This document shows positions 1 through 64,000 of a stretch of 64,000 nt of DNA, one piece after another (position 1 is the first letter of the stretch; each line of letters opens with the position of its first letter). Made by a program: the position numbers and the translations under genes. The notes under the pieces are model-generated. The model saw only the letters and a list, made by a program, of their open reading frames with translations. It did not search any database and had not been told where the DNA came from. The DNA is from Panacagrimonas sp. (lineage in GTDB: Bacteria; Pseudomonadota; Gammaproteobacteria; Nevskiales; Nevskiaceae). The stretch is from assembly GCF_965216805.1 (NCBI RefSeq), contig NZ_CBDCGN010000003.1:953841-1017840 (forward strand), given 5' to 3'.

Positions 1-2
1 CC

Positions 3-221
3 AAGGACGTGCGCCAGCGCTTTCAGCAGGAGCATCACAACTGCCGCATGGCGGAAATCTTTCTGGAGGACGTCGGCAACCTGGAGCGTCAGCAGCGTGC
101 GATGGAGTCCGGCGGCAAGACCGAGATCCTGCTGCAGGACGGCGAGTTCCTGTTGCGGCATTCCATCGAGACGATCCAGAAGTGGGTGGCAGCGCCGACC
201 GTGCGCGAAGCACTGACCTGA
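3..221 (+). CDS. C-terminal fragment of a probable Rieske ring-hydroxylating oxygenase alpha subunit (5' end outside window)
   Basis: The frame is open from the window edge. IFLEDVGNLERQQRAMES...LQDGEFLLRH resembles the EDxxxxExxQxG...ExxxRH C-terminal pattern of Rieske alpha subunits. It lies directly upstream of another Rieske gene. Confidence 0.55.
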   Translation, partial: KDVRQRFQQEHHNCRMAEIFLEDVGNLERQQRAMESGGKTEILLQDGEFLLRHSIETIQKWVAAPTVREALT

Positions 222-266
222 GCCGGCGATGAGCGCACCCATCCGCGCATCACGAGAGCAAACGCC

Positions 267-1379
267 ATGAGCAAGACGCCTTATCTGCGCAACGCCTGGT
301 ACGTGGCCGCATGGTCGAATGAAGTCACCCGCGATCTGCTCGAACGCACCGTGCTCGAACAACCCATCGTGCTCTATCGCAAGGAAAGCGGCGAGGCAGC
401 CGCCATCGGCAACGCCTGCGCGCACCGCTTTGCGCCGCTGCACATGGGCAAGCTGGTCGGCGACACGGTGCAGTGTCCCTACCACGGCCTGCGTTTCGAC
501 GGTAGCGGCCAGTGCGTTCTGAATCCGCATGGCGACGGCATGATCCCGCCGCGTATGGCGGTGCCAAGCCGGCCGCTGGTGGAGAAGCACAAGCTGATCT
601 GGCTGTGGTTCGGCGATGCCGAAAAGGCCGATCCTGCGACGATCCCCGACTTCAGTTGCCATGAAGATCCGGAGCTGGCCTTTGTCGGCGGCGTCATCGA
701 GATGAAGGCGCACTACGAGCTGATCACCGACAACCTGCTCGACCTTGCGCACTCGGAGTTCGTGCACGAGGGCCTGCTCTCCAGCGCCGGCTACACCGCG
801 AGCAAGCTGCAGACCATCGAACAGGGCACCACCATCTACGCCAATCGCTGGGCGCCCAACTGCGACGCCATGCCGGCGTTCCACATGATCTTCGAAGGCC
901 ACGAGCTCGGCGCGCCGGTCGACCACTGGGCGTACATGCGCTGGGATGCGCCCGCGCACATGCTGCTCGACGTGGGCATCACCCATCCCGGCCATCCGCG
1001 CACGCAGGGCGCATGGATCTACGGCACCGACATCCTCACGCCGAAGGATGCGACCAGCACGTATTACTTCTGGGGCATCACGCGCGGCTACAAGCAGGAC
1101 GATCCCGCCGCCGGCGAACTGTGGCGCCAGGTGATCAAGGGCGCGTTCGAAGGTCAGGATCAGATCGTCATCGAAGGCCAGCAGCGCATGCTCGGCAGCC
1201 GCAGTTTCGAAGAGGCCGACCCGGTGATGTTTGCGTCCGACGTGGCCGCGCAGCGCGCGCGCAAGCTGCTGGCGCGGCTGGTCAGCGACAACCTTGAACC
1301 GCGGCCGCAGAACGCGGCGCTGGGCGAGCTGCGTCATCGCGTGGCCGATACCTGCAACCCGATTCTGCCCATCGTATGA
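267..1379 (+). CDS. Rieske non-heme iron oxygenase, VanA/DdmC (O-demethylase)-like
   Basis: NAWYVAAWS N-terminus, Rieske ligands CAHR...CPYHG, and mononuclear-iron motif DNLLDLAHSEFVH. Confidence 0.9.
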   Translation: MSKTPYLRNAWYVAAWSNEVTRDLLERTVLEQPIVLYRKESGEAAAIGNACAHRFAPLHMGKLVGDTVQCPYHGLRFDGSGQCVLNPHGDGMIPPRMAVPSRPLVEKHKLIWLWFGDAEKADPATIPDFSCHEDPELAFVGGVIEMKAHYELITDNLLDLAHSEFVHEGLLSSAGYTASKLQTIEQGTTIYANRWAPNCDAMPAFHMIFEGHELGAPVDHWAYMRWDAPAHMLLDVGITHPGHPRTQGAWIYGTDILTPKDATSTYYFWGITRGYKQDDPAAGELWRQVIKGAFEGQDQIVIEGQQRMLGSRSFEEADPVMFASDVAAQRARKLLARLVSDNLEPRPQNAALGELRHRVADTCNPILPIV

Positions 1380-1612
1380 GCGGCGCCTGATCGCGCTGGG
1401 CCACCGCACACGACATCGACACCCCAACTGTGATGCCTACACATGCGAATACTTGAACCCATAGCCGCGGCCGGCCAGACGCTGCGCAAACGCATCGGAG
1501 TCACGCCGTCCGCGCCGGAGTTCAGCGCCGGCAGGCGCGACGAGGATTTCAGCCCCTGTCACGCCGGTCTCGAACCCCCGACACCGCGCGACCTGCCAGG
1601 ACGACCGCGCTG

Positions 1613-3457
1613 ATGTCCGCATTGCTCGAACACGATGTGCTCGTCGTCGGTGCCGGCGGCTGCGGCCTCAATCTGTCGATCTTCCTGGCCGACCTGGGTG
1701 TCGATTTCCTCACCGTGGAGCGCAACACGGCGCTCGCCAATCTGCCCAAGGCGCATTACCTCAACCAGCGCAGCATGGAGATTCTGCGCCAGCATGGCGT
1801 GGCCGAAGACATCTATGCGCTGGGCACACCGCCGCACAACATGTCGCGGGCGATGTGGCTGACCACGCTCGGCGGCGATGGTCCGCATGATCGCAAGGTG
1901 ATCTACGAGATGGACGGTATCGGCGGCACCGGCGATTCCCAGCGCGCGATCTACGACCGCGACAGCGCCTGCCGCAGTGCCAATCTGCCGCTGATCCGTT
2001 CGGAGCCGATCTTCCGGCGTCACGTCGAACAGCGCGCGCCGGGCCGCCTGCGCTTCGGCACCGAACTGATCCACTTCGAGCAGGACGCCGACGGCGTGAC
2101 GGCGACCCTCCGTGATGTGCAGTCGGGCGACCAGCGCCAGGTCCGCGCGCGGTACTTGATCGGCGCCGACGGTGGCCGCACGCTCGGTAAGGCGCTGGGC
2201 AACCCGATGGTCGGGCCCTCGGGTCTGGCGAAGAACGTCACTGTGCATTTCAGCGCCGACCTGTCCAAGGTGCTGCTCGATGATCGGGTGATGCTGCATT
2301 TCTTCATACACCCCACGCGGCGCGGCCCCTTGGCCAGCGGTGCACTGGTTCCCGCCGGCGGCGACGACGCGCGTTGGGGCCGGCACAGTCGGGAGTGGAT
2401 CTTCCATTTCATGGTGGCGCCGGACGATCCTTCGCACTTCGACGAGGCGATGGTCACGCAGCAGATTCGCGAACTGCTCAAGCTGCCGGACCTGGGCATA
2501 TCCGTGCACCGGATCAGCCACTGGATGATCGAGGCGGTGCTGGCCCGGAAATATCAGTTCGGTCGCGTGCTGCTGGCCGGCGACGCGGTGCATCGGCATC
2601 CGCCGGCATCGGGGCTGGGCCTCAACACCGGCATTCAGGACGCGCACAACCTGGCGTGGAAGCTGGCCCTGGTCACCCGTGGTCACGCAGCTTCGAGCTT
2701 GCTGGAAAGCTACGAGCTGGAGCGTCGGCCGGTCGGCTCGTTCAACGTGGCCTGGGCGCTGTCGAGTTACTGGAATCATCTGCTCAGCGCCGCGTCGATC
2801 TTTGCGATCCATCCGGCCAATGTCTACGAAGCGGTGGGTCAGCCGGACGAAGACAACGAGATCTCCGGGCTGTTCGCCGACACCCCGGACGGCCGCATGC
2901 GACGTGCGCGGATGCAGGAAGTCTTCAGTACCCATCGCGTCGAGATGTTTGATCACGACGTCGAACTCGGCTTCGTCTACGAGCAAGGCGCGCTGATTCC
3001 GGACGGCACGCCGACACCGTCACGCGACCCCTGGGGCTCGAACTATTTCCCGACCACGCGGCCCGGGCATCGCTTGCCGCACGCCTGGCTGGAGGCGGAT
3101 GGCCGTCGCCGTTCTACGCACGACCTGATCGGCAACAGCGCGGATTTCGTGCTTGTCACCGGCGTCCGGGGCCAGGCCTGGTGCGATGCCGCCGCCAGGC
3201 TCAAGCGCGATCTGGACTGCGGCCTGCGCGTCGTACGCATCGCGCCGGACGGCGATGCGGTAGATACCGATCACGCCTGGAACGCGCTCAAAGGGGTGGC
3301 CGATGACGGCGCCATTCTGGTCCGCCCCGACGCGATGGTGGCGTGGCGCTCACCCGGCATCAGCGGCGATCCACTGGCGACGCTGCAACAGGTTTTCGCC
3401 CGGCTGCTCGGCCGGAGTCCCTTACATTGCTCGGTAAACCCACATGCAAACGCTTGA
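1613..3457 (+). CDS. FAD-dependent aromatic monooxygenase (TfdB/phenol hydroxylase-like)
   Basis: GAGGCG dinucleotide motif, ADGG (DG fingerprint), LAGDAVHRHPPASGLGLNTGIQDAHNLAWKL (GD fingerprint), and RPGHRLPH / ILVRPD C-terminal thioredoxin-like domain. Confidence 0.9.
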   Translation: MSALLEHDVLVVGAGGCGLNLSIFLADLGVDFLTVERNTALANLPKAHYLNQRSMEILRQHGVAEDIYALGTPPHNMSRAMWLTTLGGDGPHDRKVIYEMDGIGGTGDSQRAIYDRDSACRSANLPLIRSEPIFRRHVEQRAPGRLRFGTELIHFEQDADGVTATLRDVQSGDQRQVRARYLIGADGGRTLGKALGNPMVGPSGLAKNVTVHFSADLSKVLLDDRVMLHFFIHPTRRGPLASGALVPAGGDDARWGRHSREWIFHFMVAPDDPSHFDEAMVTQQIRELLKLPDLGISVHRISHWMIEAVLARKYQFGRVLLAGDAVHRHPPASGLGLNTGIQDAHNLAWKLALVTRGHAASSLLESYELERRPVGSFNVAWALSSYWNHLLSAASIFAIHPANVYEAVGQPDEDNEISGLFADTPDGRMRRARMQEVFSTHRVEMFDHDVELGFVYEQGALIPDGTPTPSRDPWGSNYFPTTRPGHRLPHAWLEADGRRRSTHDLIGNSADFVLVTGVRGQAWCDAAARLKRDLDCGLRVVRIAPDGDAVDTDHAWNALKGVADDGAILVRPDAMVAWRSPGISGDPLATLQQVFARLLGRSPLHCSVNPHANA

Positions 3458-5198
3458 AATCCCGGTTCTGATCTGCGGTGGCGGTGGCTCCGGCCTGTCG
3501 CTGTCGATCTTCCTGTCGGCGCTGGGCGTGCAGTCCATGCTGGTGGAGCGACACCACACCACCTCGCATCTGCCCAAGGCGCACTACCTCAACCAGCGCA
3601 GCATGGAGATCCTGCGCGAGCACGGCATCGCCGACACCATCTACGCCCAAGGCACACCATTCGAGAACATGGGTTGCGTGGCGTGGATGACCTCGCTGGG
3701 CGGCGACGGCCCGGTCGACGGCAAGACGCTCTACAAGATGGACGCCTTCGGCGGCGGCAGGCTGCAGGCGGCGTACGAGGCCGACAGTCCCACCCGTTCC
3801 GGCAATCTGCCGCTGATCCGGCTGGAGCCGGTGCTGCGCGAGTTCGCCGAGAAGCAACCGCTGGCGACCGTGCGCTTCAGCCACGAGCTGCTGCGCTACG
3901 AACAGGACGCCAGTGGCGTGACCTCGGTGGTGAAGAACCTGGACAGCGGCGAGGAGTTCACCGTGCGCTCGCAGGTGTTGATTGGCTCCGATCGCCATCG
4001 CACGGTGGGTCCGCCGCTGGGCATCGAACTGCAAGGGCCCACCAACATGGTGGACATGGTGGCCACCCACCTGAGCGCAGATTTTTCGAAGTACATCGAC
4101 GACGACTCGCCGCTGATCCGCTGGTTCAGCAATCCGGCCAGCGGCGCCTGGGGCAGCGGCGCCATGGTGGCGATGGGGCCGACGCACTTCGACCGCCGCT
4201 CCGAAGAATGGGTGTTTCATTTTGCGTTCCAGCCCGGCGATCCCAACTTCAACGAGGACGACATCGCGCCGCGCATCAAGCAATTGCTGAAGACGCCGGA
4301 CGTCGACATCAAGGTACACAAGGTCAGCCACTGGATCGTCGAATGCGTGCTGGCCAATCACTACGGCCGTGATCGCGTGTGGGTGATCGGCGATGCCGCG
4401 CACCGGCATCCGCCCACCACCGGCCTGGGTCTCAATTCCGGCATCCAGGACGCGCACAACCTGGCCTGGAAGATCGCCGCGGTGGTCAACGAGCAGGCCG
4501 GCCTGGACCTGCTCAAGACCTACGAGGCCGAGCGCCGTCCGGTGGCCGAGCGCAACACCAAGTGGGCGCTGTTCACCTTCATGAATCACTTCATCATCGA
4601 ACCTGGCTTCGGCATGATTCCGGGCGCGCCGGCCGAAGCCAATCTCGCCGCCTTCATGACCCTGCTGGCCGAAGGCTGGGAAGGCGACACCGCGCGTGCG
4701 CGCATGCACGAGGTGCTCAACACGCAGCGCACCGAATTCCAGGCGCACGACATCGAGATCGGCTTTTCCTATGCGAGCGCGGCCATCGTCGCCGACGGCA
4801 CTCCGGCACCGCCGCGCGCGGCGATGGGCGATGTGCATGTGCCGAGCACGCGGCCGGGGCATCGCCTGCCGCACGCCTGGGTCCGCCACGACGCCCGGCG
4901 CGTGTCCACTCATGATCTGTGCGGCCGCGGCCGTTTCGTGCTGATCACCGGCGCGAACCACGCGCAGTGGCAGGACGCCGCGGCGCAGGCAGCGCAACGG
5001 CACGGCGTCCGCGTCGAGGTGATCGCGCTCGACGCCGCGGCCGACCTCGACGGACGTTGGGCGCAGGTGCGCCAGATCGGCGACGACGGCGCCATCCTGG
5101 TGCGTCCGGACGTGCATGTGGGCTGGCGCAGCCCAGGCGCAGTTTCCGATCCGGCGAGCGTGCTGAGCGCCGCCCTGGCTGCAATTCTGGCCAAGTAA
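3444..5198 (+). CDS. FAD-dependent aromatic monooxygenase, tandem paralog of 1613..3457
   Basis: GGGGSG, GDAAHRHPPTTGLGLNSGIQDAHNLAWK, RPGHRLPH and ILVRPD motifs. It overlaps the upstream gene by 14 bp. Confidence 0.9.
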   Translation: MQTLEIPVLICGGGGSGLSLSIFLSALGVQSMLVERHHTTSHLPKAHYLNQRSMEILREHGIADTIYAQGTPFENMGCVAWMTSLGGDGPVDGKTLYKMDAFGGGRLQAAYEADSPTRSGNLPLIRLEPVLREFAEKQPLATVRFSHELLRYEQDASGVTSVVKNLDSGEEFTVRSQVLIGSDRHRTVGPPLGIELQGPTNMVDMVATHLSADFSKYIDDDSPLIRWFSNPASGAWGSGAMVAMGPTHFDRRSEEWVFHFAFQPGDPNFNEDDIAPRIKQLLKTPDVDIKVHKVSHWIVECVLANHYGRDRVWVIGDAAHRHPPTTGLGLNSGIQDAHNLAWKIAAVVNEQAGLDLLKTYEAERRPVAERNTKWALFTFMNHFIIEPGFGMIPGAPAEANLAAFMTLLAEGWEGDTARARMHEVLNTQRTEFQAHDIEIGFSYASAAIVADGTPAPPRAAMGDVHVPSTRPGHRLPHAWVRHDARRVSTHDLCGRGRFVLITGANHAQWQDAAAQAAQRHGVRVEVIALDAAADLDGRWAQVRQIGDDGAILVRPDVHVGWRSPGAVSDPASVLSAALAAILAK

Positions 5199-5255
5199 CT
5201 CCGGCCGGCTGCGGCGACTCGGCAGCAGCCCTACACGAGAAACAGCGCGCCAACC

Positions 5256-5353
5256 GCAGGGCGGCCCGTGGCCGCCGGGGTGGGACGGAGCACTACCGTC
5301 CGACAGCCCGCGCTCCATCGATAAGTCTGACGGCGGGCACGGCCCACCTCTGC
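5256..5353. repeat. REP-like inverted pair of small palindromes
   Basis: gcagggcggcccgtggccgcc (5256-5276) and the reverse complement of 5332-5353 (gcagaggtgggccgtgcccgcc) are near-identical. The left unit is a perfect 7-bp hairpin. The pair is intergenic. Confidence 0.45.
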
Positions 5354-5452
5354 CTGCTTGCTTGCGCGCCGCGGCGGTCGCCCCGGCGGCCGGCGGCCGT
5401 TATGCTCGGAGGCCACGAAGTCTTGTTCCGAACCAGCGCACAGGAGAACCCC

Positions 5453-6019
5453 ATGCTGCTCGTTGCCGGTGTGTTGTTGTGGTCCCTGGCCCACCTGTCG
5501 ATCGCGCTGACGCCGCAGGTGCGCGCCCGACTGGTAGCCGGCCTCGGCTTGGTGCCCTACAAACTGGCGTTCTCGCTGGTGCTGGTGCTCGCGCTGGTCA
5601 TGATCGTGGCAGGCTGGCGCGACGCGGGGGTGTCCTCGTTATGGGTGCCGCCAGCGGGTATGCGCCATCTGACCTTGCTCCTGGTGCCGATCGCGGTGGT
5701 TCTGTTTCTCAGTGCCCGCATGCCAACCGACATCAAGCAGCTCATCCGTCACCCCCAGTTGACCGGGGTCAAGCTGTGGGCGGTTGCGCACCTGCTGGCC
5801 AATGGCGAGGTGCGTTCGATCATCCTGTTTGGCGGCCTGCTGGCCTGGGCGGTGGCGGAAGTGATCGTGATCAACCGTCGCGAGGGCGCGCGGCGCAAGC
5901 CGCCACGCGTGGGGATGCTCAAGAGCCTGCTGAGCGCAGCCGCGGGCCTGGTGGTTGCGGCGCTGCTCCTGTTTGCGCATCCCTGGATCGCCGGCATTCC
6001 GGTGATGACGCACGGCTGA
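5453..6019 (+). CDS. nnrU: NnrU family membrane protein
   Basis: AGGAG RBS at 5442-5446 before ATG 5453. Hydrophobic protein with HL, IRHPQLTGVKLWAVAHLLANG and FGGLLAWA motifs typical of NnrU. Confidence 0.8.
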   Translation: MLLVAGVLLWSLAHLSIALTPQVRARLVAGLGLVPYKLAFSLVLVLALVMIVAGWRDAGVSSLWVPPAGMRHLTLLLVPIAVVLFLSARMPTDIKQLIRHPQLTGVKLWAVAHLLANGEVRSIILFGGLLAWAVAEVIVINRREGARRKPPRVGMLKSLLSAAAGLVVAALLLFAHPWIAGIPVMTHG

Positions 6020-6119
6020 GCGCGTCGATGAGATCGGTAGCGGCTGGGTCGTCGGCCGCCGCGATGGTATCTTCCACAACCTACCGATGCCTTTGGCTCA
6101 TGAGTTAGGAGATTTTTCG

Positions 6120-6434
6120 ATGTCTGCGTCCGTCTGGCGGTTTGCCTGCTCTGCTGTTCTCGCCCTCGGCCTGGTGACGGCTGCCGGTTGCGCTTCCAAC
6201 GAAGTGATCGATGCCAGCAGCACCGAGTCCATCATCGCGGGCGTCGACAAGGGCGACGAGGTACGTATCAAGACGCGTAAAGATGCGGTGCATACCTTTG
6301 TCGTGACCAAGATCACCAACAAGGCGCTTTACGGCGATAACGCGCGCGTGGTCTACGAAGACATGGCCGAAGTCGAAGTGGTCGGCGAAGGTGGCGAGAA
6401 GAAAGAAGGCGGGTTCTTCAGTCGCCTGTTCTGA
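6120..6434 (+). CDS. small lipoprotein of unknown function
   Basis: AGGAG RBS at 6107-6111, signal peptide ending in AAGC (lipobox-like), and a beta-rich mature part. Confidence 0.7.
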   Translation: MSASVWRFACSAVLALGLVTAAGCASNEVIDASSTESIIAGVDKGDEVRIKTRKDAVHTFVVTKITNKALYGDNARVVYEDMAEVEVVGEGGEKKEGGFFSRLF

Positions 6435-6474
6435 GTCTGTGGCCGGCGCATTGCGTGCGCCGGGCCGCTGAACT

Positions 6475-7422
6475 TCACGCCAGGCTGCTGGCGAAACCGT
6501 CGGTTGCCGCCATCAGTCGCTGCAGGATGCCCGCTTCGCTGGCCGCATGGCCGGCGTCGGCGACGACCGAGAACTCCGCTTCGGGCCACGCGCGGTGCAA
6601 CTCCCAGGCGGATTTCAGCGGGCACACCACGTCATAGCGGCCGTGCACGATCACTGCCGGTATGTGGCGGATGCGATGGACATTCTCGATCAGCCAGCCG
6701 TCGGATTCGAAGAAGCCGCGGTTGACGAAGTAATGGCATTCGATGCGGGCAAAGGCCTCGGCAAACCGTGCTTCGCCGAAGCGCAACAGCAAATCCGGAG
6801 CCGGCCGCAGCTTGCTGGTGGAACCCTCCCAGATGCTCCATGCACGCGCCGCCTGCAGCCGGATCGCGGCATCGGGGCCGGTCAGGCGCCGGTGGTAGGC
6901 GGCCAGCAGATCGCCGCGTTCGGCCGCGGGAATCGGCTCCAGGAAATGCTCCCAGGCGTCGGGGAACAGCCAGCTCGCACCCTCCTGATAGAACCAGTCC
7001 ACTTCCTGTTTGCGCAGTAAGAAAATGCCTCGCAATACCAGGGCACGGGCACGCTCGGGATGTGTCTGCGCATAGGCCAGCGCCAGGGTCGAACCCCAGG
7101 AGCCGCCGAACAACAGCCACGACGCCACCCCCAGGTGTTCGCGGACCCGCTCGATGTCCGCCACCAGATCCCAGGTGGTATTGCCGCGCAGTTCGGCGTG
7201 CGGAGTCGAGCGGCCGCAGCCGCGCTGGTCGAACAGCACGATGCGATATCGCGCGGGGTCGAAGAACTGGCGGTGCCAGGGTTCCACGCCTCCGCCCGGA
7301 CCGCCGTGGATGTACAGGGCAGGGATGCCCTCGGGATTGCCGCATTCCTCGATGTAAAGCTCGTGCAGGGTGTCGACGCGCAGGCGATGCGTGCGGTAGG
7401 GCTCGGTATGGGGGTAGGGCAT
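6475..7422 (-). CDS. pip: proline iminopeptidase
   Basis: HGGPGGG, FDQRGCGRSTP, FGGSWGSTL nucleophile elbow, GRYDVVCP and AGH motifs. Confidence 0.95.
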   Translation of the reverse strand: MPYPHTEPYRTHRLRVDTLHELYIEECGNPEGIPALYIHGGPGGGVEPWHRQFFDPARYRIVLFDQRGCGRSTPHAELRGNTTWDLVADIERVREHLGVASWLLFGGSWGSTLALAYAQTHPERARALVLRGIFLLRKQEVDWFYQEGASWLFPDAWEHFLEPIPAAERGDLLAAYHRRLTGPDAAIRLQAARAWSIWEGSTSKLRPAPDLLLRFGEARFAEAFARIECHYFVNRGFFESDGWLIENVHRIRHIPAVIVHGRYDVVCPLKSAWELHRAWPEAEFSVVADAGHAASEAGILQRLMAATDGFASSLA

Positions 7423-7594
7423 TGCCGGCGGTTGAGGTCAGACGTGTCGGCATGGTGCCGCATGCGTTCGCCGACTGACCAATTTTCCGTCGCCGGTCGT
7501 CGCGTATTGCGTTGAAGGCGAGTGGCGTGCGCGCTAGCATCGAAGCTCGCGGCAGTCGCAGCGGTGAGCCGCATTCTCGAGCCGCAATCCGGAG

Positions 7595-9304
7595 TTGACG
7601 ATGGGGTGGGAATTGCAACGACGTGGCGTTCGGGTGTGGGTGTCGTTGATGGGCTGGAGCCTCGCATCGGCGGTGCAGGCGACCAGCGGCGCTGGCGGCG
7701 CGTCTCCAGCGCCGGTTCCCGTTGCCGCGACGGCAACCCCCTGGAGCAGCAAACTCGACGGCGTCGACGACCAGCACCTGTTTCCGCGCTACTCGCTGCT
7801 CGAACCCAATGTGAAGTTCTGGACGCGCGTGTTCGGCGAGTACTCCGAACATCAGAGCGTGATCCACTCGATGACGCATCTGGATCTGGTGTTCGAGGTG
7901 CTGGATTTTCGCGGCCAGGCCACGCACATGGACCCGGCGTCGCTGCGCAAGCTGAAGAACGCCGAGGAGACCGAAGCCAGGGCAGCAGTACGCAAGCAGC
8001 TGAAGGCGATTCACGCCAAGCGGCATGCGCCTGAGACGCTGAGTGGCGAGCAGCGGCGCATCTACCGGATGTTCGACCGTCTGAAAGCCGACGACGACCG
8101 GTTCCTGAAGGCGGCGGACGATCTGCGCGCGCAGCGCGGCTTGCGCGAGCGCACCTATCAGGCACTGGAAATATCCGGCAAGTACCTGCCGGCGATGGAA
8201 GATGTGTTCACTTCCTACGAACTGCCGCTACGGCTCACCCGATTGCCGCTGGTGGAGTCCAGCTTCAACGTGGAGGCCTACTCCAAGGTCGGCGCGGCCG
8301 GCTTGTGGCAGTTCATACCGTCGTCCGCGCGCATCTACATGCGCTTGGACGAAGTGGTGGACGACCGCCGCGATCCCTGGACCAGCACCGATGCGGCCGC
8401 GCGCCACCTGCGCGACGACTACGCCATGCTCGGCAGTTGGCCGCTGGCGCTGACCGCCTACAACCACGGACGCGGCGGCGTTGCGCGCGGCCTGCGCGAG
8501 ACCGGTGGCACCGAGTTGCCCGATCTGGTGCGCCATTACACCAACCGGCGTTTCGGCTTCGCGTCGCGCAACTTCTACGCAGAGTTCCTCGCCGCGGCCG
8601 ATGTCGAGCGCAACTGGAAGGCACACTTCGGTGAAGTTCAGCGCCGCGCTCCGCTGGAATTCGAGGTGGTCGAAACCCGCCACTACGTGCCATACGAGAC
8701 ACTCAAGCGCCTGTGCGACGCTGACGACGAGCTGTTCCGCAAGCTCAACCCCGCCTACCGCCCGGAAGTCATGGATGGTCGTCTGTACGTGCCACCCGGA
8801 CATCTGATCCGGGTGCCGGCGGGATCGGCCAAGAATTTCGAGGTCGCCTACGCGTCGCTGGGCGCTCACGAGCGTTTCGAAACTCAGCGCATGTACTACA
8901 CGCTGCATAAGGTCCGGCGCGGCGACACCCTGTCCGGGCTGGCCAGCCGTTACGGCGTGACGCAGAGCGCCATCGCCGGGGCGAGCGGCTTGAAGTCGAG
9001 ATCGCTGCTGCGGATCGGCCAGGTGCTAAAGGTTCCACCCAAGCTGGAGCGGCGCCCCGGCCCGGTCACCGTCGCCATGGGCGAAAGCAAGCCCGGTCTG
9101 ACGCGCACCGAGCAGGCGGCGTCCAAGGCGCGCGTGCCTGCGCCCAAGTTCCGCACGCATCGGATCCGCTCCGGCCAGACCCTGACCTCGATCGCGCGGC
9201 GCTACAACGTCACCATCGCCGAACTGCGGCGCGCCAACGGCATGGGCGGATCGAGCCGGATTCGGGCCGGTGAAAAGCTCAGAGTACCGGCGGGCAGCGG
9301 TTGA
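7595..9304 (+). CDS. MltD-like lytic transglycosylase with C-terminal LysM domains
   Basis: SLT motifs LVESSFN, AAGLWQF and LALTAYNHG. Two clear LysM repeats (VRRGDTLSGLASRYGV; IRSGQTLTSIARRYNV). The start codon is uncertain. Confidence 0.9.
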   Translation: MTMGWELQRRGVRVWVSLMGWSLASAVQATSGAGGASPAPVPVAATATPWSSKLDGVDDQHLFPRYSLLEPNVKFWTRVFGEYSEHQSVIHSMTHLDLVFEVLDFRGQATHMDPASLRKLKNAEETEARAAVRKQLKAIHAKRHAPETLSGEQRRIYRMFDRLKADDDRFLKAADDLRAQRGLRERTYQALEISGKYLPAMEDVFTSYELPLRLTRLPLVESSFNVEAYSKVGAAGLWQFIPSSARIYMRLDEVVDDRRDPWTSTDAAARHLRDDYAMLGSWPLALTAYNHGRGGVARGLRETGGTELPDLVRHYTNRRFGFASRNFYAEFLAAADVERNWKAHFGEVQRRAPLEFEVVETRHYVPYETLKRLCDADDELFRKLNPAYRPEVMDGRLYVPPGHLIRVPAGSAKNFEVAYASLGAHERFETQRMYYTLHKVRRGDTLSGLASRYGVTQSAIAGASGLKSRSLLRIGQVLKVPPKLERRPGPVTVAMGESKPGLTRTEQAASKARVPAPKFRTHRIRSGQTLTSIARRYNVTIAELRRANGMGGSSRIRAGEKLRVPAGSG

Positions 9305-9317
9305 CCTCGGTGCGGCG

Positions 9318-9806
9318 TCAGATGAAATAGTCGAAGACGAAGATGCCCACCATGATCAGCGCGATGACCAGTTTGGCTACGATGCCTAGCATCAAGCCGA
9401 TCCAGGCGCCGATGCCCGAGGTGGTGGCCTGAGCGATCGGGCGCCGCGCCTTGAGCTCGCCGGCGACCGCACCGATGAACGGGCCCAGCAACAGTCCCGG
9501 CAGCCCGAAGAACATGCCGACAATGGTCCCGACCGTTGCCCCTGCCACTGCCTGAGGGCTGGCGCCCAGTTTGCGGGCGCCCAGGCTGCCGGCGATGAAA
9601 TCCAGCACCAGCCCCGCCGCCAGCAGTGCGCCCAACACACCCAGGGTGAAACCGCCGACGCGGTCGTAATCGCCGACGAACGCCAGCGTCCACAAGCCGC
9701 CGAACACAAACGGCAGACCCGGCAAGGCAGGCAACAGCGCGCCGGCCAGACCCACCAGCACCATGGCAAAGCCCAGCACGATCATCAGCGGTTCGGTCCA
9801 TTCCAT
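9318..9806 (-). CDS. DUF456 family membrane protein
   Basis: LLPALPG...GARKLGAS...GLLLGPFIGAVAGEL pattern. It is the 3' part of the long ORF 9318..11195, with ATG at 9806 (or 9812). Confidence 0.85.
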   Translation of the reverse strand: MEWTEPLMIVLGFAMVLVGLAGALLPALPGLPFVFGGLWTLAFVGDYDRVGGFTLGVLGALLAAGLVLDFIAGSLGARKLGASPQAVAGATVGTIVGMFFGLPGLLLGPFIGAVAGELKARRPIAQATTSGIGAWIGLMLGIVAKLVIALIMVGIFVFDYFI

Positions 9807-9920
9807 CGGCATATTGTGGTCGATGGCACGGACGGCGGCGCTGAACGGAATTGCCGGAGGCGCTTGGCGTGCGGCGCGGCGGTCATGAAGCCGCTCCCGG
9901 GCATCGCATACACTGGCGGG

Positions 9921-11399
9921 ATGCCCGCCAAACGCTCGTTCAGGGACCCTATCGCGTTGCGACTGCGCGAACTGGAATATGCCCAGACTTACTCGGAGTG
10001 GCGCGAGATTGCCCAGGAACTCGATCGCCTCGAAGGCGCCGATGCGTGGAAGCAGGACGAGGCCAGCGAAGACTACGATCATCTGCTGATCCGCGAGCGA
10101 CTCACCCAGATGCGGCGCTTGCGCTCGGCTGGCGAGGTCCGCCATCTGGTCCATGAATTGCACGAGGGTCTGCACGGCAACCTCGGCAATATCACCACGC
10201 CCGCGCTTTATGCTTTTGCGCGTTTCGGCACCAAGCGCCTGATCGAGGAATACCTGACCGAGGTGGTGCGCTGCCTGGATTATCTGTGCGCAGGCGATTT
10301 CGCGGACTTTTCGGCCGACGAGAAGATTGTGTTCTTCAAGCGCACCGCGACCAGCTTCGGGCGCAGCGCGATGCTGCTGTCGGGCGGCGCGACGCTGGGA
10401 ATGTTCCATCTGGGGGTGATCAAAGCGCTGTCCGAGCAGGGACTGCTGCCGCGCGTCATCAGCGGGTCGAGTGCCGGCTCCATCATCGGCGGCATGGTCG
10501 GCACGCGCGACGATGCGCAGTTGCCGCAGCTGTTCGATCCCGAAAACCTCAATCTTGCCGCGTTCCAGCGCCTGAATCTGCGCGGCGCCCTGCAAAGCGG
10601 CGGCCTGATGGACCCAACCCTGTTGCAGCAATGTCTGTTGCACAACCTGGGCGAGGAAACCTTCACCGAGGCGTTCCAGCGCACACGCCGCATCGTGGGG
10701 GTCACCGTGTCCGCGGCCGAGGAACACCAGCAAGGCCGCCTGCTCAACTACCTCACCGCTCCCAACGTGTTGCTGCGTCAGGCGGTGCTGGCATCCTGCG
10801 CGGTGCCGGGCGTGTTCCCGCCGGTGCAACTGCTCGCCCGCGATTTCCAGGGCGAGGTGGTCCCGTATCTGCCGTCCAAGCGTTGGATCGACGGCACCGT
10901 CTACAGCGACCTGCCAATGCTGCGGCTGGCGCGGCTGCACAACGTCAACCATTACATCGTCAGCCAGACCAACCCGCACGTGGTGCCGTTCATGGTCGAC
11001 GAGGCCAAGCAGGCCCGCGGGCTGATGCCGCTGGCGCGCCAGCTGGCGCTGGGCGCGGGACGCAGCACCATGCGGCTGGCGCGAACGCATCTGCAAGGGT
11101 CGCCGGTGCGGCGGGTCGCCGACCAGCTCAACGCGGTCATGGCGCAGCGTTATTCCGGCGACATCAACATTTTGCCGCGCCATTCGCCGCGGCAATTGCT
11201 CAGAATGTTCAGCAACTTGAACGCACGCGAACTGGCTCAGTTCATCCGCGAAGGCGAGCGCGCAACCTGGCCGCGCATCGAGCGCATCCGCAACCAGACC
11301 GCGATCTCGCGCGCGTTCGAATCCTGCCTTTTGACGCTCAAGCTGGCGCGTACGGATCGTCTGACGCCACGCAGCCGGGTACGTCGCGTCGCGCGCTGA
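9921..11399 (+). CDS. patatin-like phospholipase/lipase with N-terminal DUF3336 (TGL3/4/5-like)
   Basis: LSGGATLGMFHLG oxyanion motif, GSSAG nucleophile and WIDG catalytic Asp. The start may be 9885 or 9921. Confidence 0.85.
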   Translation: MPAKRSFRDPIALRLRELEYAQTYSEWREIAQELDRLEGADAWKQDEASEDYDHLLIRERLTQMRRLRSAGEVRHLVHELHEGLHGNLGNITTPALYAFARFGTKRLIEEYLTEVVRCLDYLCAGDFADFSADEKIVFFKRTATSFGRSAMLLSGGATLGMFHLGVIKALSEQGLLPRVISGSSAGSIIGGMVGTRDDAQLPQLFDPENLNLAAFQRLNLRGALQSGGLMDPTLLQQCLLHNLGEETFTEAFQRTRRIVGVTVSAAEEHQQGRLLNYLTAPNVLLRQAVLASCAVPGVFPPVQLLARDFQGEVVPYLPSKRWIDGTVYSDLPMLRLARLHNVNHYIVSQTNPHVVPFMVDEAKQARGLMPLARQLALGAGRSTMRLARTHLQGSPVRRVADQLNAVMAQRYSGDINILPRHSPRQLLRMFSNLNARELAQFIREGERATWPRIERIRNQTAISRAFESCLLTLKLARTDRLTPRSRVRRVAR

Positions 11400-11499
11400 A
11401 ACCGGTCGCTTACCGGCTGGCGCCCGCAGGGAACTATTGGGTCGCGGTCAGCGTGAACTAGGGAAAGGTCCATCCCGCGGAAGAACCGGCCACCCGAAC

Positions 11500-12174
11500 A
11501 TGCTAGATGCCCACGCTGTGCACCCGACTCAAAATGCCCATGGCAATCATGACAGCGGTCCAGCCTCGGGCCACCGGTTGGCGCCGCTGGTTCCGGTGAC
11601 CGCACGCGGCGAGGCGACGCGACAGCGCCTCCTGCGCGCGGCCGAAGAAGAGTTCGCAGTCCGCGGGTTCCACGTCGCCTCGGTCAGCTCGGTGACATCG
11701 CGAGCCGGCGTCGGGCAGGGCACCTTCTATCTGTACTTCCGGACCAAGGAAGAGATTTTCGTGACCCTGGTGCGTGACATCGGGCACAAACTGCAGGAGC
11801 ACATGCAGGCCGCACTCGCGGCCGAACCGGCGCGTGCTGCCCAGGCGGCGATGCAGGTTTTCGTGGATTTCGTCTGTGCAGACGCGGGGTTGTACCGCAT
11901 CGTTCAGGAAGCACAGTTCGTCGACGTATCGGTGTTTCGGGAATTTCACGAGCGCGTGGCGCGGGACTTTGGCGGCGCACTGGCGACCCGTGACCGGCAC
12001 GACGGGCCGGCCGTGGCCACCACCGAGGTGCTGGCCTGGGCGCTGCTCGGGATCGGTCAGGCGATGGGCATGAAATCCGCGGGTGGCGGCCAATCGGCAG
12101 TGCCAGCGCGAGCGAGCATCGAAGCGCTGGTCGGCCGCCTGCTCGCGTCGCGGTCCCAGGAGCCCACACGGTAG
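11500..12174 (+). CDS. TetR/AcrR family transcriptional regulator
   Basis: TRQRLLRAAEEEFAVRGF...AGVGQGTFYLYFRTKEEIF helix-turn-helix. The start is uncertain. Confidence 0.85.
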   Translation: MLDAHAVHPTQNAHGNHDSGPASGHRLAPLVPVTARGEATRQRLLRAAEEEFAVRGFHVASVSSVTSRAGVGQGTFYLYFRTKEEIFVTLVRDIGHKLQEHMQAALAAEPARAAQAAMQVFVDFVCADAGLYRIVQEAQFVDVSVFREFHERVARDFGGALATRDRHDGPAVATTEVLAWALLGIGQAMGMKSAGGGQSAVPARASIEALVGRLLASRSQEPTR

Positions 12175-12247
12175 AAACGCGCGGCTGCGGCCGCTCGGCG
12201 TCGCAGCAGCTGCTTGCGGTAAGGTGGCGATCCTCGCGCCATCTCCG

Positions 12248-13441
12248 ATGTCGACCATGCAATTCGATCTCGCTGCCTGGGGGGCAGAATTGACGCCCGA
12301 ACGGCCGGCCGTGTGGTCCAACGGTCGCTGGTTGACCTATCGCGACCTCAACGAACGCGCCAACGGCCTGGCCAATCAGTTGGCGAGCCTGGGCATCGGA
12401 TTTGGGGACCGGGTGGGCCTGCTGGCCGGCAATCATCTGGCACATTTCGATCTGATGTTCGCCGCGGCCAAGATCGGTTTCATCCACGTGCCTTTCGATC
12501 CGCAGTGGCCGGCGGCGCGGCTCGGTGCCGTGGCCAGGACCATCGGCGCCAGTCTGGTGATTTCGGATCTGCGACACGAGACCCTGGCGGCCCAGGCTTT
12601 CAGTTGCCCGCGGGTGGACCTGGAGGAGTATCGCGAATGGCTGGGGTATTCCAGCCGTCGGCGGCCCGGCCCGGTGGAGCTTTCCCCGGAAAGCATCCAG
12701 TCCATCCTGTTCACCAGGGGGCCAGCCAGCGACGAGCCGCATGCGGTGCTGATCCCTTATCGCCAGGCGCTGGCCAACGCCCGCGTCACCGCAATGACCT
12801 GGGGACTGGGGCCTGAGGACTGTGCCTTGCAGGTCTTGCCGTGCGCGGAGGCCTCGATCCACCTTCTGGCCATGCCCTTGCTCGCCGTGGGCGGGCGGGT
12901 GGTGCTGCCGGCCCGGTTCGAAGCCGAAGAATACCTTCACGCGACCGAACGGCTGGGGGTGACCGCATGGGCGCTGGACGCGCCGGCCTATGCCGAACTG
13001 GCCGACCACGCGGAGTTTGCCGACTGTCCGCTGCAGGCCGTGCGGCATGCGTTTTCGCTGGGCACGAGTTGTTCGCAGCCGCTACGGCAGCGATATCTCC
13101 GGCGCGGCGTGACCATCAAGGCGGCTTACGTGAGGGCCGAGTGCGGTCCCAACGTGTTTGCCTTGTCCGACGATGATCGGCCCGTAGCACAGCGCAGCGT
13201 GGGCTTGCCGATGTCGCACGTGGATGCGCAGATTCGACGCGCAGACGGTCGCCTTTGCGGACCCGGCGAGCCTGGCGAGCTCAGTCTGGCCGGCGAGGGG
13301 CTGTGCGCCGGCTACTACGACTCGGCCGAGGCCTGGCATCGGGTCTGCCGTAAGGGCCGTTTCCATCCGGGCGAACGCGCCGAATACGATGCCGCGGGAT
13401 TTTTTCATTTACTCGGAACGCCGGAACCGCCGGAATCCTGA
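12248..13441 (+). CDS. degenerate, C-terminally truncated acyl-CoA synthetase-like (ANL family) protein
   Basis: The N-terminal half has AMP-binding fold patterns (LTYRDLNERANGLANQL, GDRVGLL, AAAKIG). The P-loop and later motifs are degenerate, and the ORF stops before the C-terminal subdomain. Confidence 0.7.
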   Translation: MSTMQFDLAAWGAELTPERPAVWSNGRWLTYRDLNERANGLANQLASLGIGFGDRVGLLAGNHLAHFDLMFAAAKIGFIHVPFDPQWPAARLGAVARTIGASLVISDLRHETLAAQAFSCPRVDLEEYREWLGYSSRRRPGPVELSPESIQSILFTRGPASDEPHAVLIPYRQALANARVTAMTWGLGPEDCALQVLPCAEASIHLLAMPLLAVGGRVVLPARFEAEEYLHATERLGVTAWALDAPAYAELADHAEFADCPLQAVRHAFSLGTSCSQPLRQRYLRRGVTIKAAYVRAECGPNVFALSDDDRPVAQRSVGLPMSHVDAQIRRADGRLCGPGEPGELSLAGEGLCAGYYDSAEAWHRVCRKGRFHPGERAEYDAAGFFHLLGTPEPPES

Positions 13442-13444
13442 GCC

Positions 13445-14491
13445 TTGCACGCCGATCTCAGCGTGGTGGTGCCGGTGCTTGACGAAGCCGACGAGCTGCC
13501 CCGGCTGCTGGACGAACTGGCTAGCCAGAGCCTGCCGCTGCAGATCGTGATCGCCGACGGCGGCTCGCGCGACCGCTCCCGCGAGATCGTCGAGCGCAGT
13601 GAGCGCGCGCTCTGGGTGCAGGCGCCTCGCGGACGCGGTGCGCAGATGAATGCCGGTGCCGCGGCCGCCATTGCGGAGAACTTGCTGTTTCTGCACGTCG
13701 ACAGCCATCTGATGCATCGATGCCAGCTCGAACAGGCACTGCAGTCACTGGAAGCGGCGCGCCGACGACATGGCGGTTGCATTGCCGGGCACTTTGCGCT
13801 CGCCTTCAGAAGGCAGCAGGCGGGCGGCGACAGCGCCTACCGGTACATGGAGGCCAAGAGCCGCAGCGGCCGGCCCGGCACCATCAACGGCGACCAAGGC
13901 CTGTTGCTGAGCGCCGATTTCTTTCGCGAACTGGGCGGATTCGACACTCGATTGCCGTTCTTCGAAGACCAGAAGATGGCCGCCGAGATCTTTCGTCGCG
14001 GTCGCTGGCTGCTGTTGCCGGGAGTGCTCGGGACTTCGGCGCGTCGCTTCGAGACCGAGGGGCTGGCGCCTCGTTACGCGCTGATGGCCCTGATGACCTG
14101 GATGCACCAGATCGGGTTGGAGGATTTTCTGCAGCAGGCGGTCGGCGTTTATCGCGAACAGTCGACGACGCATGCCCTCGACCTGCGGCCGTTCGTGCGT
14201 CTGGCGCGGCGTCAACTATTGCAGGCGCTGTCGCGGCAGCCCGGCTTGGTCGAGCGTATCGGTAGGAGTCTGAGGGCGAACGCCTGGCAGCCCTGGCTGG
14301 CGTTGGATCTTCTGACCGGGCGCCCCGTGGACTCAGGCACGCTGCGCTGGTTTACCGATCATGCCGAGCCTCGGTTGCACGGAGCCGGCGGCAGGCGGCT
14401 CTCGCGGGCCTTGGCCCGGCTGCTGCTGCTCGGACTCAGATTGCCGCTGGAGCGTGTGCTGCCGGCGGGGCGGAGCGTTCAGTCGCGGTAG
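13445..14491 (+). CDS. family 2 glycosyltransferase, TIGR04283-like, with C-terminal extension
   Basis: SVVVPVLDEA, IADGGSRD, RGRGAQMNAGA, LLFLHVDS, GDQGL and TSARRF motifs. TTG start 3 bp after the upstream stop. Confidence 0.8.
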   Translation: MHADLSVVVPVLDEADELPRLLDELASQSLPLQIVIADGGSRDRSREIVERSERALWVQAPRGRGAQMNAGAAAAIAENLLFLHVDSHLMHRCQLEQALQSLEAARRRHGGCIAGHFALAFRRQQAGGDSAYRYMEAKSRSGRPGTINGDQGLLLSADFFRELGGFDTRLPFFEDQKMAAEIFRRGRWLLLPGVLGTSARRFETEGLAPRYALMALMTWMHQIGLEDFLQQAVGVYREQSTTHALDLRPFVRLARRQLLQALSRQPGLVERIGRSLRANAWQPWLALDLLTGRPVDSGTLRWFTDHAEPRLHGAGGRRLSRALARLLLLGLRLPLERVLPAGRSVQSR

Positions 14492-14802
14492 CGGTGGCGG
14501 CGATGATGGTCGCGTCGGTCATGCCGGTAATGCCGGTCATGGCCGCGATGACCGTGCCAATCGTGACGGTGGCGGTAGGCACGACGATACTCGCGCGGAT
14601 GGTAGTAGTGGCGCACCACCGGGCGGCGGTCGTAATACCGGTACACTGGGCGCGGCGAGTAGTAGTAGCGCGGGGCAGAGTCGTAGTACACCACCCCGGG
14701 GTGCCCCAGCCCGATGTGGACGTCGATGCCCCCGGCTTGGGCGGTGCCGCCCAGCGCCGACAATCCGAGGACCGTTGCAGCGGCCAGCAGCTTGAGCTTC
14801 AT
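14479..14802 (-). CDS. small secreted Tyr/Arg/His-rich low-complexity protein
   Basis: CAGGAG RBS and signal peptide MKLKLLAAATVLGLSALGGTAQA, followed by a YYxxxP-rich segment and a His/Arg-rich tail. Confidence 0.75.
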   Translation of the reverse strand: MKLKLLAAATVLGLSALGGTAQAGGIDVHIGLGHPGVVYYDSAPRYYYSPRPVYRYYDRRPVVRHYYHPREYRRAYRHRHDWHGHRGHDRHYRHDRRDHHRRHRYRD

Positions 14803-14828
14803 GGATGCGCTCCTGAGACAGTGGCGCG

Positions 14829-14871
14829 AATCTATGGAGCGAGGGATGAATTCGCTCTGAACCGAGCTGAA
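14829..14871 (-). promoter_or_regulatory. putative activator-dependent promoter: TAGATT -10 plus three TTCA direct repeats
   Basis: On the minus strand, TAGATT lies at 14829-14834. TGAA on the plus strand occurs at 14847, 14858 and 14868 (11 and 10 bp apart), upstream of the 14802 start. Confidence 0.35.
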
Positions 14872-14968
14872 CCGGGCGCAAGCGTTGTGCGCAGACCCGA
14901 ATGACCGGCTTTCGCGACGGCATGTCCACGCGCTCCGCCGATGCGAGCGCCCGGTGCCCGGGCACAGG

Positions 14969-16804
14969 TCAGTCGGCGCGATCGGCGCGCTTGCGCTCGT
15001 GTTCCTTGAGGAATTTCTTGCGGACGCGGATGGCGGCGGGGGTCAGTTCCACCAGCTCGTCGTCATTGATGAATTCCAGCGCCTGTTCCAGCGAGAACTT
15101 CACCGGCGGCACCAGCAGCACATTCTCGTCCGAGCCGGACGCGCGCATATTGGTCAGTTTCTTGCCGCGCAGCGCGTTGACCACCAGATCGTTATCGCGC
15201 GAATGGATGCCGACGATCTGGCCTTCGTAGATCGACTGGCCGGGCTCCAGCATCATCTTGCCGCGTTCCTGCAGGTTGAAGATCGCGTAGGCCGGGGCGT
15301 CGCCCTGGTCATTGGAGATCATCACGCCGTTGTGGCGCTGGCCGATCTCGCTGTTTTCGGACTTCGGCCCGAAGTGGTCGAAATTGTGGAACAGCAGGCC
15401 GGTGCCCGAGGTCATGGACATGAACTCGGTCTGGAAACCGATCAGCCCGCGCGAGGGAATCATGTAGCTCAGGCGCACGCGGCCGCGGCCGTCGGGCACC
15501 ATGTCCAGCATCTTGCCGCCGCGCTCGGCCAGACCCTGGATGGCGCCGCCCTGATGACGCTCCTCCACGTCGGCGATCAGCGATTCGTAGGGTTCGCAGA
15601 TCGCGCCGTCGATTTCCTTCAGGATCACCTGCGGGCGTGCCACCGCGATCTCGTAGCCCTCGCGGCGCATGTTCTCCAGCAGGATGCCCAAGTGCAGCAG
15701 ACCGCGACCGGAGACCCGCAACTGATCGGGCGCATCGCCGGGCTCCACCCGCAGCGCCACGTTGGTCTTGAGTTCGCGCTGCAGGCGCTCGGCGATCTGG
15801 CGGCTGGTGACAAACTTGCCTTCCTTGCCCGCGAACGGCGACTTGTTGACCTCGAACATCATGCTCATGGTCGGCTCGTCCACCTGCAGGGTGGCGAGCT
15901 GTTCCGGATTCTTCGGATCGCAGACGGTCTCGGAAATGCCCAGCTCGTCGATACCGGTGATGGCGACGATGTCGCCGGCATGGGCTTCGGCCACTTCGAC
16001 CTTGTCCAGGCCCATGAAGCCCAGCACCTGCAGCACGCGGCCCTGGCGGACCTTGCCGTCGCGCGCCACCACCGATACCGGTGAGTTGGGCTTGATGCTG
16101 CCGCGCTTGATGCGACCGGTGCCGATGACGCCGACATAGCTGGAGTAGGCCAGCGAGGTGATCTGCATCTGGAACGGGCCATCCACTTCCACCCCCGGCG
16201 CCGGCACCTTGTCGACGATGGCGCGGAACAGCGGGTCCATGTTGCCCTCGCGGATGTCGGGCGAATCGCCCGCGTAACCCATCAGCCCGCTGGCGTAGAT
16301 GAAGGGAAAGTCCAGCTGCGTGTTGTTGGCGCCCAGTTTGTCGAACAGATCGAAGACCTGATCCACCACCCAGTCGGCACGCGCGCCGTCGCGGTCGATC
16401 TTGTTGAGAACGACGATCGGGTTCAGGCCCATCGCAAACGCCTTCTGCGTCACGAAGCGGGTCTGCGGCATCGGCCCGTCCACCGAGTCCACCAGCAGCA
16501 GCACCGAGTCGACCATCGACAGCACGCGCTCGACTTCGCCGCCAAAGTCGGCATGCCCCGGGGTATCGACGATGTTGATGCGGTACTGGGTGTCGGTGCG
16601 CTCGTCCATCCAGCGCAGCGCGGTGTTCTTGGCCAGGATGGTGATGCCGCGCTCGCGCTCCAGGTCGTTGGAATCCATGATTCTTTCGCCCAGTTCCTCG
16701 CGCTTGTCCAGGGTGCCGGATTGACGCAGAAGCTTGTCGACCAAGGTGGTCTTGCCGTGGTCGACGTGAGCGATGATGGCGATGTTGCGAAGATTCTGGA
16801 TCAT
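14969..16804 (-). CDS. typA: translational GTPase TypA/BipA
   Basis: [44 protein letters not shown] and [14 protein letters not shown] motifs. Confidence 0.98.
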
Positions 16805-16945
16805 GGGAACGGCCGCGGCGGCCTGGACAAAAGGTCGCGGAGTTTACGCGGGTTCCCGTGAAACTTCACTGCTTTGGACGCTGCGAACCCTCTTCGGTTT
16901 CTTTTGCGGAAGCGCCTCGCGGGCGCGTCGTCGCCGCTTTCGGGG

Positions 16946-17100
16946 TCAGGCTTCGTCCAGGGTCTTCGGCCAGCTGTCGTGCAAAAATCGCGATTCAGAT
17001 GGATGACGGCGCGGTGCCCGCCCGCGAAGTGCAGCACCCGCCCGAGCGCGCCCGCCTCCAGGCATTCGAGGTAGACGGTCAGGTCGGGCAGCTCCGGCAT
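16946..17100 (-). pseudogene. collapsed remnant of an Fpg/Nei-family DNA glycosylase-like gene (N- and C-termini only)
   Basis: It starts MPELPDLTVYLECLEAGALGRVL. About 100 nt later another frame reads SESRFLHDSWPKTLDEA-stop, resembling the C-terminus of MPELPD-type Fpg/Nei-like proteins. Confidence 0.55.
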
Positions 17101-17142
17101 CGGCCGGAGTTCGCGCGTCGATGCCGCGCGCTTCCAGCGTCT

Positions 17143-18396
17143 TCAGAGCAGCCGAATGGCTGCCGCGGCGCGCCGCGCTTTGGCGCGGGCGATCTCCAGG
17201 CTGTCGCCCAACGCCAGTGCCACGCCCATGCGTCGTTTGCCGACGATCTCGGGTTTGCCGAACAGGCGCAGCATGGTGTCGGGTTCGGCCAGGGCATCGT
17301 TGGCGCCCCTGAAGGCGGGTGCCACCTGATCGCCCGTGCAGAGGATGGCGCAGGAGGCCGCGAACGGCCCGCGCGCGCGGACATTGGGGATCGGCAGGCC
17401 CAGGATCGCGCGAACATGCAGTGCGAACTCGCTCAAGTCCTGCGAGATCAAGGTCACCAGACCGGTGTCGTGCGGGCGAGGAGAGACTTCGCTGAAGATC
17501 ACCTCGTCGCCTTTGACGAACAGCTCCACGCCGAACAGGCCGCGTCCGCCGAGCGCACGGGTGATCTTGTCGGCGATCTCCTGCGAGCGAGCGAGCGCCG
17601 TTTGGGACATCGGGTGCGGTTGCCAGGACTCGCGATAGTCGCCGTCGATCTGCACGTGGCCGACGGGCGCACAGAACGTGGTGCGGGTGCCGAACTCCTC
17701 GTTCATGCCCGGAGGTCCCGGCCAGTGCCGCACGGTGAGCAGGGTGATCTCGTAATCGAAGTCGATGAAGCCTTCCACGATCACCTTGCCGCGTCCCGCC
17801 CGACCGCCGGCCTGCGCGTAATCCCAGGCCTTCTGAATGTCTGCCGTGGTCTTGACCGTGCTCTGGCCCTTGCCGGAACTGGACATCACCGGTTTGACCA
17901 CGCATGGCAGACCGACGACTTCGATGGCCGCGCGGTACTCCTCTTCGGTTTCCGCGAAGCGGTACGGCGAGGTGGGCAGACCCAGTTCCTCCGCGGCGAG
18001 TCGGCGTATGCCCTCGCGATCCATGGTCAGCCGTGCGGCGCGCGCGGTGGGCACCACCACAAACCCTTCCTTCTCCAGTTCGAGCAGCGTGGGCGTGTGA
18101 ATGGCCTCGATCTCCGGCACGATCAGCGTCGGACCCTCTTCCTCGACCACGCGGCGCAATTCGGCGCCGTCGAGCATATTGATGACGTGACTGCGATGCG
18201 CCACCTGCATCGCGGGCGCGTGGGCATAACGATCCACCGCTACCGTCTCGACGCCCAGGCGCTGCAGTTCGATCACCACCTCCTTGCCCAGCTCGCCGGC
18301 ACCCAGCATGAGCACGCACACCGCGTTATGCGACAGCGGCGTGCCCAGGGTGGTGGTGGAAATCTTGATGGCCGGGGACCGCGGCAGCTCAGACAT
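17143..18396 (-). CDS. purT: formate-dependent phosphoribosylglycinamide formyltransferase
   Basis: [45 protein letters not shown] and RRMGVALA motifs. ATG at 18396. Confidence 0.95.
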
Positions 18397-19708
18397 GTTT
18401 TTTCCTTGCGCGATGCAGGCGAAATGCCGCCGCGTACTCGCTGGCGATGTAACCAAAGAAAGCCGATAGCGGGCCACGGCGCAGGTCGGGGCCCAGGCCG
18501 TCGGCGAGACGGAACAGATTCAGGTAGTACCAGCCCTGCGAGCCGAAGATGTTGAGCATCTTGAACAGCATCACGCTTGAGGTGGGCGAAAACAGGCCCT
18601 TCTGGCTGATCTTGAGGGTGTGCTCGAACGCCGGCAGATCCTGGATTTCGCCGCGCAGCAGGGTCCCCGCGGCGTCGGTATGGGTACACATCGGGCGGGC
18701 GATGCCGATCGCATCGCAGGCGTTGTCGGACAAGGCGGCTTCCATGCCCTCGCGACTGCGAAAGCCACCGGTGACCATCATCGGCATCTGCGCAACGGCG
18801 CGGATACGCTCGGCGTAGTCGAGAAAGTAGGCTTCGCGTTTGCGCGTGCTTTCGCGCAAGGGCGCCGCGGTGGTGGCATCGCCCTGGTGACCGAGCAGGG
18901 CGGGCTGTTCGTAGTTGCCGCCGGAGATTTCCAGCAGGTCCACCGACTCGTGATTGAGCCACTGCACCAACTGGATGCAGTCCTCGTTGGAAAAGCCGTT
19001 CTTGCGGAAGTCGTCGGAATTGAGCTTGATGCTCAGCGGAAAGTCCGCGCCCACCGCCTTGCGGGTTGCGCGCACGGTTTCCAGCAACATGCGTGCACGG
19101 TTCTCCAGCGCGCCGCCCCAGGCATCGGTGCGTCGGTTGGTGACGCCGGACAGGAACGAACTAAGCAAATACCCGTGCGCGGCGTGAATCTGCACCCCGG
19201 TGAAGCCGGTTTCGCGCGCCACCGACGCCACATGGGCAAAGCGCTGGACCAGGTCCAGGATTTCGTCCTCGGTCAGCGCGCGCGGCTTGCCGAAATTGCC
19301 CAGGATTCCGAGCTGCTCGGCCGAGGGTGCCAGCGGCGTCCGGGTGACATAACGCGGCGACTGCCGGCCTGCATGATTGATCTGCATCCACAGGTGATTG
19401 CCGCCGACGGTGCCGGCCCGGGCCCAGCGCGACAGTCGTGCCCGCGCCTCGGCATTGGTGGTCAGCTCATCGGTCCGGTCGATGGCGACGTTGGCGGGCC
19501 GTTCCAGTACACGCCGGTCCACCTGCACGTTGCCGGTCAGCAGCAGACCTGCGCCGCCTTCGCTCCAGCGCCGGTACAGGGTTTCGTGGCGCGAGGTGGC
19601 GCGCAGGTGCGCGTCGGCAATGCCTTCGGTCATCGCCGCCTTGCACAGGCGGTTGGGCAGCACCGCGCCGCAGGGCAGGGGCAGCACTTGTTGCAGAACA
19701 GAGGTCAT
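18389..19708 (-). CDS. NADH:flavin oxidoreductase (old yellow enzyme family)
   Basis: [52 protein letters not shown] and EISGGNYE motifs. Confidence 0.9.
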
Positions 19709-19780
19709 CGAGCGCTTCGGGCAGCCGGGAGCAAGCTGGTCAGTATGCGCAAGCCTTCGGAGCCCATCAATGCAGCCGGC

Positions 19781-20599
19781 TCAACGCTGACATGCCGGGC
19801 AGTAGCAGCTTGCGCGTTGGCCGATCACGACGCGACGGATCAGGGTTTGACAATGCCGGCAGGGCAGCCCCTGGCGGCCATAGACGTAGAGGTCCTGCTG
19901 GAAGTATCCGGATTCGCCGTTGGCCCCTGCAAAATCTTTCAAGGTGGTGCCGCCTTGCACGATGGCGGCCTCGAGCACCTCGCGGATGCGTGCGGCCAGC
20001 CCTGTGTACTCGGCGCGGGTGACCCTGCCGGCCGCGCGGCCGGGGCGAATACGGCAGCGAAACAGCGCCTCGGCGGCGTAGATGTTGCCGGCACCGACGA
20101 CGACCTGTCCGTCCATGATGAAGTTCTTGACCGCCGCGGTGCGCCCGCGCGACAAGCTGTAGAGATAATCGCCGTTGAAGGCGGGATCGAACGGTTCCGG
20201 CCCGAGATGACGCAGCAGCAGGTGATCGGGCTCGTTGGCAGCCCACAGCAGGACGGCGCCGAAGCGGCGCGGATCGTGAAAGCGCAGCAACTGTCCGCTG
20301 TCGAGTTCGAGATCGACGTGATCGTGCTTCACCGTCGGCGTGTGCCGGTCCAGCACCCACAGCCGGCCCGACATGCCCAGGTGCAGCAGCAGGCGGTCGC
20401 CGTTGTCCAGCAGCAGCAGCAGATACTTGGCACGGCGCTGTACCTGATCGATGCGCCGTCCCTGCAGGCGCGGTTCGAGATCCGCTGGTATCGGCCAGCG
20501 CAGGCGCCGGTCGCGCACCTGCACGGCAGTCAGTCGGCGACCGACGACATGCGGCTCGATGCCGCGGCGGACGGTTTCGACTTCGGGAAGTTCGGGCAT
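19781..20599 (-). CDS. mutM: formamidopyrimidine-DNA glycosylase
   Basis: MPELPEVET start, RRAKYLL, HLGMSG, DPRRFG, GAGNIYAAEALF, and a C4 zinc finger (CRHC...YCPACQ). Confidence 0.97.
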   Translation of the reverse strand: MPELPEVETVRRGIEPHVVGRRLTAVQVRDRRLRWPIPADLEPRLQGRRIDQVQRRAKYLLLLLDNGDRLLLHLGMSGRLWVLDRHTPTVKHDHVDLELDSGQLLRFHDPRRFGAVLLWAANEPDHLLLRHLGPEPFDPAFNGDYLYSLSRGRTAAVKNFIMDGQVVVGAGNIYAAEALFRCRIRPGRAAGRVTRAEYTGLAARIREVLEAAIVQGGTTLKDFAGANGESGYFQQDLYVYGRQGLPCRHCQTLIRRVVIGQRASCYCPACQR

Positions 20600-20740
20600 G
20601 GCGCGCATGCTCGGCGGCCTTCGGCCGCGCGTCCAGTGCGGCAGCCGTTGGGCCTCCGCAAATTTCCCACGCGGATGGGCGGCGTGCGGACGAACTCGCG
20701 TAGCACCGTACCGGGGTTGCACCATCTAACGACCGACACA

Positions 20741-20764
20741 ACCCTCGGGCTTCGCCCGGGCTAC
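20741..20764. repeat. GTAG-type REP-like hairpin
   Basis: accctcgggcttcgcccgggctac; its reverse complement begins GTAGCCCGGGCGAAGCCCG. A possible degenerate partner starts at about 20700 (gtagc...ggggttgcacc). Confidence 0.4.
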
Positions 20765-20838
20765 TTGGCACACGAGCCCACCCGCAGCTGACTTTTGAGC
20801 CCGTTTCTGCGCAGCGATGCCGGGGACGGCGAACCTAA

Positions 20839-20865
20839 CAAAAAGCCCCCGGCATAGCCGGGGGC
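20839..20865 (-). terminator. Rho-independent terminator of the large surface-protein gene
   Basis: An 8-bp stem gcccccgg/ccgggggc with a 5-nt loop is followed on the minus strand by a U-run. It lies 26 bp past the stop at 20892. Confidence 0.8.
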
Positions 20866-20891
20866 TCGTACTGCAAACGACCTCAGATCGT

Positions 20892-23800
20892 TCAGGGTTG
20901 CTCGGTCACCAGCAGGGTCGGGCCGGACACCGTGGCCATGCCACTGGGCAGGACCTGTTCGCCGGTGTCGTCACCGGTGGCATCGACCGCGGTCAGCTGG
21001 AACTGGTAGGACTGGGTGCCAGCTCCACCGGGACCGGCCGGACCCTGCGGGCCCTGCGGACCTTGCGGGCCGGTCGGACCCTGCGGTCCTGTCGGGCCTT
21101 GCGGACCAGCGGGGCCTTGCGGACCCTGTGGTCCCGGTTCACCCGGAGGGCCGGCAGGCCCCGCCGGACCCGGGTCGCCGTCGTCGCCGTTACAGCCGGC
21201 CAGGCCCAGGCTCAGCACCGCCGCGGCCATGACCAGCATGAAGCGCTGGCGCGAACTCAATCCGCCGACCATGCCGAGCAGCAGCAGGCCGCCGCCGCCC
21301 GCGGCCAACAATGCGGCGCCAGGTGACATGGCGCCGGTCGGCGCCTGGTTGAGCGCCAAGTCGGCGGCGAAGTCCACCGACAGGATGTAGCTGCGCGTCT
21401 GCCCGACAGCAAAGTTCACCGGCGTGCCGAACGTCACCGTGAAGGTGCCGCCCAGGCCCTTGCCGGCACCGTCGATGGTCACGTTGGCACCGGCCACGGC
21501 CATCTCGCCGGTGTCGATCTCGCCGTTGCCGTTGGCGTCCAGCACCAACTGCGCGCCGAACACATCGGCACCGAAGTCGCCGCTACCGCTGAGGGTGCCG
21601 CTGAAGCCATCCAGGGTGACGGTTTCGTCCGCGCTGTTGGTCAGCGAGAACGCCAGCGCCTCCACGTCCTGGTCGCCGGCGTTGACGTTGACCAGCACGC
21701 CAGCATCGCCATTGCCGACCAGCCCGATCATCGGACGGCCCGCAAACTCGAACGCACCGATATCGCAGTCCATGTTGCCGTCAGCATCGCCATCGACCGG
21801 ACGCGGTTGGCCGCGCTGATCGAGGTTGTTGATCGGCGCCGCCGCACAGGCCGCGTTGTCACCGGCATCGACCGCCGCACTGCCGGCCGACAGCGCCAGG
21901 GTCAGCGTCGGGCCGCCGTTGTCGGCCAGCATCGTGGCCACTCCGCCCATGTCGGCGATCAGATTGTTGTCACCCGCCGAGACCATGCCGGACAGCTGGG
22001 CATCGGTGGCGCCGCTGTTTTGCGCGATCAGCGTATTGGTTGCGTTGAACACCGAGGTGGCATCGGCCAGTTGCACGCCACCGCCGGCCGTGTTCGCCAC
22101 GTTGCCGGCGATGGTGGCGTTGGTGGCATTGACGATACCGGCCGGACGGATCAGCACGCCGCCGCCGCCAGTGAGGTTGGTGACGTTGCCGAACACGGTG
22201 GAGTTGGCGAGGTTCAACGTGGAGCCACCGAACACCCACAGGCCGCCGCCCTCGTTCTGCGCCTCGTTGTTGGAGACCGTGGAGTTCGCCATCGTCATCA
22301 CGGTCTGGCCGCCGGTGATGTGCACGCCGCCGCCATTGCCCGGCGTGTTGCCGGTGATGTTGCTGTCCATGGTGACCGCATCGAAGTTCACCACGGTGGC
22401 AGCCATGGACGACACGTCCTCGTAACCCCCTCCCGCACGTGACGCCGTGTTGTTGTTGATCACCGAGTCGGTGATGGTCACCGCCGGGCCGTTGAGGTTC
22501 ATCACGCCGCCGCCGGAACCGGAGTCGCCATTGGCCGCGTTGTTGTTGATGGTGGCGCCTTCGACGACCAAGGTGCCGCCATTGTTGAAGATACCGCCGC
22601 CGCCGTCGTCCGCGGCATCGCCCTGCGCCACGTTGTCGGAGATCACGGTGCCGCCCGTGTCGCTGGGCTGCACAGTCATGGTGCCGGTGGCATTCCACAA
22701 GCCGCCGCCTTCCTGGGCCGCAGCATTGCCGTCGATCAATCCGCCGTTGACGGTGACTGTGCCGCCGGGGCCGGTGATGTGCAGACCGCCGCCGTTGCCG
22801 GGTGCCGCCACCGCGCCCGTGCCGACGCCGGTGCCGTTGTTCTGCAAGGTCACGTCGGTGAGTGTGGTGATGCCGATCAGGGCCTCGATGCCGCCGCCAG
22901 CGCGATTGGAGATGTTGTTGGCGATCATGGTGCCGGTCACGGTCAACGCGGCGTCGTTGTTCGTCATGCCGTTGTTGAAGATGCCGCCGCCCGAACCCGC
23001 GGTACCCAGCGCCGCGTTGCCGGTGACCGAGCCGCCTACGACGATGAGCGTGCCGCCGTTGTTGAACAATCCGCCGCCGCCGTCGTCTGCCGCATTGCCA
23101 TTCGCGGCATTGTTGGCCACCACGGTATCGGTGACTGTCATGGTTCCGCCGCCGTTCCACAAGCCGCCGCCCTCGGTCGCGGCCACGTTGTTGCGCACCG
23201 TGGAGTCGATGATCTCGGCATTGCCGTTGCCGGTGATGTGCATGCCGCCGCCGTTGCCACCGCCGCCGCCGCCGATGGTGTTGGCGATGTTGCCGTCAGC
23301 CGGCGTATCGCCGCCGAGGGTGACGTTGGTCAGCGTCGCGGTCGAACCAGCGCGGGTCTCGATTCCGCCGCCGGCGCGGTTGGCGCGGTTGTCGCGAAGA
23401 ATGACGTCGGTCGCTTCAAGAATGGTGCCTTCGTTCATGAAGATGCCGCCGCCGGAGGCGACGCTGCCCGTGGCCGGGGTGTCGTCCATATTGAAGACAC
23501 CGGCGTCGTTACCGTCGATGAGCGTGCCGGTGATCACCACCGATCCTCCGGCTGCATCGCTGAAGATGCCGCCGCCGCCCTGGGCCATGGCGCCCGCATC
23601 AGCTGCACCGCCGATGGCGGTGTTGCCGGAGATATCCCCGCCGGTGATGGTCATGACGCCGCCGCCGTTCCACAGCGCGCCGCCTTCCACTGCAGAGTTT
23701 TCGCTGAAGCTGCTGTCGGTAACGGTGATGTTGCTGGCATTGGTGATGTGGATGGCGCCGCCATTGCCTGGAACGCCGTTGGCCACTGCGGCGACGGCTA

Positions 23801-24527
23801 CGTCGTTATTGCTGAACGTGGAGCCGGACACCGTGGTCGCAGCGGTCGCACCGAAGATTTCGATGGCGCCGCCGGCGCGAGCCGCCGTATTGCCGGTGAA
23901 CATGCTGCCCGAGATCGACAATGTGGTGCCGCCGTGGATGATGGCGCCGCCGCTGCCGGACATGGTGGTCGCAGCATTGTTGCTGAACGTGGAGTCCACG
24001 ATGGTCAGCGCGCCGAGGCTCTCGACCGCGCCGCCGTTGGTCATACCACCGCCGGTGCCGACATTGCCGGTCACCGTCACCGAGTCCAGTGTCACGGTGG
24101 TGTCCGCGCCGATGCTGATCGCACTGCCGCTGGCGGCGCTGCCGCCGGTCAGGGTCAGGCCCTCGATCACCACGCCCGTCGCAGACGGCGAGCTGACTGA
24201 CAGGATTGCACCGCCGTTGCCGTCAATGGTGACGTCACCCGTAATGCTGACGTCGTCGGTGATGGCCGGCAGGGGCGAGGTCAGGGTAATGGACGCCACG
24301 CCGGGGCCGAAGGTGATGGTGTCGCCTTCGAGTTCGCCGGCCGGCGCATCACCGGCGGCCATGTTGGTACTGGCCGCCTGAATCGCTTCGCGCAGGCTGA
24401 TTTCGCCGTCGACTGCGACCGTGTCTGCAACGGTGGTGACGACGTAGTCGGTTGCCAGCGCTGGTGCGGACAAAGCCAATGCAGCGGCGGCTGCCGCCAG
24501 ACGCTGCGGTAAGGTTGAGGATTTCAC
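20892..24527 (-). CDS. large secreted beta-helix surface protein: CSLREA-like N-terminus, polymorphic-membrane-protein repeats, choice-of-anchor Q domain, Ig-like domain, hydrophobic hairpin, lipobox and collagen repeat
   Basis: Signal peptide, then [10 protein letters not shown]...ISLREAI, many GGAI/GGGIFN/N-x-A repeats, and [13 protein letters not shown]...DQRG...DIGAFE. The C-terminus has LSLGLAGC followed by Gly-X-Y repeats. Confidence 0.9.
21027..21188 (-). repeat. collagen-like Gly-X-Y repeat (about 18 triplets)
   Basis: The translation [54 protein letters not shown] gives 9-bp periodicity in the DNA. Confidence 0.9.
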
Positions 24528-24684
24528 GTCGGGTCTCTCCCTGGGTGAGGATGATGAATGAAGCTCGGGTGGCCGGACCGGTCACGCTGCGTCGCGGCGA
24601 GGGTGTTGCTCCGGGGGCACTGTAACAATCCCCGCGCCTGGCGCGAACTCTGAACCGGTGGCCCTAAATCGAGGGCATGAGGCG

Positions 24685-24711
24685 TACGCGCTGAACCGGA
24701 CTCCGGATGCA
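24685..24711 (-). promoter_or_regulatory. putative ECF-sigma-type promoter (TGCATCC-N16-CGTA)
   Basis: On the minus strand, TGCATCC is at 24705-24711 and CGTA at 24685-24688, with a 16-nt spacer, about 160 bp upstream of the surface-protein start. Confidence 0.35.
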
Positions 24712-24752
24712 GCAAAACCGAAATTACTTTCGCTCAAGTCCGCAGCGGGTGC

Positions 24753-26546
24753 TCAGTCGTTAGCCACCACCGGCGTGGAACTGAGTACCTCGTAGGCATC
24801 GGTCTGCCCTGCGGCGATCTTGTGCGCGCCGGCGACGCGCAGCGGCACCATGCCTTCGCGAATGGCCTGGCGGCGCAGATCGGCGATGTCGCCCTGGCGG
24901 TCGATGAGGCGTTTCAGGCCCAGGCTCAACGGCATGATCTCGTACAGGCCCAGGCGACTGAGATAGCCGGTCTCGCGGCATTCCAGGCAACCCACGGCCT
25001 GGCGGATTTCAGTTGGCGGCGACAGATTTTTAGCCTCGCCGACCAGTTCGTTCCAGGCTTCCGGATCAACCGTAGCGGGCATCTTGCAGTGCGGGCACAG
25101 GCGTCGCACCAGGCGTTGCGCCACCACGCCGAGCAGCGTGGCCTTGATCAGGTAGGGCGGCACGCCGAGGTCAAGCAGGCGCGTGACCGCGCTGGGCGCA
25201 TCGTTGGTGTGCAGGGTGGACAGCACCAGGTGTCCGGTGAGCGCGGCCTGCACCGCGTTCTCGGCGGTTTCCAGATCGCGGATCTCGCCAATCATGATGA
25301 TGTCCGGGTCCTGGCGCAGCAGCGCGCGCACGCCGTTGGCAAAGGTCAGGTCGATGGCGGTATGCACCTGCATCTGGTTGAACGCCGGCTCCACCAGTTC
25401 GATGGGGTCTTCGATGGTGCAGACGTTGACCTCCGGCGTGGCGAGCTGCTTGAGGCTGGAGTACAGCGTGGTGGTCTTTCCCGAGCCGGTGGGGCCGGTG
25501 ACCAGGATGATGCCGTGCGGCTGGCGGATCATGTCGTTCCAGCGCTGCGAATCTTCGGCGGAGAAACCCAGCGCAGAAAAATCGCGCAGCAGCACTTCGG
25601 GATCGAAGATGCGCAGCACCATCTTTTCGCCAAAGGCGGTGGGCAGGCTGGAGCCGCGAAGCTCGATTTCCTTGCCCTCGGGCGAACGCGTCTTGATGCG
25701 GCCGTCCTGCGGCTTGCGCTTTTCCGCTACGTCCATGCGCGCCAGAATTTTTATGCGACTGCTCACCGCCACCATGACCGGGGTCGGCATCTGGTAGACC
25801 TCGTGCAGCACGCCGTCGATGCGGAATCGCACCTGGCCGGTTTCGCGCCGCGGCTCCAGATGGATGTCGGATGCGCGCGACTCGAACGCGTAGCTGAGCA
25901 GCCAGTCGACGATGGCGACCACGTGCTGGTCGTCGGCCGTGAGCTTGCCGCGCCGGCCCAGCTCCATGAGCTGTTCCAGGTTCTGCATGCCGCTGGGCGC
26001 GACTGCGCGGCGCTCTTCGTTGCTGGCCTTGACCGAACGCGACAGGGCGTAGAACTCCACCAGGTAGCGCTCGATGTCGTCGGGGCTGGCCAGCACGCGC
26101 TTGATCGATTGCGGCACGATGCGCGCGAGTTCGGTTTCCCACTCGCGCTCCAGAGGCTCGGCGGTGGCGACGACGATCTCCGTGGGCGATACCTTCACTG
26201 GCAGCACACGGATGCGCGAGGCATAGGCGTAGGGCATCACCGAAGTCACCTTGGCGACGTCGATGGCCAATGGATCGATGCGTATCCAGCCTATCTGGTG
26301 TCTGGCGGCCAGCCATTGCAGCAGCGCGTCCATGCTCAGGCGCGCGCCCGCACGTCGCGGGTCCGGCCATTCCTGCTGCGCCAGCAGCGACAGCGGATGT
26401 CGCGGCTTTTCGCGCAAGCCGGCGAGCTTGACCTGCAGCTCGCGGCCCTGGGCGACGTCGATCAGGCCGTCGTGCAACAGGCCTTCCACCAGCTCCTGCA
26501 GGTTCAGACGACGCTCGACGCCGGGAGATGCGGATGCGATGGCCAT
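24753..26546 (-). CDS. GspE/PulE/PilB-family secretion ATPase (orphan)
   Basis: ASDIHLEP, RFRIDGVL, PQDGR, Walker A GPTGSGKTT, TIEDPIE, LRQDPDIIMIGEIRD, TGHLVLSTLHTND, and a Cys4 motif (CPHC...CLEC). Confidence 0.92.
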   Translation of the reverse strand: MAIASASPGVERRLNLQELVEGLLHDGLIDVAQGRELQVKLAGLREKPRHPLSLLAQQEWPDPRRAGARLSMDALLQWLAARHQIGWIRIDPLAIDVAKVTSVMPYAYASRIRVLPVKVSPTEIVVATAEPLEREWETELARIVPQSIKRVLASPDDIERYLVEFYALSRSVKASNEERRAVAPSGMQNLEQLMELGRRGKLTADDQHVVAIVDWLLSYAFESRASDIHLEPRRETGQVRFRIDGVLHEVYQMPTPVMVAVSSRIKILARMDVAEKRKPQDGRIKTRSPEGKEIELRGSSLPTAFGEKMVLRIFDPEVLLRDFSALGFSAEDSQRWNDMIRQPHGIILVTGPTGSGKTTTLYSSLKQLATPEVNVCTIEDPIELVEPAFNQMQVHTAIDLTFANGVRALLRQDPDIIMIGEIRDLETAENAVQAALTGHLVLSTLHTNDAPSAVTRLLDLGVPPYLIKATLLGVVAQRLVRRLCPHCKMPATVDPEAWNELVGEAKNLSPPTEIRQAVGCLECRETGYLSRLGLYEIMPLSLGLKRLIDRQGDIADLRRQAIREGMVPLRVAGAHKIAAGQTDAYEVLSSTPVVAND

Positions 26547-26731
26547 GGTCGAAGGCTACCACCGCGCCAGGCTGGCTCGAACGTCGGCGTCTGGGGCCGA
26601 GCCGTGGGCATCGTCGGCTCCGCCGTGGATAATGCGGCAGCGCGTCGTGGCCGGCAGTTGCTTGCCGACGGCGCGCATCACCGCCGCAGCGCATCGCCTG
26701 CGCATCACCTTGCATTCGAGTTGCCGCCCCC

Positions 26732-27253
26732 ATGCGATTCCTCATCCCGATCATCGCCGCCAGTCTCCTCGGGGCCTGTGCCAAACCGGCGTGGGTGCGT
26801 CTGCCCGATACCTCCGACTGGTTCTCCAAGGCCGAAAACCTGGTGCAGGTGGAAGAGGTGGCACGCGCCAACGTCTGCCATTCGGTCACCGACGAAATCG
26901 AGTTGGCCGTTCTGGGCAATGTCGCGGCCATGCAGGCGCTGGCCTCCGGCCGGGGCTTCGAATGGGTCCGCAATTCCGCCAAGTCGCTGCCCGAAACCGC
27001 TTACGCGGTCGTCGAGTTCGGACAGCGCCCCAACAGCGGCTACGGGCTGGCGGTGAGCCGCGAGGCGGCGTTGCAGGGCGACACGCTGCGCCTGCGTGCG
27101 ACCTTCTTCGAACCGCAGCAGGGTCGTTGGGCCGGCAGCGAACCCAGCAGTCCCTGCGTGGCAGTGAGCATTCCCGGCGGGGCCTACGAGCGCATCGAGC
27201 TGGTGGATCAGACCGGACGCGTGCGCGCGATGACGCGGCTGGGTGGCGCCTGA
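26732..27253 (+). CDS. lipoprotein with PrcB C-terminal-like domain
   Basis: Lipobox LLGAC and VVEFGQRPNSGYGLAV...SSPCVAV, a PrcB-type pattern. Confidence 0.75.
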   Translation: MRFLIPIIAASLLGACAKPAWVRLPDTSDWFSKAENLVQVEEVARANVCHSVTDEIELAVLGNVAAMQALASGRGFEWVRNSAKSLPETAYAVVEFGQRPNSGYGLAVSREAALQGDTLRLRATFFEPQQGRWAGSEPSSPCVAVSIPGGAYERIELVDQTGRVRAMTRLGGA

Positions 27254-27693
27254 TGCGCGCCTTGATGCTGGCGGCGCTGCTGCTGTTCGTCTCCTCGCTG
27301 GCCGCGGCCGCGACACCTGCCCAGACCGTGGATGCCTTTCACGCCGCCTTGCGCGACCGTCAACCCGACCGTGCGGTGGCGCTGCTGGCGCCGGAGGCAC
27401 TGATCTACGAGCAGGGCTTCGCCGAGCTTTCGCGTGCCGACTGGATGCGCAACCAGCTCGGGCCGGCGGTTGCGTTTGCGGCCGATACCCAACGCAAGCT
27501 GCTGCGCCGCGAATCGCGCCAGTTGGGCGATGTGGCCTGGGTGGTGTCGAGCACGCAGACCACCGTCGCCCTGGCACAGGACCCGCCGTTGCGGCTCAAC
27601 GGCGCCGAGACCGCCATCCTGCGTCGCGACGGCGATCGCTGGGTGATCGTGCATCTGCACTGGTCGGCGCACGAAGAAGCCGCCGGTCCCTGA
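27253..27693 (+). CDS. secreted NTF2-like/DUF4440 family protein
   Basis: Signal peptide, TVDAFHAAL and ETAILRRDGDRWVIVHLHWS. The start overlaps the upstream stop (TGATG). Confidence 0.75.
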   Translation: MRALMLAALLLFVSSLAAAATPAQTVDAFHAALRDRQPDRAVALLAPEALIYEQGFAELSRADWMRNQLGPAVAFAADTQRKLLRRESRQLGDVAWVVSSTQTTVALAQDPPLRLNGAETAILRRDGDRWVIVHLHWSAHEEAAGP

Positions 27694-27720
27694 CTAATCA
27701 ACTGCGGCAGCGGCAACCTC

Positions 27721-27864
27721 AGAACCTGTCCCAAAACCTACTGCGCTCGGCATTTCGCGTCCGTACGGTGCTCGAAATGCTCACGCACTTCTATGTACGC
27801 TCCGCTTCCTGCGCTCCGCCGAACGCGAACTACCTTCGCTCGCTACGGTTTTTGGACAGGTTCT
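27721..27864. mobile_element. 144-bp MITE-like palindromic element with terminal inverted repeats
   Basis: The left end agaacctgtcccaaaacc (27721-27738) and the reverse complement of the right end, agaacctgtccaaaaacc (27847-27864), match 17/18. It is intergenic with no coding capacity. Confidence 0.65.
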
Positions 27865-27930
27865 TAGAGTTGCAAGGCTCATCGATCGGCAGCCGACCGG
27901 CGCCGGCTTAATACGGGGGAGTATCCATCC

Positions 27931-28875
27931 ATGCTGCATCCCTTGCCGGGCGCGCTGCAGGGCGCTGTCATGGCGATCCTGCTGATCGTCAACACGGTGT
28001 TCTGGGCAACTCCGCTGTACGTGGTGTTTCTGCTCAAGTTGCTCACGCCCGCCAAGTCGGGTTTGCGCGACGCGCTGTCGCGCCTGGCCTCGGCCATCGC
28101 GCAGAACTGGTCGCAGGTCAACGTGCGTCTGTCGACGCTGTTCCAGCGCATCGAGTGGGATATCCGCGTCAGCGGCGAGCTCGATGCCAGGCGGCAGTAC
28201 CTGGTCTGCTCCAATCACCAGACCTGGAACGACATCTTCGTGCTGATGCGCGCGTTCGGTCGGCGCGCGCCCTTCTTCAAGTTCTTTCTCAAGAAGGAAC
28301 TGATCTGGGTGCCGGTGCTGGGCCTGGCCTGGTGGGGCCTGGACTACCCGTTCATGCATCGCTCCACCCCGGATCAGATCAAGAAAAATCCCGCGCTCAA
28401 GGGCAAGGATCTGGAGGTCACCCGCAAGGCCTGCGAAAAATTCCGCAACCAGCCGGTTCTGATCCTGAACTTTCTCGAAGGCACGCGGTTCACCCCCACC
28501 AAGCAGGCCAACCAGAAGTCGCCCTACCGCCACCTGCTGCGCCCCAAGGCCGGCGGCTTCGCGTTTGCGCTGGAGGCCATGGGCGACAAGCTTCATGGTT
28601 TGCTTGACGTCACCATCGCCTACCCCGGCGGCGCGGTCGGTTTCTGGGAATTTCTCAGCGGCAAGGTGCGCCGGGTCATCGTGGATGTGCGTCCGCTGAG
28701 TTTGCCGGAGGGCCTGCTGGAAGGGCTGGCGGCAGGTCGTTACGAGGAAGACCCGGATTTTCGCAAGCGCTTCCAATTCTGGATCGGCGACCTGTGGAAA
28801 GAAAAGGATCGACGCATCTCGCTGATGCTGGAGCCGCCGCTGCCGGGGGGCGCGGGCGCCGCAGCGACGTCCTAG
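27931..28875 (+). CDS. PlsC-family acyltransferase (YihG-like)
   Basis: SNHQTWNDI (HxxxxD), KFFLKKELIWVP, FLEGTRF and LLRPKAGG motifs. Confidence 0.88.
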   Translation: MLHPLPGALQGAVMAILLIVNTVFWATPLYVVFLLKLLTPAKSGLRDALSRLASAIAQNWSQVNVRLSTLFQRIEWDIRVSGELDARRQYLVCSNHQTWNDIFVLMRAFGRRAPFFKFFLKKELIWVPVLGLAWWGLDYPFMHRSTPDQIKKNPALKGKDLEVTRKACEKFRNQPVLILNFLEGTRFTPTKQANQKSPYRHLLRPKAGGFAFALEAMGDKLHGLLDVTIAYPGGAVGFWEFLSGKVRRVIVDVRPLSLPEGLLEGLAAGRYEEDPDFRKRFQFWIGDLWKEKDRRISLMLEPPLPGGAGAAATS

Positions 28876-28905
28876 CCGACCGCATCCGATGCCCCGCAGG
28901 CGGGA

Positions 28906-29481
28906 TCAGACGGGACGCCGCATCGCCGCGATCAGGTCTTGCAACAGCGGCTCGAGCTGCGCATCCAGCGTCGCCGAAACCTCCGGCCACTGCGTCGATG
29001 CATCGATCAGACCCTGCGGATCGCGCAAGCGCGCGGCGACCCGCCGCACCGCGAGCACGATGCCGGAAGGGGTTGCGTAGGACTGCAGCAGTTCGGCGAA
29101 ACCCTGCGCGTCGGGCCGGCGACTGCCGCCCAGCACGAACCAGGGGGCCGCCGCGGCCATCGCGCTGCCGCAGCGCTGCGCGAATGGTGCCAGCGGCTCG
29201 GAATGCAGACGCGGCCAGGCGGTGGCCAGCGCGTGGTCGGCCGCCAGATCCAGCACGATGCCCGCGTAGCGGCGCGCGCCCGGCGCAAAGCGCGAACGCG
29301 CTTCCACCATCGCCGGATGGCGGTCGGTGGTGGCGTCCACGCGACGGTGCAGGCGGATGCCCAGCGCGATATCCGGCGGATAGGCCGACAGGTCGGCGCC
29401 GCGCACGACGTCGCCGAGTACGCTGCCGGCCAGCGAGGTCTGCGTGCGGTCGGCCAGCCACAGGTGGGCGAGGAAATTCAT
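28906..29481 (-). CDS. acpH: acyl carrier protein phosphodiesterase
   Basis: MNFLAHL, GDVVRG, GIRLHRRVDATTDRHP and AGIVLDLAADH motifs. Confidence 0.88.
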   Translation of the reverse strand: MNFLAHLWLADRTQTSLAGSVLGDVVRGADLSAYPPDIALGIRLHRRVDATTDRHPAMVEARSRFAPGARRYAGIVLDLAADHALATAWPRLHSEPLAPFAQRCGSAMAAAAPWFVLGGSRRPDAQGFAELLQSYATPSGIVLAVRRVAARLRDPQGLIDASTQWPEVSATLDAQLEPLLQDLIAAMRRPV

Positions 29482-29579
29482 CGATGCGCGGAGATCGGTG
29501 ATTCTTGTCGGGCCGGCGTCGCAGGGCAGTCCGCACGATGGATCACGGTCCCGCATCCGGTCCCGTCACCCATCGCCCA

Positions 29580-30053
29580 TCACTGCTTCCTGCTGATCCA
29601 CATGCGGATCACCGCGCGAAACACCGTGAGGCCACCGCGGTCCTGCACGTCCACCGTCACCGGCCATTCGAAGCTTTCGGCGCCGAATTCGGGTAGCGGG
29701 TCGCACACGCACACCGCACGCAGGTCGGTCTGCGCCTTGTGCAGGTATTCCACCGTCATGCCCTTGGGAATCCAGCGATGGCCGGGCGGCACGCTGACTT
29801 CGGTCATCAGGCCACCAGCGAATTCGGCGAGGTTGCACATGGCGATGGCATGCACGGTGCCGAGATGGTTGGCGATGCGCCAGCGCTTTTTCATTTCGGC
29901 GATGCAGCGGCCGGGCGCCAGTTCGACCATGCGCGGCGAGATGCTGCGGAAATAGGGCGCTCGTGCCGACACCATCTTCGACCATGCCGCCGCGCCCAGC
30001 GGCAATGACGACAGGCGGTTCCAGCTTTGCAGGGCCAGCTTGCGATCGCTCAT
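29580..30053 (-). CDS. hotdog-fold thioesterase-like protein (DUF4442/PaaI-like)
   Basis: APYFRSISP, NHLGTVHAIAMCNLAE, WIPKGMTVEYL and KAQTDLRA motifs. Confidence 0.85.
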   Translation of the reverse strand: MSDRKLALQSWNRLSSLPLGAAAWSKMVSARAPYFRSISPRMVELAPGRCIAEMKKRWRIANHLGTVHAIAMCNLAEFAGGLMTEVSVPPGHRWIPKGMTVEYLHKAQTDLRAVCVCDPLPEFGAESFEWPVTVDVQDRGGLTVFRAVIRMWISRKQ

Positions 30054-30110
30054 GACGGCAGGGTCCGGGGAGATGGCAGGATCGACGACGCTAGCACCGC
30101 TCCATGAAGC

Positions 30111-31400
30111 TCACCTTGACCCTCGGGCGCGCCGCTGCGGCCACACGGCCGTCAGGCGTTGCGGCCCGGCGCCGCGGTCGACCGCCAGCACCAGGGCCAG
30201 ACACCCCAGACCCGACAGCAGGAACGCCAGGGCGAAGGCGCCGACATAACCGGCCAGATCACCGACCACCCCGCCGGCCAGGCCGGACAACCCACCGGCC
30301 AGCACGATGGCGCAGGCCAGCAGGGTGTAGTCGGTGCCGGCGTGCGCGGGGTCGGAGGCGTCCATCATCAGGGTGAACAAGGCCACTGTGGCCATGCCGC
30401 CGAGCAGGTGTTCGGCGGTGCTGGCGGCGTAGATCAGATGGCGGTCGCCGGGCTCCAGCGCGCAAGCCACGTACAGCAGCAGGCTGGCGGTCTGCAGCAC
30501 GCCGCAGGCGATCAGCGCCGGACGACGGCCGAAGTACCAGGCCATCCATCCTCCCAGCGCGGCGCCGGCCAGTCCCATGGTCGACCCGATGGTGCCCTTG
30601 ACGACTGCGATCTCTTCCTTGCTCAGGCCCGCGTCATGCATGAACGGGCCGACCAGCGACGAGGCCATGGCGTCGCCGAACTTGTACATGCAGATCAACA
30701 TCACGAAGCCGAGCACACCGGGTACCCGCAGGCGCTCGCTCCAAGCCATCAGCAGGCGCGCTCCGGAGTGGCGATCCGGGGCGGGTTCGGCACCGCCATC
30801 GACGCGCGGCAGGAACAGCACCGGCAGGCAGGTCAGCGCCAGGATGCCGGCCATGGCCAGGAACATCGTCGACCAGCCGCCTTTGGCGAACACCCACAGC
30901 AGCAGGCCACCGCCGAGGATCATGCCGATGCGGTACGCGCCCACCTGGATGCCGTTGCCGAGTCCACGTTCCGTCGGCGACAACAGGCGCACGGCCAGAC
31001 CGTCGGTGGCTACGTCCTGGGTGGCCGCGAGCAGATTGAAGAGCACCAGCGCAATGAAGATCGCGACCAGGCCCGAATCCAGATCCACTGCCGTCAGCGC
31101 CAGTGCCACCAGCACCGTCAGCCCCTGCAGACCGAGCAGCCAGGCTTTGCGCGTGCCGGTGTGATCCACCACGGGTGCCCACAGGAATTTCAGCGCCCAC
31201 GGCAGGAACAACAGGCCAGTGGCGCCGATGGCGGCCAGCGACAGGCCGCGTTCGCGCAGCAGAACCGGCAGCGCCTGGGTGAAGAACCCGAATGGCAGGC
31301 CCTGCGCCAGATACAGGCTGGCCAGCAAGCCGAGCTTGCAGGCGGGATTCACCGACGCGCCCTGAAGGTCGGCGGAGCTTGCATCGTCGCTCCGGTCCAT
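30111..31400 (-). CDS. MFS transporter, AmpG/RhtX/FptX family
   Basis: LYLAQGLPFGF, PWALKFLWAPVVD, ATQDVATDGLAV, YKFGD and DPAHAGTDYT motifs, with about 12 hydrophobic segments. The start may be GTG 31352. Confidence 0.88.
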   Translation of the reverse strand: MDRSDDASSADLQGASVNPACKLGLLASLYLAQGLPFGFFTQALPVLLRERGLSLAAIGATGLLFLPWALKFLWAPVVDHTGTRKAWLLGLQGLTVLVALALTAVDLDSGLVAIFIALVLFNLLAATQDVATDGLAVRLLSPTERGLGNGIQVGAYRIGMILGGGLLLWVFAKGGWSTMFLAMAGILALTCLPVLFLPRVDGGAEPAPDRHSGARLLMAWSERLRVPGVLGFVMLICMYKFGDAMASSLVGPFMHDAGLSKEEIAVVKGTIGSTMGLAGAALGGWMAWYFGRRPALIACGVLQTASLLLYVACALEPGDRHLIYAASTAEHLLGGMATVALFTLMMDASDPAHAGTDYTLLACAIVLAGGLSGLAGGVVGDLAGYVGAFALAFLLSGLGCLALVLAVDRGAGPQRLTAVWPQRRARGSR

Positions 31401-31413
31401 CGGATGGGCGCGC

Positions 31414-32157
31414 TCATGCGCCTGGCGGCGGCTCCGGCTTGACCGTGGTGCCGGGCGCCAGTGCCGGTGCCGTCGCGGCCTTGGCGCCGGGCTCCTGGGC
31501 GTTGCCGTTGCCGTTGCCGGCGTCCGGCGAGCGCGACATACCGGCTGTGATCAGAAAGCGCATGGCCTCTTCCATGCCCATGTCCACCTGGGTGAGATAG
31601 CCGCGCGGCAGCAGCACCGTGTAGCCGCCGATCTGGTAGCTCATGGGCAGGTACACCGCGACGGCCTCTTCTCCCGATGGCGGTTCCAGACCGGTCCCGT
31701 GCAGGTCCTCCAGCGTCACGAAGCCGAGCATGCGGATCGGTACGCCCGGCATCTGCACCAGCACCACCTGGCCGAAGCGTCGGGCGCCGCCACCGGCGCG
31801 TGAGAAGAAGCCGGTGAGGTCCTTGACCGCGCTGTACACCGTCTTGATCAGCGGGATGCGCTCGAGCTGATCCTCCAGCCAGGTCACCAGCTCGCGGAAG
31901 AAGATTGCCTGCATCAGCAGGCCCACCAGCAGGATCACCAGCAGCGATACCACTAGACCCATGCCCGGCAGGTAAAGCTCGCCCGGTAGCAGCACGCGGA
32001 TGAAGCTGCCGAGCACCGTTTCGGCCAGGCCGATCAGCCACATCACGATGGCCAGTGTCACCATGATCGGCAGCAGCACGAACAGGCCGGTCAGAAAAGT
32101 GCGCGTGAGACGGCGCCAGTCGCCGAGGTGTCGCAACAGGGTGCGCTTGTTTTTCAT
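31414..32157 (-). CDS. DUF502 family membrane protein
   Basis: FLTGLFVLLPIMVT, RIPLIKTVYSAVKDL and AVYLPMSYQIGGY motifs. Confidence 0.85.
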   Translation of the reverse strand: MKNKRTLLRHLGDWRRLTRTFLTGLFVLLPIMVTLAIVMWLIGLAETVLGSFIRVLLPGELYLPGMGLVVSLLVILLVGLLMQAIFFRELVTWLEDQLERIPLIKTVYSAVKDLTGFFSRAGGGARRFGQVVLVQMPGVPIRMLGFVTLEDLHGTGLEPPSGEEAVAVYLPMSYQIGGYTVLLPRGYLTQVDMGMEEAMRFLITAGMSRSPDAGNGNGNAQEPGAKAATAPALAPGTTVKPEPPPGA

Positions 32158-32315
32158 CTATGAACGGTGCCGGGCGGTGATCGAGGGATCGGGGCCTGTG
32201 GCTGCCCTCTGGCGGCGATGTTATCGGGAGCGCTGCGCGCGCGCTGGAAACCGCAAAACCGTTCAGCCCGGCGATCCTGGAGGGGCTCTGTAGACCTGTG
32301 CGAGCGCGCCTGCGT

Positions 32316-33818
32316 TCAGAATCTTGCGTTCGGTGCGGGGACCTGCAGGGCCGCCGCGTCCGCCCAGCAGGCATGCGTTCCGCTGGGAATCCGTAGCGGC
32401 AGGCGGATACGCGCCAACGGGCCGGCGCGCAGGTTCTGCGCCGCGTAGATGCGGCCTTCAGACAGATTGCGATTGACGTCGGTGACCAGCGTGATCAGCC
32501 AGCCGTCGTCCTCGGACCGTGCGGCCCGACGCGGCACGAAGCGGACTTCGCTGCCGAACACGCCGGGACCGAACGCCAGGGTCTCGCGCGTTCCGCTGCG
32601 CAGGTCCAGCTTGTCCAGCCCGTTGAACAGAAACCAGCCCGGCTCGCCCAGCATGCTGTAGACGTAGCGAGCGGCCTGCTGCGGATGTGCGACGTGCACG
32701 CAACCGAACTCGCAGACGGCGTCGTCCAGCGCGCCCTCCCGGGTCTGGCCGGTGCGCAGATTGAAGCGCCAGCGCCACAGTTGCGGCTGCAGCGAATGCA
32801 GATCCAGGAACGCCATCATGCGTGCGTGTTCGCGCGGCGCGCCGGCCAGCGGCGGCGGCGAGGGACACCGCTGGCGATAGCCGTCCAGGATCACCTCGTC
32901 GCCCTCCTCGCGCGCCTGGACGTAGTGCAGCACGTAGGTGGGCGAGGCTTCGAACCAGCGGATGTCGTCGGCCCGGCCGCCGTGCGGAGCCGATGCTCGC
33001 GGCACCAGTGCGAAGCGCGAGGGCAGGTCGTGCAGACGCGCCGCGAACAGCTTGCGTTGCAGCAGTTCGGCGTCCCAGAACAGCGGGAAGTCATTGAGCA
33101 CGTACCAGCGCGGCGTGAACATCATGGCGTGCGGCAGGCGCGGGCCCGGTAGCGGGACCTCGCGCTGATGGGTGACCTCGCCGCCCAGCGAGGTGGCACC
33201 GCAGTGCATGAACGGTGCCTCGCGCGAATAGCTGAACCACAACAACTCTTCGGTCTGCGGATCGGGCAGGGCGTGTGCGGAGATGCCCGCGCGCGGAAAC
33301 GCACCGCCCCAGCCCACCGCGCCCGAGGGCTCCAGGCTGACCGGGTCGCAGCCGTACAGCTCGCCGCATTGGTAGAAGCTGGTATAGGCGCGGCCGCCGA
33401 AGACGCACACATCGGTGCTGGACGCATCCTTGAGCGCGCCGTGCGCGCCCCAGCCGGGACGGTCCGACAAAGGCGGCATCTCGGCGATGCCCGACCACAG
33501 CGCGCGCCCCACGTCCTGTTCGTTGACGAAGCCGCGGGTGCGCACAAAGCGATTGCGAAACGCGGCGCAGCCGTTGTGCAGGCGCAGGCCGCACAGCATG
33601 CCGTCGCCGTCGAAGGGGTGGTAGCGGCCCAGCGGCTGCTGCACCGGATTTTCGGTGTTGCGCAGGTACACGCCATCGAGGTCGCGCGGAATCTCGCCGG
33701 TGACCGGGCAGTCGTCGTCCAGCCACTCCTCGAACACCGGTGTCCACGCCCCGCTGAGATAAGGATGCTCGCAGGGCTGCAGGCTGCTGCGCACCCTGTG
33801 GGTCATGCGCGCGCTCAT
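32316..33818 (-). CDS. carotenoid cleavage oxygenase family protein (CCO/lignostilbene dioxygenase-like)
   Basis: HPYLSGAWTP, YLRNTENP, HPFDGDGM and DASST motifs. Four candidate Fe-ligand histidines: SAH, LPH, VLH, GTH. The start is uncertain (33806, 33818 or 33836). Confidence 0.88.
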   Translation of the reverse strand: MSARMTHRVRSSLQPCEHPYLSGAWTPVFEEWLDDDCPVTGEIPRDLDGVYLRNTENPVQQPLGRYHPFDGDGMLCGLRLHNGCAAFRNRFVRTRGFVNEQDVGRALWSGIAEMPPLSDRPGWGAHGALKDASSTDVCVFGGRAYTSFYQCGELYGCDPVSLEPSGAVGWGGAFPRAGISAHALPDPQTEELLWFSYSREAPFMHCGATSLGGEVTHQREVPLPGPRLPHAMMFTPRWYVLNDFPLFWDAELLQRKLFAARLHDLPSRFALVPRASAPHGGRADDIRWFEASPTYVLHYVQAREEGDEVILDGYRQRCPSPPPLAGAPREHARMMAFLDLHSLQPQLWRWRFNLRTGQTREGALDDAVCEFGCVHVAHPQQAARYVYSMLGEPGWFLFNGLDKLDLRSGTRETLAFGPGVFGSEVRFVPRRAARSEDDGWLITLVTDVNRNLSEGRIYAAQNLRAGPLARIRLPLRIPSGTHACWADAAALQVPAPNARF

Positions 33819-33937
33819 GCGGCGCTCCGGTTGCACGCGGACATCGAGGTCCTCCTGCTGTGGGTGGTCAATTCTACGGGGCGGTCAGGATTCGGGTGCC
33901 GGACCTGCTCTGCTAGTCTCGGGCCGCCCCCGTCGCA

Positions 33938-34939
33938 ATGAAGAGGAAACCCGTGCGCGCTGCCGTTTACGATCGAGTGGGACCCGCCCGCGAAGTGCTG
34001 CAGATTCTGCAATGGCCGACGCCGCAGCCCGGACCGGGCGAAGTACGCGTGCGGCTGGCGGCCTCCGGGGTGAATCCTTCCGACGTCAAGACGCGCGCCG
34101 GCACCCGCACCCGGGTGCTGGCATTTCCGCAGATCGTCCCGCACAGCGATGGCGCGGGGATCATCGATGCCGTCGGCGCGGGTGTGGACGCGGCGCGCAT
34201 CGGTCAGCGCGTGTGGACGTGGAATGCCGCCTGGGGCCGGGCGCAGGGCACCGCGGCGGAGTTCGTGACGCTGCCGTCGGCGCAGGCGGTGGCGTTGCCG
34301 GACAAGATCGACTTTGCTGCAGGCGCCTGCCTGGGCATCCCTGCGCTCACCGCTTATCACGCCGTGGTCATGGACGGCGGGGTCGCCGCCAAGACGGTGC
34401 TGGTGGCCGGCGGCGCGGGAGCGGTCGGGCATTACGCGGTCCAGCTCGCCCGCTTCCGGGGTGCGGCGAAAGTCATCGCCACCGTGAGCAGTCCGGCCAA
34501 GGCACAACTGGCGCTGGCGGCGGGTGCCGATGCGGTCATCGATTACCGGCGCGAGGACGTGGCGGCGCGCGTGTTGGAGCTCACCGCCGGAGCCGGCGTG
34601 GATCGCGTGATCGAGGTCGATTTTTCCGCCAACGTGGCGCTGGACTTTGCGCTGCTGCGCGCCAACGGCGACATCGTGGTTTACGGCAGCAATGTGCCCG
34701 AGGTGGCGGTGCCCTTCGTCCAGGGCATCATGAAGAACGTGCAGTTGCGCTTCTTCATCGTCTACAACCTCAAGCCCGACGATCGCGTCCGCGAGCTGGC
34801 CGAGGTGAACGAACTGCTGGCCGCCGGCCGGCTGCAGCACAACGTCGCCGAGCGCTATCCGCTGGCGCGCATCGCCGAGGCCCACGAACGGGTGGAAAGC
34901 GGGCAGGCACAGGGCAATGTGGTGGTGGAGATCGACTGA
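33938..34939 (+). CDS. NADPH:quinone reductase (zeta-crystallin/MDR family)
   Basis: ASGVNPSDVKTRAG, PHSDGAG, GIPALTA, AGGAGAVG and GNVVV motifs. Confidence 0.92.
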   Translation: MKRKPVRAAVYDRVGPAREVLQILQWPTPQPGPGEVRVRLAASGVNPSDVKTRAGTRTRVLAFPQIVPHSDGAGIIDAVGAGVDAARIGQRVWTWNAAWGRAQGTAAEFVTLPSAQAVALPDKIDFAAGACLGIPALTAYHAVVMDGGVAAKTVLVAGGAGAVGHYAVQLARFRGAAKVIATVSSPAKAQLALAAGADAVIDYRREDVAARVLELTAGAGVDRVIEVDFSANVALDFALLRANGDIVVYGSNVPEVAVPFVQGIMKNVQLRFFIVYNLKPDDRVRELAEVNELLAAGRLQHNVAERYPLARIAEAHERVESGQAQGNVVVEID

Positions 34940-34964
34940 CCGGTCGGATCCCCCGCGGCAAGGC

Positions 34965-34985
34965 AAGCCGGCGCAGGGCCGGCTT
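34965..34985. terminator. GC-rich hairpin between convergent genes
   Basis: aagccggc-gcagg-gccggctt forms an 8-bp stem between stops at 34939 and 35007. The U-tract is weak. Confidence 0.4.
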
Positions 34986-35006
34986 CCGGTTGGTGACCCG
35001 ATCCGA

Positions 35007-36659
35007 TCAGATCCGCGCTTCGATACCGAAGCTGGCGAAACCCTTCTTGTCGAAGTTGGCGCGGAACATGTCGCGCAGCTTGGTGGCGGTGGCGTCGTAG
35101 GCGTCCTTGTCCGTCCAGGTTGCACGCGGATTGAGCACGGTGGGGTCGTCGATGCCGGGGCAGGCCTTGGGTATGGTGAGATTCAGGATCGGCAAGGTCT
35201 CGGTGTCGACGTCGTCGAGCTTGCCGTCGAGCGCGGCATTGAGCAGGGTGCGGGTGAGCTTGATGCTCATGCGCTTGCCGGTGCCGTAGGGCCCGCCGCT
35301 CCAGCCGGTGTTGAGCAGAATGCAGCGCGCCTTGTGTTTCTGCATTTTCTCGCCGAGCAGCTTGGCGTAGACGTTAGGTTTCTGCGCCATGAAGGGGCCG
35401 CCGAAGCAGGCGCTGAAGGTGGGCTGCGGTTCGGTCACGCCCACTTCGGTGCCGGCCACGCGTGCGGTGAAGCCGGAGACGAAGTGATACATCACGTCCT
35501 CGGCGGACAAAATGGACACGGGCGGCAGCACCCCGAACGCGTCGGCCGTGAGCAGCACGATGGTTCGCGGATGCGGGCCCTGCGCGTTGGGCATCACATT
35601 GGGCACCACTTCCAGCGGATAGCTGAAGCGGGTGTTCTCGGCGATGGAGCCGTCGTTCAGATCGAGTTCGTCGGGATGGCATTCCTCCATCGTCTTGCCG
35701 GGAAGCGGCGGCACGTTCTCGATGATGGTGCCCGGCTTGGACAGCGCCGCGGCGATGACCGGCTCGGCATCCTTGTCCAGGTTGATGAGCTTGGCGTAGC
35801 AGCCGTCCTCGAGATTGCACAGGCCGTTGTCGGACCAGATGGTCTCGTCGTCGCCGATCAGGCGGCGGCTGGCGTCGGCCGACAAGGTGGTCTTGCCGGT
35901 GCCGGACAGGCCGAACAGGATCGCCGCATCGTCGCGTGCGCCGACGTTGGCCGAGCAGTGCATGGACAGACGGCCCTGCTTGGGCAGCAGGTAATTGCCT
36001 ACGGTGAAGATGGTCTTTTTGTTCACGCCGCAGTAGTCGGCGCGACCGGCGACCAGGCAGATGCGGTTCCGGGCATCGATGACGACCGCGGCCTCGGCAC
36101 GACAGCCGTCGCGTTCGGGCACGCAGACGAAGCTCGGCACGTTGAGCATGGTCCAGCGACGCGACTCGGCGTCGGTCACGTCGAGGTTCTTGGGAAACAT
36201 GTTGTGCACGAACATCGCGTGGGTGGCGTACTCGCCGACGAAGCGATACGGCACCGCGAAGTCGGGATCGCTGCCCATGAAGACGTCTTTGACGTAGAGC
36301 GACGCCTTCTTTTCGTTCAGATGCTGGATCACCCGCTGCAGCAAACCTTCATAGGCGCCGGGCTCATAGGGCGACAGGTCGGCCTTGAACCAGATTTCGT
36401 CCGCCACCTCCGGCCATTTCACCGCATAGGTGTCCTTGGTGCGGCGGCCGGTGCAGTCGGGGTCGGTGTAATAGACCAGCGGCCCATTCACGCCCAGCTT
36501 GGTGGGGAAGGCTTTCTGCTCGTCGGAAGGACCGTCACGCCGCACGCGGCCACGATCGTTGGCGATGGCCTCGGCGAAAAGTTCTTGCTTGCTCAGGTTG
36601 TAGTTGTAGCTGACCGCCTTGAGTCCAAGGAGCTTTTCGAGATCGGCCGAGTAGGTCAT
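35007..36659 (-). CDS. pckA: phosphoenolpyruvate carboxykinase (ATP)
   Basis: TGRRTKD, LSMHCSAN, FGLSGTGKTTLSAD, IGDDE, EDGCYAK, LTADAFGVLPPVS, FSACFG and NTGWSGG motifs. Confidence 0.95.
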   Translation of the reverse strand: MTYSADLEKLLGLKAVSYNYNLSKQELFAEAIANDRGRVRRDGPSDEQKAFPTKLGVNGPLVYYTDPDCTGRRTKDTYAVKWPEVADEIWFKADLSPYEPGAYEGLLQRVIQHLNEKKASLYVKDVFMGSDPDFAVPYRFVGEYATHAMFVHNMFPKNLDVTDAESRRWTMLNVPSFVCVPERDGCRAEAAVVIDARNRICLVAGRADYCGVNKKTIFTVGNYLLPKQGRLSMHCSANVGARDDAAILFGLSGTGKTTLSADASRRLIGDDETIWSDNGLCNLEDGCYAKLINLDKDAEPVIAAALSKPGTIIENVPPLPGKTMEECHPDELDLNDGSIAENTRFSYPLEVVPNVMPNAQGPHPRTIVLLTADAFGVLPPVSILSAEDVMYHFVSGFTARVAGTEVGVTEPQPTFSACFGGPFMAQKPNVYAKLLGEKMQKHKARCILLNTGWSGGPYGTGKRMSIKLTRTLLNAALDGKLDDVDTETLPILNLTIPKACPGIDDPTVLNPRATWTDKDAYDATATKLRDMFRANFDKKGFASFGIEARI

Positions 36660-36746
36660 GAGTGGCGGTCCTCAGGGGATGTGGAGTGGACGGGGGTCGG
36701 CAAGAATAGTGGCCGCCTGCCGGCCCCGGCAAGCCTCAAACCGGCG

Positions 36747-36786
36747 ATTGGCCGAAGCGACCTGCGGCCGCGGCCGCAGGGCCAAT
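36747..36786. terminator. long hairpin downstream of pilJ
   Basis: A perfect 20-bp palindrome cctgcggccgcggccgcagg (36761-36780) is flanked by attggc and gccaat, just beyond the pilJ stop. Confidence 0.4.
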
Positions 36787-36787
36787 C

Positions 36788-38824
36788 CTAGGACGGCGGC
36801 AGCGCGAACGCCGGGTCCGGCTGGTTTTCGTCCTCGCCTTCCAGCGACACGTCGGCTGGCAGCTTGAAGCCGGCCACCGACTCGCGCAGCTTGGTGGACA
36901 GGGCATTGAGCTCACCCACCGCGTCGCTGGTGATCTGCGCCGAGGCCGCGGTCTGGATCGCGGTTTCGCGGATGGACTGGATCTGCCCGGCGATATGGGT
37001 GGCTTGCGCGGCCTCGTTGCGGGCCTCGCCGGAGATGGCCTGGATGAAACGGGACAGGTCGGTGGAATTGGATTCGATGCGCGTCAGGGCCTGGCCGGCC
37101 TCTTCGGCACTGCGGGCGCCGGCCACCACGTTGGTGGTGGAGCGCTCCATCGACACGATGGCCTCATTGGTGTCGGCCTGAATGGTCTTGACCAGGGTTT
37201 CGATCTGGCGCGTGGCGGCGGCACGTTCGGCCAGGCGCTGCACCTCATCGGCCACCACCGCAAAGCCGCGCCCGGATTCGCCGGCCATGGCGGCCTGGAT
37301 CGAGGCGTTGAGCGCCAGGGTGTTGGTCTGCTCGGCGATGTCGTTGATGAACTCGATGATGTTGCCGATTTCCTGCGAGGACTCGCCCAGGCGCTTGATG
37401 CGCTTGGCGGTGTCCTGAATCTGCTCGCGCAGCGCCGCCATGCCCTGGATGGTGCGGCCCACGGTGGACGCGCCGCTGTGCGCCACGTTGACCGAAGTGG
37501 TCGCCTGCGCCGCGAGCTGCTCGGCGCGCTGGGCCACCGCGGTCAGTGAATCCGAGCTTTGCTGCATGCGCTGGGCGATCTCCGCCACTTCCTGCACCTG
37601 GCTTTCGGAGGCCGCCTCCATGGTCGCCGCGGTTTCCTGGGTGGCGGTGGCCGCCGCGCTGATTTCCACTGCGGTTTCGTTGATGGTGCCGACCAGGCTG
37701 CGCAGGGTCTCCACCGTGGAGTTCACCGAGTCGGCGATGGCGCCGGTGAAATCCGCGGTGACGTTGGCGCGCACGGTCAGATCGCCGTCGGCCAGATCGC
37801 TGATCTCGTCGAGCAGCGACAGGATCGCCGCCTGCTGGCGCCGGTCGCGTTCTTCGGCCGCGCGTATGCGTCGGCGTACCGACACGATGTTGATCAGCAC
37901 ATAGAGCAGCAGGGACACCACGGCGACGCCCAGGGCGGGCAGGATCGCGGTCTGCTGGATCTGGCCCTCGCCCTGCAGCGGCAGCAGCGCGTCTTCCAGA
38001 CCGATCGCGGTGGAATACAGGTCGCGGCTGTTGCCGGGGACAACGCCTGCAGCGGCCTGCATCTGGTCCAGTTCGGGGCCGGCCGCAACGATGGCTCCCC
38101 CCGCCGTGACCACCCGCTCCACCGTCTCCGAGTTCGCCTGCAGAAAGCTTCCGACTGGGCCGTCGCCAACCAGGCTGGCGTGAGTCTGGCTCAGCGCCTC
38201 GATCTCGGCGCCGATCTCCGCCGCCACCGTGCCGGCATCGCGCCCCTCGCCCAGCAGGCGCCGGGACAGCGTGCGCAGGCGCTCGGCACGGGCCATCTGT
38301 TCGCCGGCCCGCAGTTGACGATCGGCGAACGCGCCGCTGGCCGCCAGGCGCTCGGCGGCGGTGCGATAGATTTCGAACAGCTCGACGCCGGCAGCATCCA
38401 GGGTGCCGAGATTGCCGGTGGCCGCGCTGACCGCCGGCTCGGACGCAATCAGCTGGTTCAACGACTCCTGCATCGTGGCCCAGCTTTGCTCCACGGCCGC
38501 CAGTTCGTCGCTCACTTCGGCGGGCAGCGGTTCGATCTCGAAGTCGACATCGCCGTCGCGCATGATGCGTACGGTGTCGGCGAAGTTCTCGGACTGGCCC
38601 ACCAGCACCGGGAAGTTCGGGGTCAGGCCGCGGCCCACGTCCTCGGCCACGCGGCTGACCTCCAGCGCGTCGGTCTGCAGCTGCTTGACCACCGTGATCC
38701 AGGTTGCATGACGGCCCGACAGCGTCTGGTTGTAGTAGAGGCCCGCGCCGCCGACGCCGACGCCGATGACCGCCACCAGCAGCAGCAAGATGTCGAACCT
38801 GAACCGCGACTTCCCCTGAGCCAT
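36788..38824 (-). CDS. pilJ: type IV pilus chemosensory MCP PilJ
   Basis: Two TM segments and [22 protein letters not shown]. The signalling domain reads [10 protein letters not shown]...[39 protein letters not shown]. Confidence 0.9.
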
Positions 38825-38881
38825 CCCTTCCCCCTTCTGTAGCGTGGCGCGAGCGCGCCTTTATTGGTTGGCAGCGAGCTG

Positions 38882-39247
38882 TCAGCCGCCAAGTATGTTG
38901 CGAAGCTTGGCCAGCAGTTCGCTTTCCTTGACCGGCTTGACCAGATACTCGCGCGCCCCCTGGCGCAATGCCCAGACCCGATCGGTCTCCTGGTCCTTGC
39001 TGCTGCACACGATGATGGGAATCTTGGCGGTGGCCGGATCGCGCGACAGCGTGCGGGTGGCCTGGAAGCCGTTGATTCCGGGCATCACTACATCCATGAA
39101 CACGCAGTCGGGTTGTTCGCTGCGGACCTTGGGGATGGCGTCGTTGCCGCTGCTGGCCTCGATGACCTCGTGGCCGGCCTTGCGCAGAATTTTCTTGAGG
39201 TTGAGTGCGTCCGTCGGCGAATCGTCGACGATCATCACACGTGCCAT
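38882..39247 (-). CDS. pilH: single-domain response regulator PilH
   Basis: IVDDSPT, FMDVVMPGINGFQATRTL, SSKDQETDRVWALRQGA and KP motifs. Confidence 0.9.
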   Translation of the reverse strand: MARVMIVDDSPTDALNLKKILRKAGHEVIEASSGNDAIPKVRSEQPDCVFMDVVMPGINGFQATRTLSRDPATAKIPIIVCSSKDQETDRVWALRQGAREYLVKPVKESELLAKLRNILGG

Positions 39248-39295
39248 CTGTGCCTCTCCGATGCGGCGCGAACCGGTGATCGCGCGAATCGGCAA

Positions 39296-39301
39296 ACTAT
39301 A
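39296..39301 (-). promoter_or_regulatory. candidate -10 element (TATAGT) for pilH-pilJ
   Basis: TATAGT on the minus strand about 50 bp upstream of the pilH ATG. No clear -35. Confidence 0.3.
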
Positions 39302-39382
39302 CACGCGTTACCCCCGCGCCCTGCCGCGACGGTAGCGGCCGACTTGCACCGCCCGCGCGGGTGACGGATCGGCGCGGTTACT

Positions 39383-40681
39383 TCACCTCGACGGCAACTC
39401 GTCGAACACCACGCGACCGCCGTGCAGGGTCAGGCAGACCCGCCCGGGCAGGTCCCAGCCGCGAAAAGGCGTGTTGCGACCCGCGCTGCGCCAGGCCTCC
39501 GGGTTCACGGTGCAGGGCGAACGCGGGTGCACCAGGGTCAGGTTGGCCGGTGCCCCCGCGGCGATGCTCCCGGCGGTCACGCCAAGGACCTGCGCCGGTC
39601 CGGTGCTGAGACGCTCGGCCAGTTGCAGCGGATCGAGCACGCCGTCTGCCACCAACTGCAGGCCCAGCGGCAGCAGGGTCTCCAGACCCGAGATGCCGGG
39701 TTCGGTCAGCGGAAACGGATTGATCTTGGCGTCCGCCTCGTGGGGCTGGTGATCCGAGCAGATGGCGGCGATGGCGCCACGCTGCACGCCCGCGCGCAGG
39801 GCCTCGCGATCGTCCACCGAACGCAGCGGTGGCAGCACATGGCACTGCGCGTTGAAGCCTTCCACGTCCTTGGCGGTCAGAAACAGTTGATGCGCGGCTA
39901 CATCCGCCGTCACCCGCAGGCCGTTGCGTCGTGCCGCTTCCACCATTTCCACCCCGCGCGCCGTCGACAGGCGGCCGAAGTGCACGGCCGCGCCGGTGTC
40001 CTCCACCAGCGAGATCCAGAAACGGATCGCCGATACCTCCGCCGCAACGGGAATGGGGGCCAGACCCAGGCGTGTGGCGACCGGACCTTCATGGGCGCAA
40101 CCCTGATTGGCCAGGGCCGGGTTCTGCGCAAACACATGCACGGTCAGATCCAGACCCTGCGCGTATTCCAGCGCGCGGCGGCCGACCAGCGAGTCGCGCA
40201 GGCCGAAGGCCGCGTTGCTCACGCCCACGCAGCCGGCCTGTTTGAGCGCGCTCATTTCGGCCAGCGCTTCGCCCGCCAGATTCTGGGTGAGCGCTCCGAG
40301 CATGTAGACATCGAGCCCGCCGCTCCGGGCTGCGATGCCGCGCACGCGATCGGCGACCGCGGGCGTGGCGATGGGAGGTTGCGTATCCGGCGGCAGGGTG
40401 ATGGCGGTGATGCCGGCAGCCTGCGCCGCGCAAGTCTCCGACGCGAAGCTGGCCTTATGGGTTTGCCCGGGCTCGCGAAAGCGCGCGGCCAGATCGACGA
40501 TGCCCGGCATCAGCCACAGTCCGCGGGCGTCGATCACTTCGTCGAAACTGCCTTCGGGTCGTTGCGCGCCCAGCGACTGGACGACCCCGTTGCGCACCGC
40601 GACGAAACCCTCGCCGTCGAAGCCGCTGACGGGGTCGAGCACGTGGGCGTCGGCGATGAGCAGGACGTGGTCAGAAGCCAC
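39383..40681 (-). CDS. pyrC: dihydroorotase-like protein, probably the non-catalytic PyrC' type
   Basis: Amidohydrolase-type sequence (PGIVD...[22 protein letters not shown]). The metal-binding HxH is replaced by AAR. It overlaps pyrB. Confidence 0.88.
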
Positions 40682-41672
40682 CGCCGCCTCCCTTCGATTC
40701 CCGATTTCCGATTCCCGATTCCCGGCTTTCGAGAATCATGTCCATCACCGCCATGCGCACCAGGATGCCGTTGGCGACCTGGTCGAGAATCAGCGAGCGT
40801 TCCGAGTAGGCCAGATCACCGGAAATCTCCACGCCGCGATTGATCGGCCCCGGGTGCATCACCACCGCATCCGGCTTGAGGCGCGCAAAGCGCTCGCGAG
40901 TCAGGCCGAAATCACGATGAAATTCGGCGGCCGAAGGCAGGAAGGCGCCGAGCATGCGTTCCTTCTGCAGGCGCAGCAGCATCACCACGTCGACGCCGTC
41001 CAGGCCGGCATCGAGCGAGTGAAACACGCGCACCCCCATGTGCTCGATTCCCGCCGGAACCAGGGTGGGTGGCGCCACCACTCGGATGTCCTTGCAGCCC
41101 AGGATGCGCAGACCGTGGATATCCGAGCGCGCCACCCGCGAGTGCAGCACATCGCCGACGATGGCCACGCGCAACCCGGCCGGATCGCCCTTGCGTGCGC
41201 GGATGGTGTAGAGGTCCAGCAAGGCCTGGGTGGGATGCGCGTGGCGGCCGTCGCCGGCATTCAGAATCGCCACGCCCGGTGCGGCGTGCTCGGCAAAGAA
41301 ATGTGCCGCGCCGCTGGCGTCGTGGCGGATCACGAACATGTCCGCCTGCATCGCCTCCATGGTCTTGAGGGTGTCCAGCAAGGTCTCGCCCTTGGTGGTG
41401 CTGGACGCCGATACCTGCAGGTTGATCACGTCCGCCGACAAGCGCTTGGCCGCGACTTCGAACGTCGATCGCGTGCGCGTCGAAGGTTCGAAAAACAGAT
41501 TGACGATGGTGCGCCCGCGCAGATTGGGCAGCTTCTTGTCGGGGCCGGAAACGGCCTCCGAGAATTCCGCCGCGCGATCGAGAATGGATACGATCAAGTC
41601 CCTCGGCAGTTCATCCATCGACAGCAGGTGACGCAGGCGTCCTTGCGGGTCGAGTTGGAGAGGGCGGCTCAT
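40671..41672 (-). CDS. pyrB: aspartate carbamoyltransferase catalytic subunit
   Basis: [55 protein letters not shown] and [12 protein letters not shown] motifs. Confidence 0.97.
40696..40723. repeat. heptamer tandem repeat (GATTCCC)x4 in the pyrB 3' end
   Basis: gattccc gatttcc gattccc gattccc, with one mismatch. Confidence 0.8.
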
Positions 41673-41745
41673 ACGGGCGGCGATTGTCGCCGTTGCGTCG
41701 GCGCCGCCGCAAATCGATTCGCCCGGCCCTGCCGGACTCGCCGCG

Positions 41746-42168
41746 CTAGCGGATCGACTGCTCGGCCAGCCACTGTTCCAGAATCACTCGCGCGGCTTCG
41801 CCATCGCGATCGCCCTTGCGCACGCGGCGTTTCATGCGTCCGCTGGCGCGGGCGTCGCGTAGCGCGTCGTCGGCGGCGCGCGAGGAATAGCGCTCGTCGG
41901 CCAGATGCACGCAAAGCCCGCTGCGCCGTCGCAACTGTTCCGCGAACTGGCGTGCCAGGGTGGTGATGTCCTGCTCGCCGCCGTCCTCGTCCAACGGCAG
42001 GCCCACGATCAGCGCCTCGGGCCGCCATTGCGTCAGCAGTCGCTCGATCCCCGGCCAGTCGGGTTGCGTTGACGACCTCAGCGCCGGCAGCGCCCGCGCC
42101 GTGCCGGTGAGCGTGTCGCCCACCGCAACGCCGATGCGCTTATGGCCGAAGTCGAAAGCGAGAAACAT
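41746..42168 (-). CDS. ruvX: YqgF/RuvX pre-16S rRNA nuclease / Holliday junction resolvase-like protein
   Basis: [27 protein letters not shown] and [10 protein letters not shown] motifs. Confidence 0.93.
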
Positions 42169-42366
42169 GATTTAGGCGTTAGGGCCGGAGCGACACGAGC
42201 TTACGCGAGTGCCTGGCCTTGGCACTCGCGTGCGTCGGTCCGGCGGGCGGTAGCCCCGGAGCGGCCTGAGATGCCGGGCAGGGCTTACGCCCAAAGCGCG
42301 CAGCGCACGTCCTTACGCCTGAATTTGGGCTACCCCTGACTCCACTCAATGAAGCTTATATGTAGG

Positions 42367-42588
42367 TTAGTCATACACATCAGGTAGGCCGCCTGACACC
42401 AGAAGGATTAAATCTCTTTCCGATTTGTCCCTGTACCCATCTTTTGCCTTTCGCATCGCGAAGATGTGCCCAGACCCAGGATTGTTCTCTAATCCTTCTG
42501 CCTGAAGAAATTTTGCGTACTCATCCTTGATCCGCTGATCATCTAAGTGTTTCCAGTACAGCTCATTAGGTGTGCCGTTCTTTGCCAC
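42367..42588 (-). CDS. AT-rich 73-aa orphan hypothetical protein
   Basis: GTG start with GAGG upstream. 42361-42600 is 47% GC by hand count, well below the flanking genes. An open frame in AT-rich DNA is less likely to arise by chance. Confidence 0.55.
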   Translation of the reverse strand: MAKNGTPNELYWKHLDDQRIKDEYAKFLQAEGLENNPGSGHIFAMRKAKDGYRDKSERDLILLVSGGLPDVYD

Positions 42589-42639
42589 AAGAGCCTCATG
42601 TGTCGCGAGATCTGCCTAACGCCTCGTTCGACGCCTGCT

Positions 42640-43344
42640 TCAGGCGTGCCCCGCACCGCTGCCGATCTGGGTGACGTCCAGGCCCAGCAGGCGCGTCGCC
42701 GACTGCCAGCGGTTGCGCGCCGGAAGATGGAACAGCACCTGGCGGTCCACCGGCGTGTTGAGCCAGGAGTTCTGCAGGATCTCGTCCTCGAGCTGGCCCG
42801 CGCCCCAGCCGGCGTAGCCCAGGGTGACCAGGAATTCCTTGGGGCCGCGGCCTTCGCCGATGGCGGCCAGCACATCGCGCGAGGTGGTGATGAACAACTC
42901 GTTGCCGATCGGCATGCAGGATTCCCAGCCGCCGGGTTCGCGATGCACCACGAAGCCGCGCTCGGGCTGCACCGGGCCACCCCAGAACACCACATGGTCC
43001 ACCGCATCCATCGACTCGTGCGCCACGCCCATCTGGTCGAGCATCGCGGTCAAGGTCAGATCGGTAGGCCGGTTGATGACCAGCCCGATAGCGCCGCTGT
43101 CGTTGTGTTCGCACAGCAGCGACACGGTCTGGCGGAAGTTCTCGTCCTCCAGCCCCGGCATGGCGACCAGGAACTGGTTCTTCAGAGTAGAGGCCAGGTC
43201 CTGCAAGAAGCGCTCGGAGCGCAACTGGGCCTCGGCCTTGGGCTCGTCGCCGTCGTGGGCTTCGAGCGCGCTGCGGCAGTCGGCCAGCGGGGCGCCGGTG
43301 GCCTTGCGCAGGCGGCGGACAGCGGTGGTGGTGATGCGTGGCAT
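42640..43344 (-). CDS. yqgE: YqgE/AlgH family protein with N-terminal EF-Ts-like UBA domain
   Basis: FLVAMPGLEDENFRQTV, EHNDSGAIGLVINRP, GGPVQPERGFVVH, LGYAGWGAGQLEDEI motifs. The N-terminal 45 aa resemble the EF-Ts N-terminus. Confidence 0.9.
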   Translation of the reverse strand: MPRITTTAVRRLRKATGAPLADCRSALEAHDGDEPKAEAQLRSERFLQDLASTLKNQFLVAMPGLEDENFRQTVSLLCEHNDSGAIGLVINRPTDLTLTAMLDQMGVAHESMDAVDHVVFWGGPVQPERGFVVHREPGGWESCMPIGNELFITTSRDVLAAIGEGRGPKEFLVTLGYAGWGAGQLEDEILQNSWLNTPVDRQVLFHLPARNRWQSATRLLGLDVTQIGSGAGHA

Positions 43345-43387
43345 GGGGTGCAGTATCCGGCGCCGGCTCGGGCCGGGCAAGACGGCC

Positions 43388-44353
43388 TCAGTCCTGGCCG
43401 GCGAAGCGGCGTGCCAGCGCGTCCATCAGCTTGCCGCCGATATCGGTGCCGTAGGCGGCATCGATTTCGCGCGCGCAGGTGGGGCTGGTGACATTGATCT
43501 CGGTCAGGTACTCGCCGATCACGTCCAGACCCACGAACACCAGGCCGCGGCGGCGCAGTTCGGGTCCGACCGCGGCGGCGATACGCCGATCGGCGTCGGA
43601 CAGCGGCTGCGGCCGGCCGCTGCCTCCAGCCGCCAGGTTGCCGCGCGTCTCGCCGGCCATGGGAACCCGCGCCAGGCAGTAAGGCACCGGCTCGCCGTCG
43701 ATCATCAGCACGCGCTTGTCGCCGTCGACGATGGCCGGCAGATACTTCTGCGCGACAATCATGCGCTGACCCTGATCGCTGAGCTGCTCGATCACCGCGC
43801 CCAGGTTCAGCCCGTCGGCCCCCACCCGAAAGATGCCGCTGCCGCCCATGCCGTCCAGCGGCTTGTAGATGACATCGCCGTGCTCGGCATGAAAGGCCCG
43901 CAAGGTCGCGGCATCGCGCGCGAACAGGGTCGGGGGGGCCAGCTCGGCAAACCAGGCGGTGAACAGTTTTTCGTTGCAGTCGCGCAGGCTTTGCGGCCTG
44001 TTGAGCACCTGCACGCCAAGCGCCTCCGCGCGTTCGAGCACGTAGGTGCTGGCGATGTAGTGCATGTCGAACGGCGGGTCCTTGCGCATCAGCACGGCAT
44101 CGAGTTCGCCCAGCGGCAGCACGCGCGCCTCGCCCTGCCATTCGAACCAGCGACTGCGGTCGTCGCGCACGCTCACTGTTCGCATGCGGCCGAACGGCAG
44201 GCCGTCGCGCACCAACAGGTCGGACTGCTCCAGGTATTCCAGGTGCCATCCGCGTGCCTGCGCCGCCAGCATCAGCGCCAGGGTGGTGTCCTTGTAAGGC
44301 TTGATGGACCCGATGGGGTCCATGACGATGCCGATGCGTCGGGTCTTGCTCAT
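43388..44353 (-). CDS. gshB: glutathione synthetase
   Basis: IVMDPI...KDTT, VLMRKDPPF, NEKL, KPLDGMGGSGIF, DGDKRV, RGNLAAGG, GLDVIG and EINVTSPT motifs. Confidence 0.97.
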   Translation of the reverse strand: MSKTRRIGIVMDPIGSIKPYKDTTLALMLAAQARGWHLEYLEQSDLLVRDGLPFGRMRTVSVRDDRSRWFEWQGEARVLPLGELDAVLMRKDPPFDMHYIASTYVLERAEALGVQVLNRPQSLRDCNEKLFTAWFAELAPPTLFARDAATLRAFHAEHGDVIYKPLDGMGGSGIFRVGADGLNLGAVIEQLSDQGQRMIVAQKYLPAIVDGDKRVLMIDGEPVPYCLARVPMAGETRGNLAAGGSGRPQPLSDADRRIAAAVGPELRRRGLVFVGLDVIGEYLTEINVTSPTCAREIDAAYGTDIGGKLMDALARRFAGQD

Positions 44354-44414
44354 AGCTCTGTCATCGCGTGCTTGCGCGTTGGCGCCATCCTAGCCCGTCG
44401 GCGCAGCACCGGCT

Positions 44415-47400
44415 TCAGGCTTGCGACTGCAGGCGTCGCAGCAGGGCATAAGCGCCCTGGGCCTGCAGGCCGGGGATCAGCGACGCGCCCAGCGCCGGAT
44501 CGGCGGCGTGACCGTGCGTACGCAATTCGATCAGCACGCGTGCCTGCTCGTTGAGCATCGCGGCGCTTCGTGCGCAGACCAGCGCCGACTGCCACAGGCG
44601 CAGCGCGCGTGCGCTGCGCCGCTCGATCCAATCCAGCCGGGCCTGCAGGGTCTGCGCACGGATGCGAACGTTTCCGAAGGTTCGCGACAGCCCCCGCAGG
44701 CGCCGACAGCCGGCCTGCGCGTCGGCCAGCAGGGCGTCGTGACGGTTCCGGGAAAAGGCGTCGTTGCGTTCGATCAGGTCCAGCACCACCTCCACGGTGG
44801 TGGCGTAGAAATCGGCCCAGTGATAGCCGGCCGGAGGCTGTGCGTGCACCATCCGGTAGACCACCTGGCAGGCGCTGTAGGCTGCTTCGGGCTGGTCCTG
44901 GGCCAGCCGCACGCGCGCGGTCATGCGCTGTTTTTCGATGGCGCTGTAACCGTCCTGCGGCGGCGTGGAAATCTGCAGCGCGGTTGCCAGCACACGATCC
45001 GCAGCGTCCAGCTCGGCACGGCCCAGATGGGTTTCGGCCTGGTCCAGCAGGCTCCAGCATTCGATCTGTGCGTTGCCGATACGCTGCGCCAGACGCAGCG
45101 CCCGCGACCAAGCCTGCTCGGCGCCGGAAAAATCCTCCTGGCACAGCAGAAATGTCGAGCGCACGACACAGGCTTCCGCCTCCAGAGTCTGGTCGCCGAG
45201 CTCGCGAATCAGTCGCAGCGCGTGATCGTTGGCGCGCCGGGCCTCCTGCCATCGTCCCTGCTGCGCCTGCAGGATGGCGTGGTAGTGCCAGACCTGGGGC
45301 GCGGCATCGCGGCCGGCCTCGCTTTGCGCAACCGCCTGCGCACGCGCCGAGTATCGCCGCGCCGGCCGCGACAGCCCGATCACGCCGGCCATGATCGAAC
45401 TGCCGGCGAGCACCCGGGCCAGTGCCGCCGAAGGTGCGCCTTGCTCGGCCAGGTTGAGTCCGGCCAGGGTCACCAGCAGCAGACGCTCGGCCGGTTCGCC
45501 GTTGAGGTAGTAGATCTGTCCGAGCTTGGAATAGCACTCCACGACCAGGTCGATCTCGGGCTGGCGCGCCGCCAGCCGGCCCTGCACCGCGGCCGGGCGC
45601 AAACGGTGCAGGGTCTGCTGCAGGACCCGACCCAGCAGGCGCCTGCGGGTGGCGGCCAGCGCCTTCGGCAGCGGCTGGTCCAGCAGGCTGGCCACGGTTT
45701 CCAGGTGATCCCGGCTGGGGCCCAGTTCGCCCAGAAAGTACAACGCCATGCCCAGGCCGCGATGCCAGCGCGCGCGGCGTCCGGCGGAGGTGGCGATCGC
45801 CGACTCGCTCTGCAGCTGCAGCGCGCGTCCGAACAGGCGGCGCGCCTCCTGAAAGGCGCCGGCCCGCAGCGACTGGTCGCCCGCCAGCTCCAGGTAGTTG
45901 AGCGTCGGTTCGGTCTGGCCGGCCTCGTCCCAGTGATGGGCCAGCAGGGGATACAGCGGGGGCAGGTCGTCGGCGAAACGCGACTCGTACCAGGCTGCCA
46001 CCGCGGCATGCAGGGGGGCTCGCTGATCGCGGGTCAGCAGCGCGTAGGTGACATCCCGGACGATGGCATGGCGAAAGCTCCAGGAGATTTCGGCGGCGGC
46101 ATCGAGCCACACCAGGCCGCCGTCGCGCGCCGACGCCAGATGGCGGCCGATGTGCTGGCGCTCGGAGGGCACCGGATAGATCGTGCTCAGGGCGTCCTGG
46201 CGGAAGCTTTGACCGAGTACCGAAGCAGCCTTCAGGCATAGCTGCCCCTGCGGCGCCAGCCGGTCCAGCCGACCCAGCACCGCGCTCTCGACCGTCGCCG
46301 GCATGTCGCCACTGGCCAGATCCCCGGCCTCGCAGACGCCGTCGCGCACCCCGATGCGACCGCTGTCCAGCAGCGCGCGTAGCAGTTCGCAGCAGAAATA
46401 GGGATTGCCACCGACTTTCTGGACCAGCACTTCGTCCAGCGCCGGCGGCAACGTGGCCACGCCCAGCGTCTGCCTGGCCAGCGCCAGTAACTCGGCCGCG
46501 GGCATCTCGCGCAGCCGTATCCGCTCGACCTCGGCGCCGCGCGGCCAGGCGCGCAGGCCGGCTTCGGGCCGCGCCGCGATCAGGGTGAGGATGTCGGTGG
46601 CGTTGCGCGCCAGCCAGGCCAGGAATCCGCGCGAGGCCGAGTCCAGCCAGTGCGCGTCCTCCAGCGTGATCAGCAACGGCCGCTGTTCGGCGAAGTAGCC
46701 GAGAATGGCGCGCATCGCCCGGTAGGTGTTCGCCGCACGCACCGTCCCGCTCAACGGGCGCGTCGATGCGCTGTCGCGCACCGAAAGGCCCAGCACCGGG
46801 CCGATCAGCGGCAGCATCTCGGCGATGCCCGCCGCCGCCGAGAAGCGTGCCAGTACGTGCGCGACCAGGGAGTCGCCGTCCAGATCGGCAGGGGTTTCCA
46901 GCAGCGCGGTGAAGATCGGCCGCCAGGCCAGGTAGGGCGTATCGCGGTCGATCACGTCGGTGGCACCGGCGACGTGGCGCAGGCCCAGTTCGCGCGCGCA
47001 GCGCTGGGCGTGGGCCAGCAGCATGGACTTGCCCAGACCGGGCTCGCCTTCGATCAGCATCAGGCCGCCGCGGCCGTCGCGCAGCGCCTGCAGGCGCCGC
47101 TGGATCTGCTCGCGCTCCTCGCTCCGGCCGGTGAGCACCGCATCCTGCTCGTAGCTTCCCTGGCGCCGCCCGAGCGGTCGGCAGATGCGGACCAAGCCGT
47201 CGCGGCCCTTGACCGGGACCGACTCCGCGGGCCCGAAGGCGATGCGCTCGCGCGCGGCATGGGCAGTGGCGTCGTCGCAAAGGACCTCGTCGCGCGCCGC
47301 CTGCATCAGGCGCGTAGCGACGTTGGTGCCGTCGCCGAAGACGCCGAAATCGCGGCGGCGGTCGTTGCCGAAGCCAGCGCAGAACGCGCGCGCCGTTGCC

Positions 47401-48425
47401 ACCCCGATGCCACCTTCGACGCCGAGCTGGCGCAGCGCCGCCAGCATGTCCTGGGCCGCACGCACCGCGCGCTCGGCGTGATGCTCCAGCGCCGCCGGCG
47501 GCAGGCCGAAGTCGCCGGCCACCAGCAGCCCCTTGTCGTCCATGCTCAGGCGCGGGGTGCCGCCGTAGACCTGCAGCAGCGCCTGGAACGTGCGCACGCC
47601 CTCGTGGGCGATCTCCAGGGCCTCCGGCCGGTTCAGGTCCAGTTCGCTCATGCCCACCGCCACCACGGTCACCGGGCGCACTTCTGCAATCCAGGCGGTC
47701 TGGCCGGCGCGGACCCGGTGCAGGACCGCTGCCGGCACCAGTGGCTCCAGGCTCTGGACCGGCACCTCGGGCGCGCTGCGGCGGTGCGCCTGCAGGTCGG
47801 GCAAGACCAGATTCGGCAGGGCGGCGGTCAGCAACCGGTGCGCGGAATCGAGCCGCACGGTCTCCAGCGGACGGCCCAGCGCCACCCAGGCATCGGTGGA
47901 CAGCACCAGCCGGCCGGCCTGGCCGCATTTTTCGGCCGCCACCGCGTCGCTAAGGGCCGAGCCCCCTGCCAGCAGTTCCCAGCGTCCCGCGTGGCCGCCG
48001 GCCAGCGCACCGTGCAGCTGGCCCACCCCGATACCGATGCGGGTGGGGTGGTTGCGACCCAGCGCCCGCTGGATCGCCTGTCCGGCGCAGCCGGCCAGCA
48101 CTGCGGTTTCCGGCAGGTGTTCCGGGGTCTCGGCCGGCCAGGCGCACAGCATCGAGTCGCCGGCAAACGCGAGCACCTCGCCGTCGTGCGCGTGGACGAT
48201 GTCGATCATGCCGCAGAAGTAGCGATCGATCTGCGCGTTCAGATCTTCCAGCTCCGCCCGCCCGCCCGCGGTGGCCTGCTCCACCCGACGGGTAAAGCCC
48301 TGCATGTCGGTGAGCAAAACCGCGGCGTGCCGCAGTGTGAGGCGACGGCTGACGCAGCCGGGATCCTGCGCGAGGTGCGCGCGCACCAGGCGCGGCACGT
48401 AACTGGCGAGGTATCCGCTATCCAT
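44415..48425 (-). CDS. ADCY10 (soluble adenylyl cyclase)-like protein: tandem class III cyclase domains, P-loop (AAA_16/STAND-like) domain, TPR-like helical tail
   Basis: C1 has TDMQGFT and FAGDS. C2 has DDKG and FGDGTNVATRLM. Walker A is GEPGLGKS and Walker B is ITLEDAHWLDSAS. GGNPYF follows, then helical repeats. Confidence 0.88.
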   Translation of the reverse strand: MDSGYLASYVPRLVRAHLAQDPGCVSRRLTLRHAAVLLTDMQGFTRRVEQATAGGRAELEDLNAQIDRYFCGMIDIVHAHDGEVLAFAGDSMLCAWPAETPEHLPETAVLAGCAGQAIQRALGRNHPTRIGIGVGQLHGALAGGHAGRWELLAGGSALSDAVAAEKCGQAGRLVLSTDAWVALGRPLETVRLDSAHRLLTAALPNLVLPDLQAHRRSAPEVPVQSLEPLVPAAVLHRVRAGQTAWIAEVRPVTVVAVGMSELDLNRPEALEIAHEGVRTFQALLQVYGGTPRLSMDDKGLLVAGDFGLPPAALEHHAERAVRAAQDMLAALRQLGVEGGIGVATARAFCAGFGNDRRRDFGVFGDGTNVATRLMQAARDEVLCDDATAHAARERIAFGPAESVPVKGRDGLVRICRPLGRRQGSYEQDAVLTGRSEEREQIQRRLQALRDGRGGLMLIEGEPGLGKSMLLAHAQRCARELGLRHVAGATDVIDRDTPYLAWRPIFTALLETPADLDGDSLVAHVLARFSAAAGIAEMLPLIGPVLGLSVRDSASTRPLSGTVRAANTYRAMRAILGYFAEQRPLLITLEDAHWLDSASRGFLAWLARNATDILTLIAARPEAGLRAWPRGAEVERIRLREMPAAELLALARQTLGVATLPPALDEVLVQKVGGNPYFCCELLRALLDSGRIGVRDGVCEAGDLASGDMPATVESAVLGRLDRLAPQGQLCLKAASVLGQSFRQDALSTIYPVPSERQHIGRHLASARDGGLVWLDAAAEISWSFRHAIVRDVTYALLTRDQRAPLHAAVAAWYESRFADDLPPLYPLLAHHWDEAGQTEPTLNYLELAGDQSLRAGAFQEARRLFGRALQLQSESAIATSAGRRARWHRGLGMALYFLGELGPSRDHLETVASLLDQPLPKALAATRRRLLGRVLQQTLHRLRPAAVQGRLAARQPEIDLVVECYSKLGQIYYLNGEPAERLLLVTLAGLNLAEQGAPSAALARVLAGSSIMAGVIGLSRPARRYSARAQAVAQSEAGRDAAPQVWHYHAILQAQQGRWQEARRANDHALRLIRELGDQTLEAEACVVRSTFLLCQEDFSGAEQAWSRALRLAQRIGNAQIECWSLLDQAETHLGRAELDAADRVLATALQISTPPQDGYSAIEKQRMTARVRLAQDQPEAAYSACQVVYRMVHAQPPAGYHWADFYATTVEVVLDLIERNDAFSRNRHDALLADAQAGCRRLRGLSRTFGNVRIRAQTLQARLDWIERRSARALRLWQSALVCARSAAMLNEQARVLIELRTHGHAADPALGASLIPGLQAQGAYALLRRLQSQA

Positions 48426-48623
48426 CCCTGGTCGATTCGCTTCCCTGTGCGCGCACGACGGTGGCGGTGGGGTGGCAGTCCCAGCGTCGACACGGGTGCC
48501 CGTGTCCGCATGGCCCCGCCGCTTTGACGGGCAGCGGGCGTGCTCTCCACACTAGCCCTAGCTTAACGGGCCGATGGGTGCAGCGGATGCACCCTCAAGC
48601 CCTCGGGGGCGGGGAGGACGGGG

Positions 48624-49130
48624 ATGCACGCGACCAGAACTCAGGCGGTGGCAGCGCCGACGGCAGCCGATGCGGGCTCCGGATCGCCCGGCCGGCCGGC
48701 CGGCCGCTTGCTGGAAGACAGCGTGCAGCAGGGATTGAATCTGTTTCTGGCGCTCAAGAACCCGGCGCAGATGCCGGCCTTGCTGGCCAGTCTGGACGCC
48801 TTGCAGCCGCAGGTGCGGGCCGCGCTCAGTGCGCTGCACTACGTGCATTTCGCGCGCTTCCTGCCCAGTCGCGACGGCAGCACCCTGATGGTCATCACCG
48901 TGTTCGACGGCGACCTGCAGTCCTATCTGATGGATTTCGTGGCGGTGCTGGGCGAGGTCTTCACCGCCATCCTGGAGTTCGTGCGGGATGCGCCGCGGCT
49001 ACCGGTGTCGGCCTATCCGCAGGACTTCTGCGAATTCGTGATGAAGAACAATCTGCGGCAGGTGCAGCCCTGGGCCGCCTATCCCTCGATGACCGTGCTC
49101 GACATCCTGCAGGCGCAGTCCCGTGGCTGA
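48624..49130 (+). CDS. small uncharacterised protein of the type found beside Dyp peroxidases
   Basis: VHFARFL...LMVITVFDGDLQSYLMDF...AYPSMTV pattern. It overlaps the Dyp start by 8 bp. Confidence 0.75.
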   Translation: MHATRTQAVAAPTAADAGSGSPGRPAGRLLEDSVQQGLNLFLALKNPAQMPALLASLDALQPQVRAALSALHYVHFARFLPSRDGSTLMVITVFDGDLQSYLMDFVAVLGEVFTAILEFVRDAPRLPVSAYPQDFCEFVMKNNLRQVQPWAAYPSMTVLDILQAQSRG

Positions 49131-50526
49131 GGCGGCCCTGGAGCTGGACGACATCCAGGGCAATCTGCTGCGCGGCTATCACTTGCCGCTGGCCGTGCAC
49201 TTGGCTTTTGCGTTTGCCGACGGCCGATCCGCCCGCGGCCTGCTCGCCGAGCTGATCGACGGCGGCGACGGGCTGCCGCCGCTGACCAGCGCGCGGCCCT
49301 GGTCGCACAAACCGTCGACCACCCTGAATCTGGGGCTCACCTGGGCCGGACTGGCGGCGCTGGGGCTGCCTGCGGCGGTGCTCGGCCGTTTCCCCCAAGC
49401 GTTTCGCGACGGACCCGGTCAGCCCGAGCGCGCTGCCGCCCTGGGCGACGTCGGCGCCAGTGCGCCCAGCCACTGGGAGCTGGGCGGCAGCGCCAGCGAG
49501 GTTGCCCACGGCCTGCTGTCGATCCACGCGGCGGGCGAACCGCACCTGCAGCTGGCGACGCAGCACCTGCGCGACCGCCTGGCACAGGCGGGCGTGCGCG
49601 AACTATGGTCGCGGCAGGCCGCTGCGCTGCCGGGCGATCGGGTGCATTTCGGTTACCGCGATGGCATCGCCCAGCCGCGCATCGCCGGTTCCGGGCCGGG
49701 CCAGCGGGCGGATGCGCAGCCGCTGGCGCCGGCAGGGGATTTCCTGCTCGGTGGTAGCCACGTCAACTGCTACGGCGGCAATCATCTCGGCGATCTGCCG
49801 GCGAACTTGTGCACCAACGCCACCTATGGCGCGTTCCGGGTGCTGGCGCAGGACGCGGCAGCCTTCGAGCGTCTGATCCGCCTCAGCGGCCGACGCTGGC
49901 AGATGGACCCGGAACAGGTGGCGGCCAAGCTGATGGGGCGCTGGCGCAACGGCGTGCCGCTGTCGCTGGCGCCGGATCGCGCCGTCGATGCCGTCGGCGC
50001 GCCGTCGGTGGCCGATGCCGGCATCCAGGATTTCGACTATGCGCCCAGCGCCGCCCACCCGGGTCGCTACGACGATGCGCTAGGTCTGCGCTGCCCGGTG
50101 GGCGCACACATACGACGTCTCAATCCGCGCGGCGCGCAGGTGATGGGCCAGCCGCACAGCCGGCGCCTCGTGCGTCGCGCCATGCCCTACGGACCCGAAT
50201 ACGACACCCGCGACCCGTACCTGGCCGACGACGGCATCGAGCGTGGCCTGGTCGGCTACTTCCTGTGCGGCGATCTGGAACAGCAGTTCGAATTTCTGCA
50301 GCGGGTCTGGGTCAACCAGGACATCGCCGCGCCCGGGCTGCGCGGCACGCGCGACCCGTTGCTGGGCGCGCATCCGCCCTGCGGCGGCAAGTTCGTCATC
50401 CGCACCGACGATCCGCGCGATCCCATCGTGCTGTCCGACCTGCCGCATTGGGTCGCCACGCGCGGCTCGCTGTACTGCCTGCTGCCGGGCCTGCGCGGCC
50501 TGCGCCATCTGGCCCAACCGACATGA
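49123..50526 (+). CDS. Dyp-type heme peroxidase (no signal peptide)
   Basis: DDIQGNLL, distal FGYRDGIAQP (GxxDG), proximal GAHIRRLNPR, distal Arg in RRLVRRAMPY, and EQQFEFLQRVW. Confidence 0.9.
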   Translation: MAEAALELDDIQGNLLRGYHLPLAVHLAFAFADGRSARGLLAELIDGGDGLPPLTSARPWSHKPSTTLNLGLTWAGLAALGLPAAVLGRFPQAFRDGPGQPERAAALGDVGASAPSHWELGGSASEVAHGLLSIHAAGEPHLQLATQHLRDRLAQAGVRELWSRQAAALPGDRVHFGYRDGIAQPRIAGSGPGQRADAQPLAPAGDFLLGGSHVNCYGGNHLGDLPANLCTNATYGAFRVLAQDAAAFERLIRLSGRRWQMDPEQVAAKLMGRWRNGVPLSLAPDRAVDAVGAPSVADAGIQDFDYAPSAAHPGRYDDALGLRCPVGAHIRRLNPRGAQVMGQPHSRRLVRRAMPYGPEYDTRDPYLADDGIERGLVGYFLCGDLEQQFEFLQRVWVNQDIAAPGLRGTRDPLLGAHPPCGGKFVIRTDDPRDPIVLSDLPHWVATRGSLYCLLPGLRGLRHLAQPT

Positions 50527-52859
50527 ACCGGATCACCCCGCAGGACCTGCAGCCCGACGAAATCTGGCCGCTGCGCTCCGGCGACAGCGCCTGCACCGGC
50601 TCGGCCCACGTCTACTGGGCCAGCGGCCAGACCCAGGTGCGCCGGCCGCTGGTGTTCGTGGAAGGGTTTCCCGGTGGGCACACGCTGGCTTATCTGCTGG
50701 CGGTGCTGCAGCAGCACGGCCTGATGCGGAGCTTGCGCGAGCGCGGCTATGACGTGGTGATCCAGGGGCTGGACCAGGGCGCGGCGCCGATCCAGCACAA
50801 CGCCGGAGTGGTGGAGGCCTGCATCGAGGCGCTCAAGGCGCGCACCTCGCAGCCGCTGGTGGTGGCCGGCATGAGCCTGGGCGGGTTGGTGGTGCGCTAT
50901 GCCCTGGCCCGGATGGAACGCGCCGGGCGCGACCACGCCACCCGCGCCATGCTCACCCTGGACACCCCGCATCGCGGCGCCTACACCAGCCTGGCGGCGC
51001 AGTGGTTCGCGCAGAATTTCGCGCCTGCCGGCGCACCGATCGCCGAACTGGCGGCCCTGCTCGATACGCCGGCCAATCAGCAGCTGGTGATGCTGTGGCT
51101 GCACGACAACCGCGCGCTGCGCAGTCCGCTGCGCAGCGCCTTGCTGCGCGAGTTCGAGGACCTCGGCGGTTACCCGCAACAACCCCGGCGCTGGGCCATC
51201 GCCAGCGGTCGAGGCGATGGCGCGCGCAGCTTTCCCGCGCAGCGTCTGGCGCTGGACTGGCAGGACCGCGCCGGCAACGCGGCGCGGCTGTGGACGCTGG
51301 GCGAGGGGGCGCCGGCGCGCGTCGCCGAGGGGCAGTGCGAAGGCCAGACGCTGCCGGAGCTGGACGTGCATGGCGAGTTGAGCTGGGAGGCGATGCCGGG
51401 CGGGCAGGGGCGTTACCTGGAATCCGCGGCGCAATGCGCGCAGTGGCTGGGCGGCGCGCCGGTGCCCGTCGCAGTGCCGCTGAGCTGCAGCGTGCCCACG
51501 GTCAGTGCGCTGGATCTGGACCTGCATCCGCTGGCGCCGGTGCCGGCGACGCCGCCGCACGGCAATCCGTTTCATGCCTACTGCGTGCAGAGTCGCAATC
51601 ACCCGCACCTCTACTTCGAACCGGCCACCTGCGACTGGCTGCTGGCACGGCTGCAGGAACCGGCGACGGCGACCGTGGCCTTCGATCCGCACGACCCCGA
51701 CTTCCTGCGCGATCCTTATCCGACCTATGCCGCGCTGCGCCGCGACACCCCGGTGCGCTGGGTGGAGCCCTACCAGGCGTGGTGGGTGTTCGGCGAGCCC
51801 GAGGTGCGCGCGGTGCTGGAGGACGCCGCCGGCTTTCTCAAGGCCGACCCCGCGCGGCCCGCGGCGCCGGTCCGCCCTGCCGTGTTCGAGATCGACGACT
51901 ACCTGGCGCCCGGTCTGTTCGCCGCCGATCCGCCCTGGCATACGCAACTGCGTGCGGCGCTGCAGCCCGACTTCGATGCCGCCATCGCACCGGCCGCGGC
52001 GGTGGCCGCCAGCGTTGCCGAATCCCTGCTCGGCGATCTGCCGGAGTCCGGCCGTCTGGAATTGGTCAGTGCCTATGCCCTGCCGCTGCCCGCGCAAACC
52101 CTGTTCCAGCTGATGGGCGTGGATCCGCAGCACGTGCCGGTGCTGATCGGCTGGGTGACTGCGGCGGTGATCGCCCACGACATCCGGCAGTCGCAGTCCC
52201 TGCGCCTGGCCGGTGCCACCACCGGCTTCGCGCTGGGCGCCTACTTTCAGGGCGCGCTGCGCGCACCGCCGGTGGCGACGCCCGATGCGCTGATCCCGCG
52301 GCTGATCGCGCGATCGCAGCAGGGCGGCTTGAGTGCAGACCAGCTGCAGGCCAGCCTGGTGAGCATGGCCATCGCCGGATACCTATCCACCACCTTCCTG
52401 ATCTGCACCGGCCTGCGGCACCTGCTCGAACATCCGCAGGCGCAGCAGGCCCTGCTGCACGGCGGACCGGCGCAGGAACGCGCGCTGATCGACGAACTGC
52501 TACGCCTGGACGCACCGGCGCAGATCGTGGACCGCGTGGTCGCCCGCGACTGCGAACTCGGTGGCATCAGGCTGCGCCAGGGCGACAAGCTGGCGCTGGT
52601 GCTGGGTTCGGCCAATCGCGACCGGGCGGCCGCGGAGCGGCCCGATGCGCTGCGCCTGGATCGTTCGGGAGCCGCGCAACTGAGTTTCGGCGAGGGCATC
52701 CACCGCTGCATCGGCGAGCCGTTGGCGCGGCAGGTGGCGCCGGTAGCGCTCAGGACGCTGCTGAGGCGCCTGCCCCGGCTGCGGGTCCAGGGCCTGCCGC
52801 AATGGCAGACCGATCCCTATCTGCGCGGCCTGAGCAATCTGCCGGTCGCCTGGGGGTAA
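50523..52859 (+). CDS. alpha/beta-hydrolase (PGAP1/lipase-like)-cytochrome P450 fusion protein
   Basis: The N-half has VFVEGF, GMSLGG (GxSxG) and LDTPHRGA. The C-half from about 51681 has DPYPTY, DPPWHTQLR, ELLR (ExxR) and FGEGIHRCIG (heme Cys). One open frame with an ATGA overlap on the Dyp stop. Confidence 0.88.
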   Translation: MNRITPQDLQPDEIWPLRSGDSACTGSAHVYWASGQTQVRRPLVFVEGFPGGHTLAYLLAVLQQHGLMRSLRERGYDVVIQGLDQGAAPIQHNAGVVEACIEALKARTSQPLVVAGMSLGGLVVRYALARMERAGRDHATRAMLTLDTPHRGAYTSLAAQWFAQNFAPAGAPIAELAALLDTPANQQLVMLWLHDNRALRSPLRSALLREFEDLGGYPQQPRRWAIASGRGDGARSFPAQRLALDWQDRAGNAARLWTLGEGAPARVAEGQCEGQTLPELDVHGELSWEAMPGGQGRYLESAAQCAQWLGGAPVPVAVPLSCSVPTVSALDLDLHPLAPVPATPPHGNPFHAYCVQSRNHPHLYFEPATCDWLLARLQEPATATVAFDPHDPDFLRDPYPTYAALRRDTPVRWVEPYQAWWVFGEPEVRAVLEDAAGFLKADPARPAAPVRPAVFEIDDYLAPGLFAADPPWHTQLRAALQPDFDAAIAPAAAVAASVAESLLGDLPESGRLELVSAYALPLPAQTLFQLMGVDPQHVPVLIGWVTAAVIAHDIRQSQSLRLAGATTGFALGAYFQGALRAPPVATPDALIPRLIARSQQGGLSADQLQASLVSMAIAGYLSTTFLICTGLRHLLEHPQAQQALLHGGPAQERALIDELLRLDAPAQIVDRVVARDCELGGIRLRQGDKLALVLGSANRDRAAAERPDALRLDRSGAAQLSFGEGIHRCIGEPLARQVAPVALRTLLRRLPRLRVQGLPQWQTDPYLRGLSNLPVAWG

Positions 52860-52885
52860 GACCCCGAGGCGGCGCGCACCACCGC

Positions 52886-54172
52886 TCAGCCGAGCCCGGC
52901 GATCTCGCGTGCGGCCGCCACCAGCGCCAGTCGCGCCACCACGCCGTAGGCATAGAACTGGTTGGGCCGCGCGTCCGGGGCCACCGACAGGTCGGGATGA
53001 TTGCAGCAGTTTTCGAACGGCAGCGGCTTGAAGCTCATGCCCGGTGCGTTGAGGTTTTCCTGATTGCTGCGCTTTTCGTTGACGCGATAGAAACCACCGA
53101 CTACGAAACGGTCGATCATGTACACCACCGGTTCGGCGGCGTGGTTGTCCGGGCCCCAGGTCTCGAAGGTGTGCACGCCTTCCTGCAGGATTGCGCCGGT
53201 GACTTCGCGACCTTCCTTGGCGCTGCTCATGTGGGTACGCGCCTTGCGGTTCATCTCGCGCACGTCATCGGCGCTGCGCACCGTCATCACGCCCATGCCG
53301 TAGGTGCCGGCATCGGCCTTGACGATGACGAAGGGCTCCTCATGGATGCCGTACTCGGCGTACTTTTCGCGGATGTCTTCCAGCAACAGCTCGACGTTGC
53401 TGACCAGGCATTCCTCGCCCTCGCGCTTCATGAAATTGATCTGCCCGCAATTGCGAAAGCGCGGATCCACCCACCAGGGGTCGATGCCGGCGATCTTGCC
53501 GAACTCGGTGGCCACGTCGCGGTAGTAACCGAAGTGATGGGTCTTGAGCCGCGCGTGCCAGCCCGCCGCGGGCGGAGGCGACACTGTCTGCGAAATGCCC
53601 TGCAGCATCTCGGGGATGCCGGCAGACAGGTCGTTGTTGAGCAACACCAGGCAGGGCGTGAAGTCGCCCACGCGCACCTTGTCGCCTTCGCGGACCAGCG
53701 GCTCCAGGGTGAGCTGCCTGCCGGAGATCTCCAGTGACAGGGTGGTGGCTTCGCGGACCTCCGGGTTGAGCGTGCCGATGCGCACGTGAAAGCCGGCCTC
53801 GCGCAGCAGCTCGAACAGGCTGGCGACGTTCTCCAGGTAGAACTTGTTGCGCGTGTGGTTTTCGGGCACCAGCAGCACGCCGTTGCAGGTCGGGCAGGCG
53901 CGCTCCACGGCGGACTGGATCGCCTGGATGCACAGCGGCTCCATGCTCGGCGCCAGGTTGTTGAAGCCGCCCGGAAACAGATTGGTGTCCACCGGCGCCA
54001 GCTTGAAGCCGGCGTTGCGCAGATCCACCGAGGCGTAGAACGGCGGCGGCGTGCTCAGCCATTGGCGCCGGAACCAGGCTTCGATGTCCGCGCTGCGCGC
54101 GATCAACTGCTGCTCGAAGCGCAGCAAGGGCGAGGTATGCGGGGTGGACAACTGCGGGACGTTGCCGAGCAT
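52886..54172 (-). CDS. gshA: glutamate-cysteine ligase
   Basis: PPFYASVDLRNAGFKLAPVDTNLFPGGFNNL, PENHTRN, LLNNDLS, KADAGTYGMG, QEGV and GGFYRV motifs. Confidence 0.93.
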   Translation of the reverse strand: MLGNVPQLSTPHTSPLLRFEQQLIARSADIEAWFRRQWLSTPPPFYASVDLRNAGFKLAPVDTNLFPGGFNNLAPSMEPLCIQAIQSAVERACPTCNGVLLVPENHTRNKFYLENVASLFELLREAGFHVRIGTLNPEVREATTLSLEISGRQLTLEPLVREGDKVRVGDFTPCLVLLNNDLSAGIPEMLQGISQTVSPPPAAGWHARLKTHHFGYYRDVATEFGKIAGIDPWWVDPRFRNCGQINFMKREGEECLVSNVELLLEDIREKYAEYGIHEEPFVIVKADAGTYGMGVMTVRSADDVREMNRKARTHMSSAKEGREVTGAILQEGVHTFETWGPDNHAAEPVVYMIDRFVVGGFYRVNEKRSNQENLNAPGMSFKPLPFENCCNHPDLSVAPDARPNQFYAYGVVARLALVAAAREIAGLG

Positions 54173-54354
54173 GGGAATTCCATCGAAGTGGGCGACGCTA
54201 AGGTTAGCCCATCCGGATTGCCGGTCCGCGTCGGTGCGGACGTAGGCGGCGTGCGCGGGCATGTGCTAAAAATCGGTGCATTACGGGGAACCGGTCCAAG
54301 GCCTTCGGCGCCTGGCGCACCGCGCGCACGGATCAGGCATCGAGGGGAACACGA

Positions 54355-54735
54355 GTGTCGACAGCGGCAGCAGCCAAGATCATGGTGATCGACGACAGTC
54401 AGACGATCCGGCGTACCGCCGAATCGCTGCTGGCCAAGGAAGGTTTTACCGTGGTCACCGCGCAGGACGGCTTCGAGGCCCTGGCCAAGATCGCCGACCA
54501 CCACCCGGACCTGGTGTTCATCGACATCATGATGCCGCGCCTGGACGGCTATCAGGCCTGTGCGCTGATCAAGGCCAACCCGCGTTACGCGGGCACCCCG
54601 GTCATCATGCTGTCGTCCAAGGACGGATTGTTCGATCGTGCGCGCGGCCGCATCGTCGGCTCCGACGAGTACCTCACCAAACCGTTCACGCGCGACGAAC
54701 TGCTCGGCGCGGTCAAGACCCATCTGCGCAAATGA
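54355..54735 (+). CDS. pilG: response regulator PilG
   Basis: IDDSQTIRRTAE, DIMMPRLDGYQACALIK and LSSKDGLFDRARGRIVGS motifs. Confidence 0.93.
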   Translation: MSTAAAAKIMVIDDSQTIRRTAESLLAKEGFTVVTAQDGFEALAKIADHHPDLVFIDIMMPRLDGYQACALIKANPRYAGTPVIMLSSKDGLFDRARGRIVGSDEYLTKPFTRDELLGAVKTHLRK

Positions 54736-55280
54736 GCGCGGCCCTGCGCTCGCTGCGTGCCCAACCGTTCCACCTGCTGCTGGAGCTCGACCGGCGCCTG
54801 CGGGCCGCCCGTTCGGACAGCGCCGACGGCAGCGCGGATGTCTGGCAGGGCCTGGCGTTTCGCCTCGGCGAGCGCTGGCTGGTCGCGCCCAAGGACGACG
54901 TGCGCGAAGTCATCCCGCCGCCGCGCCTGACCCGCGTGCCCAACGCGCGGCCGTGGCTGGCCGGCGTCGCCAACGTGCGCGGCAGTCTGCTCACGGTGGT
55001 GGACTCCGGTCGCCTGCTGGGCGACGAGGCCAGCGGCGACAAGCGCACCGCGCGGGTGCTGGTGCTCAATTCGGAACGTCTGCCGGCCGGCTTCCTGGTC
55101 GACGAGGTGGCCGGCTACCGCCAGTTCACGGTGCGCGAGCAGGCCGACCTCGAAAGGTCGGAGCAGGACCCGTCTGCGCCCTACCTGCTCGGTGGCTTCC
55201 AGCGCGAGGGCCGCGTCTGGCCGGTGCTGAGCCTGCATCGCCTGGCGCAGTCGGACGCGCTGCGGCGCGCGGGGTGGTAA
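54732..55280 (+). CDS. pilI: CheW-like protein PilI
   Basis: TRVPNARPWLAGVANVRGSLLTVVD and GFLVDEVAG motifs. ATGA overlap with pilG. Confidence 0.85.
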   Translation: MSAALRSLRAQPFHLLLELDRRLRAARSDSADGSADVWQGLAFRLGERWLVAPKDDVREVIPPPRLTRVPNARPWLAGVANVRGSLLTVVDSGRLLGDEASGDKRTARVLVLNSERLPAGFLVDEVAGYRQFTVREQADLERSEQDPSAPYLLGGFQREGRVWPVLSLHRLAQSDALRRAGW

Positions 55281-55284
55281 GCAC

Positions 55285-58200
55285 ATGAACCGCAACGCGC
55301 ATAGCCTGCCGTCGTCCATCCGTGGGGTCAGTGCCGGTTTGCACTGGGTGCGCAAGGAGCTCGACCAGAACCTGCAGCTGGCCAGCCAGTTGATCCAGCA
55401 GCACGCCGAGGCACCGCAGGGTGCGGCGGCGCTGCACAAGGCCATCTCCCATCTGCAGGAAGTACGCGGCGCCTCGGTGCTGATCCAGGCCTACGGGGTG
55501 GCGCTGCTGGCCGAGGAGATGAAGCAGACCGCGCAGGACCTGGCGGCCGGTCGCGTCCACGAGCCCGATCCGGCCTACGCCGCGGTGGTGGGCGCCTGCC
55601 TGCAGGCCGGCGATTACCTGGACCTGCTGCAGCAAGGCCAGCAGGACAGCGCGCTGATCCTGCAGCCCATCGTCAATGAACTGCGGCTGTCGCGCGGCAA
55701 GAGCCTGCTCACCGAAGACGATCTGTTCGTGGCGCAGTTCCGCGTGCTGGGGCTTGTCCTTCCGCGGCGCACGCCGCTGCGTGACGAAGCCAACCTGCAA
55801 GCCGAGGCGCAGCGACTGTCGCCGGTGTTCTCGGCCTCGCTGCTGTCCTGGTTCAAGGAGCAGGACACCGCGCAGGCGCTGAGCCGCATCGGCCGCATCT
55901 GCGAGGTGCTGGCGGATCTCTCGCGCGAACGTCCCATGTACCAGTTGTGGCGCACCGCCGCCGCCTGCGTCGAGGCGCTGCTGTCGCGCACCCTGGACGA
56001 AACCCTGGAGCTGAAGCGCCAGTTCGGACGCGCCGGGCAGTTGCTGAAGATTGTGGGCGAATCCGGCGAGGCCCCGGCCCTGCGCCAGATGAGCGACGTC
56101 TCCATGCGCCTGCTGTTCTACGCCGGGCGTTCGGCCGGCGCCGGCCCGCGCGTGACCGAACTGCGTCAGGGCCTGCAACTGGAGACCTGGCTGCCGCCGG
56201 TGGAGACCGTGCAGGCCTGCCGTGCGCGCCTGCGCGGTGCCAATACCGGTCTGCTGGTGCGGGTAGCCGAAGAACTGCGCGCCGACCTGGCCGAGGTACG
56301 CGACAGCATCGACATCGCCTTGCGCGCCGGTGCCGGTGCCGACGAACTGCAGGCCACCGCCGATCGCCTCAAGCGCGTCGCCGACACCCTGCTGGTGCTG
56401 GGCCTGTCGGCCGAAAGCCAGGCGCTGGCGCAGCCGGTGGAGACCCTGCACGAAGCCGGCGATGCCGGCGTGTCGCAGACCGCTGCCTGGATGGAATTCG
56501 CCACCGCGGTATTGCAGGTGGACCTGTCGCTGGAGGGTGCGCTGTACCGCCAGCTGCAGTCCTCCACCGCCGCCGATGACGGTACCGGCAAGCTGGCGGT
56601 CGCGGATCTGCGCGACGGCATGTCGGCGCTGTACCGCGAATCGCTGGTCAATCTGGCGCGCATCAAGACCTACATCGAGTCCTATCTCAAGCGCGAAGAC
56701 GTATTCGGGCTGCCCGAGGCCGCGCGGCTGCTGGACGAGGTCGCCGCCGGTTTTCGGATGCTGGCGCTGGACCGCGCCGAAGAACTGACCCTGCGCGTGC
56801 AGCAGTTCCTGCAGTCGCCGGGGTTCACCGCGGTGCGCAGCGACACCGTGGTGGCCGCACGCTTTGCCGACGCCATCGCCGCCATCGAGTACTACCTGGA
56901 GTTCCGCCGCGACGGCTCGCCCGCCGCCGCCGATGTGCTCGATCAGCTTGATCTGCTGGCGCAGCGCCTGGGCCAGGCCACGGAACCGGCTGCCGAGGCG
57001 GCATCCGAACCTACCGCCGATGCAGCGCCGGAACCGACCCTGGCCGATGCCGCTGCATCCGACGCTGCATCTGCCGCCGATGCCGGCGCAACGGCCGATA
57101 CCGACTACGCGGAGACGCTGGAAGAACTTTCGATCCTGGACTACGACGCCGCCGCGCGCCGCAGCGTTGCCGCCGAAGAGCCGGTGCTGCCGCCCGAGAC
57201 GCCGGAATTCCATCTGCTGGGCGAGCCCATGCCAGAACCTCCAGCGGCCGAGGTGGTGCCCACCCCCGAGGCGCAGCCGCAGTCCGCCAGCGAACCCGAA
57301 CCGGCGATCTTCGAAGGCGCGCTGGCCGAGGAAACCGACGACGCGCTGCGGAGCTTGTCGGACGCAGCACACGACATCGGAACGTCGCCGGCCGAGGCCA
57401 CGGTCGCGATCATGGCCTCCGAGCCCGAGGTGGACCCGGAGATCCGCGACATCTTCATCGAAGAAGCCTCCGAGGTACTGCAGACCCTGCAGCGTGCATT
57501 GCCGCGCTGGCTGCGCCAGCCCGACGAACGCGAGCTGCTCAGCACCATCCGCCGTTCGTTCCACACCCTCAAGGGCAGCGGACGGATGGTGGGTGCGCAG
57601 GACATCGGCGAGTTTTCCTGGGCATTGGAAAGCCTGCTCAACCGCTGCCTGGATCGCACTGTCGAGCTGTCGGCGCCGGTAATGGACACCGTGCGCGACG
57701 CAGTGGAACTGTTGCCCGCCATGGTCAACGCGTTCAGCGCCCGCCAAGCGCAGCCCGCAGCCGCACCGCGTCTGGCTGCGCAGGCGCGCCAGCTCGCTGG
57801 CAGCGCCGTGGCCGGCGACAACAACGAAATGATCGCGGTGTTCCGCGGCGACGCCCAGCAGCGCCTGCAGATGGTGGCGCGCTGGGTCAAGGATCAGGAA
57901 GGTCTGGCCGGCGAATACTCCATCCCCGAGCCGGTAGTGCGCGCCTTCCACACCCTGCGCGGCGCGGCACTGGCGGTGGATGCGCGCGCGGTCGGCGAGC
58001 TGGCCGGCAGCCTGGAAACCTATCTCGAACAATTGCACCGCGGGCGCGGCACCCTGTCGGCATCCGGCATGGCGCTGGTGGCCGAGGCCTGCACCGTCCT
58101 CGACAAATGGGTGGCGCGGGCCGGTGAGCCAGGCGCGACCGGCGTCGATGCGCGGCCCTGGCTGGAACGGGTTGAGGCCTTGCGCGGCGGCGACGGCGCG

Positions 58201-61200
58201 GTGGCGCCGTCGGAAGACGAGGACGCCCAACTGGCGGAAATCTTCACCTTCGAAGCGCTGGATCTGGTGCAGAAGTTCGAAACCGATCTTCACGCCTGGT
58301 CCAAGGCGCCGGCCTCGACCGGGTTTGCGCGCTCGCTCAAAGCCACCGTGCACACGCTAAAGGGCGCCGCCGGCATGGCGCACTGCGCGCCGATCGCCGC
58401 GGTGGCCCAGGCGCTCAATCTGCGCCTGGGTACCATGATCGATGGCCAGGCGCCGGGGCCGGCCTTCTTCACCGGCATGGCCGAAGTGGTCGAGGCGCTG
58501 TACAGCCAGCTCGACGCCTATCGCGACGGCAGTCTGGATGGCGACGGCACCGTGTGGGTCGACAAGGTGATGAACATCGACGGTTCGCCGCGTCTGGCGA
58601 CGCCGACCGCGCTGATCTTTCCGACGCCCGCGGCGCCCAAGCCGGAGACGGTCGATTTCGACAGCGCCGAGCACGACGCCGAACTGCGCGAAGTCTTTCT
58701 GCAGGAAGCCGAGGAGCTGGTACGCGAGCTGGAGAGCGACAGCGCAGCGGTCGGCGCCAAGCCGCAGGATCCGCAGCGGCTCGGCCCCTGGCTGCGCAAC
58801 CTGCACACGCTCAAGGGCAGCGCGCGCGTCGCCGGGGTGGAATCGATCGCCGAGCTGGCGCATCGCATCGAGTCGGCCACCGAGGCCGTCGCCGCCGGCA
58901 GCGATCCTGCCGCGGCGTTGCGCTTCCGCGAGCAGGCCCGTCTGGGTAGCGAAGGGCTGCGCGATCTGCTGGAGCTTGCGCGCGGCCGCGAGTCGGTGGA
59001 CGTCGCGGCGCTGATTGCGCGTTTCGATGCGCTGGGCGAAACCGCCATCCCGGACGCAACACTTCGCGAAACCGCCGAATCCGCATTCGAAGCCGGGACC
59101 CATGCAGGGGGTGTCGACGCGGAGGCGCCGCTGGACTGGACCCTGGAAGATTTCGCACCGGCGCAGGACAGCGCGACGGGCACTCTCCAGGAGCTGCCGC
59201 CGGATGCGCAACCGGACGCGGCGTCGCAGCCCGAGATGCAAGCGTCTGGCGCAGACGCTACCGACGACACCGGAGACGCAGCGGCCGAGCAGGTCGATCG
59301 CGAGCTGTTCGCCATCTTTGCGCCGGAGGCCGAAGAACTGCTGGAGTCGCTGCAGCAGGCTTTGCATGCCTGGCGCGAAATCCCCGGCGATGCCGATCCC
59401 AGCCGCGTCATGCAGCGCGACCTGCATACCTTCAAGGGCGGCGCGCGCATGGCCGGCCTGATGCAACTGGGCGATGCCGCGCACGAACTGGAAACGCATC
59501 TGGAGGCGCTGGAGCGCGACGGCGCGCACCTGCAGCTGGAGGCGGTGCAGTCGGTGAGCCTGCAGCTGGACCAACTGCACAAGCTCTACGACGAAGCCGT
59601 GCGCGACACCGGCCTGAGCCAGGCCGAGGTCGCGGCCGCGGTGGCGCCGCTGCCGTCGCAGGTGCCGGCCCCACCGCCGCCGGTGGACAGCCCGGTCGCT
59701 GCCGACGCCACGCGCGACGACGAACCGACCTTGGCCGCCTGGGACCCGCAGTTGTTCTGGAACCCGGGACGCGACGAGGCGGCCGCTGCCGAGGCGCGGC
59801 GCGAAGCCGTGCGCGTACCGGTGGAGCGCCTGGACGCCATGCTCAACCAGGCCGGCGAGATTTCCATCTTCCGCGCCCGTCTGGAAGAAAAGAACGCCGC
59901 ACTCACCACCTCGCTGGCGGAAATGGCGCAGACCATCACCCGCGTGCGCGAACAGTTGCGACTGATGGATATCGAGACCGAGGCGCAGATTGCCGCGCGC
60001 GGTTTCGCCCGCGGCCCCAGCGAGGCCGACGGTGCGGACGGTCATCGTTACGACGCCCAGTTCGATCCGCTGGAAATGGATCGCTACTCGCGCATGCAGG
60101 AACTGTCGCGCTCGCTGGCGGAATCGGTCAGCGACATGGGCTCGCTGTACGCCTCGCTCGACACTTCCGTGAGCGAAGCCGAAGTGCTGCTGCAGCAGCA
60201 GGGCCGCATCAACAACGATGTGCAGCAAGGCCTGATGGGCACCCTGATGGTGCCGTTCTCGCGCCAGGTGCAGCGTCTGGCGCGCGTGGTACGCCAGACC
60301 GCCGAGCAGAACGGCAAGCTGGCGCGTGCCGAGTTCGAGGGCGCCGACAGCGAACTCGACCGCAACGTGCTCGAGCGCATGACCGCGCCGCTGGAGCACC
60401 TGCTGCGCAACTGCGTGGTACACGGCATCGAAACCCCGGAGGCGCGCCGCGCCGCCGGCAAGGCCGACGAGGGAGTGGTCACCGTGACCTTGCGTCGCGA
60501 GGGCTCGCAGTTGTCGGTGGAAGTGCGCGACGACGGTCGCGGCCTGGATTTCGACGCCATCCGCGCCCAGGCCGTGCGCCGCGGCCTGATGCGCAGCGAC
60601 GCGCAGGTGTCCAACGAGGACCTGGCGCGCTTCGTGTTTGCCGCCGGGTTCTCCACCGCGCAGACCCTGACCCAGGACGCCGGCCGCGGCATCGGCATGG
60701 ATGTGGTGGCGTCGGAAGTCAAACAGCTCGGCGGCACCGTCGACATCGCCTCCGAAGCCGGCCGCGGCGTGCGCTTCATCGTGCGCCTGCCGCTGATGCT
60801 GGCGGTGTCGCAGGCGCTGGTGGTGCAGGTCGGCGAGGAACTGTTCGCGATTCCGCTGGGCTCGGTGGAAGGTATTTCACGCGTGCCGCGCGAAACCCTG
60901 CCCGCCATGCTCAAGGATGGCGGCGAGGCGCTGGCTTACGGTGACCGCGAGTACCAGTTGCGCCGGCTCGGCGATCTGGTCGGCCTGCCGGTGCCCGCGC
61001 GCATCGATGCGCGCAGCGTGCCGGCCATCCTCATGCGGGTGGGCGACGGCCTGGATGCCGCCGGCCGACGCGTGGCGGTGGTCGCCGATCGCCTGCTCGG
61101 CAATCGCGAAATCGTGACCAAGGCGGCGGGCCCGATCCTGGGTTCGGTGTCCGGCGTATCGGGTGCCACCATCCTGGCCGATGGCCGCGTGATGCTGATC

Positions 61201-61668
61201 GTGGACGTGCCGGCGCTGATCCAGGAATCCACCCGCCGGCGTCTGGGCAACGAGGCCGCGGTGGCTCCGGCGGCGGTGGAAGACGCGCGGCGCCTGATCA
61301 TGGTGGTGGACGATTCCATCACCATCCGCCGCGTCACCGAGCGCCTGCTCACACGCAAGGGCTATCGGGTGATCACCGCCAAGGACGGCCTGGATGCCAT
61401 GGCCATGCTGCAGACCGAAACCCCGGACGCCATGCTGCTGGACATCGAGATGCCGCGCGCCGATGGCTTCGAAGTGGCGGCGTTCGTGCGCAACACGGCG
61501 CGCATCAAGCGGTTGCCGATCATCATGATCACCTCGCGCTCCGGCGACAAACACCGCGAGCACGCGCGCAGCCTGGGCGTGGACCGTTACCTCATCAAGC
61601 CCTACCAGGAGGACCAGTTGATCGAAGAACTGCGCGTCCTGCTGGCCGCACAACCGGCAATGGCCTGA
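55285..61668 (+). CDS. chpA: ChpA/PilL hybrid CheA-like histidine kinase (multiple Hpt domains, HATPase, CheW, REC)
   Basis: Five H-T-[LF]-[KR]-G Hpt motifs, LEHLLRNCVVHGIE, DDGRG, GFSTA...GRGIGMDVV, a CheW domain and a C-terminal receiver (VDDS, DIEMP, KP). Confidence 0.93.
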   Translation: MNRNAHSLPSSIRGVSAGLHWVRKELDQNLQLASQLIQQHAEAPQGAAALHKAISHLQEVRGASVLIQAYGVALLAEEMKQTAQDLAAGRVHEPDPAYAAVVGACLQAGDYLDLLQQGQQDSALILQPIVNELRLSRGKSLLTEDDLFVAQFRVLGLVLPRRTPLRDEANLQAEAQRLSPVFSASLLSWFKEQDTAQALSRIGRICEVLADLSRERPMYQLWRTAAACVEALLSRTLDETLELKRQFGRAGQLLKIVGESGEAPALRQMSDVSMRLLFYAGRSAGAGPRVTELRQGLQLETWLPPVETVQACRARLRGANTGLLVRVAEELRADLAEVRDSIDIALRAGAGADELQATADRLKRVADTLLVLGLSAESQALAQPVETLHEAGDAGVSQTAAWMEFATAVLQVDLSLEGALYRQLQSSTAADDGTGKLAVADLRDGMSALYRESLVNLARIKTYIESYLKREDVFGLPEAARLLDEVAAGFRMLALDRAEELTLRVQQFLQSPGFTAVRSDTVVAARFADAIAAIEYYLEFRRDGSPAAADVLDQLDLLAQRLGQATEPAAEAASEPTADAAPEPTLADAAASDAASAADAGATADTDYAETLEELSILDYDAAARRSVAAEEPVLPPETPEFHLLGEPMPEPPAAEVVPTPEAQPQSASEPEPAIFEGALAEETDDALRSLSDAAHDIGTSPAEATVAIMASEPEVDPEIRDIFIEEASEVLQTLQRALPRWLRQPDERELLSTIRRSFHTLKGSGRMVGAQDIGEFSWALESLLNRCLDRTVELSAPVMDTVRDAVELLPAMVNAFSARQAQPAAAPRLAAQARQLAGSAVAGDNNEMIAVFRGDAQQRLQMVARWVKDQEGLAGEYSIPEPVVRAFHTLRGAALAVDARAVGELAGSLETYLEQLHRGRGTLSASGMALVAEACTVLDKWVARAGEPGATGVDARPWLERVEALRGGDGAVAPSEDEDAQLAEIFTFEALDLVQKFETDLHAWSKAPASTGFARSLKATVHTLKGAAGMAHCAPIAAVAQALNLRLGTMIDGQAPGPAFFTGMAEVVEALYSQLDAYRDGSLDGDGTVWVDKVMNIDGSPRLATPTALIFPTPAAPKPETVDFDSAEHDAELREVFLQEAEELVRELESDSAAVGAKPQDPQRLGPWLRNLHTLKGSARVAGVESIAELAHRIESATEAVAAGSDPAAALRFREQARLGSEGLRDLLELARGRESVDVAALIARFDALGETAIPDATLRETAESAFEAGTHAGGVDAEAPLDWTLEDFAPAQDSATGTLQELPPDAQPDAASQPEMQASGADATDDTGDAAAEQVDRELFAIFAPEAEELLESLQQALHAWREIPGDADPSRVMQRDLHTFKGGARMAGLMQLGDAAHELETHLEALERDGAHLQLEAVQSVSLQLDQLHKLYDEAVRDTGLSQAEVAAAVAPLPSQVPAPPPPVDSPVAADATRDDEPTLAAWDPQLFWNPGRDEAAAAEARREAVRVPVERLDAMLNQAGEISIFRARLEEKNAALTTSLAEMAQTITRVREQLRLMDIETEAQIAARGFARGPSEADGADGHRYDAQFDPLEMDRYSRMQELSRSLAESVSDMGSLYASLDTSVSEAEVLLQQQGRINNDVQQGLMGTLMVPFSRQVQRLARVVRQTAEQNGKLARAEFEGADSELDRNVLERMTAPLEHLLRNCVVHGIETPEARRAAGKADEGVVTVTLRREGSQLSVEVRDDGRGLDFDAIRAQAVRRGLMRSDAQVSNEDLARFVFAAGFSTAQTLTQDAGRGIGMDVVASEVKQLGGTVDIASEAGRGVRFIVRLPLMLAVSQALVVQVGEELFAIPLGSVEGISRVPRETLPAMLKDGGEALAYGDREYQLRRLGDLVGLPVPARIDARSVPAILMRVGDGLDAAGRRVAVVADRLLGNREIVTKAAGPILGSVSGVSGATILADGRVMLIVDVPALIQESTRRRLGNEAAVAPAAVEDARRLIMVVDDSITIRRVTERLLTRKGYRVITAKDGLDAMAMLQTETPDAMLLDIEMPRADGFEVAAFVRNTARIKRLPIIMITSRSGDKHREHARSLGVDRYLIKPYQEDQLIEELRVLLAAQPAMA

Positions 61669-61675
61669 CGCGCTC

Positions 61676-62131
61676 ATGGCAGACACCCTCTTCGCGGTAC
61701 TGATCCAGATCCAGGGCGACGCGCTGCTGCTGCCCAACGCTGCGGTGTCGGAAGTCACCGCCATGGATCGTTTCGAGAACGCCGAATCGCGTGCCCCGGG
61801 CTGGCTCGCCGGTTGGCACACCACCGCCGAACGCCGCATTCCGGTGCTGTCGTTCGAAAGCCTGTGCGGGCGTCCGCGGCCGGAAAACCAGAAGCGCCAG
61901 CGCGTGGTCATCGTCAACCCGGTCGGGCAGCGCGTGCACGGCGGCGCTTTTGCGTTGCTGGCGCAGGGCCATCCGCATCTGCTCACGCTCAAGCGCGAGG
62001 CGATTGCCGCCATCGACCTGCGGGTCAACGACCGCCACGAGATGATCCTGTCGCGCGTGCGCGTGGCCGGGCAGGAAGCGGTGATTCCCGATCTGGAACG
62101 CATCGAGACCGAACTGGCCGGCCTGGCCTGA
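61676..62131 (+). CDS. chpC: CheW-like protein ChpC
   Basis: [27 protein letters not shown] and IPDLERIE motifs, directly downstream of chpA. Confidence 0.8.
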
Positions 62132-62244
62132 ACGGACCTCAGGCAGAGGCCGCCACGAGCGGCGCGATCCTCCCCCGAGTAATGCGGGTCAGCCCCCCTG
62201 AGACTACAATCCGGCGCCTTGGCCGTTACGTTTCAGGATTGAAC

Positions 62245-62568
62245 ATGACTTTTGTCGTCACCGAAAACTGCATCAAGTGCAAGTACACCGACTGCGTGGA
62301 GGTCTGCCCGGTCGATTGCTTTCACGAGGGCCCGAATTATCTGGTGATCGACCCCGAAGAGTGCATCGACTGCACCCTGTGCGAGCCCGAGTGCCCCGCC
62401 AACGCCATCGTCGCCGAGGACGATCTCAAGGCCGAAGACGCGCATTTCAAGGAACTCAACGCCGATCTGTCGAAGATCTGGCCGGTGATCACCGAGCGCC
62501 AGGACCCGCCGGCCGACGCCAAGGACTGGGACGGCAAGCCGGACAAGCTCAAGCTGCTGGAACGCTGA
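62245..62568 (+). CDS. fdxA: 7Fe-type ferredoxin (Azotobacter FdI-like)
   Basis: [26 protein letters not shown]...[12 protein letters not shown]...[13 protein letters not shown], 107 aa. Confidence 0.95.
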
Positions 62569-62578
62569 CGGCGGCGGG

Positions 62579-64000
62579 ATGATCGGCCCGCAAGAAGCCC
62601 CCGATCCGGACCGGCCCGCGACGCTGGTTCTTACCGCCACCGAGCGCCTCGCCCGCGAACTGCGCGAGGCCCACAACCTGCAGCGTGCCGACGCTGGCGC
62701 CAGGGTCTGGGAAGCGCCGCGGGTGCAGTCCTGGTCGCGCTGGCTGATCGACACCTGGACCGCAAGCTGGCCCGACGCCCAGCTCCTCAGCTCCACCCAG
62801 GAGCTGGTGCTGTGGCGCAGCGCCATCGAACGTGACGGCACCCATACCCTGCTGGCGCCGCTGTCCGCTGCACGCGAGGCGCGCCGCGCCGATCAGCTTC
62901 TGCGCCGTCACCGCATCGACCTAAACGCCTGGCCGGCCTGGCAGGACGAGCATCAGGCCTTTCGACGCTGGCGCGCGCAGGTCACCCGCCAGCTATCCGA
63001 ACACCACTGGCTGACCAGCGCCGACATCGCCGGGGAGGTCTGCGTGCTGATCGAAACCGGCGCCGTCGGCACGCTGCCGGTGCGCATCGAGCTGGCCGGC
63101 TTCATCGAGCCGCCCGGCGCGGCCGAACAGGCGGTACTGAACGCGCTGCGCGCACGCGGTGTGGACCTGCAAACACGCGCGCCGCCGGCTCCCGAGGTAC
63201 AAGTCCACCGCCACCGCCTGCCCGACGAGGCCGCGCAATGGCGCTGGGTGGCGCAGCTACTCCAGCTCGCCTTGCAGCCCTTCGTGCAAAGCGGCAAACG
63301 CCCGCCGCGTCTGCTGCTGGCACTGCCCGATCCGGACGCCGCCCGTGAACCGCTGGAAGCCGCGCTGCGCGATGCTCTGCTGCCCGCATCGGGCCTTGCC
63401 GACGATGCCACCGCGCTGCTGCCCTGGCGCTGGGCGCGCGGCCGACCGCTGGCCGAACAGCCGCTGGTGGACAGCCTGCTCGCCGCGCTGCAATTGCAGG
63501 CCGAGCGCAACGCCCCGGCGCTGGTCAGCCGCGTGCTGTTGTCCGGCGCGTTGTGGAGCGAGGCCCAGCGCGCAGAGACCGCTGCGGTGGACGCAAAGCT
63601 GCGCGACACCGGGCGTCCGCAGATTCCGCTGGAGCGCCTCACGCAACTGGGCCCACAGGACTTGCGCGAGCGCTTCGCCCGTCTGCTGGCATTGCTGCAA
63701 GCTGCCCCGTCGCGAGCCCTGCCCAGCGCCTGGTCGCACCACTTTTTGCAGCGCCTGAGCGCGCTCGGCTGGCCGGGGGTCGAGGCGCTGGATTCGCAGA
63801 GCTACCAGGCGGTGCGCGCCGCGCGCGGGCTGCTCGATCGCCTCGGCACCCTGGACGCCCAGCTCGGTCGCGTACCCGAAACCACCGCGCGCGAATGGCT
63901 GGGCGAACTGCTGCGCGCCACCGACTTCGAGCCGCGCGCCGATCACGAGCAACCCATCTTCATCACCCGCCTGGACGAGGCCGCCACCCTGCAGGCCGAC
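62579..64000 (+). CDS. AddB-like / TIGR03623-type probable DNA repair protein (3' end outside window)
   Basis: My translation from ATG 62579 begins ...LVLTATERLARELREAHN...VWEAPRVQSWSRWL...LLSSTQELVLW, matching this family's N-terminus. It is absent from the ORF track, which fits a frame that runs off the window end. Confidence 0.7.
   Translation, partial: MIGPQEAPDPDRPATLVLTATERLARELREAHNLQRADAGARVWEAPRVQSWSRWLIDTWTASWPDAQLLSSTQELVLWRSAIERDGTHTLLAPLSAAREARRADQLLRRHRIDLNAWPAWQDEHQAFRRWRAQVTRQLSEHHWLTSADIAGEVCVLIETGAVGTLPVRIELAGFIEPPGAAEQAVLNALRARGVDLQTRAPPAPEVQVHRHRLPDEAAQWRWVAQLLQLALQPFVQSGKRPPRLLLALPDPDAAREPLEAALRDALLPASGLADDATALLPWRWARGRPLAEQPLVDSLLAALQLQAERNAPALVSRVLLSGALWSEAQRAETAAVDAKLRDTGRPQIPLERLTQLGPQDLRERFARLLALLQAAPSRALPSAWSHHFLQRLSALGWPGVEALDSQSYQAVRAARGLLDRLGTLDAQLGRVPETTAREWLGELLRATDFEPRADHEQPIFITRLDEAATLQAD

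Follow-up and report, generated by a model that had tools for sequence, protein, structure and literature searches.

An internal lipoprotein signal in a secreted protein

What is a canonical lipoprotein signal doing close to the C-terminus of a large secreted protein? This question is raised by a gene in the window, by which we mean the whole 64,000-nucleotide stretch of Panacagrimonas sp. DNA that was analyzed. The ORF list and direct reading of the letters give a protein of 1211 amino acids with a GTG start, encoded at positions 20892-24527 on the minus strand. From its N-terminus it has a signal peptide, a first hydrophobic segment (TM1), the basic loop SSRQR, a second hydrophobic segment (TM2), the lipobox LAGC, a run of Gly-X-Y triplets, and a tail of 41 aa. 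An earlier note on this DNA had described the two segments, SSRQR, LAGC with its Cys codon at 21192-21194, and a normal N-terminal signal peptide, and direct reading finds all of these as described. The Gly-X-Y run and tail that it reported are also real, but they amount to 19 triplets and 41 residues rather than about 18 and 40. The features of the locus, all on the minus strand, are:

20892..24527, minus strand: whole gene, encoding the 1211-aa secreted protein (ORF list and NCBIfam matches)
24453..24527, minus strand: Sec signal peptide at the N-terminus, residues 1-25, with ALA before TD at its end (read directly from the translation)
21369..21740, minus strand: N-terminal portion of the final beta-sandwich, residues 930-1053, with SYILSVDF as its last strand (AF2, and homology to tandem domains of giant proteins)
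21258..21317, minus strand: TM1, residues 1071-1090, predicted stop-transfer helix running from periplasm to cytoplasm (sequence)
21243..21257, minus strand: basic loop SSRQR, residues 1091-1095, predicted to be cytoplasmic and to serve the internal lipoprotein signal as its n-region (sequence)
21192..21242, minus strand: TM2 and lipobox, residues 1096-1112 (sequence; Cys in 99/99 tails)
21018..21188, minus strand: collagen-like linker of 19 Gly-X-Y triplets, residues 1114-1170 (PF01391 match)
20895..21017, minus strand: 41-aa tail, residues 1171-1211, with the predicted final sandwich strands YQFQLTAV and GPTLLVT (hairpin-deleted profile and AF2)
20843..20867, minus strand: intrinsic terminator hairpin, 25 nt past the stop codon (11-bp stem with 9 GC pairs, T-rich tail)

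Upstream of the anchor tail, the protein comprises a CSLREA-type N-terminal region, a passenger of Gly/Asn-rich repeats, a choice-of-anchor Q domain and a split beta-sandwich. The choice-of-anchor Q model (NF041518) matches residues 867-928 with 60 bits, against a cut-off of 25, and it matches one relative (P0123) with 57.9 bits; CSLREA_Nterm (TIGR04214) scores 22.7 bits, under its cut-off of 25. For passenger residues 1-935 we found no sequence relative in the PDB and no Pfam domain at E <= 0.1, and Collagen is the only Pfam match in the protein.

Conservation of the hairpin and lipobox

The module is kept in a single open frame in twelve proteins from eleven related genomes, all within one taxonomic order, and the single frame is also kept in 98 distant cluster representatives (<=50% identity) whose passengers range from 147 to 1878 aa; more than 110 independent sequences share it. 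Ten related loci were found in a search that used an alignment of five close sequences. The protein clusters looked up carry no informative annotations.

When the tails of the 98 representatives were aligned with that of the window protein, the lipobox Cys (Cys1112, codon TGT) was present in 99/99, far beyond chance. The earlier note had proposed checking whether this residue is conserved, and every aligned tail has it: the internal lipobox is genuine, of canonical form and without exception. Around it, the consensus is L-[ATS]-[AGS]-C, with A, G or S at position -1 in 91/99 tails, mostly Leu at -3, and Gly or Ser at +2 in 70/97; 75/97 tails fit the strict lipobox pattern. A hydrophobic segment equivalent to TM1 is present in all 99 tails, among which no TM1 residue is conserved, hydrophobicity aside. 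In the Panacagrimonas clade TM1 begins with a conserved A-x-x-G / Gly run, and this motif is specific to the clade; a rhombosortase-type cleavage motif in TM1 was considered but is not favored. The loop between the two helices contains 2-7 Lys/Arg residues in every tail, and Arg fills its two best-conserved columns in 73% and 81% of the tails.

In the window protein, SSRQR, TM2 (a 13-residue h-region, residues 1096-1108) and LAGC provide the positive n-region, h-region and lipobox ([LVI][ASTVI][GAS]C) of a lipoprotein signal. It occupies residues 1091-1112 of the 1211, so its placement is not N-terminal. The enzymes of the pathway are encoded in the genome, with matches of 262 bits to Lgt (TIGR00544) and 131 bits to LspA (TIGR00077). 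The predicted topology, in which an exported passenger is followed by a stop-transfer TM1, a cytoplasmic Arg loop and TM2 as a signal, fits processing by Lgt and LspA. According to the title of a 1985 J. Biol. Chem. paper (cited in PMC2945643), E. coli and B. subtilis both modify and process internalized prolipoprotein signals.

The tail is predicted to complete a beta-sandwich

The sequence on either side of the hairpin appears to belong to one domain. A profile from which the hairpin was deleted crosses the junction unbroken in 156 of 229 copies of a ~150-aa domain found in giant tandem-repeat proteins that lack the hairpin–for example, one of them (P0157) reads YDFTLNIFGGETFQARFANLTHLNLTGATSG...PISGGTMTVSN at this point. 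Because the profile is unbroken across the junction, we interpret the hairpin, lipobox and linker as an insertion in one of the loops of the final beta-sandwich, with the tail contributing its final strands. By this homology, the part of the protein after the Cys is not the free end of a stalk, which is a new point of this analysis.

Structure prediction agrees with a split domain. AF2 models residues 930-1053 as eight strands with pLDDT of 82-92, and the tail strands reach 88-90 in this context; modeled alone, the tail still forms a hairpin, at a pLDDT of about 70 with none >=90. Docking of the tail onto the sandwich is suggested by the AF2 confidence values together with the homology. Foldseek searches of the PDB with the AF2 model returned only generic beta-sandwiches (CBM3-like and Ig-like), all with E >= 4e-3 and without residue ranges. 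Three of these matches span 282-286 alignment columns, a weak hint that sandwich and tail may align as one unit.

A collagen-like linker in one lineage

Between the lipobox and the tail, the 19 Gly-X-Y triplets run uninterrupted, are rich in Pro and Gln, and score 29.6 bits against PF01391 (gathering score 27.2). This linker is 61 aa long, compared to a median of 16 aa over the 99 tails. Among the 99 tails, collagen-like linkers are confined to the Panacagrimonas clade (in which the window protein, G013, G028, G034, G016 and two MAGs keep it) and one other representative, and about 96/99 tails do without one. From these alignments the collagen segment is best described as a lineage-specific enlargement, to a spacer of ~55 residues, of a linker that is normally ~16 aa of Gly/Ser/Pro. 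AF2 gives the collagen segment of the monomer a pLDDT below 50, and we identified no trimerization domain in the protein. When residues 1000-1211 were used as a query against a set of 5.8 billion proteins, the matches were dominated by collagen proteins.

The tail belongs to a catalogued type

Among anchor models, the only one that matches the window protein is NF058595 ('invert_tail'), described in NCBIfam release 20.0 (June 2026) as 'lipo-invert putative C-terminal anchoring domain'. Both helices lie within the matched stretch, profile positions 13-89 of 113, and the architecture is the same: a helix, a basic loop, a helix with a Cys lipobox, and then the short tail with which an exported protein ends. 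The scores are below the curated cut-off of 37 bits, at 23.2 bits for a 175-aa fragment, 24.3 bits in a genome scan, and 14-28 bits in relatives. A homology link is provided by one protein (P0175) that has a match to our profile with E = 9.7e-17 and also scores 37.5 bits with NF058595, reaching its cut-off; eight other diverse tails were below the cut-off or gave no match. None of 300 sampled Gammaproteobacteria had a match above the cut-off. No second tail of this type was found elsewhere in the Panacagrimonas genome, where the remaining NF058595 matches involve the lipoprotein-signal half of the model only and are ordinary lipoproteins.

By sequence, then, this kind of tail has already been catalogued by NCBI, and the collagen-like spacer is what sets the window copy apart. 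The earlier note had regarded the signal as different from known C-terminal sorting signals. That holds for the curated CTERM models (PEP, GlyGly and others), which gave no match to the window protein at E <= 1 and only a VPLPA-CTERM match in relatives (13 bits; cut-off 25), but it does not hold for NF058595. In the literature searched we found no publication or experiment attached to that model.

A proposed mechanism, and alternatives to it

We consider it probable that the C-terminus is a module of the lipo-invert type, in which Lgt and LspA would lipidate and cleave the chain within a split sandwich and the two products would stay joined by strand complementation. The sequences show a conserved architecture, a canonical lipobox that never varies, the homology of the split domain, and genes for Lgt and LspA; lipidation, cleavage, the continued association of two chains, and the final membrane are what we infer. 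The N-terminal Sec signal would export the protein until TM1 halts transfer, leaving the Arg-containing loop in the cytoplasm. TM2 would then re-insert as an internal lipoprotein signal peptide, taking the rest of the chain outward, after which Lgt would put a diacylglycerol on Cys1112 and LspA would cut in front of it. Since the hairpin, lipobox and linker lie in a loop of the sandwich, the lipidated fragment of 99 residues would supply the last strands of this ~150-aa domain and should remain attached to the passenger of ~1100 residues, which would be tethered doubly, through its TM hairpin as well as through the lipid. Neighboring genes were compared between clades for a partner (a protease, a sortase or an outer-membrane barrel) and none was in common, which points to housekeeping enzymes. 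Several points were counted against this reading: with a hairpin that remained in the inner membrane, a lipid would seem superfluous as a second anchor; the route of a large beta-helix passenger to the surface of a diderm cell is a difficulty; the tail forms a hairpin even when modeled alone; and the NF058595 score is 23-24 bits, under the cut-off of 37.

A variant of this mechanism, possible but rather doubtful in our view, is a sortase-free C-terminal lipid anchor made by the housekeeping lipoprotein pathway, in which LspA would cut within a folded beta-sandwich and a triacylated fragment of 99 residues would hold the passenger by strand complementation only, with a collagen-like rod of ~15 nm between the lipid and the strands. 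Such a rod could trimerize three anchors, or it could span the periplasm if the lipid were moved (via Lol) to the outer membrane, apart from the TM hairpin.

We weighed four other explanations of the locus. A plain two-helix membrane hairpin, with the Cys unlipidated, the chain uncut and the domain tethered through its loop insertion, has simplicity on its side: the architecture would be sufficient for anchoring by itself, and double anchoring by hairpin and lipid seems redundant. We nevertheless regard it as unlikely, because it gives no reason for a Cys in every tail, for the small residues at -1 and Leu at -3, or for a Gly/Ser-rich linker resembling that of mature lipoproteins, with its Gly or Ser at +2, and because Lgt and LspA are encoded in the genome. 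The reading of the earlier note, in which a polyprotein frees a trimeric collagen stalk that is anchored by lipid and functions independently of the passenger, draws on the uninterrupted Pro-rich triplets, which score above the Pfam threshold, and on their retention within the clade. As the point of the design it is not supported by the comparison, and we hold it to be quite improbable, given how many tails have a short linker and no collagen segment, the membership of the conserved tail in the passenger's last domain, and the failure to identify a trimerization domain. Because the last ~40 aa are the final strands of the sandwich, the likely product is a split domain in which passenger and lipopeptide remain joined, rather than a stalk in its own right.

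Could TM1 and the basic cluster instead be a classical C-terminal sorting signal, cut by a sortase-like enzyme so that only the lipidated fragment holds the passenger, possibly after Lol transfer? TM1 is oriented as in GlyGly-CTERM and PEP-CTERM proteins and in the clade begins with A-x-x-G / Gly, the passenger bears a choice-of-anchor Q domain, and a spacer of such length would suit a lipid located in another membrane. Against this stand the curated CTERM results, the lack of conserved residues in TM1 across the 99 tails, and the absence of a sortase-like gene among the conserved neighbors, and we give the idea very little credence. Finally, the TM2 region on its own would be a perfect lipoprotein signal, with TTG/ATG nearby, as would be expected if a missed stop or frameshift had joined the gene of a secreted protein to that of a lipoprotein downstream. 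The comparative data refute this artifact: no interruption is present in any of the frames compared, the relatives never have the tail as a separate gene, and by homology the tail is the closing part of a domain that starts upstream of the hairpin. Relatives lack a conserved Met where TM2 begins, so TM2 is not the signal peptide of a separate gene. The idea that translation starts internally, at the TTG/ATG ahead of TM2, was likewise rejected, since relatives have no conserved start codon there and the site lacks a good Shine-Dalgarno sequence.

Should the internal lipobox work as the lipo-invert reading proposes, Lgt and LspA would be acting, in a natural protein, ~1100 residues from an N-terminus, with the cut made within a domain. 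This would be a route to C-terminal lipid anchoring without a dedicated sortase, and we found none described in the literature searched. The split-sandwich design leads to a testable prediction, that the two chains stay together. The Panacagrimonas/Salinisphaerales clade, which the curated NF058595 model misses, places the tail in Gammaproteobacteria, where Lol sorting and an outer membrane raise the question of its final location. In this clade a collagen-like spacer can replace the tether, a natural length variant for probing the role of the linker. For annotation, such genes should be kept unsplit and the tail should not be named a collagen adhesin.

Comparison with known anchoring systems

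The closest likeness is to NF058595 proteins, with which the window protein shares the order of a helix, a basic loop, a lipoprotein-signal-like helix with Cys, and a short C-terminal tail on a secreted protein. Tails in that family are about 25-50 aa long, whereas the window tail, on account of its collagen-like insert, has 99 aa. Compared to a classical N-terminal lipoprotein signal (Lgt/LspA/Lnt), the positive n-region, 13-residue h-region, LAGC and Gly/Asp-rich region after the Cys are alike, but the window signal comes only after ~1100 residues and a stop-transfer helix, and its predicted cleavage would yield two chains, with the 'signal peptide' staying on the passenger.

With GlyGly-CTERM/rhombosortase, PEP-CTERM/exosortase and LPXTG/sortase systems the window protein has in common a C-terminal hydrophobic helix followed by a basic cluster, and a choice-of-anchor passenger. 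It differs in having no signature motif and in that the basic cluster is not terminal, with 116 more residues after it. Unlike signals with a dedicated enzyme, the tail has no linked processing gene, and its lipid would come through the housekeeping lipoprotein pathway. The collagen-like proteins Scl1/Scl2 and Lcl resemble it in their uninterrupted Gly-X-Y runs rich in Pro/Gln, and their models match it weakly over 45-85 residues, with scores well under the cut-offs (42 bits against 325). The window run, however, has only 19 triplets and no recognized trimerization domain, and it sits where a lipoprotein has its flexible tether.

The anchor-tail gene and its neighbors

The anchor-tail gene is an ORF with a GTG start that encodes 1211 aa, located at 20892-24527 on the minus strand. 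We combined the window's ORF listing with a reading of the DNA in which every residue was mapped to its coordinates, and this bore out each of the elements named in the earlier note:

24453-24527 (-): Sec-type N-terminal signal, residues 1-25, ending in ALA ahead of TD
21258-21317 (-): TM1, residues 1071-1090
21243-21257 (-): loop SSRQR, residues 1091-1095
21204-21242 (-): TM2, residues 1096-1108
21192-21203 (-): lipobox LAGC, residues 1109-1112, with the Cys1112 codon at 21192-21194
21018-21188 (-): 19 uninterrupted Gly-X-Y triplets, residues 1114-1170
20895-21017 (-): tail, residues 1171-1211

The Gly-X-Y run scores 29.6 bits against the Pfam Collagen model (gathering score 27.2). NCBIfam models identify a choice-of-anchor Q match at residues 867-928 (60 bits; cut-off 25) and a CSLREA N-terminal motif slightly below its cut-off (22.7 bits; cut-off 25). 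The passenger, which is the exported part ahead of the TM1-loop-TM2 hairpin (21723-24452, -), is a Gly/Asn-rich repeat with 27 GG[AGS][ILVM] motifs. It has no sequence match in Pfam or PDB, and it resembles a parallel beta-helix with repeats of the polymorphic-membrane-protein type. The genome encodes a single paralog of it, 750 aa long and lacking an anchor.

Three features adjoin or overlap the gene:

24753-26546 (-): directly upstream, an ATPase of the type II secretion / type IV pilus kind, 597 aa long (PF00437, 420 bits; also an MshEN domain, PF05157)
19781-20725 (-): downstream, formamidopyrimidine-DNA glycosylase (mutM/fpg)
20817-21390 (+): opposite-strand ORFs over the collagen region (169 and 124 aa)

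Having a secretion ATPase as neighbor could be significant for a large secreted protein, or could be coincidence; relatives do not keep the two genes together, and comparison of their loci revealed no conserved neighbor of the anchor-tail gene. A strong intrinsic terminator (20867-20843) follows the anchor-tail gene's stop codon and separates it from mutM, whose true start is probably later than listed because the listed ORF extends about 42 residues beyond the Pfam domain at its N-terminal end. The antisense ORFs mirror the Gly-X-Y repeat in Pro/Gly/Arg-rich form and can all but certainly be discounted as genes; six-frame tail searches also match such frames in relatives.

Conservation of the tail

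We searched 40 related genomes in all six frames and extracted the ORFs. Eleven of these genomes, all from the same order, encode this layout as a single open frame: G013 (90% identity), G028 (two copies), G034, G016, G039, G014, G026, G033, G038, G025 and G036. Where a record bears a name, it is a MAG of Panacagrimonas sp., Abyssibacter sp. or Salinisphaerales, and within the genus only G013 shares the module. The earlier note had raised the possibility of a fusion artefact arising from a missed stop or frameshift. We reject this explanation because the frame is continuous in the window and recurs as a single open frame in all eleven genomes. Nor is TM2 a signal peptide belonging to a second gene, since no Met or other start codon is conserved ahead of it in an alignment of 13 sequences. 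Invariant in this alignment are an Ala and a Gly where TM1 begins, a single Leu, a single Arg in the loop, and the Cys.

The gene is sporadic in distribution: among 300 evenly sampled Gammaproteobacteria, only the window's genome, G026 (two copies) and a further genome, G090 (four copies: C206, C246, C92 and C436), have the full module. One G090 match includes a TAA stop. G090 and G026 each have several split-domain lipobox tails, whereas the window's genome has a single one.

For a wider search we built a four-row profile, A5, with the collagen columns as insert states, and compared it to 1.84 billion cluster representatives. Matches numbered 473 at E ≤ 1e-3, of which 146 had E ≤ 1e-10. Among the 473, the 150 strongest fall into two classes: 98 proteins of 147 to 1878 aa with the whole module at the extreme C-terminus, and giant proteins that match the pre-hairpin part of the profile in tandem and lack the hairpin. 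The internal lipoprotein signal proposed in the earlier note stands, as the Cys is present in all 99 tails (the 98 plus the window; 97 by alignment, and two, with MASC and AASC, on reading the sequence). An A, G or S occupies position -1 in 91 of the 99, Leu predominates at position -3, the loop has 2-7 Lys/Arg residues, and Gly or Ser directly follows the Cys in 70 of 97. Beyond hydrophobicity, no TM1 residue is conserved across the 99 tails. Between the Cys and the conserved strand that comes next, the median linker length is 16 aa (range 6-66; window 61), and the post-Cys tail has a median of 50 aa (window 99). Only the window and P0129, the cluster representative from G016, have 12 or more Gly-X-Y triplets in a run.

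The hairpin as an insertion in a beta-sandwich

We removed the columns from just past the VDF strand to just ahead of the TYQ strand, and searched the rebuilt, hairpin-deleted profile (163 positions) against 19 tandem-repeat proteins and one planctomycete ORF. The junction is crossed unbroken, to the last eight profile positions and with alignment length equal to profile span, in 156 of 229 domain matches. For example, the stretch ...ENWLVMYDFTLNIFGGETFQARFANLTHLNLTGATSGQPITAGGSVPISGGTMTVSN of representative P0157 aligns with the window's ...SYILSVDF, then an insertion, then the tail. In the planctomycete protein, paired adjacent matches appear already with the unmodified profile. TM1, loop, TM2, lipobox and linker therefore make up one insertion in a loop of a beta-sandwich of ~150 aa, a domain that other proteins have in hairpin-free form.

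The sandwich (21369-21740 plus 20895-21017, both -; likewise in proteins P0121-P0174) has the motifs FSGxLxGxGD, LDxNGNG, YxVxVDF, TYQxxLTxV and GLPxxGPxITV, and occurs in 5-29 tandem copies in the giant proteins (up to 5449 aa). No Pfam model covers the sandwich, which looks like an uncatalogued repeat domain.

An AF2 model of the last 332 residues, made with eight aligned sequences, contains an eight-stranded sandwich (pLDDT 82-92); a second model covered the tail alone. The strands of the tail (residues 292-306 and 325-329 of the longer model) have pLDDT 88-90 in the longer model and about 70, with none at 90 or more, in the tail-alone model; this contrast is indirect evidence and fits a tail that packs on the sandwich. 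The helices and collagen segment are mostly below 50 in the longer model, as is the collagen segment in the tail-alone model. Foldseek returned only generic beta-sandwich matches. We are close to certain that the module exists and that it is a hairpin inserted into a beta-sandwich.

Proposed mechanism

Cys1112 would be lipidated by Lgt and the chain cut ahead of it by LspA; the lipobox is canonical and invariant, and lspA and lgt are both present in the window's genome. The passenger would then end in the hairpin, leaving a 99-residue lipopeptide whose final strands would fill out the passenger's last domain, and because they complete it the two chains would stay together. We lean modestly towards this full scheme of lipidation, cleavage and complementation. 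The earlier note's emphasis on an independent trimeric collagen stalk is not borne out, as the tail supplies the last strands of the domain ahead of the hairpin. We read the collagen segment as an elongated, stiffer spacer, because other members have a short Gly/Ser/Pro tether at that position; fully extended, its ~55 residues would reach an estimated 15 nm or so (about 0.29 nm per residue).

Relationship to catalogued anchors

NCBIfam model NF058595 ("invert_tail") describes a lipo-invert putative C-terminal anchoring domain. The window tail matches its positions 15-89 at 23.2 bits (cut-off 37), and in a genome scan the locus is the best match (24.3 bits) and the sole one spanning both helices. 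The remaining matches cover only the lipoprotein-signal half, and equal half-matches occur in 14 of 14 control genomes. Relatives score 14-28 bits, all under the cut-off, which none of the 300 sampled Gammaproteobacteria exceeds. Our literature search found the name lipo-invert and the accession NF058595 in no paper; for lipoboxes at internal or C-terminal sites, it turned up the terms in their everyday senses only. The title of a 1985 JBC paper (cited in PMC2945643) reports that internalized prolipoprotein signals are modified and processed in E. coli and B. subtilis. This kind of tail is one already catalogued by NCBI curators, without publication, and the window's tail is a below-threshold gammaproteobacterial variant of it with a collagen-like tether.

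Follow-up and report, generated by a model that had tools for sequence, protein, structure and literature searches.

The window analyzed here, a stretch of 64,000 nucleotides from a Panacagrimonas genome (contig NZ_CBDCGN010000003.1), carries on its minus strand a yqgE gene whose 5' part encodes an additional domain resembling the N-terminus of EF-Ts. As outlined in Table 1, the fused gene is flanked by gshB and ruvX. Its open reading frame runs from an ATG at 43344-43342 to a stop codon at 42640-42642, and the encoded protein begins MPRITTTAVRRLRKATGAPLADCRSALEAHDGDEPKAEAQLRSERFLQDLASTLKNQFLVAMP. An earlier note on this DNA, made from the letters alone, had quoted an N-terminal peptide in frame with YqgE, which is indeed present in this reading frame, and had delimited the unusual segment as 43200-43344, a span that covers the complete domain (43210-43344) together with a part of the linker behind it. 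Full-length relatives of the fusion protein comprise 229-255 residues at 60-87% identity. Both gshB and ruvX lie on the same strand as the fused yqgE, ruvX/yqgF being the conserved neighbor of YqgE/AlgH genes and gshB that of gammaproteobacterial ones. The reported adjacency to YqgF holds in so far as ruvX/yqgF is the downstream neighbor, but the two genes are separated by a 470-bp low-GC insert, which is present in this genome only.

Table 1 Features of the fused yqgE locus (positions in the window).
Feature	Positions	Strand	Length or basis of assignment
CDS, EF-Ts_N-YqgE/AlgH fusion protein	42640..43344	-	234 aa + stop; ORF translation, full-length relatives
Three-helix (UBA-like) domain similar to the EF-Ts N-terminus, residues 1-45	43210..43344	-	Profile, AF2, Foldseek, dN/dS
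Variable linker, residues 46-53	43186..43209	-	Alignment variation, dN/dS 0.82
YqgE/AlgH (DUF179, UPF0301) domain, residues 54-234	42643..43185	-	PF02622, NF001266, Foldseek
Sigma-70-like promoter	43352..43380	-	Phylogenetic conservation
gshB (glutathione synthetase), upstream neighbor	43388..44353	-	PF02955, PF02951
ruvX/yqgF, downstream neighbor	41746..42168	-	PF03652, E 2e-35

The larger part of the protein is unambiguous. The Pfam profile DUF179/AlgH-like (PF02622) matches residues 63-221 over all of its positions (1-157 of 157) with an E value of 1.7e-50 and 171.5 bits (cut-off 27), and the NCBIfam model NF001266, the YqgE/AlgH equivalog, assigns 230 bits to the fusion protein compared to a cut-off of 198. 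The CEH motif (C78 E79 H80) is invariant in the YqgE domain. When the full AF2 model was searched with Foldseek, ranks 1 to 8 were all occupied by YqgE/AlgH structures (2aj2, 2haf, 2ew0, 2mui and others; E 1e-17 to 4e-7, TM (target) up to 0.85), followed by EF-Ts chains. Residues 54-234 are a canonical YqgE/AlgH domain. The structural-genomics entry of one of these structures, the Vibrio homologue 2haf, bears the title "putative translation repressor". While E. coli-type YqgE proteins start only a few residues ahead of the motif NQFL(I/V)AMP, this motif begins at residue 56 of the fusion protein, which thus carries about 50 surplus residues. Between the two domains, the linker of the fusion relatives varies from 8 to 30 residues in the alignment, is frequently acidic and differs in both length and sequence.

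Start codon and promoter of the fused gene

The DNA of all 14 genomes of the genus, and of one genome each from two other Nevskiaceae genera (G016 and G026), was read at the yqgE locus, and in every case the extension is in frame and has an ATG at the equivalent place. Across the 14 sampled species of the genus the extension shares 63-88% protein identity. Pairwise Nei-Gojobori comparisons among these 14 members put the median dN/dS of residues 2-45 at 0.37, compared to 0.82 in the 8-residue linker and 0.16 in the AlgH domain. The extension is under purifying selection.

Upstream of the ATG we found a promoter with the -35 element TTGCCC (43380-43375), a spacer of 17 nt and the -10 element GATACT (43357-43352), which ends 7 nt ahead of the start codon. 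The layout TTGnnn-N16-18-nATAcT-N5-7-ATG recurs at 30 of 33 loci, fused and unfused genes included, while the spacer sequences vary. A simple promoter scan did not report the element because only 8 of the 12 consensus positions match and the scan needs 9. No Shine-Dalgarno sequence is present ahead of the ATG at 43344. A -10 element ending 5-7 nt before the ATG suggests a leaderless or near-leaderless mRNA, which would account for the missing Shine-Dalgarno sequence, and a conserved yqgE promoter of this putatively leaderless type is herewith documented for the Nevskiaceae. Since the promoter abuts the ATG of fused and unfused genes alike, the extension appears to have been inserted directly behind the ancestral yqgE start codon. 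A longer ORF of 246 residues with a TTG start (TTG 43380) was rejected, as this TTG is the first triplet of the conserved -35 element and the added residues are not conserved.

Judged from these sequence comparisons, the extension is translated from the ATG at 43344. A start downstream of the segment, which the earlier note had named as a reason to abandon the fusion, does not agree with the protein conservation, the dN/dS of 0.37 or the promoter placed 5-7 nt from the ATG. Public annotations are inconsistent in this respect. The gene call for the window genome (P0011) is 185 aa long, its first codon being a CTG (residue L50), and two further Panacagrimonas MAG records, P0049 and P0051, are 188 aa long with downstream starts; the latter two match, with identical cores, DNA loci in which the extension is encoded. 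For most database entries the long form was called. Several records, that of the window genome included, therefore truncate the EF-Ts-like domain, which flags a systematic annotation error.

Resemblance of the extension to EF-Ts

The earlier note had assigned the extension to the UBA-like N-domain of EF-Ts and had asked for a profile search. With the single window sequence, the Pfam profile EF-Ts_N (PF25025) matches residues 7-44, i.e. within 1-44, with an E value of 3e-6 and 27.5 bits, below its gathering score of 33.2; the same profile is already precomputed on many close relatives of the fusion protein, and on some relatives the automated Pfam assignment places both domains side by side. 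Of the tsf model TIGR00116 only positions 1-44 of 293 match the extension (E 3.7e-7, 25.5 bits versus a cut-off of 104). A single-sequence phmmer search of the 57 N-terminal residues against all PDB chains returned eight sequences, all of them EF-Ts. A profile built from 14 orthologous extensions retrieved eight distinct EF-Ts sequences from the PDB with E values from 5.6e-12 to 1.7e-6, among them EF-Ts of M. tuberculosis (7vmx, 5.6e-12), E. coli (1efu, 2.6e-11) and Thermus (5e-8) as well as mitochondrial EF-Ts (8e-8 to 2e-6). In every case the two sequences align colinearly, starting with residue 1 of both. Against this profile, the best of the remaining UBA-like domains reached an E value of 3e-3, about nine orders of magnitude behind EF-Ts.

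Structure prediction gave the same picture. AF2 modeled a three-helix bundle (helices 6-16, 20-29 and 34-53, pLDDT 83-92) both in the whole protein and in the extension alone. For the domain-only model the top Foldseek matches were the EF-Ts chains 9a75_A, 7vmx_A, 4pc3_C and 1efu_B, and superposition on EF-Ts N-domains resulted in an rmsd of 0.8-1.6 Å over 41-45 residues at 36-46% identity, while the generic UBA domains of NAC, USP28 and HYPK ranked behind EF-Ts. As the profile matches are confined to EF-Ts and the nearest structures are EF-Ts as well, the domain is to be regarded as EF-Ts N-terminal by descent, beyond a mere UBA-like bundle. The resemblance is far above chance and specific to EF-Ts rather than to UBA domains in general, and the assignment of the earlier note is borne out by profile and structure alike.

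Among 75 unique fused domains, T16, G17, C23, A26, L27 and A37 are invariant, and conservation reaches 90% or more at L12, A18, G32, D33 and L41. The signature residues of the EF-Ts N-domain (TGA turn, D-C-K-x-A-L in helix 2, G-D...A in helix 3), and with them the pattern L-R-x-x-T-G-A, D-C-x-x-A-L and G-D-x-x-x-A pointed out previously, are thus retained at the key positions; the conserved positions are also conserved in the EF-Ts of the order. In the M. tuberculosis EF-Tu/EF-Ts complex (7VMX), N-domain residue R13 contacts P114 and E155 and K24 contacts D144 and D145 (PMC9529903). The fusion protein has R13 and R24 at the corresponding alignment positions. Of the 75 domains, 72% carry R at position 13, with Q or H taking its place in roughly one quarter, and 89% carry R or K at position 24. 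The helix D of the genome's EF-Tu is canonically acidic (VEDEELLDLVEMEVRDLL). In contrast to these retained residues, three positions that are invariant in EF-Ts are replaced in the fused domains: G19 by T, S or P (mostly T/S), M20 by L and E39 by A. The extension also evolves faster than bona fide EF-Ts N-domains, since it shares 46% identity with the N-domain of the genome's own EF-Ts, while the EF-Ts N-domains of the family share 75% among themselves. The replaced invariant positions and the variation at R13 indicate that the original EF-Tu interface may be weakened or retargeted.

Unlike EF-Ts, the extension is not followed by the core, dimerization or C-terminal modules and has no TDFV motif. 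In EF-Ts, the TDFV motif of the core (D80/F81 in E. coli) drives GDP release. Because core and motif are absent, nucleotide exchange is not expected of the fusion protein. A resident full-length tsf is located elsewhere in the genome (289.9 bits on TIGR00116), two tuf copies are present as well, and full-length tsf is retained in every fused genome examined. The fusion protein is hence neither EF-Ts nor an exchange factor, and its extra domain is best described as a putative docking module.

Distribution and origin of the fusion

YqgE/AlgH proteins occur in about one third of bacterial genomes. Whole-genome searches detected yqgE in 179 of 187 genomes of the order Nevskiales. The fusion, whose distribution the earlier note had wished to see surveyed, was found in 16 of these 179 genomes, all of them Nevskiaceae: the 14 genomes of the window's genus, named Panacagrimonas by NCBI, and G016 and G026; some fused outliers bear the NCBI name Solimonas sp. 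Apparent fusions in eight genomes of other genera (G040, G027, G030, G025, G124, G109, G107 and G156) were discarded, as the long alignments turned out to be spurious and the DNA revealed unfused genes. In G009 and G024 the matches set in only at residues 30 and 32, respectively, and hence do not contain the EF-Ts-like domain.

In a tree of the AlgH core, the fused proteins appear at no fewer than five well-supported places among unfused ones, corresponding to nine changes, five of which are forced by strongly supported branches. In a tree of the N-domains, 74 fused domains lie on one side of a branch and 27 genuine EF-Ts N-domains of the same order on the other; the low support of this split (57) is attributable to the mere 41 columns of the alignment. 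The fused domains share 46.3% identity with the EF-Ts of their own family and 44.1% with the EF-Ts of other families, a slight difference that has the same direction in 76% of them. In the simplest history, the fusion probably originated once, by duplication of the 5' end of tsf in an ancestor within the Nevskiaceae and after the yqgE start codon, and was then lost several times. The repeated loss and the occurrence in 16 of 179 genomes imply that the EF-Ts-like domain is dispensable for YqgE function.

Outside the order, the fusion was sought in samples, on which its absence beyond the Nevskiales rests. Of 401 evenly sampled gammaproteobacterial genomes, only about five had any second EF-Ts_N-like match, and among the 80 gamma- and betaproteobacterial yqgE loci listed only the Panacagrimonas locus was fused. 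A search of the 57-residue extension against a library of 1.8 billion representative proteins yielded 35 matches at E ≤ 1e-3, consisting of one YqgE-fusion cluster representative, EF-Ts fragments and polyproteins, UBA-repeat proteins and L12-repeat proteins; none of the 35 was another bacterial architecture clearly sharing the extension domain. The long matches with two matched stretches are presumably multi-domain proteins of the PETs/EF-Ts_N type. A word-indexed search with residues 1-57 returned a single protein and shares too few words to inform on the distribution. Within this sampling, the EF-Ts-like domain was added to YqgE in certain lineages of the Nevskiaceae only and is not a general feature of the protein. 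The pairing of EF-Ts_N with YqgE is not mentioned in the literature searched, and the architecture is new for the known YqgE/AlgH family.

Proposed function and comparison with known systems

The literature on YqgE provides the setting in which the fusion may be read. A 2024 Nature study singled out E. coli YqgE as a major factor behind dormancy after starvation and antibiotic persistence: the protein prolongs the lag after starvation, increases persistence and reduces stationary-phase protein expression, with Lon being epistatic, and the mechanism was left unexplained (PMC11634777). Furthermore, the ClpC1 unfoldase was found to trap plastid DUF179 proteins (PMC8889267), mutation of algH makes P. 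aeruginosa sensitive to HOCl (PMC7950407), and a role as redox sensor has been suggested for AlgH (as cited in PMC7950407). As for the partner domain, the N-domain of EF-Ts and L7/L12's C-terminal domain have been proposed to bind helix D of EF-Tu via a common motif (Wieden 2001 and Kothe 2004, as cited in PMC6110070 and PMC3299993).

On this basis the N-domain may tether YqgE to helix D of EF-Tu, a proposal derived from the sequence for which we judge the chances to be even. As in EF-Ts, the N-domain would still dock on EF-Tu at acidic helix D of the G domain, and would serve as a handle delivering the YqgE domain to EF-Tu. In the bound state it would keep EF-Ts, and L7/L12 on the ribosome, away from the shared EF-Tu surface, while the fusion protein, which has no core domain, could not catalyze GDP release. 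As an outcome, the YqgE activity, proposed to be that of a regulator sensing redox state or linked to proteases, would be recruited to EF-Tu, or the recycling of EF-Tu would be slowed. In the fusion, the repression of translation and the promotion of dormancy that were reported for E. coli YqgE could then be hard-wired. On the other side, the isolated N-domain is only a part of the EF-Ts interface, and its binding to EF-Tu may be weak. The divergence from the resident EF-Ts N-domain, the replaced invariant positions, the repeated loss of the fusion and the score below the PF25025 gathering cut-off likewise count against the proposal.

From the fusion we infer, as from a Rosetta stone, a link of YqgE to EF-Tu and translation, as the earlier note had suggested, and the published genetics of E. 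coli YqgE strengthen it (PMC11634777). Fusion to the EF-Tu-docking part of EF-Ts turns a vague connection to translation into a specific YqgE-EF-Tu hypothesis, and the case illustrates the reuse of the EF-Ts N-domain as a putatively portable docking module in bacteria. Tentatively, and in our view doubtfully, this could be extended to the YqgE/AlgH family as a whole, with E. coli YqgE and P. aeruginosa AlgH acting directly on EF-Tu. YqgE might then sense redox state or starvation and respond by sequestering EF-Tu, by preventing EF-Ts from recycling it or by passing it on to Lon/Clp, and the docking domain borrowed from EF-Ts by the Nevskiaceae would merely strengthen an existing YqgE-EF-Tu contact. 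If true family-wide, an action of YqgE on EF-Tu would explain the translational shutdown and the prolonged dormancy of persister cells.

Other readings of the extension have to be weighed against docking on EF-Tu. The EF-Ts-derived domain might have been retargeted to a different partner or to self-association; candidates would be a translational GTPase other than EF-Tu, a site on the ribosome or, by analogy to eukaryotic UBA adaptors, an AAA+ protease (Lon, ClpA/C) with its N-domain. This possibility, which we regard as rather unlikely, draws on the faster evolution of the domain compared to true EF-Ts N-domains (46% versus 75% identity), on the replacement of G19, M20 and E39 and on the versatility of the fold, the generic UBA one, for which many binding partners exist and whose representatives NAC, HYPK and USP28 follow EF-Ts in the Foldseek ranking, and also on the ties of YqgE to Lon by genetics (PMC11634777) and of DUF179 proteins to ClpC1 (PMC8889267). 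It is opposed by the EF-Ts specificity of the similarity, some nine orders of magnitude in E over other UBA-like domains, and by the basic EF-Tu-contact residues, which are mostly kept; in the literature searched, no precedent of a bacterial UBA-to-protease adaptor was found.

That the extension is an evolutionary leftover, a translated and functionless duplicate of the tsf 5' end tolerated on the N-terminus of YqgE, appears improbable to us. Its repeated loss within the family, a selection weaker than that on the AlgH domain (dN/dS 0.37 versus 0.16) and the fact that most YqgE proteins function without it would fit such a view, but a leftover would hardly be kept, at 63-88% protein identity, by every one of the 14 species sampled from the genus, with a dN/dS well below that of the adjoining linker (0.37 versus 0.82), with core and basic surface residues invariant or nearly so in 75 distinct domains and with a confidently predicted fold (AF2). 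Scarcely credible, finally, is an untranslated extension, with the true start around residue 50 and the EF-Ts-like frame as a leader. The downstream starts of P0011 (185 aa) and of P0049 and P0051 (188 aa) and the missing Shine-Dalgarno sequence at 43344 speak for it, but the short call for P0011 has to begin at a CTG (L50), frame and ATG are conserved in every member of the genus with substitutions constrained at the protein level, the promoter precedes the long-form ATG by 5-7 nt just as in the unfused relatives, and most database entries give the long form, to which the DNA matching the P0049 and P0051 cores also conforms.

With docking on EF-Tu as the working proposal, the fusion protein can be set beside four known systems. 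Closest to its extension is the EF-Ts N-terminal domain itself (PF25025/UBA-TS-N; residues 1-54 of E. coli EF-Ts; 1efu, 4pc3, 7vmx and 2cp9), with which it shares the three-helix fold, the alignment from Met1 onward and the signature L-R-x-R-T-G-A...D-C-(K/R)-x-A-L...G-D-x-x-K-A-x-x-x-L-R. The C-terminal domain of ribosomal protein L7/L12 resembles it in the proposed contact with helix D through the motif shared with the EF-Ts N-domain (according to the reports cited above), and the extension would compete for this surface; L12-CTD repeat proteins gave weak matches to the extension in the library search, but overall fold and context of the L7/L12 domain are different and no family-level homology to the extension is detectable. 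The plastid PETs polyprotein (PSRP-7/EF-Ts) and other multi-domain EF-Ts_N proteins likewise harbor EF-Ts-type N-domains inside larger architectures. They contain whole EF-Ts units including the exchange core, whereas the window fusion has copied the docking domain only, onto an unrelated protein. The YqgE/AlgH family (E. coli YqgE, P. aeruginosa AlgH PA0405) matches the remainder of the protein in fold, in the high full-length score and in the gshB/ruvX context, and the unfused relatives within the Nevskiaceae share the promoter layout with the window gene. In contrast to the described members of this family, which are single-domain proteins of about 185-190 aa, the window protein adds an N-terminal domain of 45 residues and a linker.

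Start sites and the YqgE domain

The public gene calls for the genome of the window (P0011) and for two Panacagrimonas MAGs (P0049 and P0051) start about 46-50 codons too late, in one of the three cases at CTG, and thereby hide the EF-Ts-like domain. Among metagenomic gene calls, the long form carrying this domain is in the majority. Within the YqgE domain of the fusion protein P0001 the Cys-Glu-His triplet was found to be invariant (120/120 aligned relatives); it could be the redox-sensing or catalytic site that has been proposed for AlgH.

Positions of the features discussed (window coordinates unless a contig of the window genome, G000, is given)
Feature	Position	Details	Basis
Cys-Glu-His triplet	~43105-43113	residues 78-80 of P0001, YqgE domain	alignment
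Predicted promoter TTGnnn-N16-18-nATAcT	43352-43380	equivalent place in yqgE loci L004-L038	conservation
Low-G+C stretch	42300-42640	~470 bp, between yqgE and ruvX	G+C content
ORF within low-G+C stretch	42367-42588	minus strand, 73 aa, begins MAKNGTPNELYWKHLDDQRIKDEY	
tuf copy 1	G000:C3:206657-207853		EF-Tu model score
tuf copy 2	G000:C2:490159-491355		EF-Tu model score

Other EF-Ts_N-like and repeat proteins

Weak library matches of the N-terminal EF-Ts-like part of P0001 (P0125, P0141, P0153, P0127 and P0128) include proteins composed of repeated L7/L12 C-terminal-domain segments, with DUF6793, as well as proteins that carry 4-6 UBA domains in tandem. In one of the latter the UBA domains are joined to BspA-type leucine-rich repeats. 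Such repeat architectures, made up of EF-Tu-surface-like or UBA modules, are unusual. A few other gammaproteobacterial genomes (G403, G389, G351 and G383) contain a second EF-Ts_N-like match, a short one located outside tsf. Some of these matches are located in open frames of no more than 52-75 aa or at contig ends; the matches could represent fragments or domains that stand alone. The two tuf copies of the window genome gave identical EF-Tu model scores.

Surroundings of yqgE

Downstream of yqgE, the G+C content drops to 46-49% compared to ~68% in the flanking DNA, and in relatives ruvX follows yqgE directly, without an intervening stretch. This segment looks like a small foreign insertion; a Pfam search with its ORF gave no match. 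Upstream, 30 of 33 Nevskiaceae loci have the conserved promoter at a distance of 5-7 nt from the ATG of yqgE, which implies that the yqgE mRNA would be leaderless and transcribed from its own promoter just after gshB. In P. aeruginosa, by contrast, a gshB-tonB3-algH-yqgF operon is predicted, whereas a separate yqgE promoter after gshB is implied for Nevskiaceae.
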